Source of the DNA: a virus | Lineage: Duplodnaviria > Heunggongvirae > Uroviricota > Caudoviricetes | Reading direction: 5' to 3' (one strand) | IMG/VR virus record: IMGVR_UViG_2657245112_000002 | Coordinates: 1-5,961 of that record | Length of the DNA stretch: 5,961 nucleotides | Shown here: in pieces, positions 1-5,961 of the stretch | Layout of the letters: the number at the start of each line of letters is the position of its first letter | How positions within the stretch are numbered: position 1 is the first letter of the stretch | The notes under the pieces: model-generated | Told to the model about the DNA's origin: nothing | Seen by the model: only the letters and a program-made list of their open reading frames with translations | Databases searched by the model: none | Program-made: the position numbers and the translations under genes

Positions 1-8
1 CTCAACAA

Positions 9-156
9 TGAATTTTGTGATGCGGTGCCTGGTGCCTCCAGGTGACGTTAACCAGTTAACAATTAACGCCGGATACAGAGAATCCACCCATAACACTGTT
101 TTTGGTTTTAACTGTTCCGCGTGCGCTGAGCCGCATTCACCGCATCACAAAATTCA
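9..156. repeat. 19-bp perfect inverted repeat pair (9-27 and 138-156) flanking a 110-bp spacer with nested palindromes
   Basis: tgaattttgtgatgcggtg at 9-27 is the exact reverse complement of caccgcatcacaaaattca at 138-156. The spacer holds palindrome cctgg-tgcct-ccagg (28-42) and GTTAAC-ca-GTTAAC-aa-TTAAC (47-65). Function unknown. Confidence 0.8.
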
Positions 157-558
157 CTTTTAAAAAAGGGCGGCAGAGCAGTCACGGAGTAAAACTGATA
201 CCGCCAAATGTCACCAGAATATTGATAACAGAGGGCGTTGTAGCGGGGTTGTCACTTAAGCGTATGGTCAACCTGACAACCCGGTGTCCTCAACTGGGGA
301 AGGAATAACCCCGCCATACTTACCGCCGCGCCATTTCGCGGAGTGCCACAACCGGAAGCGCACGTTCGAAGAAATCTAACGACAAGCCTTCTAAGGGAAA
401 GAGCTTCGCCGTACGCTTTCGCGTTATGCCCTGACTTTTCAGGGAAATATCCTTTCAGTAAACTGTCAGTACCGGATTCTTATCCGTGTCCGGCGCACGA
501 CCACACGTGACAGCGTGTTGGTCTCCATTTTTAACCCAGAACCTCAATGGAGGATAAA

Positions 559-768
559 ATGCCAAACAAAAAAAGAAATCCGCTTATTGAAAAACAGATT
601 GAATGCCTGGTAAATCAACTCAGGCAATCAGGGTTATTAAAAACTCATTCAGAGTTGAGGCTCACAGAATCAGCATTCGACGATAAATTAAATAATGTCC
701 TTTATAATGGCATTATTGATTTTAATCGTTCTGTTGGTCGCCGCGGCCCTGCTGGTGTTTCCTTATAA
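559..768 (+). CDS. hypothetical small protein, 69 aa (73 aa if the ATG at 547 is used)
   Basis: ORF-track frame 547..768. GGAGGA at 549-554 lies 4 nt upstream of ATG 559; stop TAA 766-768. AT-rich like the neighbouring 216-aa gene. No motif recognised by eye. Confidence 0.4.
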   Translation: MPNKKRNPLIEKQIECLVNQLRQSGLLKTHSELRLTESAFDDKLNNVLYNGIIDFNRSVGRRGPAGVSL

Positions 769-1419
769 TTACCAGTCAATCCAGAGTGGACCGTGTTCAG
801 CGTAAATATAACTGTACACATCCAGATTATATTTGTGGTCTGTTAAGAACAGGCCGCAAATACATGCCGAAGCTTCCAGTGCAGCGGCTCTGTTACTGAA
901 TAACCATGTAGCAACATTCCAGCGTTTTTCTGCATCCCAGTCTTTCTCAAGGCCTGATACCATGAAGAAACCGTTAGTGTTGCCATCAAATAATTCTGTT
1001 TCCAAATTTTTAAGCAATGCCTGATGGACTCTTGCCAGGTATTCCGCCGGAATTTCGCCACGAATTCTGATGAGATTGTCATAAACAAACATGTTCCCCG
1101 CATATGGCGATTTTTCTTTCTTGTTTTTTAAACCAGCATCATGAGCAAACTGATCAATTTCTTCTTCCGTTGGTTTCGTATTGATGTTTTGCGCTGTCGT
1201 TTCTGCAATTTTATTTGCCACACTCTCTGAGTCGTGTTTATTTATAGACGCACAGAAATACAATCCGGTAAACGCATCGCGCACATTACGAGCCATATTA
1301 TCAGTGTCTTTTTTCGTTACCGATTCCAATTCAAGTTCGTTCAGACGATGACGAAGTGTGTGTGCTGCAATCTCCTGGATTGAAGGAGGTAAATCTTTAA
1401 ATTCCATCGTCAACCTCAT
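769..1419 (-). CDS. hypothetical protein, 216 aa (212 aa from ATG 1407); unknown function, candidate prophage cargo/defence protein
   Basis: Longest ORF on the minus strand here. ATG 1419..1417 overlaps the TAA of the upstream small gene (TAATG); alternative ATG 1407..1405 is preceded by GAGG with a 6-nt spacer. Sampled stretches are about 35-40% GC versus about 60% in a sampled stretch of the DnaC-like gene. Hydrophilic; no catalytic motif recognised by eye. Confidence 0.75.
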   Translation of the reverse strand: MRLTMEFKDLPPSIQEIAAHTLRHRLNELELESVTKKDTDNMARNVRDAFTGLYFCASINKHDSESVANKIAETTAQNINTKPTEEEIDQFAHDAGLKNKKEKSPYAGNMFVYDNLIRIRGEIPAEYLARVHQALLKNLETELFDGNTNGFFMVSGLEKDWDAEKRWNVATWLFSNRAAALEASACICGLFLTDHKYNLDVYSYIYAEHGPLWIDW

Positions 1420-1571
1420 TAGTCGGAGTTTCTTGCTAACCAGCGATGCGCGCCAGCTTCGGTTTTAAACGATTTGCTTTTGGTATACGTCATGGCGGTG
1501 AATGTGCCGTCCTGATTGGGAAACACGCCACATACCAGAGATTCGTTGTTGCCAAGATCGATAGTATCCAT
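1419..1571 (-). CDS. small prophage protein, 50 aa, YdaF/DUF1391-like (family assignment from memory)
   Basis: Below the ORF-track size cutoff; found by manual translation: MDTIDLGNNESLVCGVFPNQDGTFTAMTYTKSKSFKTEAGAHRWLARNSD. ATG 1571..1569 is preceded by GAGG with a 5-nt spacer; stop TAA 1421..1419. Resembles the ~51-aa small proteins found near the repressor in E. coli Rac-like prophages. Confidence 0.55.
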   Translation of the reverse strand: MDTIDLGNNESLVCGVFPNQDGTFTAMTYTKSKSFKTEAGAHRWLARNSD

Positions 1572-1756
1572 GTTGACCTCATTTACCCTTAACGCCGGGT
1601 CGCGGAACTAAAAACCTGCTGCGCTGTTATACAAAGTGTTCCCGCCGTCATGTTCATACGCCTCGGGCTGGCTACTTAACCCCTGACCACTGCCGGGTAA
1701 CTCGAAGTATTGCCCTGCGTTCTGTTGAATGGGGTGGGTTGGTGAAACAAGGATGC

Positions 1757-1794
1757 ACTTTTAAAGTTATTATGTCAACACTTATAAAGTTAGG
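1757..1794. promoter_or_regulatory. putative left operator/promoter: two operator-like palindromes flanking a perfect TTGACA on the minus strand
   Basis: ACTTTtAAAGT at 1758-1768 is identical to the 11-mer at 2822-2832 in the repressor/cro intergenic region. A one-mismatch copy ACTTAtAAAGT lies at 1782-1792. Minus-strand TTGACA at 1778..1773 sits between them; the matching -10 is weak (CATCCT). Confidence 0.4.
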
Positions 1795-1802
1795 TTGTGA
1801 GC

Positions 1803-1829
1803 AACAAAAACCGCCTCGAGATGAGACGG
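1803..1829 (-). terminator. intrinsic terminator downstream of the ParE-like toxin gene
   Basis: Minus-strand RNA CCGUCUC-AUCUC-GAGGCGG forms a 7-bp stem (one G-U pair) with a 5-nt loop, followed by UUUUUGUUG. The hairpin begins 13 nt after the toxin stop codon. Confidence 0.5.
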
Positions 1830-1842
1830 CCCTGTGAAAGGG

Positions 1843-2130
1843 TTAGTTCTGCTTGGGGAATTGGCGTCTGGCGTGTACTACACTCACGATCTCAATGCTT
1901 AAAGTGGCTACACGGTAAAGAATTATATAGTTAGGGTGAGCTACAATCTCACGCAAGCCAGGTACTCTGTCGCTTGGTGGGTATAAATACGGGTGTTCGG
2001 ATAACGGCAGCACACACCCCCTTAATCGCTGCCATAAGCGTTCTGCCGCATCTATGTCGAAACGAGCAATATAACTAGTTATATCATCTAGGTCGGTATC
2101 TGCGCTTTCAAGCCATAACACGGGTAACAT
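1843..2130 (-). CDS. parE2: ParE/RelE-superfamily type II toxin, 95 aa (ParE2-like)
   Basis: Sequence pattern typical of ParE toxins (…DLDDITSYIA…LREIVAHPNYIILYRV…IEIVSVVHARR). Start ATG 2130 lies 3 nt after the antitoxin stop, with GGAG inside the antitoxin 3' end. Symbol assigned from locus architecture, not exact sequence recall. Confidence 0.85.
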   Translation of the reverse strand: MLPVLWLESADTDLDDITSYIARFDIDAAERLWQRLRGCVLPLSEHPYLYPPSDRVPGLREIVAHPNYIILYRVATLSIEIVSVVHARRQFPKQN

Positions 2131-2133
2131 TTA

Positions 2134-2322
2134 CTACTTACTCCGTTCCTTGCGCATTTTAGCAAAGCGTTCTGCCATTCTGCGCTCAACCTCGTCATGG
2201 GGAATTGCTGGGCGCGGATTTGCAAGGCTCGCTGCTACTTTCGCACGCAGCCATTCGTTGTAACTGTTTTCTTGTTCAATGGTTTCGAACTCAGAAACCA
2301 TTGGTGAAAGGGCCGTATTCAT
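2134..2322 (-). CDS. paaA2: small antitoxin, 62 aa (PaaA2-like partner of ParE)
   Basis: The ORF track extends this frame to 2385, overlapping the repressor. The internal ATG at 2322..2320 is preferred: GGAGG lies 7 nt upstream and the repressor stop is at 2352-2354. Small, charged, immediately upstream of the toxin. Confidence 0.7.
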   Translation of the reverse strand: MNTALSPMVSEFETIEQENSYNEWLRAKVAASLANPRPAIPHDEVERRMAERFAKMRKERSK

Positions 2323-2351
2323 GGCACACCTCCGTCTGTGTATGGTGGTCA

Positions 2352-2759
2352 TTATGCTCGATGCCCTTTCCGGGCAGCGAGCCATCTTTCAATTGTGCGC
2401 TCCATTAACTCTTTTTTGTCTTTCATCTCCTGAAGCATTTGTCCCTGTTCTTCCTCTGGGAATGCACCAAATGTCTGAAGTAGCTCTCTTTGCTTCGGAC
2501 CTATTTTCATTGTGTCAGGTACCACAATCTGTTCGTCCTCACTTGGTGGCAACATAAACCAATATGGAGGGAATCCTGTTACTTCAGAAAGTTTATCAAG
2601 ATTAGCCATTGATGGGCTTGTGATGCCATGAACCCACTTTTGGACCGATTGTTGGGCAACACCTATTCTGCGGGCTAGTTCTGCTTGCTTAAGCCCTGTT
2701 TTTTCCAGCACCAGTTTTATCCGGTACGTGGTTATTTCAAGAGTGGTCATTCGCTTCAT
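2352..2759 (-). CDS. paaR2: XRE-family HTH transcriptional repressor, 135 aa (CI-like prophage repressor and TA regulator, PaaR2-like); no S24 peptidase domain
   Basis: N-terminal HTH signature (…LKQAELARRIGVAQQSVQKWVHGITSPSMANLDKLSEVTG…). The ~60-aa helical C-terminal tail is too short for a LexA-type autocleavage domain. Divergent from the Cro-like gene, first gene of the repressor-antitoxin-toxin operon. Confidence 0.8.
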   Translation of the reverse strand: MKRMTTLEITTYRIKLVLEKTGLKQAELARRIGVAQQSVQKWVHGITSPSMANLDKLSEVTGFPPYWFMLPPSEDEQIVVPDTMKIGPKQRELLQTFGAFPEEEQGQMLQEMKDKKELMERTIERWLAARKGHRA

Positions 2760-2866
2760 GCATTCATTTTACACAAAAAAAGTGTAGCCAGCACAATCAG
2801 CTTGAAAGTGTTGATAGTGTAACTTTTAAAGTGTATAAGTGGTGTCGATTGATTGGAGTTAGCGAT
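2760..2866. promoter_or_regulatory. divergent promoter/operator region between repressor and Cro-like gene (right operator equivalent)
   Basis: Rightward promoter candidate TTGATA (2811-2816), 17-nt spacer, TATAAG (2834-2839), then GGAG 2855-2858 and ATG 2867. Palindrome ACTTTtAAAGT (2822-2832) lies in the spacer; AAGTG-type half-sites recur at 2806-2810, 2829-2833 and 2838-2842. Leftward candidate: -10 TAAAAT (minus, plus coordinates 2771..2766) only 6 nt before the repressor ATG. Confidence 0.5.
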
Positions 2867-3145
2867 ATGCATAAATGTTTAAAAAATAAAATTCGCCAAA
2901 TAGGGTTATCCCAAGCGGGTGTTGCTCGCTTGATTGGGTTGCCACAGCAGGTTGTATGTCGATGGGTTAATGGGCAACAGGTCCCTGCATCAAGGGTTTT
3001 ACAACTATGTGAGATTATGGCGTGGACTGTCACCCCCCACGAGCTCCGACCAGATATTTACCCTAACCCAACCGATGGCCTGCCTTGTGGACGTAAGAGT
3101 ACAGCGAATGAATTACTGGCGGTGAACAATGAAAATCACACCTGA
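2867..3145 (+). CDS. ydaS: Cro/YdaS-like HTH DNA-binding protein, 92 aa
   Basis: ORF-track frame 2831..3145 starts at GTG. ATG 2867 is preferred because GGAG at 2855-2858 precedes it. HTH signature (…IGLSQAGVARLIGLPQQVVCRWVNGQQVPASR…). Divergent from the repressor. Symbol by position and family, not exact recall. Confidence 0.7.
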   Translation: MHKCLKNKIRQIGLSQAGVARLIGLPQQVVCRWVNGQQVPASRVLQLCEIMAWTVTPHELRPDIYPNPTDGLPCGRKSTANELLAVNNENHT

Positions 3146-3650
3146 ACAGGTTTGCGAGGCTCTGGATGCCTGGGTATGCAGACCAGGAATGACGCAGGAG
3201 CAGGCGACGATATTAATTACTGAAGCCTTCTGGGCTCTACAGGAACGCCCGAACATCGATGTTCAGCGTGTCACGCTTGATGATGGCGGGGTTGATCAGC
3301 GTGCGCTTGGCGTTAACCGGGTGAAGATATTCGAACGCTGGAAGGCTATCGACACCAGGGATAAGCGTGAAAAATTCACGGCGCTGATTCCGGCAATTAT
3401 GGAGGCTATCCGGATTAGTGATTTCAGGTTGTACCGCGAAATTACTGACGGAAAAAGCATTACGTACATGATTGCCGGGTTAAACAAAGAATATGGCGAT
3501 GTGGTGGAGTCCGGGCTGCTTTTTGCAGATCCAGCTGTTGTGGAACGTGAGACAGACGAGCTTATAGAAAAAGCAATCGCTTTCAAGCGTGCCTATCGTC
3601 ACCAGTACCAACAAAAAGCCGGATGGAATTATGAGCCTTCTTTTTGCTGA
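3129..3650 (+). CDS. ydaT: YdaT-like protein, 173 aa (proposed CII functional analogue)
   Basis: Overlaps the Cro-like gene 3' end by 17 nt. Occupies the cII position between the Cro-like and O-like genes, as in Rac/CP-933P-type prophages. Assignment is by position and size, not exact sequence recall. Confidence 0.6.
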   Translation: MKITPEQVCEALDAWVCRPGMTQEQATILITEAFWALQERPNIDVQRVTLDDGGVDQRALGVNRVKIFERWKAIDTRDKREKFTALIPAIMEAIRISDFRLYREITDGKSITYMIAGLNKEYGDVVESGLLFADPAVVERETDELIEKAIAFKRAYRHQYQQKAGWNYEPSFC

Positions 3651-4608
3651 ACGCCCGCTGGTTATAAACACACAGCTGGCGATGAAGATTGGTTTAAACG
3701 AAGCCATTGTGTTGCAGCAACTGCATTACTGGTTGAGGGATACCAGTTCCGGCATGGAATGTGATGGCGTTCGCTGGATTTACAACACAACGGAACAATG
3801 GCTGGAACAGTTTCCGTTCTGGTCAGAGTCAACGTTAAAGCGTGCGTTTGCAAGTCTGAAAGCGCTGGGGCTTTTGCGTAGCGAAAAGCTCAATAAATCG
3901 AAGCGTGATATGACTAATTTTTACACAATTAACTACGATAGCGCGCTTTTAGATGATGGCAAAGTGAACGAATCCATCGGGTCAAAATGCGCCACTCCAT
4001 CAGGTCAAAATGACACGATGGAAGAGGTCAAAATGAAACGTTCCATTGGTTCAAAACGGCCCAATGTCATCAGGTCAAAATGGCCCGATGATCCTACAGA
4101 GAATACAACAGAGAATACAACAGAGAATACAACAGAGAATAAAAAACTCTCTTGTCCGGACGCTTCGCAACCGGACGAGTTGACGGCTGAACAGGCGTTT
4201 TTAACCCGCCATCCTGATGCTGTTGTGTTCAGCGTGAAAAAACGCCAGTGGGGAACCCGGGAGGATTTGACATGTGCGCAGTGGATCTGGGGGCGGGTTG
4301 TAAACCTGTACGAACAGGCTGCCAGCGACGATGGAGAGATCACGCGACCGAAAGAGCCCAACTGGACGGCGTGGGCCAATGACGTGCGCACAATGCGGAT
4401 GCTGGATGGAAGAAGTCACAGACAAATTTGCGAAATGTTCAGCCGGGCACAACGGGATCCGTTCTGGATAAAAAACATCAAGAGCCCGGAAAAACTCCGT
4501 GAGAAATGGGATGAACTGGTTATTCGACTGTGGCGTGGTCCCGCGCAGCGTTGCGTGAATCATATTTCTGAACCGGATACCGAAATTCCGCCGGGTTTCA
4601 GGGGGTAG
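3631..4608 (+). CDS. replication initiator, lambda O-like architecture, 325 aa from ATG 3631 (339 aa from GTG 3589)
   Basis: Lies immediately upstream of the DnaC-like loader. Contains tandem DNA repeats in its central linker (…TENTTENTTENTTEN…), as oriLambda lies inside gene O. Start ATG 3631 overlaps the YdaT-like gene end by 20 nt. Stop TAG 4606-4608. Confidence 0.8.
   Translation: MSLLFAERPLVINTQLAMKIGLNEAIVLQQLHYWLRDTSSGMECDGVRWIYNTTEQWLEQFPFWSESTLKRAFASLKALGLLRSEKLNKSKRDMTNFYTINYDSALLDDGKVNESIGSKCATPSGQNDTMEEVKMKRSIGSKRPNVIRSKWPDDPTENTTENTTENTTENKKLSCPDASQPDELTAEQAFLTRHPDAVVFSVKKRQWGTREDLTCAQWIWGRVVNLYEQAASDDGEITRPKEPNWTAWANDVRTMRMLDGRSHRQICEMFSRAQRDPFWIKNIKSPEKLREKWDELVIRLWRGPAQRCVNHISEPDTEIPPGFRG
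3978..4093. repeat. five direct iterons, 23-24 bp period, core GGTCAAAATG (putative origin initiator-binding sites)
   Basis: Core at 3980-3989, 4003-4012, 4026-4035 and 4073-4082, with degenerate copy GGTTCAAAACG at 4048-4058. Units also share CCAT/TCAT at their 3' ends. Confidence 0.6.
4096..4143. repeat. four tandem 12-bp repeats ACAGAGAATACA (three perfect, fourth ACAGAGAATAAA), A-rich; putative unwinding element
   Basis: Directly visible perfect tandem repeat. It encodes the TENT repeats of the O-like protein and is followed by aaaaaa. Confidence 0.9.
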
Positions 4609-4614
4609 CGCATC

Positions 4615-5355
4615 ATGAAAAACATTACGTCAGGTGGTGTTCTGGCAAGAGTCAGCAGATTTGTGCCGCAGGATGCAATCCCTCCGTACCGTACGGTGAC
4701 GGAGTGGCGGGAATGGCAGCTTGCTGAAGGGCGTAAGCGAAGCGAGGAGGTTAATCGTCTGAATCATCAGACGCGGGTTGAAAAAATCATTAACCGCTCC
4801 GGTATCCAGCCGCTTCACCGGAAGTGTACGTTCGGTAACTACCGGGTGCAGAACGATGGTCAGCGCCATGCCCTGAGTCAGGCGAAATCCATTGCGGCAG
4901 AGCTGGAAGGCGGCTGTACGAATTTTGTGTTCAGTGGCCGGCCTGGCACAGGAAAAAACCACCTGGCGGCGGCTATTGGCAACCACCTTCTGGCGAAAGG
5001 TCGCAGTGTGATTGTGATAACAGTGGCGGATGTGATGCTGGCGTTACATGGCAGCTACGACAACAAAAACTCGGGCGAAAAATTTTTGCAGGGATTGTGT
5101 GGCGTTGACCTGCTGGTACTGGATGAAATTGGCATGCAACGGGATACGCGTAATGAGCAGGTCACGCTGAATCAGATTGTTGACCGCAGAACGGCATCGT
5201 TACTCAGTGTGGGGATGCTGACAAATCTTAACCATGCAGCGATGAATACACTTCTCGGCGAGCGGGTGATGGACCGCATGTCCATGAACGGTGGTCGCTG
5301 GGTGACGTTTAACTGGGAGAGCTGGCGTCCGAACGTCAGCCAGCACAGGAACTGA
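4615..5355 (+). CDS. DnaC-like replicative helicase loader (AAA+ ATPase), 246 aa
   Basis: Walker [18 protein letters not shown] and Walker B LLVLDEIG. Collinear similarity to E. coli DnaC as recalled (…NRSGI.PLH..C.F.NYRV…GMLTN.N…[10 protein letters not shown]…). GGGGG at 4601-4605 precedes ATG 4615 and overlaps the O-like stop. Confidence 0.9.
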
Positions 5356-5384
5356 GAAGTAATTTTTATCCGGAGGAAGTTTTA

Positions 5385-5961
5385 ATGGAAACCGTATTGC
5401 ATGCACTGAAAGCGATGGGTAAAGCCAATTCTGTTGAACTGGCGGCGCGGCTTGATATCAGCCGTGAAGAAGTTCTCAACGAACTGTGGGAACTCAAAAA
5501 AAATGGCGTTGTTGATAAAACGGGTCACACCTGGTTTCTGGCTGGTGAAGGTGAATCCGGGGTAACCGAAGAGCAGCCAGCACAGTCTGAAGTACCGGAT
5601 GTGCTGACCGGGGAGGTCGAACAAAAAGTTACCGCGGACATGATGATTGAGTTTATCTGTCAGGATGGGGCTAAAACGTGTGAGGAACTGGCGGATAAGT
5701 TCGGTGTTAGCATTCGCAAGGTTGCTTCCACGTTGGCGGTCGTAACAGCAACGGGGCGCCTGGCACGCGTAAATCAGAACGGTAAATTTCGTTACTGCAT
5801 ACCGGGCGCTGATTTACCGGCAGAGCCGGAAGCTGCATCCGTAGCGGAAACCGATGGTAAAGCCTTTCCTCAGCCAACAGGTGTTGCGTTACCAGTCCAG
5901 GAAACGACGACACAGGAAGAAATAAAAACTGAAAGTGTGGCGGTCACAGTGCAGTCACAGC
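5385..5961 (+). CDS. hypothetical protein, partial (3' end beyond window), two tandem winged-helix-like repeats
   Basis: Not in the ORF track because it runs off the window. ATG 5385 is preceded by GGAGGA (5372-5377); no in-frame stop to 5961. Translation begins [43 protein letters not shown]…; a second similar segment reads [42 protein letters not shown]. Confidence 0.6.

Follow-up and report, generated by a model that had tools for sequence, protein, structure and literature searches.

DicF is among the earliest bacterial small RNAs (sRNAs) to have been described, and how RNase III and RNase E process it was reportedly worked out in 1990. E. coli RNase III requires about two helical turns of uninterrupted duplex, and phages carry RNase III sites in their early polycistronic mRNAs, as in the lambda N-leader, lambda sib and T7 R1.1-R5. 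In Qin, a prophage of E. coli K-12, the dicBF operon is laid out as ydfABC, 340 nt, dicF, 174 nt, dicB and ydfD. According to the passages on DicF in PMC5069750 and PMC9438474, which cite Faubladier 1990, RNase III processing of the full-length mRNA yields a 72-nt DicF, and termination together with RNase E yields a 53-nt form. In Ragunathan 2023 (10.1101/2023.04.14.536235), formation of a 190-nt DicF precursor was shown to depend on RNase III and that of the 53-nt form on RNase E; RNase III is described there only on the 5' side of DicF, and no ydfABC-dicF-dicB species was detected. Table S1 of Gordon 2017 lists an RNase III-dependent site, flagged as known, in the dicF-dicB intergenic region (MG1655 1649470), at a low read support of 0 wild-type reads versus 26 in the rnc mutant. 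The main text of Altuvia 2018 mentions DicF solely as a previous case of processing by RNase III.

The window analyzed here, a whole stretch of 5,961 nt, is 100% identical to a prophage located beside rspB in E. coli UTME-3 (locus L001). On the minus strand of this locus we found, in order, a DUF1391 gene (ydfA-like), a 212-aa gene, the region under study, dicB, a DUF1482 gene (ydfD-like), a large exonuclease gene, xis and int. The start codon of dicB lies 10 nt to the left of window position 1 (L001 5991, corresponding to window position -9), and its Shine-Dalgarno sequence GAGGA is found just left of the window. The Qin operon has the same order as the window locus, as does phage Tritos, in which dicF is annotated. 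Read on the minus strand, positions 1 to 546 correspond to the non-coding central part of an early-left (dicBF) operon in a lambdoid prophage. An earlier note on this DNA had considered about 0.5 kb without an open reading frame to be unusual; it is in fact normal for a dicBF operon, K-12 Qin being equally free of coding sequences over the 340 nt, dicF and the 174 nt. The likeness to Qin extends to the order of leader, dicF, spacer and dicB, to the arms of the inverted repeat described below, to the core hairpins and to the upstream helix, and DicF and the spacer are 97-98% identical in the two loci. However, Qin carries ydfB and ydfC upstream, whereas the window carries the 212-aa phrog_2151 gene (769-1407, minus strand) and an antisense phrog_4274 open reading frame.

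The latter encodes 69 aa (559-768, plus strand), is of unknown function, is listed in RefSeq as a hypothetical protein and is accompanied by a promoter-like site at 531-560 (plus strand). It is convergent with the phrog_2151 gene and thus lies antisense inside a leftward operon; it may be a moron-like insertion. Farther along, positions 1843-2130 (minus strand) and their neighbors hold a gene for a toxin of the RelE/ParE family and small hypothetical genes between the operon and the repressor region, according to the L001 annotation.

The earlier note had also stated that positions 1-546 contain no convincing gene, and this holds: the single open reading frame on the plus strand (8-163, ATG start, 51 aa) matches no family and is disrupted in the majority of close homologues. 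As a candidate gene it was rejected, as it gave no Pfam or PHROG match. Its full-length frame is present in 7 of 28 homologues, a count that leaves out both copies of the window's own sequence (L001 and L188), and the others show an in-frame stop, a frameshift or no ATG. The suggestion that the remnant of a gene enters from the left fails as well, since the left neighbor in L001 is dicB, on the minus strand and starting beyond position 1, and the plus-strand frame is interrupted in homologues.

By scanning all Rfam families, we identified a DicF sRNA gene at positions 219 to 168 on the minus strand (RF00039, 77 bits against a gathering score of 48, E 2.7e-16), with a match that covers model positions 1-52 of 52. 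The gene lies in a dicBF-type operon, on the same strand as dicB and upstream of it, the dicB start being 176 nt downstream in L001, and the annotations of K-12 and Tritos place dicF at this very position. The 5' end of the sRNA carries its seed region. A rho-independent terminator hairpin is predicted by folding at positions 205 to 169, followed by a U6 tract at positions 167 to 162. DicF of the window differs from that of Qin at two bases, and the tail of its terminator reads U6A4 (162-167 and 158-161) instead of the U5A3 found in K-12 and most homologues, by which the long stem discussed below could gain one A-U pair at its base. A generic promoter and terminator scan was uninformative for this region: it returned zero terminators, missing even that of DicF because its loop and inner stem are outside the rules of the scan, and promoter-like sites at chance level. 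A tRNA search found none. Scanning genome contigs with a DicF pattern of 17 specified bases gave only chance matches in unrelated phyla; K-12 itself has a G at the A of this pattern.

The inverted repeat that had first drawn attention to this region, a perfect 19-bp match between 9-27 and 138-156, was borne out by the sequence and by a repeat search. It is nested within longer arms of 24 nt (4-27 and 138-161) that are 92% complementary and 110 nt apart. By a simple estimate (about 1.5e5 position pairs multiplied by 4^-19), a perfect 19-bp inverted repeat is expected by chance about 5e-7 times in 546 nt. The repeat region also folds far better than shuffled sequences on either strand (z of -5.7 on the minus strand and -6.9 on the plus strand), none of 200 shuffles being as good. 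Of the four suggestions made for this region, only the sRNA locus comes near, and loosely so: it is there in the form of DicF, but the sRNA adjoins the repeat and is not within it, and the repeat would act as a processing stem in the DicF-dicB transcript. The first reading had missed both that the minus strand is the informative one and that a classic sRNA gene occupies positions 168-219. The practical lesson is that a known sRNA gene can stay hidden when only one strand is read.

On the minus strand, the two arms form a helix that closes the spacer between dicF and dicB. The 5' arm (161 to 138, RNA AAAAGUGAAUUUUGUGAUGCGGUG) pairs with the 3' arm (27 to 4, RNA CACCGCAUCACAAAAUUCAUUGUU), which ends about 15 nt ahead of the dicB Shine-Dalgarno sequence GAGGA. 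This helix provides the duplex that an RNase III site calls for on the transcribed strand, with about 20 bp or more of RNA paired almost without a break. It is fully Watson-Crick in the window, whereas the Qin stem has two G·U pairs. We drew related loci from IMG/VR by means of two conserved core motifs and aligned 30 distinct spacer sequences, in which the pairing of the arms is conserved. RNAalifold on these 30 spacers showed the long helix closing a four-branched core (28-137, minus strand), supported by pair counts and resembling the STnc100 RNA. The branches are a hairpin at 119-124/130-134, a variable hairpin closed by 71-73/116-118, a GTTAAC hairpin at 44-53/61-70 and a CCUGG-AGGCA-CCAGG hairpin at 28-32/38-42. 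Two features recognized in the earlier note, the cctgg-tgcct-ccagg palindrome (28-42) and the two copies of GTTAAC (47-52 and 55-60), are present and correspond to the last two of these, each a conserved hairpin of the spacer RNA with compensatory changes. RNAalifold further placed outer pairs between alignment columns 3-8 and 179-184, an extension of the long stem through the U tract; in a read-through RNA, the U6 tract could in this way lengthen the stem by weak U·G and U-A pairs toward the dicB Shine-Dalgarno sequence.

Among the 30 homologues, 98.7% of the 1290 pair cells hold standard pairs, compared to 31-44% after the partners have been shifted by 1-3 columns. Double (compensatory) changes occur at five pairs, and the observed score was reached by none of 500 shuffles. 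Shared ancestry accounts for some of the spacer conservation, as many of the homologues are very closely related; over the stretch from DicF to dicB, arms included, the mean column identity across four aligned sequences is 94%. The changes are strand-specific, with 147 G·U cells against 8 A·C cells overall and 57 against 2 in the long stem. In K-12, the two C-to-U changes produce G·U pairs on the dicB-sense RNA, where the other strand would have A·C mismatches. The excess of G·U over A·C indicates that the structure belongs to the dicB-sense RNA and argues against a DNA cruciform or a protein site.

A spacer HMM and a second motif scan recovered the same core with quite different closing helices. 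In one variant (ACAGACCUUGCAAUGCAGUG / CACUGCAUUGCAAGGUCUGU), the helix is perfect over 20-22 bp and its outer 12 bp are unrelated to those of the window. Across 27 distinct long arm pairs from IMG/VR, the helix is 17-22 bp long, mostly 21-22 bp, and almost free of bulges, and at least two Watson-Crick pair types occur at 12 of 22 helix positions; eight further distinct arm pairs are short (9-14 bp). As judged from these sequences, it is the length of the helix, not its sequence, that is conserved, and the dicF-dicB spacer behaves as a selected RNA structure. The spacer element is present in 4630 of 5426 complete E. coli genomes (about 85%), and nothing is annotated at the spacer in 24 of 25 sampled RefSeq rows.

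The processing known from K-12 can be laid onto this structure; what is said here on the need for RNase III and RNase E, and on the 53-, 72- and 190-nt species, is taken from the literature on that 97-98% identical locus. Counting the 72 nt given in the passages cited above from the annotated 5' end of K-12 DicF, and converting through the K-12 alignment, the 3' end would follow ...GAAUUUUGU, at about window position 147. This falls 14 nt into the 5' arm (161 to 138), inside the stem. We therefore infer an RNase III cut between positions 147 and 146, which would have a partner cut, staggered by 2 nt, near position 16 and would leave dicB with a leader of about 25 nt. The coordinate of Gordon 2017 (1649470) lies about 16 nt past the cut so placed, just inside the core. 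Since Ragunathan 2023 detected no species spanning ydfABC, dicF and dicB, read-through, and hence use of the stem, may be rare.

Upstream of dicF, between the 212-aa gene and the antisense candidate moron on one side and the sRNA on the other, lies an untranslated leader (546 to 220, minus strand) in which no coding sequence is annotated in K-12 or L001. Its alignment with K-12, Tritos and the IMG/VR loci showed that it is conserved from about position 497 downwards. The RNase E site that gives the DicF 5' end would be at 219/220, at the edge of this leader, the RNase E dependence being taken from 10.1101/2023.04.14.536235. RNAalifold on 28 homologues revealed a conserved, imperfect helix of about 21 bp with a variable loop (347-369 with 406-428, minus strand), in which changes stay G·U on the minus strand. 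By arithmetic (168 + 189), the 5' end of the 190-nt precursor falls at about 357, in the 3' strand of this helix, which would then hold the RNase III cut that makes this end. With a stem cut at about 147 and an upstream cut at about 357, DicF would be flanked by two RNase III helices. Taken as a whole, positions 215-560 fold no better than shuffled sequences (z -1.16), and only the helix 347-369/406-428 is well supported. Two small hairpins described for this part of the region in the earlier note are present in the sequence, yet ccctga-cttt-tcaggg (429-444) is kept only partly in the consensus fold, and ccgcg-ccattt-cgcgg (326-341) is replaced there by an alternative pairing. As independent elements they were unsupported, and we regard both as minor, partly alternative local pairings of the DicF precursor leader.

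Taken together, the region is best read as the non-coding part of a dicBF operon that encodes DicF, with the inverted repeat serving as an RNase III processing stem ahead of dicB, a reading to which we give a probability of about 0.8. Observed in this study are what DicF is and on which strand it lies, the context of the operon, and the conservation, covariation and strand specificity of the helices. The feature as such is already known, comprising the gene for DicF and the structures at which RNase III processes it in a dicBF operon. Transcription would proceed leftward from a repressor-controlled promoter on the right, through the leader (546 to 220), DicF (219 to 168) and the 160-nt spacer into dicB. 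Most transcripts would end at the DicF terminator and, after RNase E has trimmed their 5' end, give the 53-nt DicF. In read-through transcripts, the arms 161 to 138 and 27 to 4 would pair once the 3' arm has been made, so that a helix of about 21-24 bp closes the spacer. RNase III would cleave the helix at about 147/146 on one arm and, in a staggered manner, near 16 on the other, and would thereby part the 72-nt DicF from a dicB mRNA with a leader of about 25 nt. The second helix (347-369/406-428) would be the RNase III site yielding the 190-nt precursor.

By analogy with the lambda N leader, cleavage of the closing helix would probably expose the Shine-Dalgarno sequence of an mRNA encoding a toxic product, here DicB, or alter how stable that mRNA is. 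In several variants the helix can reach the border of the Shine-Dalgarno sequence by way of the U tract, so cleavage may raise translation or alter mRNA stability. The proposed site would share with those of lambda and T7 a helix of about two turns in an early transcript, a cut by host RNase III that divides one functional unit from the next and an altered expression of the neighboring gene, the last being our proposal. Unlike the lambda and T7 sites, which are simple hairpins with an internal loop, the window helix is long-range, enclosing 110 nt, and closes a multi-branch core.

The unit found downstream of the long-stem copies varies: it is dicB, kilR, a gene for a hydrophobic peptide of 35-36 aa or for a 94-aa protein, or the IsrK and C4 RNAs. 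The kilR gene belongs to phrog_294 and encodes the Kil septation inhibitor. In the kilR-type loci (L095:5721-5776; L129, L144, L148, L162 and L216), a DicF-like sRNA with a similar terminator hairpin but a different 5' seed (UGUGUGUAGUC...) takes the place of DicF and scores 39 bits on Rfam DicF, below the gathering score of 48. At L100:5046-5234 and L162:5482-5670, IsrK and a C4-type antisense RNA come after the spacer element in place of a small protein gene; in L100 an open reading frame resembling Rha or an antirepressor comes after the two RNAs. An IsrK and C4 pair is also found at L212:4878-5066, about 3 kb from a short-stem core and on the opposite strand, and thus does not follow the element. 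Six loci (L169, L116, L121, L234, L279 and L214) have unannotated hydrophobic single-helix peptides of 35-69 aa (e.g., MSRNGIRSLVIVLAICLVAWSATIIKILHVTGVLNG) in the position of dicB or kilR. These peptides matched nothing in PHROG and are candidates for small toxins or membrane proteins.

The nature of these downstream genes, division inhibitors or small hydrophobic peptides, would also suit a helix whose role is mainly translational or insulating, in which a compact spacer fold abutting the Shine-Dalgarno sequence of dicB or kilR limits the toxic protein and cleavage by RNase III is incidental. Several variants agree with this, as their helix can continue over the U tract and stop 0-2 nt short of the Shine-Dalgarno sequence, or run into it, giving duplexes of 25-30 bp. 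However, the outer extension consists of weak U·G pairs and is poorly conserved, and a helix of about 21-22 bp with almost no bulges fits what RNase III needs and not what occlusion needs. Moreover, an RNase III-dependent site is reported in the dicF-dicB spacer, both in Gordon 2017 and in the passages on DicF in PMC5069750 and PMC9438474. We thus consider such a main role unlikely, while noting that it is compatible with a processing stem and that the two do not exclude each other.

The core of the spacer also raises the matter of its relatives. Positions 154 to 14 on the minus strand matched STnc100 (Rfam RF02076) below threshold, scoring 37.4 bits where the gathering score is 47 (E 1.4e-5, model positions 21-154). 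The long-stem spacers of three other loci scored 34-36 bits, canonical STnc100 copies 69-161 bits, and among the loci scanned beyond the window no long-stem spacer matched STnc100 at the gathering level. Assignment of the spacer to the Rfam family was rejected, since its score is below gathering and it has neither the 5' 20 nt nor the family's own 3' terminator (model 155-206); the dicB ribosome-binding site follows the 3' arm instead. The multi-branch core is nevertheless shared, as seen in the cmscan alignment, in the covariation of the terminal hairpin and in nhmmer intermediates, the spacer HMM having recovered intermediate forms at E 1e-22 to 1e-24. The points of likeness to STnc100 and to the related PasD sRNAs, which occur in Stx-type and other lambdoid prophages, are a GGUGAAU junction, a GUUAAC-type hairpin, a CCNGG-AGGCA-CCNGG hairpin and the closure of the core by a helix starting GUGG/CCAC. 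In the CCNGG-AGGCA-CCNGG hairpin, the two N positions are complementary in 134 of 134 IMG/VR matches, with a swap from U-A in the 43 spacer-type sequences to G-C in the 91 canonical ones. The two forms differ in that canonical STnc100 has a closing helix of 9-10 bp and its own terminator and lies in the late region, often in tandem beside tRNAs, whereas the window element has a helix of 21-24 bp, lacks a terminator and lies in an early-left operon.

According to the literature, canonical STnc100 copies lie downstream of stx2, and the family is now being connected with Shiga-toxin phages and with clinical outcome. PasD is linked to STnc100 in a 2026 preprint about Pas sRNAs, which leaves DicF unmentioned, and our literature search found no paper connecting the dicF-dicB spacer to STnc100. 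Within our loci, tandem arrays of 2-4 canonical units (69-161 bits) stand beside phage tRNAs at L097:2265-3380, L107:3121-3798 and L109:342-1038. At L212:8010-8232 and in about 20 similar IMG/VR loci, a core with a short stem of 9 bp is directly followed by a DicF-like seed and terminator, and such a unit reaches 43 bits on STnc100, just under gathering. This arrangement suggests that a core joined to a DicF-like 3' module may make up the STnc100-type sRNAs, with the order of dicBF reversed. We tentatively propose, as a possibility that we rate below even odds, that the spacer is a diverged member of STnc100/PasD whose helix has grown from about 9 bp to two turns, forming an RNase III-cleavable module that recurs in lambdoid early-left operons before toxic small proteins (DicB, KilR and the 35-aa membrane peptides) and that may both gate their translation and release a stable, STnc100-like RNA of about 125 nt with its own function.

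A related reading, which takes the spacer for a regulatory RNA of the STnc100/PasD family, either excised or standing alone, and the stem for a means by which RNase III releases a structured, trans-acting RNA of about 125 nt, appears improbable to us. It would account for the consistency of the sub-threshold matches in the window and the three other loci, for the intermediate forms and for the hairpin that covaries throughout the 134 matches. However, all of these spacers stay below the Rfam gathering score, the 5' 20 nt and the terminator of STnc100 are absent, and no transcript of about 125 nt is reported in the literature that we examined.

The mosaic architecture of these loci bears on whether the element could instead act as DNA. 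In L156 and L198, homology to the spacer starts only inside the variable loop (at ..ATCCGRCGTTAATTG..), and L196 is a chimera of DicF, a K-12-type 5' arm, a kilR-type 3' arm and kilR; the three are mosaic recombination junctions within the element. Such breakpoints inside the element, variable loop included, together with nearly identical spacers that have different sRNAs upstream and different genes downstream, are what one would expect of a conserved linker, recombination hotspot or cruciform promoting the exchange of lambdoid modules. A DNA-level recombination site had been among the first suggestions for the repeat, but as the primary function it was not supported, because the 147 G·U against 8 A·C cells point to selection on one RNA strand and because stems of unrelated sequence keep their pairing and length, which recombination driven by homology does not need. 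We therefore regard it as very improbable.

Hardly any credence can be given to a miniature inverted-repeat transposable element, or to a 51-aa plus-strand gene at 8-163, in spite of the terminal inverted repeats enclosing 110 nt and the ATG-initiated frame, as the frame is broken in most close homologues and lacks a Pfam or PHROG match, nothing suggestive of target-site duplications was noticed (without an explicit test), and the element, far from being dispersed at unrelated sites, always sits between an sRNA terminator and the next operon unit. Its copy number tracks that of the whole region, with 10,410 places in E. coli genomes for the 165-nt element versus 11,372 for the 560-nt region, which indicates that it does not disperse on its own.

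With the DicF gene and its processing structures already described, what is left as new is the relationship of the spacer to the STnc100 family and the recurring pattern of a two-turn helix before a toxic small gene. If true, the link to STnc100 would join two prophage RNA families and would suggest that the division inhibitors DicB and KilR are under RNase III control.

Follow-up and report, generated by a model that had tools for sequence, protein, structure and literature searches.

A convergent two-gene swap cassette between ydfA and dicF in the early-left operon of Qin/Rac-type Escherichia coli prophages

What lies between the early-left promoter of this prophage and its downstream genes, does it move as a unit, and what might it do? 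In the window, i.e., the whole stretch of 5,961 nucleotides that was analysed, a first-pass annotation had marked 547–1571 as an AT-rich cargo cassette of three ORFs, the largest of which had no recognisable motif. The three ORFs are present where they had been placed, with two of the starts now refined (to 1407 and 559):

1571 to 1419, minus strand: 50-aa ORF (DUF1391, a YdfA/YdaF homologue), the conserved first gene of the operon
1419 to 769, minus strand: the 216-aa ORF as listed
769 to 1407, minus strand: the whole 212-aa ORF (WP_001473525, phrog_2151, ‘Ybl81’)
547 or 559 to 768, plus strand: the convergent ORF with its two possible starts
559 to 768, plus strand: 69-aa ORF (phrog_4274 / WP_001133037, a RefSeq CDS), convergent to the operon

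For the larger ORF the start is most likely the second ATG, at 1407, giving 212 amino acids. It is preceded by a GAGG-N6-ATG ribosome-binding site, phrog_2151 and RefSeq both begin there, and MEFKDLP is the start of every homologue. The start of the plus strand ORF at 559 (69 aa) has GGAGG-N5-ATG before it, and within TAATTA (766–771) the stops of the two ORFs abut. Are both translated? Among the six frames each ORF has its lowest pN/pS ratio in its own, with 0.27 in the 69-aa ORF and 0.55 in the 212-aa one, and therefore both are coding. They are real and under purifying selection.

How AT-rich the block is can be stated more exactly. Its GC content is 41.5% across 547–1571, 40.7% in the variable part (506–1418) and 37.1% in the 69-aa gene, against 49.3% in the remainder of the window, 49.2% in the O-like gene and 54.0% in the DnaC-like gene; every 300-nt segment is at or below 57%. 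GC3 is 0.30 and 0.385 in the cassette vs 0.51–0.61 in the ydaT-like and replication genes. The block is indeed the AT-richer, but the contrast had been overstated, as it is ~41% against 49–54% and not 35–40% against 60%. With 47.7% GC the DUF1391 ORF is outside the AT-rich block, and it is also outside the unit to which it had been assigned, being conserved backbone, with only ~506–1418 replaced relative to K-12. The replaceable unit, ~506–1418, contains the 212-aa gene, which is on the operon strand, and, convergent to it, the 69-aa gene, and it represents the ‘type A’ allele of a convergent two-gene swap cassette of Qin/Rac-type E. coli prophages.

In what operon does the cassette sit? The order is PL, ydfA (DUF1391), cassette, DicF and dicB, i.e., that of a PL-type early-left operon of Qin/Rac-type prophages, and its framing elements are:

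1803 to 1829, minus strand: intrinsic-terminator-like hairpin and T5 run, ending the repressor-PaaA-ParE transcript directly after the ParE stop
1753 to 1791, minus strand: PL analogue, the early-left promoter/operator region, with TTGACA and palindromes
220 to 505, minus strand: dicF-precursor region, conserved and untranslated, which by comparison with K-12 flanks the variable cassette on its left
168 to 219, minus strand: DicF sRNA (Rfam RF00039), full length, scoring 77 bits (gathering threshold 48) with E = 2.7e-16

With Pfam PF07151 (cut-off 27.3 bits) the 50-aa ORF scores 100.9 bits over 48 of 48 profile positions, and its DNA is ~93% identical to K-12 ydfA; a PADLOC match of this ORF to AbiEi (E = 0.016) is taken as chance. 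DicF is collinear with K-12 dicF and is a downstream product of the operon transcript that encodes the 212-aa protein; in K-12, dicF is processed out of a polycistronic transcript (PMC5069750). The dicB gene is just past the window end. In a 99.9%-identical locus (L001) its annotation lies 564 nt past the cassette, and the further downstream order there is dicB, a DUF1482 protein, an exonuclease, xis and int. As in a dicBF-type operon, ydfA shares its strand with DicF, which lies further down, and dicB comes later still. Membership of such an operon, with DicF at 219–168, had gone unmentioned in the first-pass annotation.

The K-12 Qin dicBF operon (ydfA-ydfB-ydfC-dicF-dicB-ydfD) has the same gene order and flanks and a repressor-controlled promoter. 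From ~505 leftwards the window is near-identical to it, and its dicF-precursor UTR and DicF are nearly identical to those here. However, where K-12 has ydfB and ydfC the window has the 212-aa and convergent 69-aa genes; ydfB and ydfC are not found between ydfA and dicF, the stretch being unrelated sequence in the alignment with K-12.

At PL, TTGACA (1778–1773) is flanked by the palindromes ACTTTTAAAGT and ACTTATAAAGT at 1757–1767 and 1780–1790, a ACTTTTAAAGT-type palindrome occurs again at the rightward promoter (2822–2832), and over 31 nt the PL region matches, in inverted orientation, the region of the rightward promoter, 2806–2836. The operator-like palindromes are common to PL and PR, and by analogy with PL933P a CI/DicA-type repressor may act on PL here. 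PL933P, the corresponding promoter of CP-933P, a cryptic prophage of O157:H7, was shown by experiment to be ~100-fold repressed by PaaR2 and YdaS, the CI and Cro analogues (Jurenas et al. 2021, PMC8630535). CP-933P likewise has a lambdoid immunity region in which a CI-like repressor is fused to PaaA-ParE toxin-antitoxin, and a PL analogue comes next, with operators like those of PR (PMC8630535); the operator half-sites differ, however, being ACTTTTAAAGT in the window and the consensus GTTTAGTAA in CP-933P (PMC8630535). The terminator-like stem-loop reads CCGTCTC-ATCTC-GAGGCGG and then TTTTTGTTG; the minus strand terminator at 1829–1803 is absent from the list of the consensus scan. With this stem-loop and its T5 run at 1829–1803 and the palindromes both found, the earlier placing of the block, after the toxin-antitoxin terminator and operator palindromes and outside the immunity region, stands. 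Its equation with the N/sieB position of a left operon stands by half: this is the sieB slot of Rac, but an N equivalent is absent.

In Rac (ydaG-ydaF / sieB / kilS-kilR) a DUF1391 gene is likewise in the early-left operon. In one Rac locus (L211) sieB, 3172–3660 (+), overlaps ydaF, 3657–3812 (−), by 4 nt, and after sieB come the KilS sRNA and then the cell-division inhibitor gene kilR. The architecture is as in the window, where 559–768 (+) abuts 769–1407 (−) beside the DUF1391 gene. SieB of Rac is annotated as a superinfection-exclusion protein. The likeness is one of position, however, as between the 69-aa protein and SieB there is no detectable similarity, and the 69-aa protein has no Pfam match and no hydrophobic segment.

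How is the left edge of the cassette built? The plus strand elements there are:

436 to 464, plus strand: putative weak sigma-70 promoter for the 69-aa ORF, TTTTCA-17-TAAACT, 8 of 12 matches, proposed from its sequence
472 to 552, plus strand: structured leader of three hairpins, H1 (472–493), H2 (500–522) and H3 (523–552)
544 to 561, plus strand: cassette junction, TCAATGGAGGATAAAATG, with SD GGAGG at 549–553 and ATG at 559–561

The putative promoter was under the threshold of a promoter scan whose counts were not above those of shuffled controls, and the lone plus strand match of that scan near the ORF was rejected as it overlaps the start codon. At the same place upstream of H1, another locus (L011) has TTGAGA-17-GATAAT. 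The leader fold comes from RNAalifold on 20 distinct sequences; in H3 it is predicted that CUCCAU pairs with AUGGAG, sequestering the SD of the 69-aa ORF. H2 is preserved by two-sided changes between E. coli and Salmonella, a G-U intermediate being seen (L055 to L045), and H3 is invariant among the aligned leaders. Paired cells in the leader favour the plus strand, only slightly so. The full-length leader is in at least 904 of 5426 complete E. coli genomes. K-12 Qin has kept H1 but is without H3, the SD+ATG junction and any plus strand ORF, and the region upstream of Rac sieB has neither the H1–H3 leader nor the junction.

Both a three-way DNA alignment and an IMG/VR scan with the 18-mer reveal that conservation of the junction holds as far as the start codon, after which different prophages have unrelated ORFs. 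The left cassette boundary is this conserved SD+ATG with its structured leader. After the same 18-mer there are four unrelated plus strand ORF families, of 69, 64, 61 and 80 aa (at least four, other prophages included), and each is always paired with one particular opposite-strand C-terminus, the 3′ ends of the pair abutting or overlapping by 0, 12, 29 and 44 nt across the four types. The products of all four are predicted to be soluble and so give no pointer to a membrane-acting exclusion protein.

And the right edge? It falls inside the 212-aa gene and not at the limit proposed at first, the protein having two parts:

1258 to 1407, minus strand: N-terminal helical module, aa 1–50 (MEFKDLP...NVRDAFTGLY), common to the cassette alleles examined
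772 to 1113, minus strand: C-terminal alpha/beta domain, aa ~99–212, which co-travels with the 69-aa ORF

The right recombination boundary is within the gene, just past the ~50-aa N-terminal module. PHROGs 1363, 9419, 6937 and 33007 match aa 5–55/79 of the 216-aa form only, ~300 E. coli genomes match the N-module part only, and Stx phages have the module too, in a protein of 147 aa. In the type C cassette there is a 52-aa N-module only, with no C-domain.

The C-domain and the 69-aa protein form, judging by sequence comparison, a conserved pair. In Salmonella prophages with an int/C/Cox (P2-type) switch, a C-domain homologue of 28–39% identity has a different N-terminus, and its gene is followed by a convergent, overlapping gene for a 69-aa homologue of 42–53% identity; overall the pair has there 28–53% protein identity with convergence kept. 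That the Salmonella N-terminus is a diverged DUF1391 was tested and ruled out, and DicF was not detected at the gathering threshold in the Salmonella loci or in L198 and L206. Among 84 C-domain loci with room downstream, the small ORF is present, and always convergent, in 80, and in 4 the C-domain is without it. In seven type A loci the small ORF has a frameshift at an A7 run, the 212-aa ORF there being for the most part intact, and in a few loci it is the small ORF that is intact and the 212-aa ORF that is disrupted. The type A block is in 566 of 5426 complete E. coli genomes, mostly STEC. As to whether the block described by the first-pass annotation travels as a unit, the C-terminal domain and the 69-aa ORF do so, even into Salmonella prophages, but the 50-aa ORF does not belong with them.

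Do the proteins themselves give any hint of function? That no motif could be recognised in the larger was borne out by profile searches and structure prediction, neither of which gave a confident match, and the same goes for the 69-aa protein. For both proteins there was no match in Pfam and NCBIfam and none in PADLOC-DB 2.0.0 at E ≤ 1, the PHROGs that match them are all of unknown function, and no confident fold match was obtained, the folds being generic or of low confidence. Literature searches returned nothing on the two genes. The 212-aa protein is acidic (pI 5.2). A Noc/ParB-like PDB-profile match to its aa 8–92 (E = 0.04) is weak, otherwise unsupported and treated as noise. The best Foldseek matches of its C-domain, weak ones obtained with a model of pLDDT 66, are to the Prp / YsxB / TM1457 cysteine protease fold (E 3e-3 to 2e-2); a Prp-type protease was rejected, as the C-domains of E. 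coli and Salmonella have no invariant Cys or His of the sort that the Cys-His dyad needs. The 69-aa protein is basic (pI 9.7) and soluble, with a PHROG match (phrog_4274) of 1.4e-51, no transmembrane segment by hydropathy analysis and a conserved GRRGPAGVxL tail that is predicted to be disordered. A PDB profile search with it gave nothing, and its AF2 model, a helical hairpin, has a pLDDT of 57 and so is too poor for a fold search.

Relatives are few. HMMER against 1.84 billion representatives found 35 only, all enterobacterial and mostly N-module only; P0133 is a low-complexity artefact. The C-domain was not found in a one-genome-per-species scan, and an IMG/VR search for it gave close alleles only. 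Searches of 50,697 phage records, by DNA and by tblastn, revealed neither gene at full length, but only the N-module, at 42% identity, in Stx phages.

What, then, might the pair do? Prophage defence with cognate self-immunity joins, at one locus, a lysogen-expressed factor and a lytic-phase countermeasure. As the stops abut, the PL transcript must cross the entire 69-aa gene in antisense to reach dicF. The 212-aa protein would be made only once the CI-like repressor releases PL; the 69-aa protein would not depend on PL and, by analogy with sieB in the Rac slot, would most likely be produced in the lysogen; and convergent transcription would make the two expression states mutually exclusive. 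The 69-aa protein may then be a lysogen-expressed phage-conflict factor, acting in exclusion or abortive infection, and the C-domain protein its cognate early partner, conferring self-immunity or serving as a modulator during the prophage’s own lytic development. A defence or exclusion function of the cassette is plausible, though hypothetical; neither protein is homologous to a known defence, exclusion, toxin or antitoxin family, which counts against it. The fuller reading, a lysogen-expressed small protein with an early-expressed cognate partner in phage-phage conflict, is tentative, being possible and not quite probable. More demanding again, and unlikely as it stands, is the proposal that the C-domain and 69-aa proteins make up an undescribed two-component phage-conflict system with its halves tied to opposite states of the switch, for which the SD+ATG and leader would be a plug-in site occupied by at least four unrelated pairs.

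In convergent type I toxin-antitoxin loci, too, two transcripts run towards each other, with overlapping 3′ ends. No sequence or fold kinship of the cassette to these loci or to prophage self-immunity systems was found, and both of its products are soluble; with type I loci the likeness is that of convergent overlap geometry only. Type I itself was rejected: over 19 residues the Kyte-Doolittle hydropathy peaks at 0.22 in the 69-aa and at 1.16 in the 212-aa protein, too low for a membrane segment in either. Type II was rejected also, the genes being convergent and with no toxin or antitoxin family or fold.

Need the two genes be coupled at all? They could be independent accessory (‘moron’) genes, e.g., an early protein for host takeover and a small protein for lysogenic conversion, kept together by compactness and conserved recombination sites. 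Abutting or overlapping stops leave no room for recombination between them, and co-inheritance of the pair could simply reflect zero intergenic distance. There are exceptions to the pairing, type C has no C-domain, and Stx-phage N-module proteins have no convergent partner. The Salmonella module carries the leader and part of the UTR too, and therefore may be one contiguous ancestral segment, inherited as a single block, and not independent evidence of coupling. However, the pair has been kept down to 28–53% identity despite exchange of the N-terminal half of the larger gene, and the convergent 3′-overlapping design comes with one-to-one pairing in all four types. On balance uncoupled genes are somewhat unlikely.

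Might the 212-aa protein instead be a PL-expressed growth inhibitor, with the 69-aa protein, the antisense transcript, or both neutralising leakage in the lysogen? Its operon neighbours DicF and DicB are host-toxic, though the K-12 genes upstream of dicF, which are different genes, are non-toxic (PMC5069750). The pI values, 9.7 and 5.2, mean complementary charges, the conserved disordered tail of the small protein could be a binding motif or degron, and the convergent 3′ overlap resembles that of type I loci. Yet there are loci with an intact 212-aa gene in which the small ORF is frameshifted or absent, the geometry is unlike that of a type II operon, and no toxin fold or motif was found. Such a toxin-antidote arrangement is quite improbable.

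A mainly regulatory role, in which the plus strand promoter, leader and transcript are an antisense insulator that limits PL read-through into the toxic dicF-dicB and it matters less which small protein is encoded, has in its favour the antisense traverse of the entire plus strand gene, a leader and SD+ATG far better conserved than the downstream ORFs, and the filling of the slot by unrelated ORFs. It is very doubtful, as purifying selection acts on the 69-aa protein (pN/pS 0.27), which is also conserved in Salmonella, and as K-12 Qin, without H3, junction and plus strand ORF, still keeps dicF and dicB. That the ORFs are just untranslated frames in an AT-rich spacer, with no known domain and no full-length match in 50,697 phage genomes, is hardly credible given own-frame pN/pS values that are the lowest of six, strong SDs, PHROG families, RefSeq CDS calls and distant homologues of conserved length.

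Why does this matter, beyond a phage-conflict pair of the kind tentatively preferred here? Qin/Rac-type prophages are among the commonest elements of E. coli, and the products of their left operons, DicF, DicB, KilR and SieB, act on phage susceptibility or cell division. What lies between ydfA and dicF is a defined swap-in slot, marked by a structured leader and by a conserved junction at which translation starts, and so is a place to seek new prophage exclusion or self-immunity pairs, of which one conserved pair can now be named. The study of CP-933P noted ORFs of unknown function downstream of PL (PMC8630535), and how CP-933P-type ORFs of this sort appear across prophages is now described. 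If plus strand transcription does limit read-through, that would bear on the silencing of the toxic dicF and dicB.

Which part of this left operon is backbone, and which is cargo? The window comes from the early region of a lambdoid prophage of the Qin/Rac type, in Shiga-toxigenic E. coli. Over positions 400-1800 it shares 99.9% identity with the chromosome of strain 2012C-4227, where the annotated order is int, xis, exonuclease, DUF1482 protein, dicB, two hypothetical proteins, DUF1391 protein, ParE, a hypothetical protein (PaaA2 stability-determinant family in Pfam) and an HTH repressor, with a transcriptional regulator, a YdaT-family protein and the replication genes rightward of it. Pfam domains found among the window's ORFs are DUF1391, ParE, PaaA2, HTH_3, YdaS, YdaT and IstB/DnaC-like. 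The features that matter here are:

1843-2759, minus strand: three-gene module of HTH repressor (135 aa), PaaA2-type antitoxin and ParE toxin, inside the immunity region
1571-1419, minus strand: 50-aa DUF1391 ORF
1419 or 1407-769, minus strand: ORF of 216 or 212 aa
559-768, plus strand: 69-aa ORF
472-493, 500-522 and 523-552: leader hairpins H1, H2 and H3
219-168, minus strand: DicF (Rfam, full length, 77 bits against a gathering score of 48)

The PaaA2-type antitoxin is 62 aa in RefSeq, compared with 83 aa for the longest ORF in the window. Both the terminator following the toxin-antitoxin genes and the operator-like palindromes of the first-pass annotation were found again, the former 3′ of ParE. 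The palindrome ACTTTTAAAGT lies near the leftward promoter and is present again at the rightward one, within a 31-nt inverted match (81%) between 1753-1783 and 2806-2836; a TTGAC/TA −35 and that palindromic operator are found in each segment, and the inverted match with its shared palindrome marks the two as the early leftward and rightward promoters, PL and PR, of the prophage. An immunity region of this kind has been studied in CP-933P, where PaaR2, YdaS and YdaT are the CI, Cro and CII analogues and the PL analogue, 3′ of parE2, is repressed ~100-fold by PaaR2 and YdaS (PMC8630535). The repressor-PaaA2-ParE arrangement is common to the two, but the window's operator half-sites, ACTTTTAAAGT, are unlike the consensus quoted for CP-933P (PMC8630535), so that the immunity type may be different. 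Further to the right, inside the O-like replication gene, is a perfect 12-nt tandem repeat, ACAGAGAATACA (3.8 copies, 4096-4141), which codes for TENTTENTTENT. In lambda the replication origin is located within the O gene, and by analogy this iteron-like repeat may mark the origin here.

When the minus strand is aligned to the K-12 Qin dicBF operon (described in PMC5069750), ydfA is conserved at ~93%, and the dicF-precursor UTR and DicF are near-identical from ~505 leftwards; only the interval between them differs, with ydfB and ydfC in K-12 and the 212-aa gene and convergent 69-aa gene in the window. All three ORFs that had been proposed as a cassette at 547-1571 are present, but the ‘YdaF-like’ one is therefore backbone and the cargo is 506-1418. 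In K-12 the toxicity of the operon is not due to the genes upstream of dicF (PMC5069750), which are different genes from the window's. Directly downstream of DicF there is a sub-threshold Rfam match to STnc100 (14-154, minus strand; 37.4 bits against a gathering score of 47), within the stretch leading to dicB, near-identical to K-12. The proposed low GC content, 35-40% as against 60%, has the right direction but was overstated: GC is 41.5% over 547-1571 and 40.7% over the part that really varies, against 49.3% for the rest of the window, the highest value for any 300 nt being 57%, and the DUF1391 ORF, at 47.7%, does not share in it. The long ORF probably starts at its second ATG, 1407, giving 212 aa, as there is a good SD and PHROG, RefSeq and all homologues begin there. 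The plus-strand ORF starts at 559 behind GGAGG-N5-ATG; both have strong SDs, PHROG families and RefSeq calls.

The order in K-12 Rac is racR, ydaG, ydaF (DUF1391), sieB on the opposite strand and overlapping ydaF by 4 nt, KilS sRNA and kilR. The present locus has a matching design: DUF1391 with its partner gene is followed by a convergent gene, and DicF and dicB come next. The description ‘sieB-equivalent’ in position is therefore apt for the plus-strand ORF. However, the 69-aa protein is unrelated to SieB and is without a hydrophobic segment.

Prophages of two other E. coli, O104:H4 and O157:H7 strain 2571, have a gene headed by the same ~50-aa N-module (aa 1-50 of the 212-aa protein), then a small opposite-strand ORF, and the DNA of the three loci is conserved through TCAATGGAGGATAAAATG, where the plus-strand ORF has its SD and start codon, and unrelated beyond. 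Scanning IMG/VR for this 18-mer yielded 119 loci: where the context is that of dicF, four unrelated plus-strand ORF families begin at that ATG, each paired with one particular opposite-strand C-terminus, and the remaining few matches are in unrelated contexts.

Cassette alleles at the dicF-context loci (type A is that of the window)
Type A: plus-strand ORF 69 aa; opposite-strand protein 212 aa; 3′ ends abut
Type B: plus-strand ORF 64 aa; opposite-strand protein 112 aa; 3′ ends overlap by 12 nt
Type C: plus-strand ORF 61 aa; opposite-strand protein 52 aa, N-module only; 3′ ends overlap by 29 nt
Type D: plus-strand ORF 80 aa, Cys/His-rich, read as zinc-ribbon-like; opposite-strand protein 186 aa; 44-nt overlap

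The ~75-nt leader and junction also occur away from dicF: in L011, another lambdoid prophage, whose repressor has 229 aa, they precede (at 6601-6930, as also in L017 and L077) an unrelated 75-aa ORF convergent to the left operon. The leader thus resembles an expression module that can be moved about. Of 5426 complete E. coli genomes, at least 904 have it at full length and 566, mostly STEC, have the type A block. Some slot alleles encode Cys-rich convergent-strand proteins (L198, 3523-4158, minus; L004, 2394-2579, plus) with CPxC...C/H motifs, read as zinc-ribbon-like, of 61-80 aa, plus a ~172-211-aa and apparently coiled-coil form; in L198 such a protein accompanies loss of the 69-aa gene with the 212-aa-type gene retained. 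In Stx phages (L005 at 5001-5444, Escherichia phage PA2 and about 70 other records) a 147-aa protein of the early-left accessory region begins with the N-module (42% identity), and there is no convergent partner ORF there.

An exhaustive HMMER search with the 212-aa protein yielded just 35 relatives, most sharing the N-module alone. Two, P0139 (with an HTH_3 domain) and P0143, share only the C-domain (aa ~99-212) and have a different N-terminus; contigs of P0143 and its relatives carry the source-assigned name Salmonella enterica. The order on these contigs is int, C-type repressor, Cox, the C-domain protein and, overlapping its 3′ end, an opposite-strand ORF of 64-69 aa that is a clear homologue of the 69-aa protein (42-53% identity), with the common motifs IEKQIEC..QL..SGLLK and a GRRGPAGVxL tail. 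The leader is still recognisable upstream, its hairpin H2 rebuilt from different sequence. Of the block suspected of travelling as a unit, the pair recurs, the small ORF being present, and always convergent, in 80 of the 84 retrieved C-domain loci with room downstream; the DUF1391 ORF belongs to the backbone. In the exceptions L198, L203 and L207 the small gene is deleted and another gene lies further on. In seven type A loci from IMG/VR, a 1-nt deletion in an A7 run near the ORF start (568-574 in the window) truncates the 69-aa ORF to 17 aa, with the 212-aa gene intact in five; sequencing error, decay or switching by slippage could each account for it.

For the plus-strand ORF a separate promoter is required, the best candidate being TTTTCA-17-TAAACT (436-464), a weak one immediately upstream of H1; at the corresponding position relative to its leader, L011 has TTGAGA-17-GATAAT, a good one. 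The leader folds into three hairpins, of which the last pairs the SD, and its G-U pairs favour the plus strand no more than slightly. The H2 loop (505-517) is TGACAG in some alleles and the reverse complement, CTGTCA, in others on the same stem (L003, L012 and L056 compared), the whole small hairpin being apparently inverted. By analogy with CP-933P, the 212-aa gene would be silent in the lysogenic state. As transcription from PL can reach dicF only by running antisense through the entire plus-strand gene, the two genes should antagonise each other's expression.

In its AF2 model (pLDDT 66) the 212-aa protein begins with four helices and ends in a b-b-a-b-b-a-b domain. Profile and structure searches, as the first-pass annotation had proposed, gave no match of the cassette proteins to defence, toxin or antitoxin profiles, and for the 212-aa model no Foldseek match at E<=1e-3; a TM1457/YsxB/Prp-like protease, the best Foldseek hint, was rejected as there is no conserved Cys or His. 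For the 69-aa protein the model, of low confidence, is a helical hairpin whose tail is disordered yet conserved. The pI is 9.7 for this basic protein and 5.2 for the acidic 212-aa protein.

What, then, is the pair for? We tentatively favour a small conflict factor expressed in the lysogen together with an early-expressed cognate partner. The main rival, not very likely in itself, has two uncoupled morons joined only by the zero intergenic distance. It is rather unlikely that the conflict factor and partner form a switch-coupled exclusion/self-immunity system. A toxin-antidote arrangement, against which the truncated alleles and the profile searches count, appears improbable. A mainly antisense-regulatory role seems less probable still. 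That both ORFs are genes is supported by pN/pS among type A alleles, 0.27 in the 69-aa frame and 0.55 in the 212-aa frame, each the lowest of six frames. There is good support for the anatomy, in which the left operon carries a hypervariable convergent cassette, the junction is conserved as a plug-in site, and C-domain and small protein form a conserved pair. The cassette belongs to a known class, the accessory or exclusion cassettes of prophage left operons.

Follow-up and report, generated by a model that had tools for sequence, protein, structure and literature searches.

Introduction

DicF and dicB inhibit cell division, and published work has described effects on metabolism and on phage resistance. 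In Escherichia coli K-12 both belong to the DicA-repressed operon of the Qin prophage (ydfABC-dicF-dicB-ydfD). There, DicF arises solely when RNase III and RNase E process a polycistronic RNA whose start lies upstream of ydfA (PMC10448788), the dicBp transcript being its only source (PMC5069750). RNase III cuts a 190-nt DicF precursor out of the spacer, and under standard conditions most cells keep dicBp silent (PMC10448788). In the Sakai strain of O157:H7, mass spectrometry revealed the small protein ECs1762 in uninduced cells, and this protein crosslinks to RNA (TRAPP, PMC7618764).

Here, we analyse a stretch of 5,961 nucleotides of a Caudoviricetes record (IMG/VR IMGVR_UViG_2657245112_000002, positions 1 to 5,961), hereafter the window. 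It comes from a lambdoid prophage of E. coli, of which it covers the immunity and early-left region. Two of its genes are convergent and correspond to ECs_2212 and ECs_2211 of prophage Sp11 of O157:H7 Sakai. They encode proteins of 69 aa (plus strand) and 212 aa (minus strand).

Other described arrangements offer points of comparison. Morons, e.g., bor and lom of lambda, are accessory genes that carry a promoter and a terminator of their own as a self-contained unit, and prophages often express them. RNase III cleaves several convergent antisense pairs, such as the oop RNA and cII of lambda and the type I toxin-antitoxin loci whose 3' ends overlap (txpA/RatA, bsrG/SR4, and par of pAD1). Pore-forming colicin operons are SOS-induced and contain the immunity gene on the opposite strand.

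A dicBF-type operon on the minus strand

The minus strand follows the plan of the Qin operon, with which it shares a CI/DicA-like repressor, ydfA in first position, a long untranslated DicF region, dicB, and ydfD. It runs from an operator/promoter region around 1750-1790 through ydfA, the 212-aa gene and about 550 nt of untranslated sequence to DicF and dicB. The ydfA-like gene (DUF1391, 1571..1419) matches Pfam PF07151 with 100.9 bits. DicF (219..168) matches Rfam RF00039 over its full length with 77 bits (gathering score 48, E-value 2.7e-16). The gene dicB begins just beyond the left end of the window; in a 99.9%-identical locus (L001), it follows DicF together with a DUF1482 gene in the position of ydfD. 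The untranslated sequence is made of the region opposite the 69-aa gene (559-768) and of a spacer, the DicF precursor region (220..558), which is conserved in DicF-carrying phages (around 93% identity in many of them). This spacer aligns with the homologous K-12 ydfC-dicF spacer.

A domain search identified the CI/DicA-like repressor (HTH_3, 2759..2352, minus strand), and a Cro/DicC-like gene is annotated divergently at 2867-3145. Palindromic operator-like repeats lie at 1757-1767 and 1780-1790: the sequence ACTTTTAAAGT occurs at 1757, at 1780 with one mismatch, and a third time at 2822, in the interval that separates the repressor from the cro-like gene. The putative leftward promoter has a perfect TTGACA (1779..1774) and a weak -10 element, CATCCT. 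By analogy with oL and oR of lambda, we infer that 1750..1790 is the operator and leftward promoter of the operon, equivalent to dicBp or pL. The locus shows three features of a dicBF-type operon: ydfA first, DicF then dicB and ydfD, and divergent repressor and Cro-like genes with shared operators. It differs from Qin in having the 212-aa gene in place of ydfB and ydfC, and a PaaA2/ParE toxin-antitoxin pair between repressor and operator. Qin, in turn, has no annotated antisense gene at this place. We set aside the "ydfA" named in the IbfA paper, a plasmid gene that is unrelated to the present one.

We found no terminator and no promoter-like site on the minus strand in positions 1-2000, and hence none between 769 and 220. 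Since DicF and dicB lie downstream on this strand, the operon transcript must cross the 69-aa gene in antisense orientation over its whole length, which bears out what the preliminary description had proposed. The layout of the locus therefore provides in itself for transcriptional interference and for antisense pairing. A regulatory consequence of this layout is plausible from the sequence.

The two convergent genes

The plus-strand gene ends with TAA at 766-768 and the minus-strand gene with TAA at 771..769, of which the TTA at 769-771 is the reverse complement. There are no bases between the two stops, so that 766..771 reads TAATTA, exactly as first described. The gap is zero in all of the 48 IMG/VR loci with both genes intact (i.e., the 69-aa ORF and a partner of 210-212 aa), and also in E. 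coli genome copies at 84-91% identity. Even the Salmonella copy, at around 80% nucleotide identity, retains TAATTA. The terminator scan returned no terminator-like site at or near this junction, and the surrounding 141 nt do not fold more stably than shuffled sequences (z-scores of +0.45 on the plus strand and -1.10 on the minus strand). On these two results we rejected a bidirectional terminator at this place. The earlier statement that there is no hairpin is right for the junction itself; it does not extend to the sequence beyond, where a conserved stem lies at 830-862, 62 nt past the plus-strand stop.

The 69-aa gene (559..768, WP_001133037.1) had been suspected of being non-coding, a suspicion that fails. 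The longest form of the ORF spans 547..768 (73 aa), and the ATG at 559, which gives 69 aa, is the start with a Shine-Dalgarno sequence, GGAGG (549..553), 5 nt upstream. PGAP annotates the gene with the same start. The dN/dS is 0.19-0.27 in frame versus 0.9-2.5 in the other two plus-strand frames, and this selection is significant both against Salmonella (P = 4e-4), whose homologue is 77% identical in protein sequence, and against the 91% clade (P = 5e-3). In addition, this ATG serves as the start of unrelated long ORFs in other prophages (see below); by our own estimate from base composition, 57 stop-free codons would arise by chance with a probability of around 0.02 per type. Frame-specific selection, the ribosome-binding site and these alternative ORFs together identify, at the sequence level, a genuine small coding gene.

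The 69-aa protein is basic (pI 9.7), with two predicted helices and no membrane segments (mean pLDDT of the AF2 model: 57). It belongs to phrog_4274 (E-value 1.2e-51), a family of "unknown function". We found no match for it or for the 212-aa protein in Pfam, NCBIfam or PADLOC, nor for the 69-aa protein to the GhoS-fold antitoxin family (PF11080). Neither the protein accession nor the names ECs2211/ECs2212 led to any paper in our literature searches. The only hydrophobic ORF, at 695-805 in frame +2, was considered as a hidden type I toxin and rejected: it has no ribosome-binding site, its hydrophobicity is a by-product of NNT/NNC codons in the main frame, and it is less conserved than that frame (dN/dS of 0.9-2.4). 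The 69-aa gene is dispensable, at least for prophage carriage, given that it is frameshifted or deleted in some prophages. Loss of one base in a run of seven A (568..574, codons 4-6) truncates it to 17 codons in seven of the 60 type-A IMG/VR loci, five of which have an intact 212-aa gene. The body of the ORF (positions 561-722 of the window) is cleanly deleted in one lineage, termed "WIDWFKG" (cluster P0099, 110 member sequences), which has an intact 211-aa homologue of the partner. Another lineage, with a 221-aa homologue, carries a gene for a 156-aa membrane protein in place of the 69-aa ORF.

The partner gene had been described as an ORF of 216 aa (1419..769). The reading frame stands and the start does not: the ATG at 1407 (MEFKDL...), common to all homologues and chosen by PGAP, gives 212 aa (769..1407). 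The protein ("Ybl81", phrog_2151) also falls in a family of "unknown function". Its N-domain (residues 1-55, 1243-1407) is shared with other PHROGs and occurs in proteins of 42-286 aa. Its C-domain (residues 96-212 and the stop codon, 769-1122) evolves with a dN/dS of 0.22 and has hardly any relatives: an exhaustive HMMER search of 1.84 billion representatives gave 55 matches, nearly all through the N-domain. One C-domain relative is fused to what we read as an XRE-type helix-turn-helix. The AF2 model (mean pLDDT 66.7) is helical in its N-terminal part and alpha/beta in its C-terminal part, and a fold search was uninformative. In Salmonella, the C-domain stands alone as a gene that still abuts the 69-aa ORF, and the N-domain is encoded elsewhere. 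There, the 69-aa ORF and the C-domain have similar dS (0.60 and 0.56) and dN/dS (0.24 and 0.22).

Candidate expression signals of the plus-strand gene

The Shine-Dalgarno sequence is part of a joint, TGGAGGATAAAATG, that is identical in seven aligned loci with differing downstream ORFs and is absent in K-12. The ORF is preceded by a structured leader (480..557), in which a 10-bp hairpin (499-523) is followed by the pairing of CTCCATT (523-529) with AATGGAG (546-552). The latter pairing (inverted repeat I7, seven of seven positions complementary) covers the Shine-Dalgarno sequence. The leader folds with -25.4 kcal/mol and a z-score of -2.83 on the plus strand, versus -1.0 on the minus strand, and the predicted probability that GGAGG is unpaired is mostly below 0.4 whichever 5' end is assumed. 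The 499-523 stem shows one compensatory change, from C-G to U-A, in type E loci.

We found no convincing sigma-70 promoter for the plus-strand gene. The best candidates on this strand match 8-9 of the 12 hexamer positions, and one of them sits after the start codon. Upstream of 559 none is stronger than TTTTCA-17 nt-TAAACT (436..464), a weak candidate with 8/12 matches that came from a scan of our own and falls below the 9/12 threshold of the other promoter scan. Both of its hexamers are invariant in eight aligned loci. Some loci carry another inserted plus-strand gene with its own TGTATAAT promoter; in these, the blocks shared with the window end at 439 and restart at 472, and most of the candidate falls in the segment between.

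The stem at 830..862 (inverted repeat I2) lies on the plus strand, inside the coding region of the 212-aa gene, and has 15 bp, a 3-nt loop and no U-tract. Its folding energy is -19.0 kcal/mol on the plus strand versus -12.5 for the reverse complement, and none of 100 shuffles was as good. Across nine distinct type-A sequences, 97.6% of the cells pair on the plus strand and 78.6% on the minus strand. Five pairs vary in E. coli, and on the plus strand each of them alternates between a Watson-Crick and a G-U pair; in Salmonella three pairs break on this strand, two of which become G-U on the minus strand. An alignment shuffle control on the nine sequences was not significant (52/500), so that the argument is carried by the strand comparison and by a test across cassettes. 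In the latter, the best hairpin within 150 nt past the plus-strand stop was stronger on the plus than on the minus strand in each of nine cassette representatives examined, at most three of 100 shuffles matching it in seven of them. U-tracts follow the hairpin in cassette types E and F. From this conservation, the 830-862 stem is probably a 3'-end-forming or stabilising hairpin of the predicted plus-strand mRNA; having no U-tract, it does not establish termination there. The mRNA would then probably end around 95 nt into the 212-aa gene. The preliminary description had each transcript reading into the other gene: for the plus strand an overlap is probable, and unlimited read-through is doubtful, the stem probably setting the 3' end.

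A slot for unrelated small genes

The joint opens at least eight unrelated types of ORF, of 57-101 codons, across at least 119 IMG/VR loci. Every one of them lies tail-to-tail with its own partner, and the stops abut or overlap in all types (gaps between the plus-strand stop and the partner of 0, -12, -29, -44, and -77, depending on the type). The cassettes have a G+C content of 0.33-0.44 versus 0.46-0.57 in their flanks, and are swapped or absent among related prophages, i.e., they resemble morons in composition and in presence/absence. Types B and G keep Cys/His zinc-ribbon motifs, and the type H occupant (locus L025) matches GhoS (PF11080) with 21.2 bits for a cut-off of 21. Judged by these alignments, the leader and joint (480-561) are a conserved exchange point for unrelated small genes.

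The cassettes share further traits with morons: they are interchangeable, have a downstream stem-loop, and, for the positional analogue ECs1762 only, are expressed in the lysogen. In contrast to morons, the 69-aa gene lies antisense inside an operon instead of between two genes, overlaps the 3' end of its neighbour, has its 3' hairpin in the coding sequence of the latter, shows no clear promoter in our scan, and uses a leader and ribosome-binding joint common to at least eight alternative genes. ECs1762 of Sakai Sp9 is a 77-aa gene in the same position and orientation, between a MEFKDL-family gene, to which it is convergent with a 23-nt overlap, and dicB. It has a GGAGG site, and its product is as basic as the 69-aa protein (pI 9.5 versus 9.7). 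Yet, the two proteins show no sequence similarity (E-value 7.7), the joint upstream of ECs1762 is different, and no significant hairpin follows it. The RNA binding of ECs1762 makes RNA binding by the 69-aa protein a possibility only, by analogy of position.

The oop/cII and type I toxin-antitoxin pairs are, like the genes of the window, convergent, 3'-overlapping and prophage-borne, with duplex formation and cleavage expected. However, both RNAs of the window encode proteins and the long one covers the short one completely. The window also has no bidirectional terminator, and no ORF in it combines a small hydrophobic toxin with a site for ribosome binding. Colicin immunity genes, like the 69-aa gene, are small and lie on the opposite strand of an inducible operon, a placement in which they can be expressed steadily even when the operon itself is silent. 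They have no homology with the 69-aa gene, whose product has no membrane segments and which we did not find in obligate pairing with its partner.

Proposed functioning and alternatives

Our preferred reading, to which we give a probability of roughly 55%, is that a small accessory gene lies antisense in a dicBF-type operon and that the two strands are expressed in opposition, as the antisense passage of the operon through the small gene and the repression of the operon in the lysogen would entail. The plus-strand mRNA would start in the conserved region close to DicF, possibly around position 471, and the 69-aa protein would be translated from a partly masked ribosome-binding site. This mRNA would end at the hairpin at 830-862, or be trimmed to it, and cover the last 95 nt or so of the 212-aa gene. 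In a lysogen, the CI/DicA-like repressor would keep the operon off and the small protein would be made. Once derepressed, the operon, having no stop signal here, would be transcribed across the full length of the small gene before DicF and dicB are reached. Colliding polymerases, together with an RNA duplex paired over its entire length and hence a substrate of RNase III, might then shut the small gene down. Conversely, transcription or RNA of the plus strand could damp leaky read-through of the operon towards the toxic DicF and DicB.

Some of the same observations could be read as a cognate pair, in which the 69-aa protein is an antidote, an immunity factor or a specific regulator of the C-domain of the 212-aa protein; the small protein would be constant in the lysogen, and the partner would appear upon induction or arrive with a related superinfecting phage. 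Each type of small ORF does have its own partner C-terminus on a shared N-domain, and this N-domain carries many alternative C-termini, as in polymorphic effectors. The Salmonella ORF abuts a gene made of the C-domain only, with matching dS and dN/dS, and one occupant of the slot matches GhoS. Yet, such co-variation is expected anyway for physically overlapping genes exchanged as one block, and neither protein matches a known toxin, antitoxin or defence family. The 211-aa and 221-aa homologues and the five frameshifted loci keep the partner without the 69-aa ORF. The 69-aa protein is therefore not an obligate antidote, and we rejected an obligate toxin-antitoxin system. The same lineages weaken, on sequence grounds, the earlier suggestion of a small regulator of the larger protein, and we consider a cognate pair of any kind unlikely. 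Somewhat less likely still is a more far-reaching reading, in which the joint upstream of DicF is a dedicated antisense slot for two-strand modules that depend on the state of the prophage: the interchangeable small proteins would each be matched to a variable C-domain borne by a shared MEFKDL N-domain protein of the other strand, and some would bind RNA like ECs1762. They might serve as antidote or regulator in the lysogen and as effector on induction, controlling the output of DicF/DicB or acting against superinfecting related phages.

The cassette may also be an independent accessory gene that lies tail-to-tail with its neighbour by mere packing, the operon being mostly silent and the overlap having no regulatory consequence. 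Phage genomes are tightly packed, with mosaic joints at gene boundaries, unrelated genes in one slot would fit a passive cargo site, and dicBp of K-12 is silent in most cells (PMC10448788). Against this, the two genes abut or overlap in all of the cassette types and hairpins favouring the plus strand recur inside the partner gene in 9/9 representatives, which points to a selected design; an active operon would, moreover, necessarily transcribe the antisense of the whole small gene. We regard simple compaction as improbable. It is barely credible that the ORF is untranslated, the region acting as a non-coding antisense RNA or as a mere spacer of the DicF precursor. The Shine-Dalgarno sequence is predicted to be largely base-paired, and K-12 Qin makes DicF without any such ORF. 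Nevertheless, purifying selection is specific to the frame, the Shine-Dalgarno sequence is strong and ideally spaced, and at least eight unrelated long ORFs use the same ATG. Moreover, types B and G keep their zinc-ribbon motifs, and ECs1762, which occupies the analogous position, is known to be made as a protein. The preferred reading, opposed expression of the two strands, joins a well-supported genome anatomy to a regulatory consequence that is plausible from it.

Occurrence and relevance

The cassette lies directly upstream of DicF and dicB. If antisense small genes gate the read-through to these, or are RNA-binding regulators like ECs1762, toxic products of the prophage would come under one more level of control. 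Pathogenic lysogens would then also make small proteins from such cassettes that await characterisation, and the leader and SD-ATG joint provide a simple sequence handle for finding more genes of this kind. Prophage Sp14 of Sakai has no cassette between ydfA and dicB. The exact cassette of the window is present in 597 of the 5,426 complete E. coli genomes (around 11%), and cassette carriers include O157:H7, O26, O103, and O145 strains.

Two convergent genes with abutting stop codons

The window comes from a lambdoid E. coli prophage, of which it forms the immunity and early region; a prophage integrated at ompW of strain 07_3636 matches it at 99.9% identity. The stretch under study occurs at 100% identity in O157:H7 EDL933 and O26:H11 11368, among other strains, and its genes correspond to ECs_2212 (69 aa) and ECs_2211 (212 aa) of the Sakai prophage Sp11. 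The plus and minus ORFs meet at TAATTA (766-771): its TAA is the stop of the former, and its TTA, read as the complement, that of the latter. The best start of the plus ORF is ATG 559, with GGAGG 5 nt upstream. The preliminary description was right about the stop codons, the absence of intergenic space and the end of the minus ORF, but it placed the start of the latter at 1419 (216 aa), whereas the conserved start, common to all homologues, is ATG 1407 (212 aa). The junction is real and conserved: the gap is 0 in all 48 IMG/VR loci where both genes are intact, and the abutment is also present in E. coli copies at 84-91% identity and in a Salmonella copy at ~80% nucleotide identity.

The 69-aa ORF had been regarded as possibly non-coding. 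Four independent lines of evidence contradict this and identify it as a gene. Relative to a diverged E. coli clade, dN/dS is 0.19-0.27 in the annotated frame and 0.9-2.4 in the other two plus-strand frames; relative to Salmonella, the values are 0.24 (synonymous excess P = 4e-4) and 2.4-2.5. ATG 559 is preceded by a strong ribosome-binding site. The Shine-Dalgarno-ATG joint (TGGAGGATAAAATG) is a mosaic boundary: a search pattern combining the conserved leader and the joint recovered at least 119 IMG/VR loci, whose ORFs from this ATG are 57-101 codons long and fall into at least eight unrelated sequence types. By our own estimate from base composition, 57 stop-free codons would arise by chance with a probability of ~0.02 per type. 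Two of these types keep zinc-ribbon Cys/His motifs, and one other matches the GhoS family. Finally, PGAP and PHROGs already handle the 69-aa ORF as a protein family.

Codons 4-6 of this gene contain an A7 run (568-574), which is A6 in 7 of the 60 type-A loci of IMG/VR, i.e., those carrying the 69-aa ORF, leaving a truncated ORF of 17 codons. The A6 allele may be a true polymorphism, or may reflect homopolymer sequencing errors in the draft assemblies. Another plus-strand ORF of 36 codons (695-805, frame +2) begins within the last part of the 69-aa ORF and spans the junction. It encodes a hydrophobic peptide (MSFIMALLILIVLLVAAALLVFPYNYQSIQSGPCSA) and lacks a ribosome-binding site; both the diverged E. 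coli clade and Salmonella keep it open. Its hydrophobicity is a consequence of T/C-ending codons in the main frame, and it is probably a by-product.

The minus-strand operon

The minus strand encodes a CI/DicA-like repressor (2759..2352), a PaaA2-type antitoxin and ParE toxin (2385..1843), ydfA/DUF1391 (1571..1419), the 212-aa protein (1407..769) and, past a long untranslated region, the DicF small RNA (219..168; Rfam, 77 bits). The putative leftward operator/promoter region carries a palindromic repeat at 1757 and 1780, found again at 2822 beside the cro-like gene. The genes dicB and then ydfD lie directly past the left edge of the window. The K-12 dicBF operon is laid out in the same way; the Qin prophage of K-12 has ydfB and ydfC at the place of the cassette, and lacks the joint. 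In K-12, DicF arises only through RNase III and RNase E processing of the polycistronic RNA initiated ahead of ydfA (PMC10448788). We found no terminator or promoter-like site on the minus strand of positions 1-2000, and thus none between 769 and 220. By homology, the operon RNA would be antisense to the whole 69-aa gene and its leader whenever the operon is on. The earlier proposal that the minus transcript runs through the 69-aa gene is therefore well grounded, given DicF and dicB downstream and the absence of a minus-strand stop signal.

Expression of the plus strand

The proposal that the junction lacks a hairpin holds between the stop codons, where there is no terminator-like motif and the 141 nt around the junction show no folding advantage over shuffles. 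It does not hold further on: a 15-bp stem at 830-862, 62 nt beyond the plus stop and within the 212-aa coding sequence, favours the plus strand (-19.0 vs -12.5 kcal/mol on the minus strand) and is better than 100 of 100 shuffles. Among nine distinct type-A sequences, 97.6% of the cells pair on the plus strand against 78.6% on the minus strand, though the shuffle control on this small alignment was not significant. Within E. coli, five pairs vary, each swapping between Watson-Crick and G-U on the plus strand; three pairs are broken in the Salmonella copy. Sister cassettes show this feature too: in all nine representatives tested, the best hairpin in the 150 nt past the plus stop was stronger on the plus than on the minus strand, with at most 3 of 100 shuffles as good in seven of them. 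U-tracts, a mark of true terminators, are added in types E and F. The 830-862 stem is probably the 3' end element of the plus mRNA, which would limit the overlap with the 212-aa gene to ~95 nt.

No convincing plus-strand promoter was found for the 69-aa gene. The best candidate (TTTTCA-17-TAAACT, 436-464) matches 8 of 12 positions. It lies mostly in a segment between blocks that other prophages share with the window (ending at 439, restarting at 472), where these have inserted another plus-strand gene with its own TGTATAAT promoter. The leader (480-557) folds better than shuffles (z -2.8), and the predicted pairing of the ribosome-binding site with CTCCATT (523-529) suggests restrained translation. 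Just upstream of the joint is a hairpin (499-523) that has a counterpart at the same place in the K-12 locus (reverse strand) with a different stem sequence (CTCCAC/GTGGAG vs CCACACG/CGTGTTGG in the window); it may serve the operon transcript rather than the plus gene.

Plus-strand expression has indirect experimental backing from ECs_1762 of Sakai prophage Sp9, which has the same position and orientation as the 69-aa gene, and is convergent to and overlaps a gene of the MEFKDL family, to which the 212-aa protein belongs. The two small proteins have no sequence similarity, but both are basic. Mass spectrometry detected the ECs1762 protein in cultures without induction; it was enriched after UV crosslinking to RNA, and a PNK assay confirmed that it binds RNA (PMC7618764). 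Hence, a lysogen can express a gene in this slot. For the convergent pair as a whole, the likeliest outcome would be mutually opposed expression of its two strands, according to the state of the prophage.

An antisense slot for small genes

Each type of small plus-strand ORF has a minus-strand partner of its own, set tail-to-tail with it: the gap is 0 in type A, and the two overlap by 12 (D), 29 (E), 44 (B) and 77 nt (C) in other types. Most partners share an N-terminal domain of ~50 residues (MEFKDLP...) and diverge in the remainder. Searched exhaustively by profile, 1.84 billion representative proteins yielded this domain on proteins of 42-286 aa, and hardly any relatives of the C-terminal domain. 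The G+C content of the cassette is below that of its flanks. The convergent pair exemplifies a design that recurs and has apparently not been described: inside the dicBF-type operon of lambdoid prophages, small genes occupy an antisense slot, which is marked by a common leader and ribosome-binding joint, by overlapping its neighbour tail-to-tail and by a 3' hairpin that falls within the coding sequence of that neighbour.

Some facts would also fit a toxin-antidote pair formed by the 69-aa and 212-aa proteins. Each small-ORF type comes with its own partner C-terminus, yet such co-variation is expected from linkage alone. In Salmonella the 69-aa ORF still abuts a gene encoding only the C-terminal domain, both genes sharing the same dS and dN/dS, and one occupant of the slot is GhoS-like. 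However, neither protein has a match among known families of toxins, antitoxins or defence proteins; the structure models had moderate or low confidence, and searching by fold was uninformative. An obligate pair is ruled out by a common lineage with a clean deletion of 561-722 and an intact 211-aa protein, by another in which a 156-aa membrane protein holds the slot, and by five loci where the 69-aa ORF is frameshifted in the A7 run while the 212-aa gene is intact.

Variation among related prophages

The antisense slot has other occupants. The 156-aa protein (L134:3177-3647), whose gene converges on that of a 221-aa homologue of the 212-aa protein, has what look like two hydrophobic membrane segments and no family match. 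Some prophages (L132/L133:3299-3934, L136:3476-3988) encode on the antisense side, alone or upstream of the 69-aa ORF, a coiled-coil and zinc-ribbon protein of 170-172 aa with an extended -10 promoter (TGTATAAT) and no match in Pfam or PADLOC. Some prophages have a second antisense small gene further upstream in the operon, between the ParE toxin and ydfC (Sakai ECs_2282, L003:2742-2942, L140:9954-10154; "ECs_2282 family putative zinc-binding protein"), so antisense small genes are not limited to one slot. In Salmonella enterica (L129-L131) the module is split: the 69-aa ORF lies between the gene of a 119-aa protein with the N-terminal domain and a separate C-domain ORF of ~120 aa, which the recorded gene calls overlook. 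The conserved leader is present there in two tandem copies.

Among 11 related loci scanned, DicF reached the Rfam gathering score only in L025 and L008. The sequence at its position is diverged in L003, L005 and L007 (alignment A1, columns 30-90), and the Rfam scan, which covered the latter two, found no DicF match in them. In the DicF-dicB spacer of the window (14-154, minus strand), the Salmonella sRNA family STnc100 gave a match below threshold (37.4 bits; gathering score 47). Rfam also matched IsrK and C4 antisense RNA beside antirepressor-like genes in L130, L134 and L025. The PaaA2/ParE pair separates the repressor gene from the leftward operator and so holds the position of rexAB in lambda; a weak terminator-like site lies on the plus strand (1828-1844) just beyond the toxin stop. 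Within the replication-initiator-like gene (3631-4608), a 12-nt unit (ACAGAGAATACA), read by eye, occurs four times in tandem (4092-4140) and encodes TENT repeats; these copies look like the origin iterons of a lambdoid O gene.

Follow-up and report, generated by a model that had tools for sequence, protein, structure and literature searches.

In this study, we analysed a 5,961-nt stretch of E. coli prophage DNA (the window) and found the same 11-bp palindrome on both sides of a repressor–antitoxin–toxin operon. Judging from the sequence, the copies most likely mark the left and right operators of a lambda-like switch in an E. coli prophage, and the toxin–antitoxin (TA) pair lies between them. 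Taken as a whole, we consider it highly credible that this is a lambdoid immunity region in which ACTTTNAAAGT would be the operator core for a repressor of the DicA/PaaR2 family, controlling PL on the left and PR/PRM on the right.

The exact palindrome ACTTTTAAAGT occurs twice in the window, at 1757-1767 and 2822-2832, and the pattern ACTTTNAAAGT has no match in the window besides these two. An earlier note on this DNA had put the right copy at 2822-2832 in the spacer of a rightward promoter, and that is exactly where it lies, inside the 17-nt spacer between TTGATA (2811-2816) and TATAAG (2834-2839). The left copy announced in the same note is also an exact match, one position away from the 1758-1768 given there, and its one-mismatch neighbour, ACTTATAAAGT, exists at 1780-1790, two positions away from 1782-1792. 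The two left copies do flank a perfect TTGACA, which is read on the minus strand (1778..1773), and the exact copy sits in the spacer of the TTGACA promoter, in agreement with the suggestion of a leftward promoter beyond the toxin gene that carries the same site. The layout and the gene identities likewise bear out the placing of a repressor–antitoxin–toxin operon between the two operator regions. A degenerate copy with two mismatches, AGCTTGAAAGT, which the note had overlooked, lies at 2799-2809, and the copies are 23 bp apart within the left pair and the same 23 bp apart within the right pair.

Two exact copies in the window compare with 0.01 expected by chance; at least two were found in 0 of 200 shuffles of the window, and none of 40 simulated prophage-length sequences contained an exact copy. 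The motif search of the prophage that the note had called for gave no further exact copy in 70.8 kb spanning the whole prophage of about 47.8 kb, and a one-mismatch search of the same 70.8 kb gave four matches, comprising three in the window region and one stray elsewhere in the prophage. A scan of 185,579 species genomes with the 15-mer TAACTTTNAAAGTGT gave single matches in unrelated taxa among the matches listed, and is uninformative because 14 specified bases in 596 Gb would be expected to yield thousands of chance matches. A search for the YdaT box, TTGATTN6AATCAA, gave nothing beyond chance.

Genes of the immunity region

The genes between and to the right of the two operator regions are as follows.

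1843..2130, minus strand: ParE2-type toxin gene, 95 aa (Pfam ParE_toxin, 8e-16)
2134..2322, minus strand: PaaA2-type antitoxin gene, 62 aa (Pfam PaaA2, 2.7e-19)
2352..2759, minus strand: prophage repressor, 135 aa, with a 434-like N-terminal helix-turn-helix (HTH) and a DicA/PaaR2-type C-terminal domain
2867..3145, plus strand: Cro-like YdaS-family regulator, 92 aa (Pfam YdaS_toxin, 1e-10; HTH_3, 2.5e-5)
3129..3650, plus strand: YdaT-family (CII-like) regulator (Pfam YdaT_toxin, 1e-5)

Pfam found HTH families alone in the repressor (HTH_3, 1.3e-13) and no S24 peptidase or LexA-like cleavage domain. Its best PDB match was the 434 repressor (E = 7.5e-4, in the HTH), and its recognition helix starts with QQS like that of 434; the same PDB sequence search returned no PaaR2 or DicA structure. 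The repressor is 34% identical to DicA over 109 of its 135 aa (E = 2e-17). Its overall identity to PaaR2 is 33%, with 53% identity over the last 55 aa only, and its N-terminal DNA-binding domain has no homology to that of PaaR2. The gene lies upstream of paaA, co-directional with it and in the same position and on the same strand as paaR2, just the C-terminal 55 aa being homologous. Its phage homologues carry the annotation dicA or Gifsy repressor, and no phage in the phage collection had a repressor more than 60% identical. Taken together, the protein belongs with the DicA-family short prophage repressors, which have an HTH and a C-terminal oligomerization domain and no S24 peptidase.

The antitoxin matches PaaA2 of PDB 3zbe (1e-33) in an alignment that begins at residue 22, and the 83-aa open reading frame reaching to 2385 is over-extended by comparison with the RefSeq start, which gives 62 aa. 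The toxin matches ParE2 of PDB 5cw7_B (1.2e-57) and is 91% identical to the CP-933P protein; both PaaA2 and ParE2 are about 91-94% identical to the solved proteins. PaaA2 is the sole Pfam match of the antitoxin, with no DNA-binding domain, and autoregulation by PaaA2-ParE2 at the left sites was rejected for this reason (Pfam; PMC8630535). The Cro-like protein shares 25% local identity with YdaS of CP-933P over 79 aa (E = 0.003), and a CII-like role for the YdaT protein is suggested by analogy (PMC8630535; PMC9986795). The prophage looks complete, from integrase through tail fibres, and is integrated at ydfJ, the Qin site. Of 5,426 complete E. coli genomes, about 46 carry the window type, and several of these are STEC (Shiga-toxin-producing) by strain name.

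Right and left promoter/operator cassettes

The left and right regions form mirror-image promoter/operator cassettes, each made up of a site, a -35 element, a second site and a -10 element. The order site, G, -35, 5 nt, site, G, -10 is the same at PL and PR, and a 31-nt inverted repeat (1753-1783 versus 2806-2836) is 81% complementary. Both putative sigma-70 promoters have a good -35 (TTGACA at PL, TTGATA at PR), 17-nt spacing and an imperfect -10. The likeness of PL and PR could partly stem from common descent of the promoter cassette. The elements of the right cassette are the following.

2766..2771, minus strand: putative -10 of PRM, TAAAAT, 6 nt ahead of the repressor ATG at 2759
2771..2785, unstranded: candidate OR3, ACACAAAAAAAGTGT, overlapping PRM (the sole ACAC-N7-GTGT in 70.8 kb)
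2797..2811, plus strand: OR2, candidate operator abutting the PR -35, TCAGCTTGAAAGTGT (core 2799-2809, two mismatches; centre 23 bp from OR1)
2811..2816, plus strand: -35 of PR, TTGATA (conserved in homologues)
2820..2834, plus strand: OR1, candidate operator in the PR spacer, TAACTTTTAAAGTGT (core 2822-2832)
2834..2839, plus strand: putative -10 of PR, TATAAG (TATAAA or TATAAC in homologues)

Each 11-mer probably forms the middle of a 15-bp site, with probably three such sites in the right cassette and two in the left; judged from sequence, the operator could extend over 11, 13 or 15 bp, with more than one possible register. For an HTH dimer, a palindrome of just 11 bp would be short. OR3 retains only the outer ACAC/GTGT and one AAAGT arm; it is kept in the homologues save for one C-to-T change, and the counterpart position in the A8 type reads ACAGGTAAATACTGT. 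The repressor mRNA is probably leaderless, because the putative PRM -10 stands just 6 nt before the ATG. The same 6-nt gap is found in the A8 type and in CP-933P, and in the latter the PRM start has been mapped to the A of the ATG, the paaR2 mRNA being leaderless (PMC8630535).

The left cassette and its surroundings contain the following elements.

1806..1829, minus strand: intrinsic terminator of the repressor–antitoxin–toxin operon (CCGUCUC / GAGGCGG, then UUUUU)
1778..1792, minus strand: OL2, candidate operator abutting the PL -35, TAACTTTATAAGTGT (core 1780-1790; centre 23 bp from OL1)
1773..1778, minus strand: -35 of PL, perfect TTGACA (conserved in 5 of 5 homologues)
1755..1769, minus strand: OL1, candidate operator in the PL spacer, TAACTTTAAAAGTGC (11-mer core 1757-1767)
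1750..1755, minus strand: putative -10 of the leftward promoter PL, CATCCT, read from the sequence (CATTCT in homologues)
1572..1745, minus strand: untranslated leader of the PL transcript, conserved between heteroimmune prophages
1419..1571, minus strand: ydfA (DUF1391), first gene of the PL/dicB operon (Pfam DUF1391, 2.9e-29; K-12 Qin synteny)
168..219, minus strand: DicF sRNA, distal product of the PL operon (Rfam RF00039, 77 bits, E = 2.7e-16)

The putative PL -10 stands 17 nt from TTGACA and has A at position 2, T at position 6 and three matches out of six; its positional counterparts are TAATCT in K-12 dicBp and TAGATT in the A8 type. With just three matches it was absent from the consensus promoter scan, and the PR -10 was unlisted because it has no T at position 6. 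More generally, PL, PR, PRM and the parE terminator were all unlisted by the generic promoter/terminator scanner, whose cut-offs reject both their imperfect -10 elements and a terminator stem with a G-U pair in it. Folding did recover the terminator (-16.8 kcal/mol, z = -2.5). In all 10 loci folded, a hairpin follows parE at the same place; the U run comes next to it in most of them, but is missing in the two CP-933P-type loci and unclear in locus L013. This terminator lies between the toxin gene and the left operators and would close the PRM operon ahead of PL. Rightward of 1792, where the terminator occupies the space, a search for a third left operator found none.

PL appears to correspond to lambda PL and to K-12 dicBp, leading into ydfA ... 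DicF, dicB, and dicB is annotated adjacent to DicF, just past the window end. An Rfam search of the conserved PL leader gave no match, and near-identity matches in the phage collection were confined to the leader and the ydfA side of the window.

Conservation and co-variation with immunity type

In four homologous loci (about 85-87% nucleotide identity), the motif is found at exactly both corresponding places, with the central base alone varying, and OL1 is unchanged in five homologues apart from that base. The block 1755-1794 is near-invariant in the homologues; the adjoining 1795-1842 is scrambled.

Operator sequence varies together with repressor/Cro specificity across five immunity types (six loci), PL giving its best match to the OR region of its own type every time. 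In strain A8, whose repressor is 64% identical to that of the window, the operator is a different 15-mer, ACA[AG]N7[CT]TGT, which occurs only five times in the locus, twice at OL and three times at OR, in the same layout as in the window. CP-933P, NCTC9112 and K-12 Qin each have their own type-specific words common to PL and OR. Strain 00-3076 has an extra, orphan repressor gene, and its PL corresponds to the OR/cro type instead of to that gene. In L013, PL goes with the OR/cro type.

Proposed switch and alternative explanations

From the observed sites, with their layout, conservation and co-variation, and from the gene identities, we infer how binding, promoter activity, cooperativity, activation and looping might combine in this region. 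OR1, OR2 and OR3 would cover back-to-back PR and PRM, of which PR would drive ydaS-ydaT-O-P and PRM the leaderless repressor-paaA-parE transcript. OL1, in the PL spacer, and OL2, just upstream of the PL -35, would govern PL, which would drive ydfA ... DicF, dicB, and the PaaA2-ParE2 pair would fill the slot between cI and OL that rexAB has in lambda. Repressor dimers would fill OR1/OR2 and OL1/OL2 cooperatively at the 23-bp spacing and so shut PR and PL; occupancy of OR2 beside PRM would probably stimulate PRM, and OR3 would shut PRM at high repressor levels. The Cro-like YdaS protein very probably recognizes the repressor sites as well. Looping between OL and OR over about 1.07 kb is possible, since PaaR2, which forms octamers, has a homologous C-terminal domain. 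Between the N-terminal DNA-binding domains of the two repressors there is no homology, so the experiments on CP-933P carry over only by analogy of layout.

The shared sequence might reflect nothing but the common ancestry of a duplicated PL/PR core, with no protein-binding operator in it, and the likeness does span 31 nt including the -35 and spacer, beyond the palindrome. However, the arms are invariant across homologues that are about 85-87% identical whereas the central and adjacent spacer bases vary, each switch of repressor/Cro type is matched by a parallel change of the block at the two loci, and the equivalent blocks of CP-933P are footprinted (OR) or repressed (PL) by its regulators, so that mere ancestry seems to us quite improbable. 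Chance recurrence of an 11-mer has a negligible probability: the palindrome is A/T-rich and recurs with one mismatch at a stray position elsewhere in the prophage, but the expectation, shuffles and simulated sequences reported above speak against it, as do the conserved motif positions in the homologues.

We consider it unlikely that the 135-aa repressor leaves the sites alone and that the Cro-like YdaS, or a host nucleoid protein drawn to A/T-rich DNA, is their main or sole ligand. In CP-933P, YdaS occupies the region bound by PaaR2 and is as strong a repressor of PL, PR and PRM, and the site is A/T-rich; nevertheless, the repressor HTH resembles that of 434 cI, with a recognition helix that likewise starts QQS, and 434-like ACA...TGT operators go with the related repressor of the A8 type. 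A host factor would also fail to explain why the site sequences switch with immunity type, and the sharing of sites by Cro and repressor is the norm and already forms part of the switch proposed above. Control of no promoter at all by the left sites (1755-1792), which would then be auxiliary looping operators for PR/PRM or a decayed relic of a cryptic prophage, is very improbable. The weak CATCCT, unlisted by the scan, is compatible with this explanation, as is the octamerization of PaaR2, for which looping has been proposed in CP-933P. Yet the perfect TTGACA at 17-nt spacing is conserved in all homologues, its position matches the K-12 dicB-operon promoter region and the active PL933P, and downstream, on that same strand, come the conserved leader, ydfA, DicF and dicB; the apparent completeness of the prophage argues against a relic. 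Operators that serve both PL and PR/PRM in a lambda-like switch are our preferred explanation of the repeated palindrome.

Possible module exchange and significance

A nearly identical TA pair (about 90-94% identity) is found within at least three heteroimmune regions, and a diverged allele (about 67-68%) in a fourth. It is conceivable, although we regard it as rather doubtful, that PaaA2-ParE2 stays in place as an addictive core while the immunity specificity around it is exchanged in two pieces that are not contiguous, and that the repressor may also loop the 1.07-kb segment. In such an exchange, one piece would be the OL/PL block on one side and the other the HTH domain, OR and cro on the other side. 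The looped segment would hold the repressor's own gene and the TA pair. If this is true, the TA module is carried through heteroimmune recombination, contrary to the proposal made for CP-933P that it prevents such recombination, and OL and OR must be replaced together across the retained island.

The window provides a second, heteroimmune example of a prophage switch that has a TA pair lodged between its left and its right operators, and leaves the current picture of such switches unchanged. A clean operator candidate together with a natural specificity swap may help to reveal how DicA/PaaR2-type repressors read DNA. The system could also be used to ask whether the conserved C-terminal domain drives OL-OR looping and how the dicB/DicF cell-division-inhibitor operon stays silent.

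Comparison with known systems

The operators of the window resemble those of phage 434 in being quasi-palindromic and A/T-rich at the centre, and those of the A8 relative have ACA...TGT ends. However, the similarity of the 434 repressor to that of the window is weak and confined to the HTH, the C-terminal domain of 434 cI being unrelated. The 434 operator is a 14-bp ACAA-N6-TTGT, a form that none of the window sites takes, whereas those of the window are of odd length, with an 11-bp core, about 15 bp overall and ACTTT / ACAC half-sites.

Lambda likewise has the repressor operon and accessory genes between OL and OR, a terminator preceding PL, three right operators over divergent PR/PRM, operators in and beside promoter spacers, and a leaderless cI mRNA (PMC8630535). 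It differs in having three left sites and about 2.4 kb between OL and OR, compared with two sites and about 1.07 kb in the window. The window repressor lacks the S24 self-cleavage domain, the cargo is PaaA2-ParE2 instead of rexAB, and no N gene follows PL. K-12 Qin shares with the window a dicA homologue, the ydfJ integration site and the leftward operon ydfA ... dicF, dicB, and has the same operator word in the dicA-dicC intergenic region and the dicBp spacer; it differs in that no TA pair lies between dicA and dicBp, the operator is TGTTAGTCAT... and the leader is about 100 nt shorter.

In the sister prophage CP-933P (Sp12) of E. coli O157:H7, which carries paaR2-paaA2-parE2, PRM933P/PR933P/PL933P, ydaS and ydaT (PMC8630535; Hallez et al. 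2010 as cited there), a TA pair between operators has been demonstrated experimentally (Jurenas et al. 2021; PMC8630535). There, PR and PRM lie under DNase I footprints, PaaR2 octamerizes, and PL933P, which carries OL sites and lies past parE2, is repressed about 100-fold by PaaR2 and likewise by YdaS (PMC8630535). The window has the same gene order and strands (PL on the ydfA side, parE, paaA, repressor and divergent ydaS-ydaT-O-P), TA proteins 91-94% identical, 53% identity in the C-terminal domain of the repressor, operator copies both at OR and past parE, and a homologous PL leader. In contrast, the N-terminal DNA-binding domains of the repressors are unrelated in sequence, Cro/YdaS is only about 21-25% identical, and the operators are of the GTTTAGTAA type in CP-933P and of the ACTTTNAAAGT type in the window, the DNA homology ending exactly at the paaA start codon. 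The reported CP-933P sites are OL1-3 and four inverted repeats, compared with two and three sites in the window, and CP-933P is cryptic whereas the prophage studied here appears complete. The idea is thus not new: by sequence comparison, the window is a heteroimmune member of the known CP-933P-like arrangement.

Results

Gene content and source prophage

A prophage of E. coli 2012C-4227 contains the window at 100% identity; it spans ~47.8 kb from the integrase to the tail fibres and nleC, with ydfJ (the Qin site) as its insertion point. Near its right end lies nleC, a type III effector gene (26410-27396 of L007), and the left side adjoins the tail-fibre end of another lambdoid prophage, with DUF1076 effector-like genes there (L001 1-5856). 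The window carries the following genes.

168-219, minus: full-length DicF sRNA (Rfam RF00039, 77 bits, E = 2.7e-16)
769-1419, minus: gene without assigned function
1419-1571, minus: ydfA (DUF1391)
1843-2130, minus: ParE toxin (PDB ParE2 5cw7, 1.2e-57)
2134-2322, minus: PaaA2 antitoxin (PDB 3zbe, 1e-33; Pfam PaaA2)
2352-2759, minus: HTH repressor (Pfam HTH_3)
2867-3145, plus: YdaS/Cro-like protein
3129-3650, plus: YdaT-like protein
downstream of 3650, plus: O-like and DnaC-like replication genes

Given DicF at 168-219 and dicB annotated just past the left end of the window, the putative leftward promoter beyond the toxin gene (PL) would head the operon of the cell-division inhibitors DicF/DicB. 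Between DicF and dicB there is a sub-threshold match to the sRNA family STnc100 (Rfam; 14-154, minus strand, 37.4 bits, with the gathering score at 47; E = 1.4e-5). An 83-aa mechanical antitoxin ORF (to 2385, minus strand) runs into the repressor gene; PaaA2 actually starts at 2322. The O-like gene contains four exact copies of GGTCAAAATG (3980, 4003, 4026, and 4073) and a degenerate one (4049), spaced 23-24 bp apart on the plus strand (3980-4082), which look like origin iterons; directly after them, a perfect 12-bp tandem repeat (ACAGAGAATACA, 3.8 copies, 4096-4141, plus strand) encodes TENT repeats. A 16-nt direct repeat (94%) shared by the parE stop codon region (1840-1855, GGGTTAGTTCTGCTTG) and the repressor HTH coding region (2672-2687, GGGCTAGTTCTGCTTG) is probably due to chance.

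The exact palindrome is confined to two putative promoter regions

An earlier note had claimed an identical 11-nt palindrome on both sides of the repressor-antitoxin-toxin operon, and this proved true: within the 5,961 bp of the window, ACTTTNAAAGT has two exact matches, one at 1757-1767 and one at 2822-2832, each reading ACTTTTAAAGT. The right position had been given correctly, whereas the two left ones were 1 and 2 nt too high. Dinucleotide-preserving shuffles gave a mean of 0.01 matches, with two matches in 0 of 200. Allowing mismatches, the window scan returned ACTTATAAAGT at 1780-1790 and a fourth copy, AGCTTGAAAGT, at 2799-2809. The note had overlooked this fourth copy, whose importance is that it stands 23 bp from the exact right copy, just as the two left copies are spaced. 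As the note had described, a perfect TTGACA accompanies the mismatched left copy. Throughout 70.8 kb (the entire prophage plus flanks) the exact motif occurs at the two sites only. The note had named a similar frequency of the 11-mer throughout the genome as a refutation, and over this stretch none was seen. At one mismatch, three of the four hits fell in the operator regions and the fourth was a stray, against ~1.65 expected in simulated sequence of prophage length.

The promoter elements and proposed left (OL) and right (OR) operator sites are listed below; PR is the rightward, Cro-side promoter.

1778..1773, minus: PL -35, TTGACA (perfect), between the two left copies
17 nt downstream of TTGACA, minus: putative PL -10, CATCCT
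2811-2816, plus: PR -35, TTGATA
2834-2839, plus: putative PR -10, TATAAG; 17-nt spacer, exact copy between -35 and -10
1755-1769, minus: OL1 (proposed), TAACTTTAAAAGTGC
1778-1792, minus: OL2 (proposed), TAACTTTATAAGTGT
2820-2834: OR1 (proposed), TAACTTTTAAAGTGT
2797-2811: OR2 (proposed; weak match), TCAGCTTGAAAGTGT
2771-2785: OR3 (proposed; weak match), ACACAAAAAAAGTGT

Followed along their transcription, the two regions share the order site-G-[-35]-5 nt-site-G-[-10], and an inverted-repeat search recovered them as a 31-nt inverted repeat (1753-1783 versus 2806-2836, 81% complementary). A consensus promoter scan of the window listed neither PL nor PR, the -10 elements being imperfect. The operator sites are probably 15 bp long, a length and register taken from positional homology with the 15-mers of the A8 type described below.

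Four homologous loci (L003-L006, ~85-87% nucleotide identity) carry the motif at exactly both corresponding positions, varying at the central base alone (T or A). Aligned, these loci keep the block GCACTTTNAAAGTTATTATGTCAACACTTATAAAGTTAG (1755-1794) nearly unchanged, in contrast to the scrambled 48 nt on its right, which reach as far as the parE stop codon. In the OR region, conservation covers the exact site and both -35/-10 elements, the centre and one arm position of OR2 vary, and ACA(C/T)AAAAAAAGTGT at 2771-2785 is likewise conserved.

A minus-strand hairpin 3' of parE (CCGUCUC/GAGGCGG then U5, 1806-1829, -16.8 kcal/mol, z = -2.5) is the putative terminator expected between the operon of the repressor promoter (PRM) and PL. 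Every other locus folded has a hairpin of differing sequence at this place, followed by a U run in most, though not in the two CP-933P-type loci and not clearly in L013 (strain 00-3076).

The repressor and its start codon

The repressor HTH is closest to that of 434 cI (E = 7.5e-4), with QQS beginning the recognition helix as in 434. The protein is 34% identical to K-12 DicA over 109 residues (E = 2e-17), and over the C-terminal 55 residues it shares 53% identity with PaaR2, the repressor of CP-933P, whereas the N-terminal domains do not align. Pfam found no S24 peptidase domain in it. ACAC-N7-GTGT occurs once in 70.8 kb, as OR3, which overlaps a minus-strand TAAAAT (2771..2766) 6 nt ahead of the ATG at 2759. 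Since this 6-nt geometry is common to the window, the A8 type, and CP-933P, and in CP-933P PRM transcripts have been found to begin at the A of the start codon, with leaderless translation demonstrated (PMC8630535), the evidence favours a start codon at 2759 rather than the RefSeq 2750, and a leaderless mRNA is predicted.

Proposed operators co-vary with immunity type

Strain A8 (L010, whose type L014 shares) encodes a repressor and a Cro that are 64% and 51% identical to those of the window, and its operator is unlike the window's: ACA[AG]N7[CT]TGT, with exactly five occurrences per locus. At PL there are two, flanking the -35 and filling the spacer (24 bp apart); the other three are in the repressor-cro intergenic region (25 and 24 bp). 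CP-933P, NCTC9112, and K-12 Qin each have their own set of private words common to PL and OR, and when PL and OR regions were scored against each other by best ungapped local match, each PL paired best with the OR region from its own type. Strain 00-3076 has tandem repressor genes (L013 1916-2768), the extra one lying between the toxin-antitoxin (TA) pair and the PaaR2-like repressor. This 153-aa protein is related to the window's repressor, of a further type, and without operators or promoter of its own, and its gene looks like a scar of immunity-region recombination; the PL of this strain matches its own OR/cro type rather than the orphan gene. Such type-wise co-variation is the pattern expected for operators that would need one regulator pair to read them. 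It is hard to reconcile with the likeness of PL and OR reflecting mere common descent of promoters, and equally with sites read by a host factor.

Heteroimmune prophages have a mosaic structure (window 1582-2323 versus CP-933P, L002; also L008 and L010): their leaders and TA genes are homologous, whereas the OL/PL block is replaced, as is the whole stretch that begins at the paaA start codon and takes in repressor, OR, cro, and ydaT. Despite this DNA replacement, the repressor retains a PaaR2-like C-terminal domain at the protein level. Nearly the same TA pair occurs in at least three immunity types, with a more diverged allele in a fourth. The untranslated PL-ydfA leader (1572-1745, minus strand, ~170 nt), without a match in Rfam, is conserved between heteroimmune prophages and is ~100 nt longer than that of K-12 Qin. 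Of 5,426 E. coli genomes, 3,897 match the window, at up to seven places each, and the leader is probably behind most of these matches. The window's immunity type itself is present in 46 of the 5,426 complete genomes, and the phage collection contained no sequenced phage with >60% repressor identity. At its 5' end (3118-3408) the YdaT-like gene is 89% DNA-identical to the K-12 Qin ydfX region (L012 1858-2149), although repressor and cro next to it show no DNA-level homology to Qin.

Discussion

Jurenas et al. (2021; PMC8630535) have studied the corresponding region of CP-933P, a sister prophage in O157:H7. Its immunity region contains paaR2-paaA2-parE2; PaaR2 and the Cro-like YdaS both footprint the 97-bp PR and PRM region, and each represses PL933P, which lies with OL1-3 beyond parE2, ~100-fold. 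PRM activity rises at low PaaR2, PaaR2 octamerises, and insertion of the TA pair into the immunity region was proposed by those authors (PMC8630535). Thus the earlier placement of the TA pair between left and right operators was correct in kind, a kind already established in CP-933P (PMC8630535). Cooperativity, PRM activation, and OL-OR looping may apply here by analogy with lambda and CP-933P, through C-terminal domain homology alone.

K-12 Qin follows this logic too, though it has no TA pair: TGTTAGTCAT... is present in the dicC-dicA interval and again in the dicBp spacer. The TA proteins of the window are 91-94% identical to PaaA2/ParE2 of CP-933P, whereas HTH domain, Cro, and operator differ, and DNA homology stops exactly at the paaA start codon. 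The window most likely adds a heteroimmune member to an arrangement already characterised by experiment elsewhere, and what sets it apart is its specificity.

Follow-up and report, generated by a model that had tools for sequence, protein, structure and literature searches.

A PaaA2-ParE2-Type Toxin-Antitoxin Pair in the Probable Lysogenic Operon of a Lambdoid Prophage of Escherichia coli

Positions 1,843 to 2,759 of the window, which is the whole stretch of 5,961 nucleotides that was analyzed, very probably represent the leftward (lysogenic) operon of a lambdoid prophage immunity region, in which a toxin-antitoxin (TA) pair is carried together with a switch based on a repressor lacking an S24 domain. 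Both this TA pair and the way in which such a switch works have already been characterized, and the window adds a natural variant and not a new system.

Organization of the Repressor-TA Operon

Three open reading frames for a repressor, an antitoxin and a toxin follow each other in this order on the minus strand and are succeeded by an intrinsic terminator.

2352-2759, minus strand: repressor gene (CI/DicA analogue), ORF of 135 aa from ATG 2759 (Pfam HTH_3)
2134-2322, minus strand: antitoxin gene of the PaaA2 type, 62 aa (phmmer against PDB, Pfam PF21217)
1843-2130, minus strand: toxin gene of the ParE2 type, 95 aa (phmmer against PDB, Pfam ParE_toxin)
1803-1842, minus strand: intrinsic terminator of the repressor-TA operon (RNA fold and sequence)

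An earlier note on this DNA had described three co-directional ORFs of these lengths without naming the strand, and all of them are present. The gaps it had given are borne out by the coordinates, with 29 nt between the repressor and the antitoxin gene (2323-2351) and 3 nt between the antitoxin and the toxin gene (2131-2133). The antitoxin of 62 amino acids starts at an internal ATG of an ORF of 83 aa, is annotated as the same 189-nt CDS in RefSeq and is preceded by a Shine-Dalgarno sequence (GGAGGTG) 5′ of the ATG. The start of the repressor gene is ambiguous, as RefSeq places it at ATG 2750 (132 aa) instead of ATG 2759 (135 aa).

The terminator, which had been noticed right after the toxin gene, consists of two hairpin structures (1842-1830 and 1829-1811) and a subsequent run of uridines (UUUUUGUU, 1810-1803), with a minimum free energy of -15.3 kcal/mol and a z-score of -2.46 in comparison with folded shuffles. 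It is revealed by direct folding; a consensus terminator scan of the minus strand 3′ of the toxin gene returned nothing.

On sequence grounds, the three genes are more than chance ORFs, because their Pfam scores exceed the cut-offs and the TA pair shows a dN/dS of 0.096 in comparison with the O157:H7 copy, which indicates purifying selection. The corresponding values are 0.087 for the toxin gene against O157:H7 and 0.058 for the repressor gene against L003, a locus with the same repressor type.

The Toxin-Antitoxin Pair

The toxin and the antitoxin had previously been assigned to ParE and PaaA, and protein alignment confirms this with identities of 93% to ParE2 and 95% to PaaA2 of E. coli O157:H7. 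The toxin covers the Pfam profile ParE_toxin (PF05016) completely (positions 1-89 of 89; 58.8 bits, cut-off 23) and matches the crystallized ParE2 (PDB 5cw7_B) with a phmmer E-value of 1.2e-57. Compared with ParE2, it shows six residue differences in the last strand and three extra C-terminal residues. The sole Pfam match of the antitoxin is PaaA2 (PF21217; 70.2 bits, cut-off 27), and its phmmer E-value against PaaA2 (PDB 3zbe_A) is 4.3e-34. It is small, lacks a DNA-binding domain and is encoded directly upstream of the toxin. Judged by these alignments, the pair is the known PaaA2-ParE2 system in a new allele.

ParE2 of O157:H7 is toxic when expressed alone and induces the SOS response (PMC8630535). 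Toxicity and neutralization are extrapolated from this CP-933P homologue to the allele in the window.

The Repressor

In Pfam, the repressor matches HTH_3 (51.2 bits, cut-off 23) and otherwise HTH families only, with no match to Peptidase_S24. In its AlphaFold model (pLDDT 83), which is all-helical, a disordered linker joins the HTH domain (residues 6-69) to a C-terminal helical hairpin (88-134). Only 66 residues follow the HTH domain, and Foldseek searches with the model led to Cro/CI-type HTH domains only. Profiles and predicted structure thus agree with the earlier view that the repressor is devoid of an S24 domain, and no other cleavage-competent domain is predicted either. Lacking such a domain, it would not be removed by RecA-stimulated self-cleavage.

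Like that of PaaR2, the gene of the repressor comes first in its operon, with paaA-parE directly downstream and ydaS in divergent orientation. Nevertheless, orthology to PaaR2 was rejected, since BLASTP aligns only residues 81-135 (55 aa, 53% identity, E 4e-16) and detects no similarity between the N-terminal DNA-binding domain and PaaR2. PaaR2 forms octamers (PMC8630535); the AlphaFold prediction for the C-terminus of the repressor is a helical hairpin only. Over the full length, the repressor is 65% identical to the regulator of a second O157:H7 system. BLASTP against DicA of E. coli K-12 gives 34% identity over 109 aa (E 2e-17) and covers both the HTH and the C-terminal domain. The NCBIfam model for DicA (NF007257) is matched at profile positions 8-131 of 135 with 63.6 bits, which is below its cut-off of 101.

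The C-terminal domain is not exclusive to regulators of TA loci, as homologues from Klebsiella, Morganella and other sources possess it without a TA pair.

Candidate Operators and Promoters

Two putative control regions flank the operon, for which the following elements were assigned.

2760-2866, no strand assigned: putative OR-like control region between the repressor gene and ydaS (motif search, comparison of loci)
2772-2784, 2798-2810 and 2821-2833: candidate 13-bp OR operators (CAC-N7-GTG-like)
2811-2816 and 2834-2839: candidate rightward promoter, TTGATA and TATAAG with a 17-nt spacer
2771-2766: candidate leftward -10 element TAAAAT, six bases before ATG 2759
1750-1791, minus strand: putative OL/PL-like region just downstream of the operon terminator
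1756-1768 and 1779-1791: candidate OL operators
1778-1773 and 1755-1750: candidate leftward promoter PL, TTGACA and CATCCT with a 17-nt spacer

These operator and promoter assignments were inferred from the sequence. They yield the layout of a lambdoid immunity region, in which divergent promoters share repeated candidate operators and a second operator set lies at a PL-like promoter, which is directed towards the DUF1391 gene and, beyond it, DicF. The consensus comprises five sites, each of which shows one to three mismatches. A search with the motif gave six matches, where 1.96 were expected, and five of the six lie in clusters in OR and OL; the total count was equalled by 4 of 200 shuffles, yet without the clustering. 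In addition, OL holds a 31-nt inverted copy of an OR segment (1753-1783 versus 2806-2836, 81%). In seven related loci the OR blocks are invariant whereas the spacers vary. The OL/PL region is kept in L003 but replaced in O157:H7, where the regulator is PaaR2. Of the promoter elements, the leftward -35 region is weak, and the -10 element of PL matches the consensus at three of six positions.

The paaR2 mRNA of O157:H7 is leaderless, with the transcript starting at the A of the ATG (PMC8630535). There, GATAAT is separated from the ATG by 6 nt, which is the same spacing as between TAAAAT and ATG 2759 and is invariant in the seven loci.

Based on the candidate operators, which differ from those of CP-933P, the repressor should have a different immunity. 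For the YdaT operator of CP-933P (TTGATTN6AATCAA), the search gave two matches at three mismatches against 4.2 expected and hence no meaningful match, and a search for inverted repeats around the ydaS/ydaT junction was negative. Thus, the PRE/YdaT site and the CII-like feedback were not located.

Divergent Genes and Host Prophage

The repressor gene is opposed by two genes of the Cro and CII type.

2867-3145, plus strand: ydaS-like gene (Cro analogue), 92 aa (Pfam YdaS_toxin 41.3 bits; PHROG 35)
3129-3650, plus strand: ydaT-like gene (CII analogue), 173 aa (Pfam YdaT_toxin 26.3 bits; PHROG 163)

PHROG 35 is a family of transcriptional repressors and PHROG 163 one of CII-like transcriptional activators, the latter being matched with an E-value of 2.7e-41; no match was obtained when the YdaT-like protein was searched against PDB sequences. 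Genes coding for O-like and DnaC-like proteins come next, all of them divergent from the repressor gene.

The window matches a part of the genome of E. coli 2012C-4227 with 100% identity; this part lies within a lambdoid prophage at the Qin site (ydfJ). This prophage extends from int/xis/exo over Q, lysis, terminase, head and tail genes to nleC, inside ydfJ. Its pseudogene flags in the 2012C-4227 annotation concern small fragments or the truncated ydfJ only, and with its structural, lysis and replication genes it is apparently complete. Another CI candidate is not annotated in it. An SOS-controlled antirepressor route is without support: a search of 67 kb covering the prophage for perfect LexA boxes (CTGT-N8-ACAG) was negative, and the prophage annotation lists no antirepressor. 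In a megablast comparison of the whole window with phage records, mosaic partial matches with a coverage of at most 36% were obtained.

Comparison With Known Systems

The earlier note had recognized the PaaR2-PaaA2-ParE2 and YdaS/YdaT switch of O157:H7. This match is valid for the architecture and the TA pair, but not for PaaR2 orthology and immunity specificity. CP-933P/Sp12 of O157:H7, with paaR2-paaA2-parE2 and ydaS-ydaT (Hallez 2010; Jurenas 2021, PMC8630535), has the three-gene order in common with the window, as well as the location of the operon between a PL-like site and the divergent ydaS/ydaT/O/DnaC-like operon. The TA DNA is about 93% identical, and PaaR2 resembles the regulator of the window in its C-terminal domain and in the lack of an S24 domain. 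The N-terminal domain, the operators (CAC-N7-GTG-like in the window, GTTTAGTAA repeats in CP-933P), YdaS (25% identity) and YdaT (31%) differ, and therefore immunity specificity is not part of the match. Furthermore, the terminator and the PL region are replaced, the YdaT operator is absent in the window, and the gene gaps are 29 and 3 nt in the window versus 20 and 1 nt in CP-933P. Finally, CP-933P is cryptic (PMC8630535), whereas the prophage of the window looks complete.

The second O157:H7 system (locus L168, strain 86-24), whose regulator is of the HTH_3 type with the common C-terminal domain, shows the gene order and the DUF1391/dicB neighbors of the window, and its YdaS is 47% identical. 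However, its antitoxin and toxin are only 63 and 68% identical to those of the window, and a different variant is present at the C-terminus of the antitoxin and the N-terminus of the toxin. With a similar regulator and a different TA pair in L168, the window combines an L168-like regulator type with a PaaA2/ParE2-type cassette. L168 presumably is the CP-933M homologue paaR1-paaA1-parE1, a name deduced from the mention of "a homologue on CP-933M" (PMC8630535).

In the Qin prophage of E. coli K-12, DicA also consists of 135 aa. Its gene and the repressor gene of the window are both located opposite a Cro-like gene and upstream of a DUF1391 gene (ydfA in Qin) and DicF. These are followed by dicB in Qin, and in the prophage of the window dicB lies shortly outside the window, as the host genome shows. 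Both prophages use the chromosomal integration site ydfJ. Unlike in the window, dicA and ydfA are not separated by TA genes in Qin.

In phage lambda, cI-rexA-rexB likewise comprises a repressor and a two-gene cargo, followed by a terminator and PL/OL, and the divergent PRM and PR promoters lie among three operators, as is proposed for the candidates in the window. A lambda-like leaderless repressor mRNA may also be assumed for the window (PMC8630535). The window differs by its repressor without S24 domain and RecA route, by a TA pair instead of Rex as cargo and by Cro and CII analogues from the YdaS and YdaT families. In CP-933P, PaaR2 has been described to stand in for CI and the TA pair for rexAB (PMC9986795).

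Proposed Function and Alternatives

According to the proposed model, a DicA-family repressor with a Cro/CI-type HTH and a helical C-terminal oligomerization domain would take the place of lambda cI. Its mRNA would be leaderless and begin at ATG 2759, and the protein would bind the three 13-bp operators in OR and the two in OL beyond the terminator. In this way it would silence the ydaS/ydaT/O/DnaC-like genes on the right as well as the early genes on the left (DUF1391 to DicF, dicB, exo, xis, and int). PaaA2 and ParE2 would be encoded on the repressor transcript in the slot of lambda rexA-rexB. PaaA2, which is devoid of a DNA-binding domain, would be an unstable antitoxin. TA transcription would be controlled by the prophage repressor, and the pair most likely acts as an addiction module, which penalizes the loss of the prophage or its immunity region. 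Since the repressor has no predicted autocleavage domain, switching is expected to be governed by competition between the repressor and the Cro-like YdaS, leading to bistability, and the CII-like YdaT may feed back on repressor synthesis. Toxicity, addiction, bistability and the leaderless mRNA are carried over from the CP-933P homologue (PMC8630535; PMC9986795), and DNA binding of the repressor, its transcription start and inducibility are likewise extrapolated for the allele of the window.

In IMG/VR, a TA pair is located directly downstream of a relative of the repressor in 67 of 78 loci, and the slot in other loci holds a HicA/HicB-like pair, unknown proteins or nothing. Such a variable cargo position, which is the slot of rexAB (PMC9986795), would fit a TA cassette that serves chiefly for the exclusion of other phages by abortive infection, like rexAB, and not for addiction or stabilization, and so would the expression from the lysogenic operon. 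This is unlikely, however, as neither protein matches a PADLOC defence model, the CP-933P locus stabilized an unstable plasmid and is thus addictive (PMC8630535), and no defence phenotype is reported in the publications cited here. A role in phage exclusion is compatible with a role in addiction.

The frequent adjacency of regulator and TA pair could also suggest a self-contained three-component TA system, in which the HTH protein is the split-off DNA-binding half of the antitoxin and controls its own operon only, with immunity encoded elsewhere. The O157:H7 system was first described in this manner, as summarized in PMC8630535 (Hallez et al., 2010), and the C-terminal domain of the regulator is kept beside the TA pair across different N-terminal types. 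Against this reading, which is considered quite improbable, stands the fact that the gene occupies exactly the cI/dicA position, divergent from the Cro-like and CII-like genes, and that the candidate operators are duplicated at the PL-like site facing the early-left genes. The repressor is a full-length homologue of DicA, and the prophage annotation offers no other repressor candidate. Moreover, homologues from Klebsiella, Morganella and a metagenome contig are located at the same position opposite YdaS/YdaT without a TA pair, which argues that the regulator is primarily a prophage repressor and only secondarily a TA regulator.

Finally, it is highly improbable that the locus is a decaying relic with no longer functional genes in a defective prophage, although the characterized homologue lies in a cryptic prophage (PMC8630535) and many lambdoid prophages in E. 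coli genomes are defective, because all ORFs are intact with dN/dS values of 0.06-0.12, ribosome-binding sites, terminator and candidate operators are conserved, the annotation of the prophage shows a complete set of structural, lysis and replication genes, and a PaaR2-type version is present in the deposited genome of Escherichia phage Evi.

The Cassette Behind Different Repressors

The PaaA-ParE cassette was found behind at least four regulator types, which share a C-terminal domain of about 50 aa at their ends. In some loci, the TA pair is preceded by two tandem regulators. The similarities of regulators and toxins across the loci are not congruent. It is possible, if somewhat doubtful, that the cassette is a portable cargo, which is exchanged by recombination among heteroimmune lambdoid phages. 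For CP-933P it was proposed that the TA pair guards the immunity region against recombination and locks it in place. If the cassette is portable, it would not simply lock one immunity region but behave as a selfish passenger that spreads in the rex slot. The conserved segment coding for the C-terminal domain and the left flank, which is also conserved, would then be the recombination joints. In the case of the window, the carrier would be a prophage that looks intact, switches independently of SOS and contains the effector gene nleC.

[quoted passage not shown] As the prophage looks complete, the inactivation of a repressor without an S24 domain could be studied in an inducible phage and not in a cryptic remnant. 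That the same cassette occurs downstream of several repressor types is also relevant to the published idea of an immunity guard.

Operon structure

The operon lies on the minus strand and comprises the following elements:

2759 to 2352, minus strand: repressor, ORF of 135 aa
2322 to 2134, minus strand: antitoxin, 62 aa, starting at an internal ATG of an 83-aa ORF
2130 to 1843, minus strand: toxin, ORF of 95 aa
1842 to 1830 and 1829 to 1811, minus strand: two terminator hairpins followed by UUUUUGUU, directly past the toxin stop

An earlier note, which merely left the strand unstated, had given the coordinates, lengths and gaps of these three ORFs correctly. The 29-nt gap between repressor and antitoxin (2323-2351) contains the ribosome-binding site GGAGGTG, and antitoxin and toxin are separated by 3 nt (2131-2133). 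The terminator proposed right after the toxin was recovered by RNA folding (-15.3 kcal/mol, z -2.46 against shuffles), which shows both hairpins, but it was not picked up by a consensus terminator scan.

RefSeq places the repressor start at ATG 2750 (132 aa), and this shorter form is also called in many database homologues. The alternative ATG 2759 (135 aa), which would be located on a leaderless mRNA, is favoured, because the geometry of TAAAAT, 6 nt and ATG is invariant in seven loci. It equals the arrangement GATAAT, 6 nt, ATG at paaR2, whose mRNA was found to be leaderless by experiment (PMC8630535). Of a 16-nt direct repeat (1840-1855 and 2672-2687, GGGTTAGTTCTGCTTG and GGGCTAGTTCTGCTTG, 94%), one copy includes the stop codon of the toxin and the second is found where the repressor gene encodes the HTH; the repeat is possibly due to chance.

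Toxin-antitoxin pair

The assignment as ParE toxin and PaaA antitoxin holds: the toxin matches the crystallised ParE2 of E. coli O157:H7 (5cw7_B) with E 1.2e-57, the antitoxin matches PaaA2 (3zbe_A) with E 4.3e-34, and the Pfam scores for ParE_toxin and PaaA2 are both far over the cut-offs. Toxin and antitoxin are 93% and 95% identical to their counterparts in O157:H7. The pair differs from that of O157:H7 by 23 synonymous and 9 non-synonymous changes (dN/dS 0.096), and both genes are under purifying selection.

Repressor

PaaR2 of O157:H7 has 123 aa and begins with MQKKE. It aligns with just the last 55 residues of the window repressor (53% identity, E 4e-16), whereas the N-terminal halves of the two proteins do not align, so that an identification of the window repressor as PaaR2 is ruled out. 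A clear HTH_3 domain was found with Pfam. The NCBIfam DicA model matches over its full length with 63.6 bits, which is under the cut-off of 101, and DicA of K-12 shares 34% identity spanning both domains (E 2e-17). O157:H7 genomes contain a second three-gene system (L168), whose regulator is 65% identical to the window repressor over the full length, but whose antitoxin and toxin are only 63% and 68% identical to those of the window. By elimination, this system is taken to be the CP-933M homologue mentioned in PMC8630535, and its regulator would be paaR1. Judged by these alignments, the window regulator is of the DicA/second-system type and not PaaR2. Since it is closer to the second system and the toxin-antitoxin pair is closer to PaaA2/ParE2, the window joins a DicA/second-system regulator to a PaaA2/ParE2-type cassette.

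In the AlphaFold model of the repressor (29-sequence alignment, mean pLDDT 83), five helices make up the HTH domain (6-69), and a linker of low confidence (70-87) leads to a hairpin of helices (88-98, 102-134); there is no beta strand. Foldseek against the PDB returned only Cro/CI-type HTH domains, e.g., P22 c2 at 1.0 Å rmsd; SinR, which is likewise an HTH protein and has a helical tail for oligomerisation, was aligned across 95 columns. Together with the lack of a Pfam S24 match, this supports the previous reading that the repressor has no S24 domain and that the RecA-cleavage route of lambda is unavailable. PaaR2 is likewise stated to be without this route and was reported to be unresponsive to mitomycin C (PMC8630535). 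No perfect LexA box was found in a 67-kb stretch that includes the prophage, nor is an antirepressor annotated in the prophage.

Candidate operators and promoters

All operators and promoters described here are putative. A 31-nt piece of the spacer between the repressor gene and ydaS (2806-2836) recurs as an inverted copy (81%) at 1753-1783, just past the operon terminator; the spacer and the region past the terminator are named OR and OL. Allowing at most three mismatches, the motif CACTTTWAAAGTG has six matches in the window (1.96 expected), of which five fall within OR (2772, 2798, 2821) and OL (1756, 1779), with centre-to-centre spacings of 26, 23 and 23 bp. These candidate operators plausibly frame the candidate promoters:

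2811 to 2839, plus strand: rightward promoter, TTGATA, 17 nt, TATAAG
1778 to 1750, minus strand: leftward early promoter, TTGACA, 17 nt, CATCCT
2771 to 2766, minus strand: -10 box TAAAAT of the leftward repressor promoter, six bases ahead of ATG 2759

The assignments are supported by comparison, because the OL sequence is kept in E. coli Z1323CEC0013 (L003), which has the same repressor type, but is replaced by unrelated sequence in O157:H7 with PaaR2, although both flanks are homologous. In addition, the operator and promoter blocks and TGTAAAATGAATGCATGAAGCGA are invariant in seven loci with repressors of 87-100% identity, whereas the spacers between them vary.

Prophage context

The window matches the E. 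coli 2012C-4227 chromosome at 100% identity and lies there inside a lambdoid prophage (NZ_CP013029.1, 2,051,014 to about 2,098,800) inserted at ydfJ, where the cryptic prophage Qin of K-12 is also located. The genes are arranged in the order int, xis, exo, dicB, the window, further early and delayed-early genes and an antiterminator, followed by tRNAs, holin/lysozyme/Rz, terminase, portal, capsid and tail genes, J, lom, tail fibres and, near the right end, the type III effector gene nleC. Between int and the DinI-like gene beside ydfJ, the only pseudogenes flagged are small gene fragments, and the prophage looks complete. It directly adjoins the tail end of another prophage carrying DUF1076 genes. 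The window contains these further features:

168 to 219, minus strand: DicF sRNA gene (Rfam RF00039, 77 bits, gathering score 48)
2867 to 3145: YdaS-family gene, right of the repressor gene
3129 to 3650: YdaT-family/CII-like gene, right of the repressor gene

As in Qin of K-12, DicF belongs to the downstream part of the leftward early operon; dicB follows just beyond the window edge. Right of the repressor gene there are also genes for an initiator resembling O and a loader resembling DnaC, which together with YdaS and YdaT gives the layout of CP-933P (PMC8630535, PMC9986795), a cryptic prophage of O157:H7.

The O-like replication gene contains a perfect tandem repeat of 12 bp (ACAGAGAATACA, 3.8 copies, 4096-4141, plus strand), which encodes a TENT repeat in the protein and probably represents origin iterons like those within lambda O. 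An uncharacterised 216-aa ORF (769-1419, minus strand; 212 aa in RefSeq) matches PHROG 2151 (E 1.9e-147) but no Pfam or NCBIfam model. About its first 50-75 residues also match four other PHROGs, which suggests a shared N-terminal module with variable C-termini.

Mosaicism and distribution

At the DNA level, homology to O157:H7 extends over the left flank (1582 to about 1735) as well as the cassette (about 1855-2323, roughly 93%); it is interrupted at OL and the terminator, and is lost again from the antitoxin start rightward up to the O gene. A survey of 5,426 complete E. coli genomes found the PaaA2/ParE2-type cassette in 623, the PaaR2-type regulator region in 593, the second-system type in 567 and the window-type regulator region in 37 (15 at ≥95% identity).

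Several kinds of regulator stand ahead of the cassette in the IMG/VR loci, among them those of the PaaR2 and window types, a 157-aa type, a 131-aa type and tandem PaaR2-like and XRE-type pairs. All of them end in one shared C-terminal domain of about 50 aa, and regulator identity is not congruent with toxin identity from locus to locus. The four-gene loci (L065-L071 and L073, about 1970-3290 each) encode a PaaR2-like regulator (123 aa, beginning METKEIRR), an XRE-type regulator related to that of the window, PaaA and ParE. In most of them the XRE-type ORF, of 153-173 aa, extends into the start of the antitoxin; L065 looks degraded.

The 78 IMG/VR relatives of the window repressor, which are not independent samples, are followed by antitoxin and toxin in 67 loci, by the antitoxin only in two and by other cargo or none in nine. 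In L144 the repressor relative (654-1052) is followed by what appear from sequence to be a HicA-like toxin and a HicB-like antitoxin in place of PaaA/ParE, and in L152 and L153 a DUF1391 gene lies directly behind it. Homologues from Klebsiella, Morganella and one metagenome contig are located opposite YdaS/YdaT with unrelated genes downstream; therefore the regulator is in itself a prophage repressor, and the slot behind it takes variable cargo.

The cassette of L003 (2661-3133) differs in the antitoxin C-terminus (residue 45 onward) and the toxin N-terminal half, the rest being near-identical. Such a joint swap is expected of an interacting pair, and the exchanged parts presumably contact each other. 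PaaR2-PaaA2-ParE2 is also present in the deposited genome of Escherichia phage Evi (LR597642.1), where the ParE2 ORF (5130-5408, minus strand) is unannotated; the module is thus not limited to cryptic prophages.

Probable function of the operon and immunity

In CP-933P, paaA2-parE2 takes the place of rexA-rexB and PaaR2 that of CI (PMC9986795). The system was described to confer addictive plasmid stabilisation and bistability, with a PaaA2 that is Clp-labile and a ParE2 that induces SOS (PMC8630535). The window most probably carries a CI/DicA-like repressor operon with an addiction-type toxin-antitoxin pair in the rex slot. Extrapolated from CP-933P, competition between the repressor and the Cro-like YdaS would form the switch, and the pair would act as an addiction module.

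A mainly defensive, Rex-like cassette, which would be compatible with an addiction role, is unlikely, as no PADLOC match was obtained. Still less probable is an autonomous tripartite toxin-antitoxin system, against which speak the duplication of OL and OR and the homologues without a toxin-antitoxin pair. A dead relic is hardly credible given the purifying selection and the intact context.

The observation made in the earlier note was confirmed and the reading it gave was supported, with one correction. The proposed match to PaaR2-PaaA2-ParE2 with YdaS/YdaT stands for the architecture and the toxin-antitoxin pair, but not for the regulator. The operators of CP-933P are GTTTAGTAA repeats (PMC8630535), from which the candidate operators of the window differ, and the YdaT site of CP-933P is absent from the window. 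Based on this, the element should be heteroimmune to CP-933P, its regulator evidently specifying a different immunity from PaaR2.

Follow-up and report, generated by a model that had tools for sequence, protein, structure and literature searches.

A lambdoid E. coli prophage of the Qin/mEp460 type very probably has its vegetative replication origin at 3931–4180 of the window (the whole stretch of DNA that we analysed, 5,961 nucleotides). The segment resembles ori-lambda in its build and lies where the initiator gene of the prophage encodes a linker. This reading was reached by comparison: the arrangement is very probably that of a lambda-type origin, and from it we infer the function. An origin inside the initiator gene is the ordinary layout, as in phage lambda; the unusual part is the set of 12-bp repeats, which, as far as the compared sequences indicate, are a DNA motif kept in related phage origins of distant bacteria. 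Moving away from the promoter, the iterons give way to a purine-rich, low-GC segment and this to an inverted repeat (Table 1). From iteron 0 to the last 12-mer the repeats span 33–52% of the initiator gene, and their lambda counterpart, measured from the first iteron through the A+T-rich tract, spans 39–53% of gene O. A function of the repeats at the DNA level is suggested by iterons that fall in three reading frames, by their dyad symmetry, by retention of the same codons, and by iterons that change with the N-terminal domain of the initiator.

Table 1. Features of the putative origin and neighbouring genes, in window positions.
Feature	Position	Strand	Description
Cro/DicC-like gene	2867–3145	+	same rightward operon, upstream of the initiator gene
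CII-like/YdaT gene	3129–3650	+	PHROG 163 'CII-like'; same rightward operon
O-like replication initiator gene	3631–4608	+	325 aa, identical to RefSeq WP_000054521.1
N-terminal winged-helix domain (residues 11–109)	3661–3957	+	presumed iteron-binding; AlphaFold H-H-E-E-H-H-E-E
Zone of DNA-level constraint	3931–4170		full origin extent judged by conservation
Iteron 0	3952–3974	+	degenerate copy GATGATGGCAAAGTGAACGAATC, in register with the 23-bp period
Iteron 1	3975–3997	+	CATCGGGTCAAAATGCGCCACTC
Iteron 2	3998–4020	+	CATCAGGTCAAAATGACACGATG; dyad CATC-nn-GTCA-AAA-TGAC-nn-GATG
Iteron 3	4021–4043	+	GAAGAGGTCAAAATGAAACGTTC
Iteron 4	4044–4066	+	CATTGGTTCAAAACGGCCCAATG; 14/23 self-complementary
Iteron 5	4068–4090	+	CATCAGGTCAAAATGGCCCGATG; 16/23 self-complementary
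Four tandem 12-mers	4096–4143	+	ACAGAGAATACA three times, then ACAGAGAATAAA; motif ACAGAGAnTACw; presumed unwinding and loading element
Inverted repeat	4151–4179		CTTGTCCGG-N11-CCGGACGAG; core GTCCGG 4154–4159 and CCGGAC 4171–4176
C-terminal lambda-O-like domain (residues 178–301)	4162–4533	+	presumed loader/helicase recruitment
DnaT-like C-terminal tail	4537–4605	+	GPAQRCVNHISEPDTEIPPGFRG
DnaC-type helicase loader gene	4615–5355	+	NF009043 E = 8e-143; DnaC NF005931 E = 1e-90; PF01695 IstB_IS21; PHROG 50

A repeat search returned five 23-nt direct repeats at 3975–4090 (start spacing 23, 23, 23 and 24), the cores of which, starting at 3980, 4003, 4026, 4049 and 4073, are four copies of GGTCAAAATG and one of GTTCAAAACG. 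The earlier note had described five iterons at a 23–24 bp period, which is confirmed, with each of its edges off by about 3 bp; its four 12-mers at 4096–4143 also stand, but it had missed the sixth iteron (iteron 0) and the inverted repeat. At the position of iteron 0, relatives have a better copy, GAGGTCAAAGTGACC. The window thereby holds at least three direct repeats with internal dyad symmetry, namely five clear copies and one degenerate copy. Iteron 2, almost invariant among relatives, is self-complementary at 16 of its 23 positions, a value reached by only 0.2% of the 23-mers in the window, and each iteron carries an A4 tract. Allowing at most one mismatch, GKTCAAAAYG has 8 matches where 2.4 are expected (none of 200 shuffles reached 8), and all five of its exact matches fall on the same strand in a stretch of 103 bp; when the sequence is compared with itself shifted by 23, the self-similarity reaches z = 9.9. 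The iterons encode IGSKC, SGQND, EVKMK, IGSKR and IRSKW, using all three reading frames, and because the 23-bp period places the copies in three frames, they are a DNA repeat rather than a peptide repeat.

Among relatives, a 21–24-bp periodicity between the N-domain and the 12-mers was found in 84 of 101 diverse motif-bearing loci, and the type of iteron goes with the type of N-domain. Enterobacterial relatives have the GGTCAAAATG type, Staphylococcus phage 96 has GGACAAAATG, Erwinia phage PEp14 GGGCAAtTTGCCC, Lactobacillus phage mv4 TTGACCAGAA, and a Citrobacter locus (L017), the N-domain of which is barely similar, CCGCAAACnAGAnTGCGG. Judged from these loci, iteron sequence tracks the N-terminal domain across relatives. 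Some E. coli relatives have lost four iterons through a 93-bp in-frame loss.

We compared the initiator gene with 8 distant relatives, scoring how often the same codon is retained where the amino acid is identical. Retention was 196/533 (0.37) over codons 1–100 and 89/231 (0.39) after codon 180, and 315/378 (0.83) over codons 101–180 (3931–4170), even though amino-acid identity over the latter region is no higher than in the N-domain. Together with the fixed codons of the 12-mers, the value of 0.83 inside vs 0.37–0.39 outside indicates conservation of DNA beyond what the protein needs, and on this measure purifying selection at the DNA level is confined to 3931–4170. Mosaic recombination could raise local nucleotide identity; it would not account for silent positions that are kept while amino acids change. 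The inverted repeat, which as a DNA hairpin has a folding energy of −8.9 kcal/mol (z = −2.2), is likewise kept in relatives, including two loci with other iterons (L017 and L020) and Lactobacillus phage mv4.

Other kinds of element were considered for this region. Folded as RNA, 3931–4180 gave z = −2.5 and −2.0, scores that arise because the palindromic iterons form hairpins, and a dedicated RNA structure was rejected. Overlapping genes were also set aside, since the open reading frames at 4005–4391 (minus strand) and 4046–4183 (plus strand) do not match the conserved zone. Promoter and terminator scans gave no more sites than in shuffled sequence. No TTATCCACA with at most one mismatch lies within the origin, the nearest being at 4463, and so the DnaA box that belongs to iteron plasmid origins of the RK2, F and pSC101 type is absent from it.

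Tandem Repeats Finder reported the 12-mer array at 4096–4141 (period 12, 3.8 copies, 100% matches); the copies occupy 4096–4107, 4108–4119, 4120–4131 and 4132–4143, the final one ending in AAA, not ACA. ACAGAGAWTA has 6 matches in the window vs 0.5 expected. With a GC content of 0.31 and a plus strand that is 77% purine and 60% A, the array provides an A+T-rich, purine-asymmetric segment adjacent to the iterons and away from the promoter, and duplex stability reaches a local minimum (z = 2.4) in a 40-bp segment that overlaps it (4113–4153). In the window the array ranks as the eighth least stable 40-bp segment, and the segment 3892–3932 on the other flank of the iterons is as unstable. The claim that the iterons are followed by an easily unwound A+T-rich segment is borne out by the low GC content and the stability minimum, but it falls short in that the 12-mers carry a conserved motif beyond their A+T content.

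Diverse loci were drawn from a scan of IMG/VR. Among 116 non-redundant phage loci that encode this N-domain, including those of Staphylococcus, Bacillus, Lactobacillus, Pseudomonas and Erwinia phages, 101 have ACAGAGAnTAC 3' of the iterons; the motif occurs 0 times on the opposite strand of those loci and 4 times elsewhere in 230 kb. These data bear on the possibility that the array is merely a generic unwinding element rich in A+T, or a slippage-prone repeat that evolves neutrally in a disordered linker, with an exact sequence that has no function. We consider this unlikely. Its low GC content and stability minimum would suit such an element, lambda O binds its iterons without needing the A+T-rich tract (PMC7466680), and a copy number of 3 to 6 suggests tolerance. 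Yet in the same 101 of 116 loci the 9-base core CAGAGAnTA recurs at 11–12-bp spacing, always on the coding strand, at G+C contents from 25 to 70%, including phages with 60% G+C, and 78 of 80 close relatives retain at least 3 copies of the 12-mer. Silent positions are also fixed: when units were defined by the peptide T-E-x-T, threonine was written ACA in 99% of cases (background 30%) and glutamate GAG in 97% (background 41%), with the middle base of the third codon left free, so that the residue varies among N, I, T and S. The usual copy number is 3; in the lineage of the window it reaches 4–6, and related prophages with 3, 4, 5 and 6 copies were found, as had been foreseen for this repeat. 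Each 12-bp unit is four codons long, so slippage can add or remove copies and leave the gene intact.

That the repeats were instead selected as protein, for example as a T-E-N-T linker peptide that binds a partner, with the conserved DNA as a by-product, appears extremely unlikely to us. T-E-x-T is widely recurrent, and one codon phase accounts for 209 of 236 motif copies, as a peptide would have it. However, the off-frame copies keep the DNA and not the peptide (giving TRDYTET or IPETTQRIPETT), which also speaks against a generic array; within T-E-x-T it is the amino-acid-changing position that varies and the silent third positions that are fixed; the iterons are read in three frames; and the linker is predicted to be disordered. 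A further reading takes the iterons as regulatory or titration sites (autoregulation, copy control or exclusion of related phages), with initiation elsewhere, such as in an A+T-rich intergenic region. Less stable A+T-rich segments do exist at 684–724, 1758–1798 and 2870–2910, and related phages are known to be inhibited by cloned lambda origin sequences (PMC3349717, PMC4488673). Against this, iterons, phased motif array and inverted repeat adjoin one another in the initiator linker in hundreds of unrelated phage genomes, their fixed arrangement is that of lambda-type origins, and repeat and pattern searches found no further repeat cluster in the window, which makes initiation elsewhere very improbable.

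On the comparisons above, the 12-mers are more than easily melted A+T-rich DNA, being a sequence motif conserved across phyla. A broader proposal, to which we give an even chance, is that ACAGAGAnTACw is a strand-specific origin signal, present as 2–4 repeats at about one helical turn after the iterons and recognised sequence-specifically, and that it marks a very large unannotated class of phage origins, from Firmicutes to Proteobacteria, tied to a winged-helix domain that has no Pfam model. As candidate modes of recognition, the initiator or loader may capture one unwound strand, or the repeats may act as a phased priming signal, the invariant CAG being CTG on the other strand. CTG is the trinucleotide used by E. 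coli primase.

RefSeq annotates the protein WP_000054521.1, with its start at 3631, as a 'hypothetical protein' and marks no origin. A search of PHROGs assigned it to PHROG 391, 'replication initiation O-like' (E = 1e-90), and only PHROGs named it an initiator, as searches of Pfam and NCBIfam returned no family. Its AlphaFold model is moderately confident (mean pLDDT 57). For the N-domain, the best Foldseek matches in the PDB were winged-helix DNA binders, all weak (E ~0.05–0.07), among them the RepA N-terminal domain of plasmids (4pql, 5kbj). The RepA_N initiators of plasmids such as pSK41 and pTZ2162 resemble the window protein in having a winged-helix N-domain, which in their case binds iterons in or near their own gene; the structural match to them is weak (E = 0.07; target-normalised TM ~0.5), and no sequence similarity between them and the window initiator was detected. 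The N-domain family comprises 10,474 representatives of 50%-identity clusters. Phage_rep_O (PF04492) did not match the initiator in Pfam searches up to E = 10 (lambda O: 5.7e-36), and BLASTP gave no alignment between the two N-domains; by these searches the winged-helix domain is not of the lambda O type.

The translation of the initiator includes DDPTENTTENTTENTTENKK. Residues 110–177 (3958–4161) have pLDDT < 50 and are predicted to be a disordered linker, and since this stretch lies between two folded domains, the earlier description of the repeats as sitting in the central linker of the initiator is correct: they fall in the linker-coding part that separates the presumed DNA-binding domain from the presumed recruitment domain. 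Homology to the lambda O family is seen in the C-terminal domain (residues 149–298 vs lambda O 141–270, 38% identity over 150 residues, E = 7e-25). In a sequence comparison with solved structures the tail alone matched, aligning with the very end of the C-terminus of DnaT from E. coli and of related DnaT proteins (PDB 6aep, 2ru8, 9zbt; E = 0.007–0.03). It corresponds to positions 158–179 of the 179 in NF002770, and the similarity is confined to the last 22–23 residues (17 bits vs a cut-off of 201 bits for full-length DnaT). This tail is probably the reason why the mEp460 homologue is labelled 'Primosomal protein I'; the paper on the preprimosome assigns no role to the extreme DnaT C-terminus.

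The upstream genes (2867–3650) carry RefSeq annotation and Pfam matches to YdaS and YdaT (PF15943 and PF06254), and transcription through them would traverse the origin. Rfam matched DicF alone in the window, far from the origin (168–219, minus strand, 77 bits), and the RefSeq context includes dicB, int, xis, Q, lysis and head genes, which places the window in a lambdoid early region of the Qin/Kim (DicA-DicC) type. A link to oriJ of the Rac prophage, prompted by the YdaS/YdaT matches, was dropped because the context is of the Qin/DicA type.

In the lambda model, iterons and an A+T-rich tract lie in the middle of O, and a purine-asymmetric region is unwound and bound by O as single strands (PMC7466680, PMC5043065). 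The window shares with ori-lambda several dyad-symmetric iterons with a central A-tract (lambda ATCCCTCAAAACGAGGGA, window CATCAGGTCAAAATGACACGATG) and TCAAAAYG at the iteron centre, a purine-asymmetric A+T-rich tract followed by an inverted repeat, the homologous C-terminal domain, and a place behind cro- and cII-like genes in the early operon that runs rightward. It differs in having 5–6 iterons of 23 bp rather than 4 of 18–19 bp, tandem 12-mers that carry a conserved motif where lambda has an irregular A-rich tract, an N-terminal domain other than Phage_rep_O, a DnaT-like end to the initiator, and, downstream, a DnaC-type loader and not a P-type one. The likeness to oriLambda asserted earlier accordingly holds for position, dyad iterons, C-domain homology and the presence of a loader gene, and fails for the types of N-domain and loader. 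The Stx phages 933W and P27 have six iterons, and iteron number varies among lambdoid phages, extra iterons lengthening the O linker (PMC7466680); the loss of four iterons noted above is a similar variation, although in 933W and P27 the iterons and the O N-domain are of the lambda type and the loader is of the P type. The lambdoid prophages Sp4, Sp10 and Sp12 of O157 Sakai likewise pair an O-like initiator with a DnaC-type loader encoded next to it, in a paper that sorts the proteins into classes only and describes no origin (PMC2669165).

Short tandem repeats that adjoin initiator sites are a point of similarity with the 13-mers of oriC and RK2 oriV and with DnaA-trios, from which the window differs in its motif, the candidate element ACAGAGAnTACw, and in having no DnaA box near the origin. 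TrfA binds single-stranded 13-mers. These repeats depend on their exact sequence, and one of their strands is captured by the initiator (PMC5043065). Literature searches with the iteron and 12-mer sequences returned unrelated primer matches only, and the literature searched contained no binding, unwinding or initiation experiment for the window sequence or its close relatives. This origin type was absent from the literature searched on replication of the Qin prophage and on origins embedded in genes for replisome organisers, where older papers are thinly covered and an earlier description is possible.

We propose that rightward early transcription (Cro-like, CII-like, O-like and DnaC-like genes) would make the initiator and run through the origin. 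Dimers of the winged-helix domain may then bind the five or six iterons in an O-some-like complex, a step backed by iterons that are dyad-symmetric, conserved as DNA and changing with the N-domain. Stress from this complex would open the neighbouring 12-mer array, for which the local stability minimum and the 77% purine content of one strand provide support, and the initiator or the loader/helicase would probably recognise the sequence ACAGAGAnTACw specifically on one of the strands and thereby stabilise the opening, as the strand specificity of the motif and the DNA-level selection on it suggest. The lambda-O-like C-domain and the DnaT-like tail could recruit host DnaB with the phage DnaC-type loader, and DnaB would be loaded onto the opened strands.

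As a simple rule, the N-domain followed by 21–24-bp iterons and then ACAGAGAnTAC repeats can point to the origin in many temperate phages, whether the host is Gram-negative or Gram-positive. A 2016 review left open if, and in what way, the opening of an origin depends on the sequence of its unwinding element (PMC5043065). Should the 12-mer motif prove to be a true recognition element, its thousands of variants would provide a natural system for testing this role.

The whole gene is present at 87–88% identity in the isolated phages mEp460_ev081, HannyBb and PhiR42_1. The repeats had been expected to persist in relatives, and they do, including in the isolated phage mEp460, the sequence of which we read directly. 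Of 5,426 complete E. coli genomes, 2,461 contain DNA like that of the gene, with at least 80% of the gene covered in 1,749, and the 12-bp array, as a small in-frame variable-number repeat, could be used to type prophages of this lineage.

A direct-repeat search and Tandem Repeats Finder confirmed, with slightly shifted coordinates, the five iterons followed by four 12-bp A-rich repeats that the earlier note had read as an oriLambda-like origin. The iteron core is GGTCAAAATG in four copies and GTTCAAAACG in one. Exact core matches in the 5,961-bp window were limited to these five, all on a single strand within a span of 103 bp. The total of matches, those with one mismatch included, was reached by 0 of 200 shuffles, and self-similarity at a 23-bp shift was pronounced (z = 9.9). 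At the position of a sixth, degenerate copy, relatives carry a better one. Since the 23-bp period shifts the frame between successive iterons, the repeat exists at the DNA level only, and the peptides encoded across the frames are IGSKC, SGQND, EVKMK, IGSKR and IRSKW. Iterons 2 and 5 are self-complementary at 16 of 23 positions (CATC-nn-GTCA-AAA-TGAC-nn-GATG), a value attained by just 0.2% of the 23-mers in the window; this dyad symmetry, a design shared with the lambda iterons, looks like that of a dimer binding site.

Features of the window, with positions and strand
Feature	Position	Strand	Remarks
DicF antisense RNA	168-219	-	Rfam RF00039, 77 bits
ParE toxin gene	1843-2130	-	leftward
PaaA2 antitoxin gene	2134-2322	-	leftward
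DicA-like repressor gene	2352-2750	-	leftward
Cro/DicC-like gene		+	first in rightward order
CII-like/YdaT gene		+	second in rightward order
Initiator gene	3631-4608	+	third in rightward order
Iteron, sixth copy	3952-3974		degenerate; in register with the other five
Five iterons (23-nt direct repeats)	3975-3997, 3998-4020, 4021-4043, 4044-4066, 4068-4090		spacing 23, 23, 23, 24 bp
12-mer array ACAGAGAATACA	4096-4141		perfect 12-bp tandem array, 3.8 copies (Tandem Repeats Finder); fourth copy to 4143
Inverted repeat CTTGTCCGG-N11-CCGGACGAG	4151-4179
DnaC-type loader gene	4615-5355	+	fourth in rightward order

A lone GATC (Dam site) lies at 4090-4093, between the last iteron and the first 12-mer, and the iteron/12-mer junction GATGATCYTACAGAG is kept in all enterobacterial relatives aligned. 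Some E. coli homologues (P0023 and P0025, aligned to window 3976-4068) miss 31 residues, or 93 bp, which is exactly four iteron periods (23+23+23+24) lost in frame with one or two iterons remaining; the prophages may be decaying ones with crippled origins.

Constraint on this region was evaluated by aligning its codons with those of eight distant relatives, namely a Klebsiella phage together with loci from Citrobacter, Raoultella, Enterobacter, Izhakiella and Trabulsiella. Where the amino acid is identical, the same codon was retained in 196 of 533 cases (0.37) over codons 1-100 and in 89 of 231 (0.39) after codon 180, as against 315 of 378 (0.83) over codons 101-180 (window 3931-4170). Amino-acid identity in this middle zone (0.57-0.79) was not above the level of the N-domain. 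Judged from the aligned codons, selection in 3931-4170 acts on nucleotides, and the constrained zone is wider than the repeats noted earlier, taking in the degenerate iteron and the inverted repeat.

The 12-mer array, translated as DDPTENTTENTTENTTENKK, has a GC content of 0.31, with 77% purine along the + strand. A 40-bp segment overlapping it (4113-4153) forms a local minimum of stability (z = 2.4), though it ranks only eighth among the least stable in the window. Unexpectedly, the array is more than the easily unwound A+T-rich segment of the earlier note: it is a conserved sequence motif, with unit consensus ACAGAGAnTACw. Among 116 non-redundant IMG/VR loci encoding the N-domain, at least one exact motif copy lay within 400 bp after that domain in 101 and at least two in 84; all copies in this zone were on the coding strand, with zero on the opposite strand, and just 4 copies in all were found in 230 kb elsewhere in these loci. 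Motif copies were spaced 12 bp apart in 106 cases and 11 bp apart in 20, and occurrence was independent of genome G+C over a range of 25-70%. The core CAGAGAnTA directly follows the iterons on the 3' side in Staphylococcus, Bacillus, Lactobacillus, Pseudomonas (local GC 60%) and Erwinia phages, and likewise in one Bacillus chromosome and in Deferribacterales genomes, while more distant Vibrio, Flavobacterium and Listeria phages carry degenerate versions. Neither lambda nor loci with a different N-domain had the motif.

Linker-zone peptides of the form T-E-x-T were picked blind to codons, and their codon use was then compared with the rest of the same genes. Thr was encoded by ACA in 99% (30% elsewhere; Fisher p = 3e-63) and Glu by GAG in 97% (41% elsewhere; Fisher p = 5e-46); the third codon was always NNT, its middle base varying to give N, I, T or S. 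About one tenth of the motif copies lie in other frames, where the DNA motif is kept and the peptide becomes RDY or QRI. Because silent positions are fixed and off-frame copies keep the DNA, the motif is selected as DNA. This cross-phylum motif may be the new part of the finding: a literature search, whose coverage left out most of the older literature, returned no description of it or of the window's iteron.

The expectation that 12-mer copy number varies between related prophages was borne out, with 3, 4, 5 and 6 copies seen. Three copies, the middle one usually diverged (ATTACT), are present in 77 of 80 close IMG/VR relatives, and five in one; nearly all matches in sampled E. coli genomes are 12 bp shorter than the window, i.e., have three copies. 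Identical copies within the window's lineage number 3 (strain SJ3), 4 (the window and strain 88-3493) or 6 (strain JNE141411). Lactobacillus phage mv4 (L036:1963-2035) has four 12-mer copies followed by GTCCGG...CCGGACGAG, an inverted-repeat core identical to that of window 4154-4179 despite a Firmicute host and unrelated iterons.

Iterons track the N-domain across relatives. Those with N-domains 57-75% identical have GGTCAAAATG-type iterons at the same location, and those with more distant N-domains have GGACAAAATG (Staphylococcus phage 96), TGTCAAAATGA (Bacillus phage BMBtp2), GAGGGCAAtTTGCCC (Erwinia phage PEp14) or TTGACCAGAA (mv4); Deferribacterales metagenome-assembled genomes have 21-bp units, CAGTGCAGAATGACCAG. 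Significant 21-24-bp periodicity between the N-domain and the 12-mers was found in 84 of the 101 motif-bearing loci. In Citrobacter sp. FP75 (L017, 3358-3640), an N-domain barely similar to that of the window (27% identity, E = 0.06) accompanies different 23-bp iterons, CCGCAAACnAGAnTGCGG, together with E. coli-type 12-mers, inverted repeat and C-domain, which suggests that a recombination event had its junction after the last iteron and before the 12-mers. In the classical picture the N-terminal part of O determines origin specificity, and a locus with its own iterons and its own N-domain fits it.

The initiator gene is labelled 'hypothetical protein' in RefSeq and assigned to 'replication initiation O-like' in PHROGs (E = 1e-90); a Pfam search of the protein matched zero families. 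Against lambda O, its residues 149-298 align with residues 141-270 at 38% identity (E = 7e-25), and no similarity was detected in the N-terminal 110 residues. An AlphaFold model (23 input sequences; mean pLDDT 57) predicted a winged-helix-like N-domain (11-109) and a helical C-domain (178-301), separated by a disordered stretch (110-177), and a tail that is also disordered. The disordered stretch equals window 3958-4161 and overlaps the repeats near-exactly, in agreement with their proposed location in the central linker. The best structural matches, all weak, were DNA binders of the winged-helix type, among them the N-terminal domain with which staphylococcal plasmid RepA binds iterons. The N-domain family (window 3631-3960) comprises 10,474 representatives of 50%-identity clusters (E <= 0.001), and no Pfam model for it was found. 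Many family matches have two N-domain copies (proteins P0121-P0270 and loci L029-L031 examined), Deferribacterales genomes have it fused into proteins of ~790 residues, and the Staphylococcus and Bacillus phage proteins are annotated 'DnaD-like helicase loader'.

In lambda, iterons and an A+T-rich tract lie in the middle of O, the unwinding region is purine-asymmetric, and O and P bind single-stranded DNA (PMC7466680, PMC5043065). The window's putative origin would work like ori-lambda, with which it shares the C-domain. By analogy, N-domain dimers would bind the iterons, this complex would open the array of 12-mers, one of the two array strands would be held sequence-specifically, and the C-domain, perhaps with the DnaT-like tail described below, would recruit DnaB with the phage DnaC-type loader. 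Unlike the lambda O/P module, the initiator has no Phage_rep_O N-domain and the loader is DnaC-type, not P-type; lambdoid prophages are already known to have modules that pair O with a DnaC-type protein (PMC2669165). Iteron plasmids have DnaA boxes near the origin, whereas none lie near this one.

The initiator ends in 23 residues (GPAQRCVNHISEPDTEIPPGFRG, window 4537-4605) that match the very C-terminal end of DnaT (primosomal protein I). The Stx phages POCJ13, 75/02 Stx and PhiR5_2 have this ~60-bp gene end at 95-97% identity in O or replisome-organiser genes that are otherwise unrelated, and other initiator relatives end in IPAGFRG, VPAGFRS or IPEGFRG. The tail looks like a mobile short motif sited just before the loader gene, an order that recalls the host dnaT-dnaC operon. 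The commoner 87-88% initiator relatives, including those of phage mEp460_ev081 (L001, 3042-4449) and of a Qin-like prophage from a DH5alpha-labelled assembly, are followed by a DUF977/'LygF' gene in place of the DnaC-type gene; these phages would need the host loader.

A prophage in E. coli strain 07_3636 matches the window at 99.9% identity; it has int, xis, exo, dicB and a Q-type antiterminator, along with lysis genes, terminase, portal and a lambda-like head. The DicF RNA assigns the window to an early-left operon of the Qin/Kim dicB-dicF type. The ParE and PaaA2 genes come immediately after the DicA-like repressor gene, downstream of it and in the same orientation, a layout resembling the three-gene paaR2-paaA2-parE2 system, and the pair is missing from related prophages with the same origin. 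Three contigs (L009, L012 and L026) filed as Bacillota, Veillonella parvula and Collinsella metagenome-assembled genomes are 88-98% identical to the E. coli prophage gene, and their assignment is most likely a binning error.
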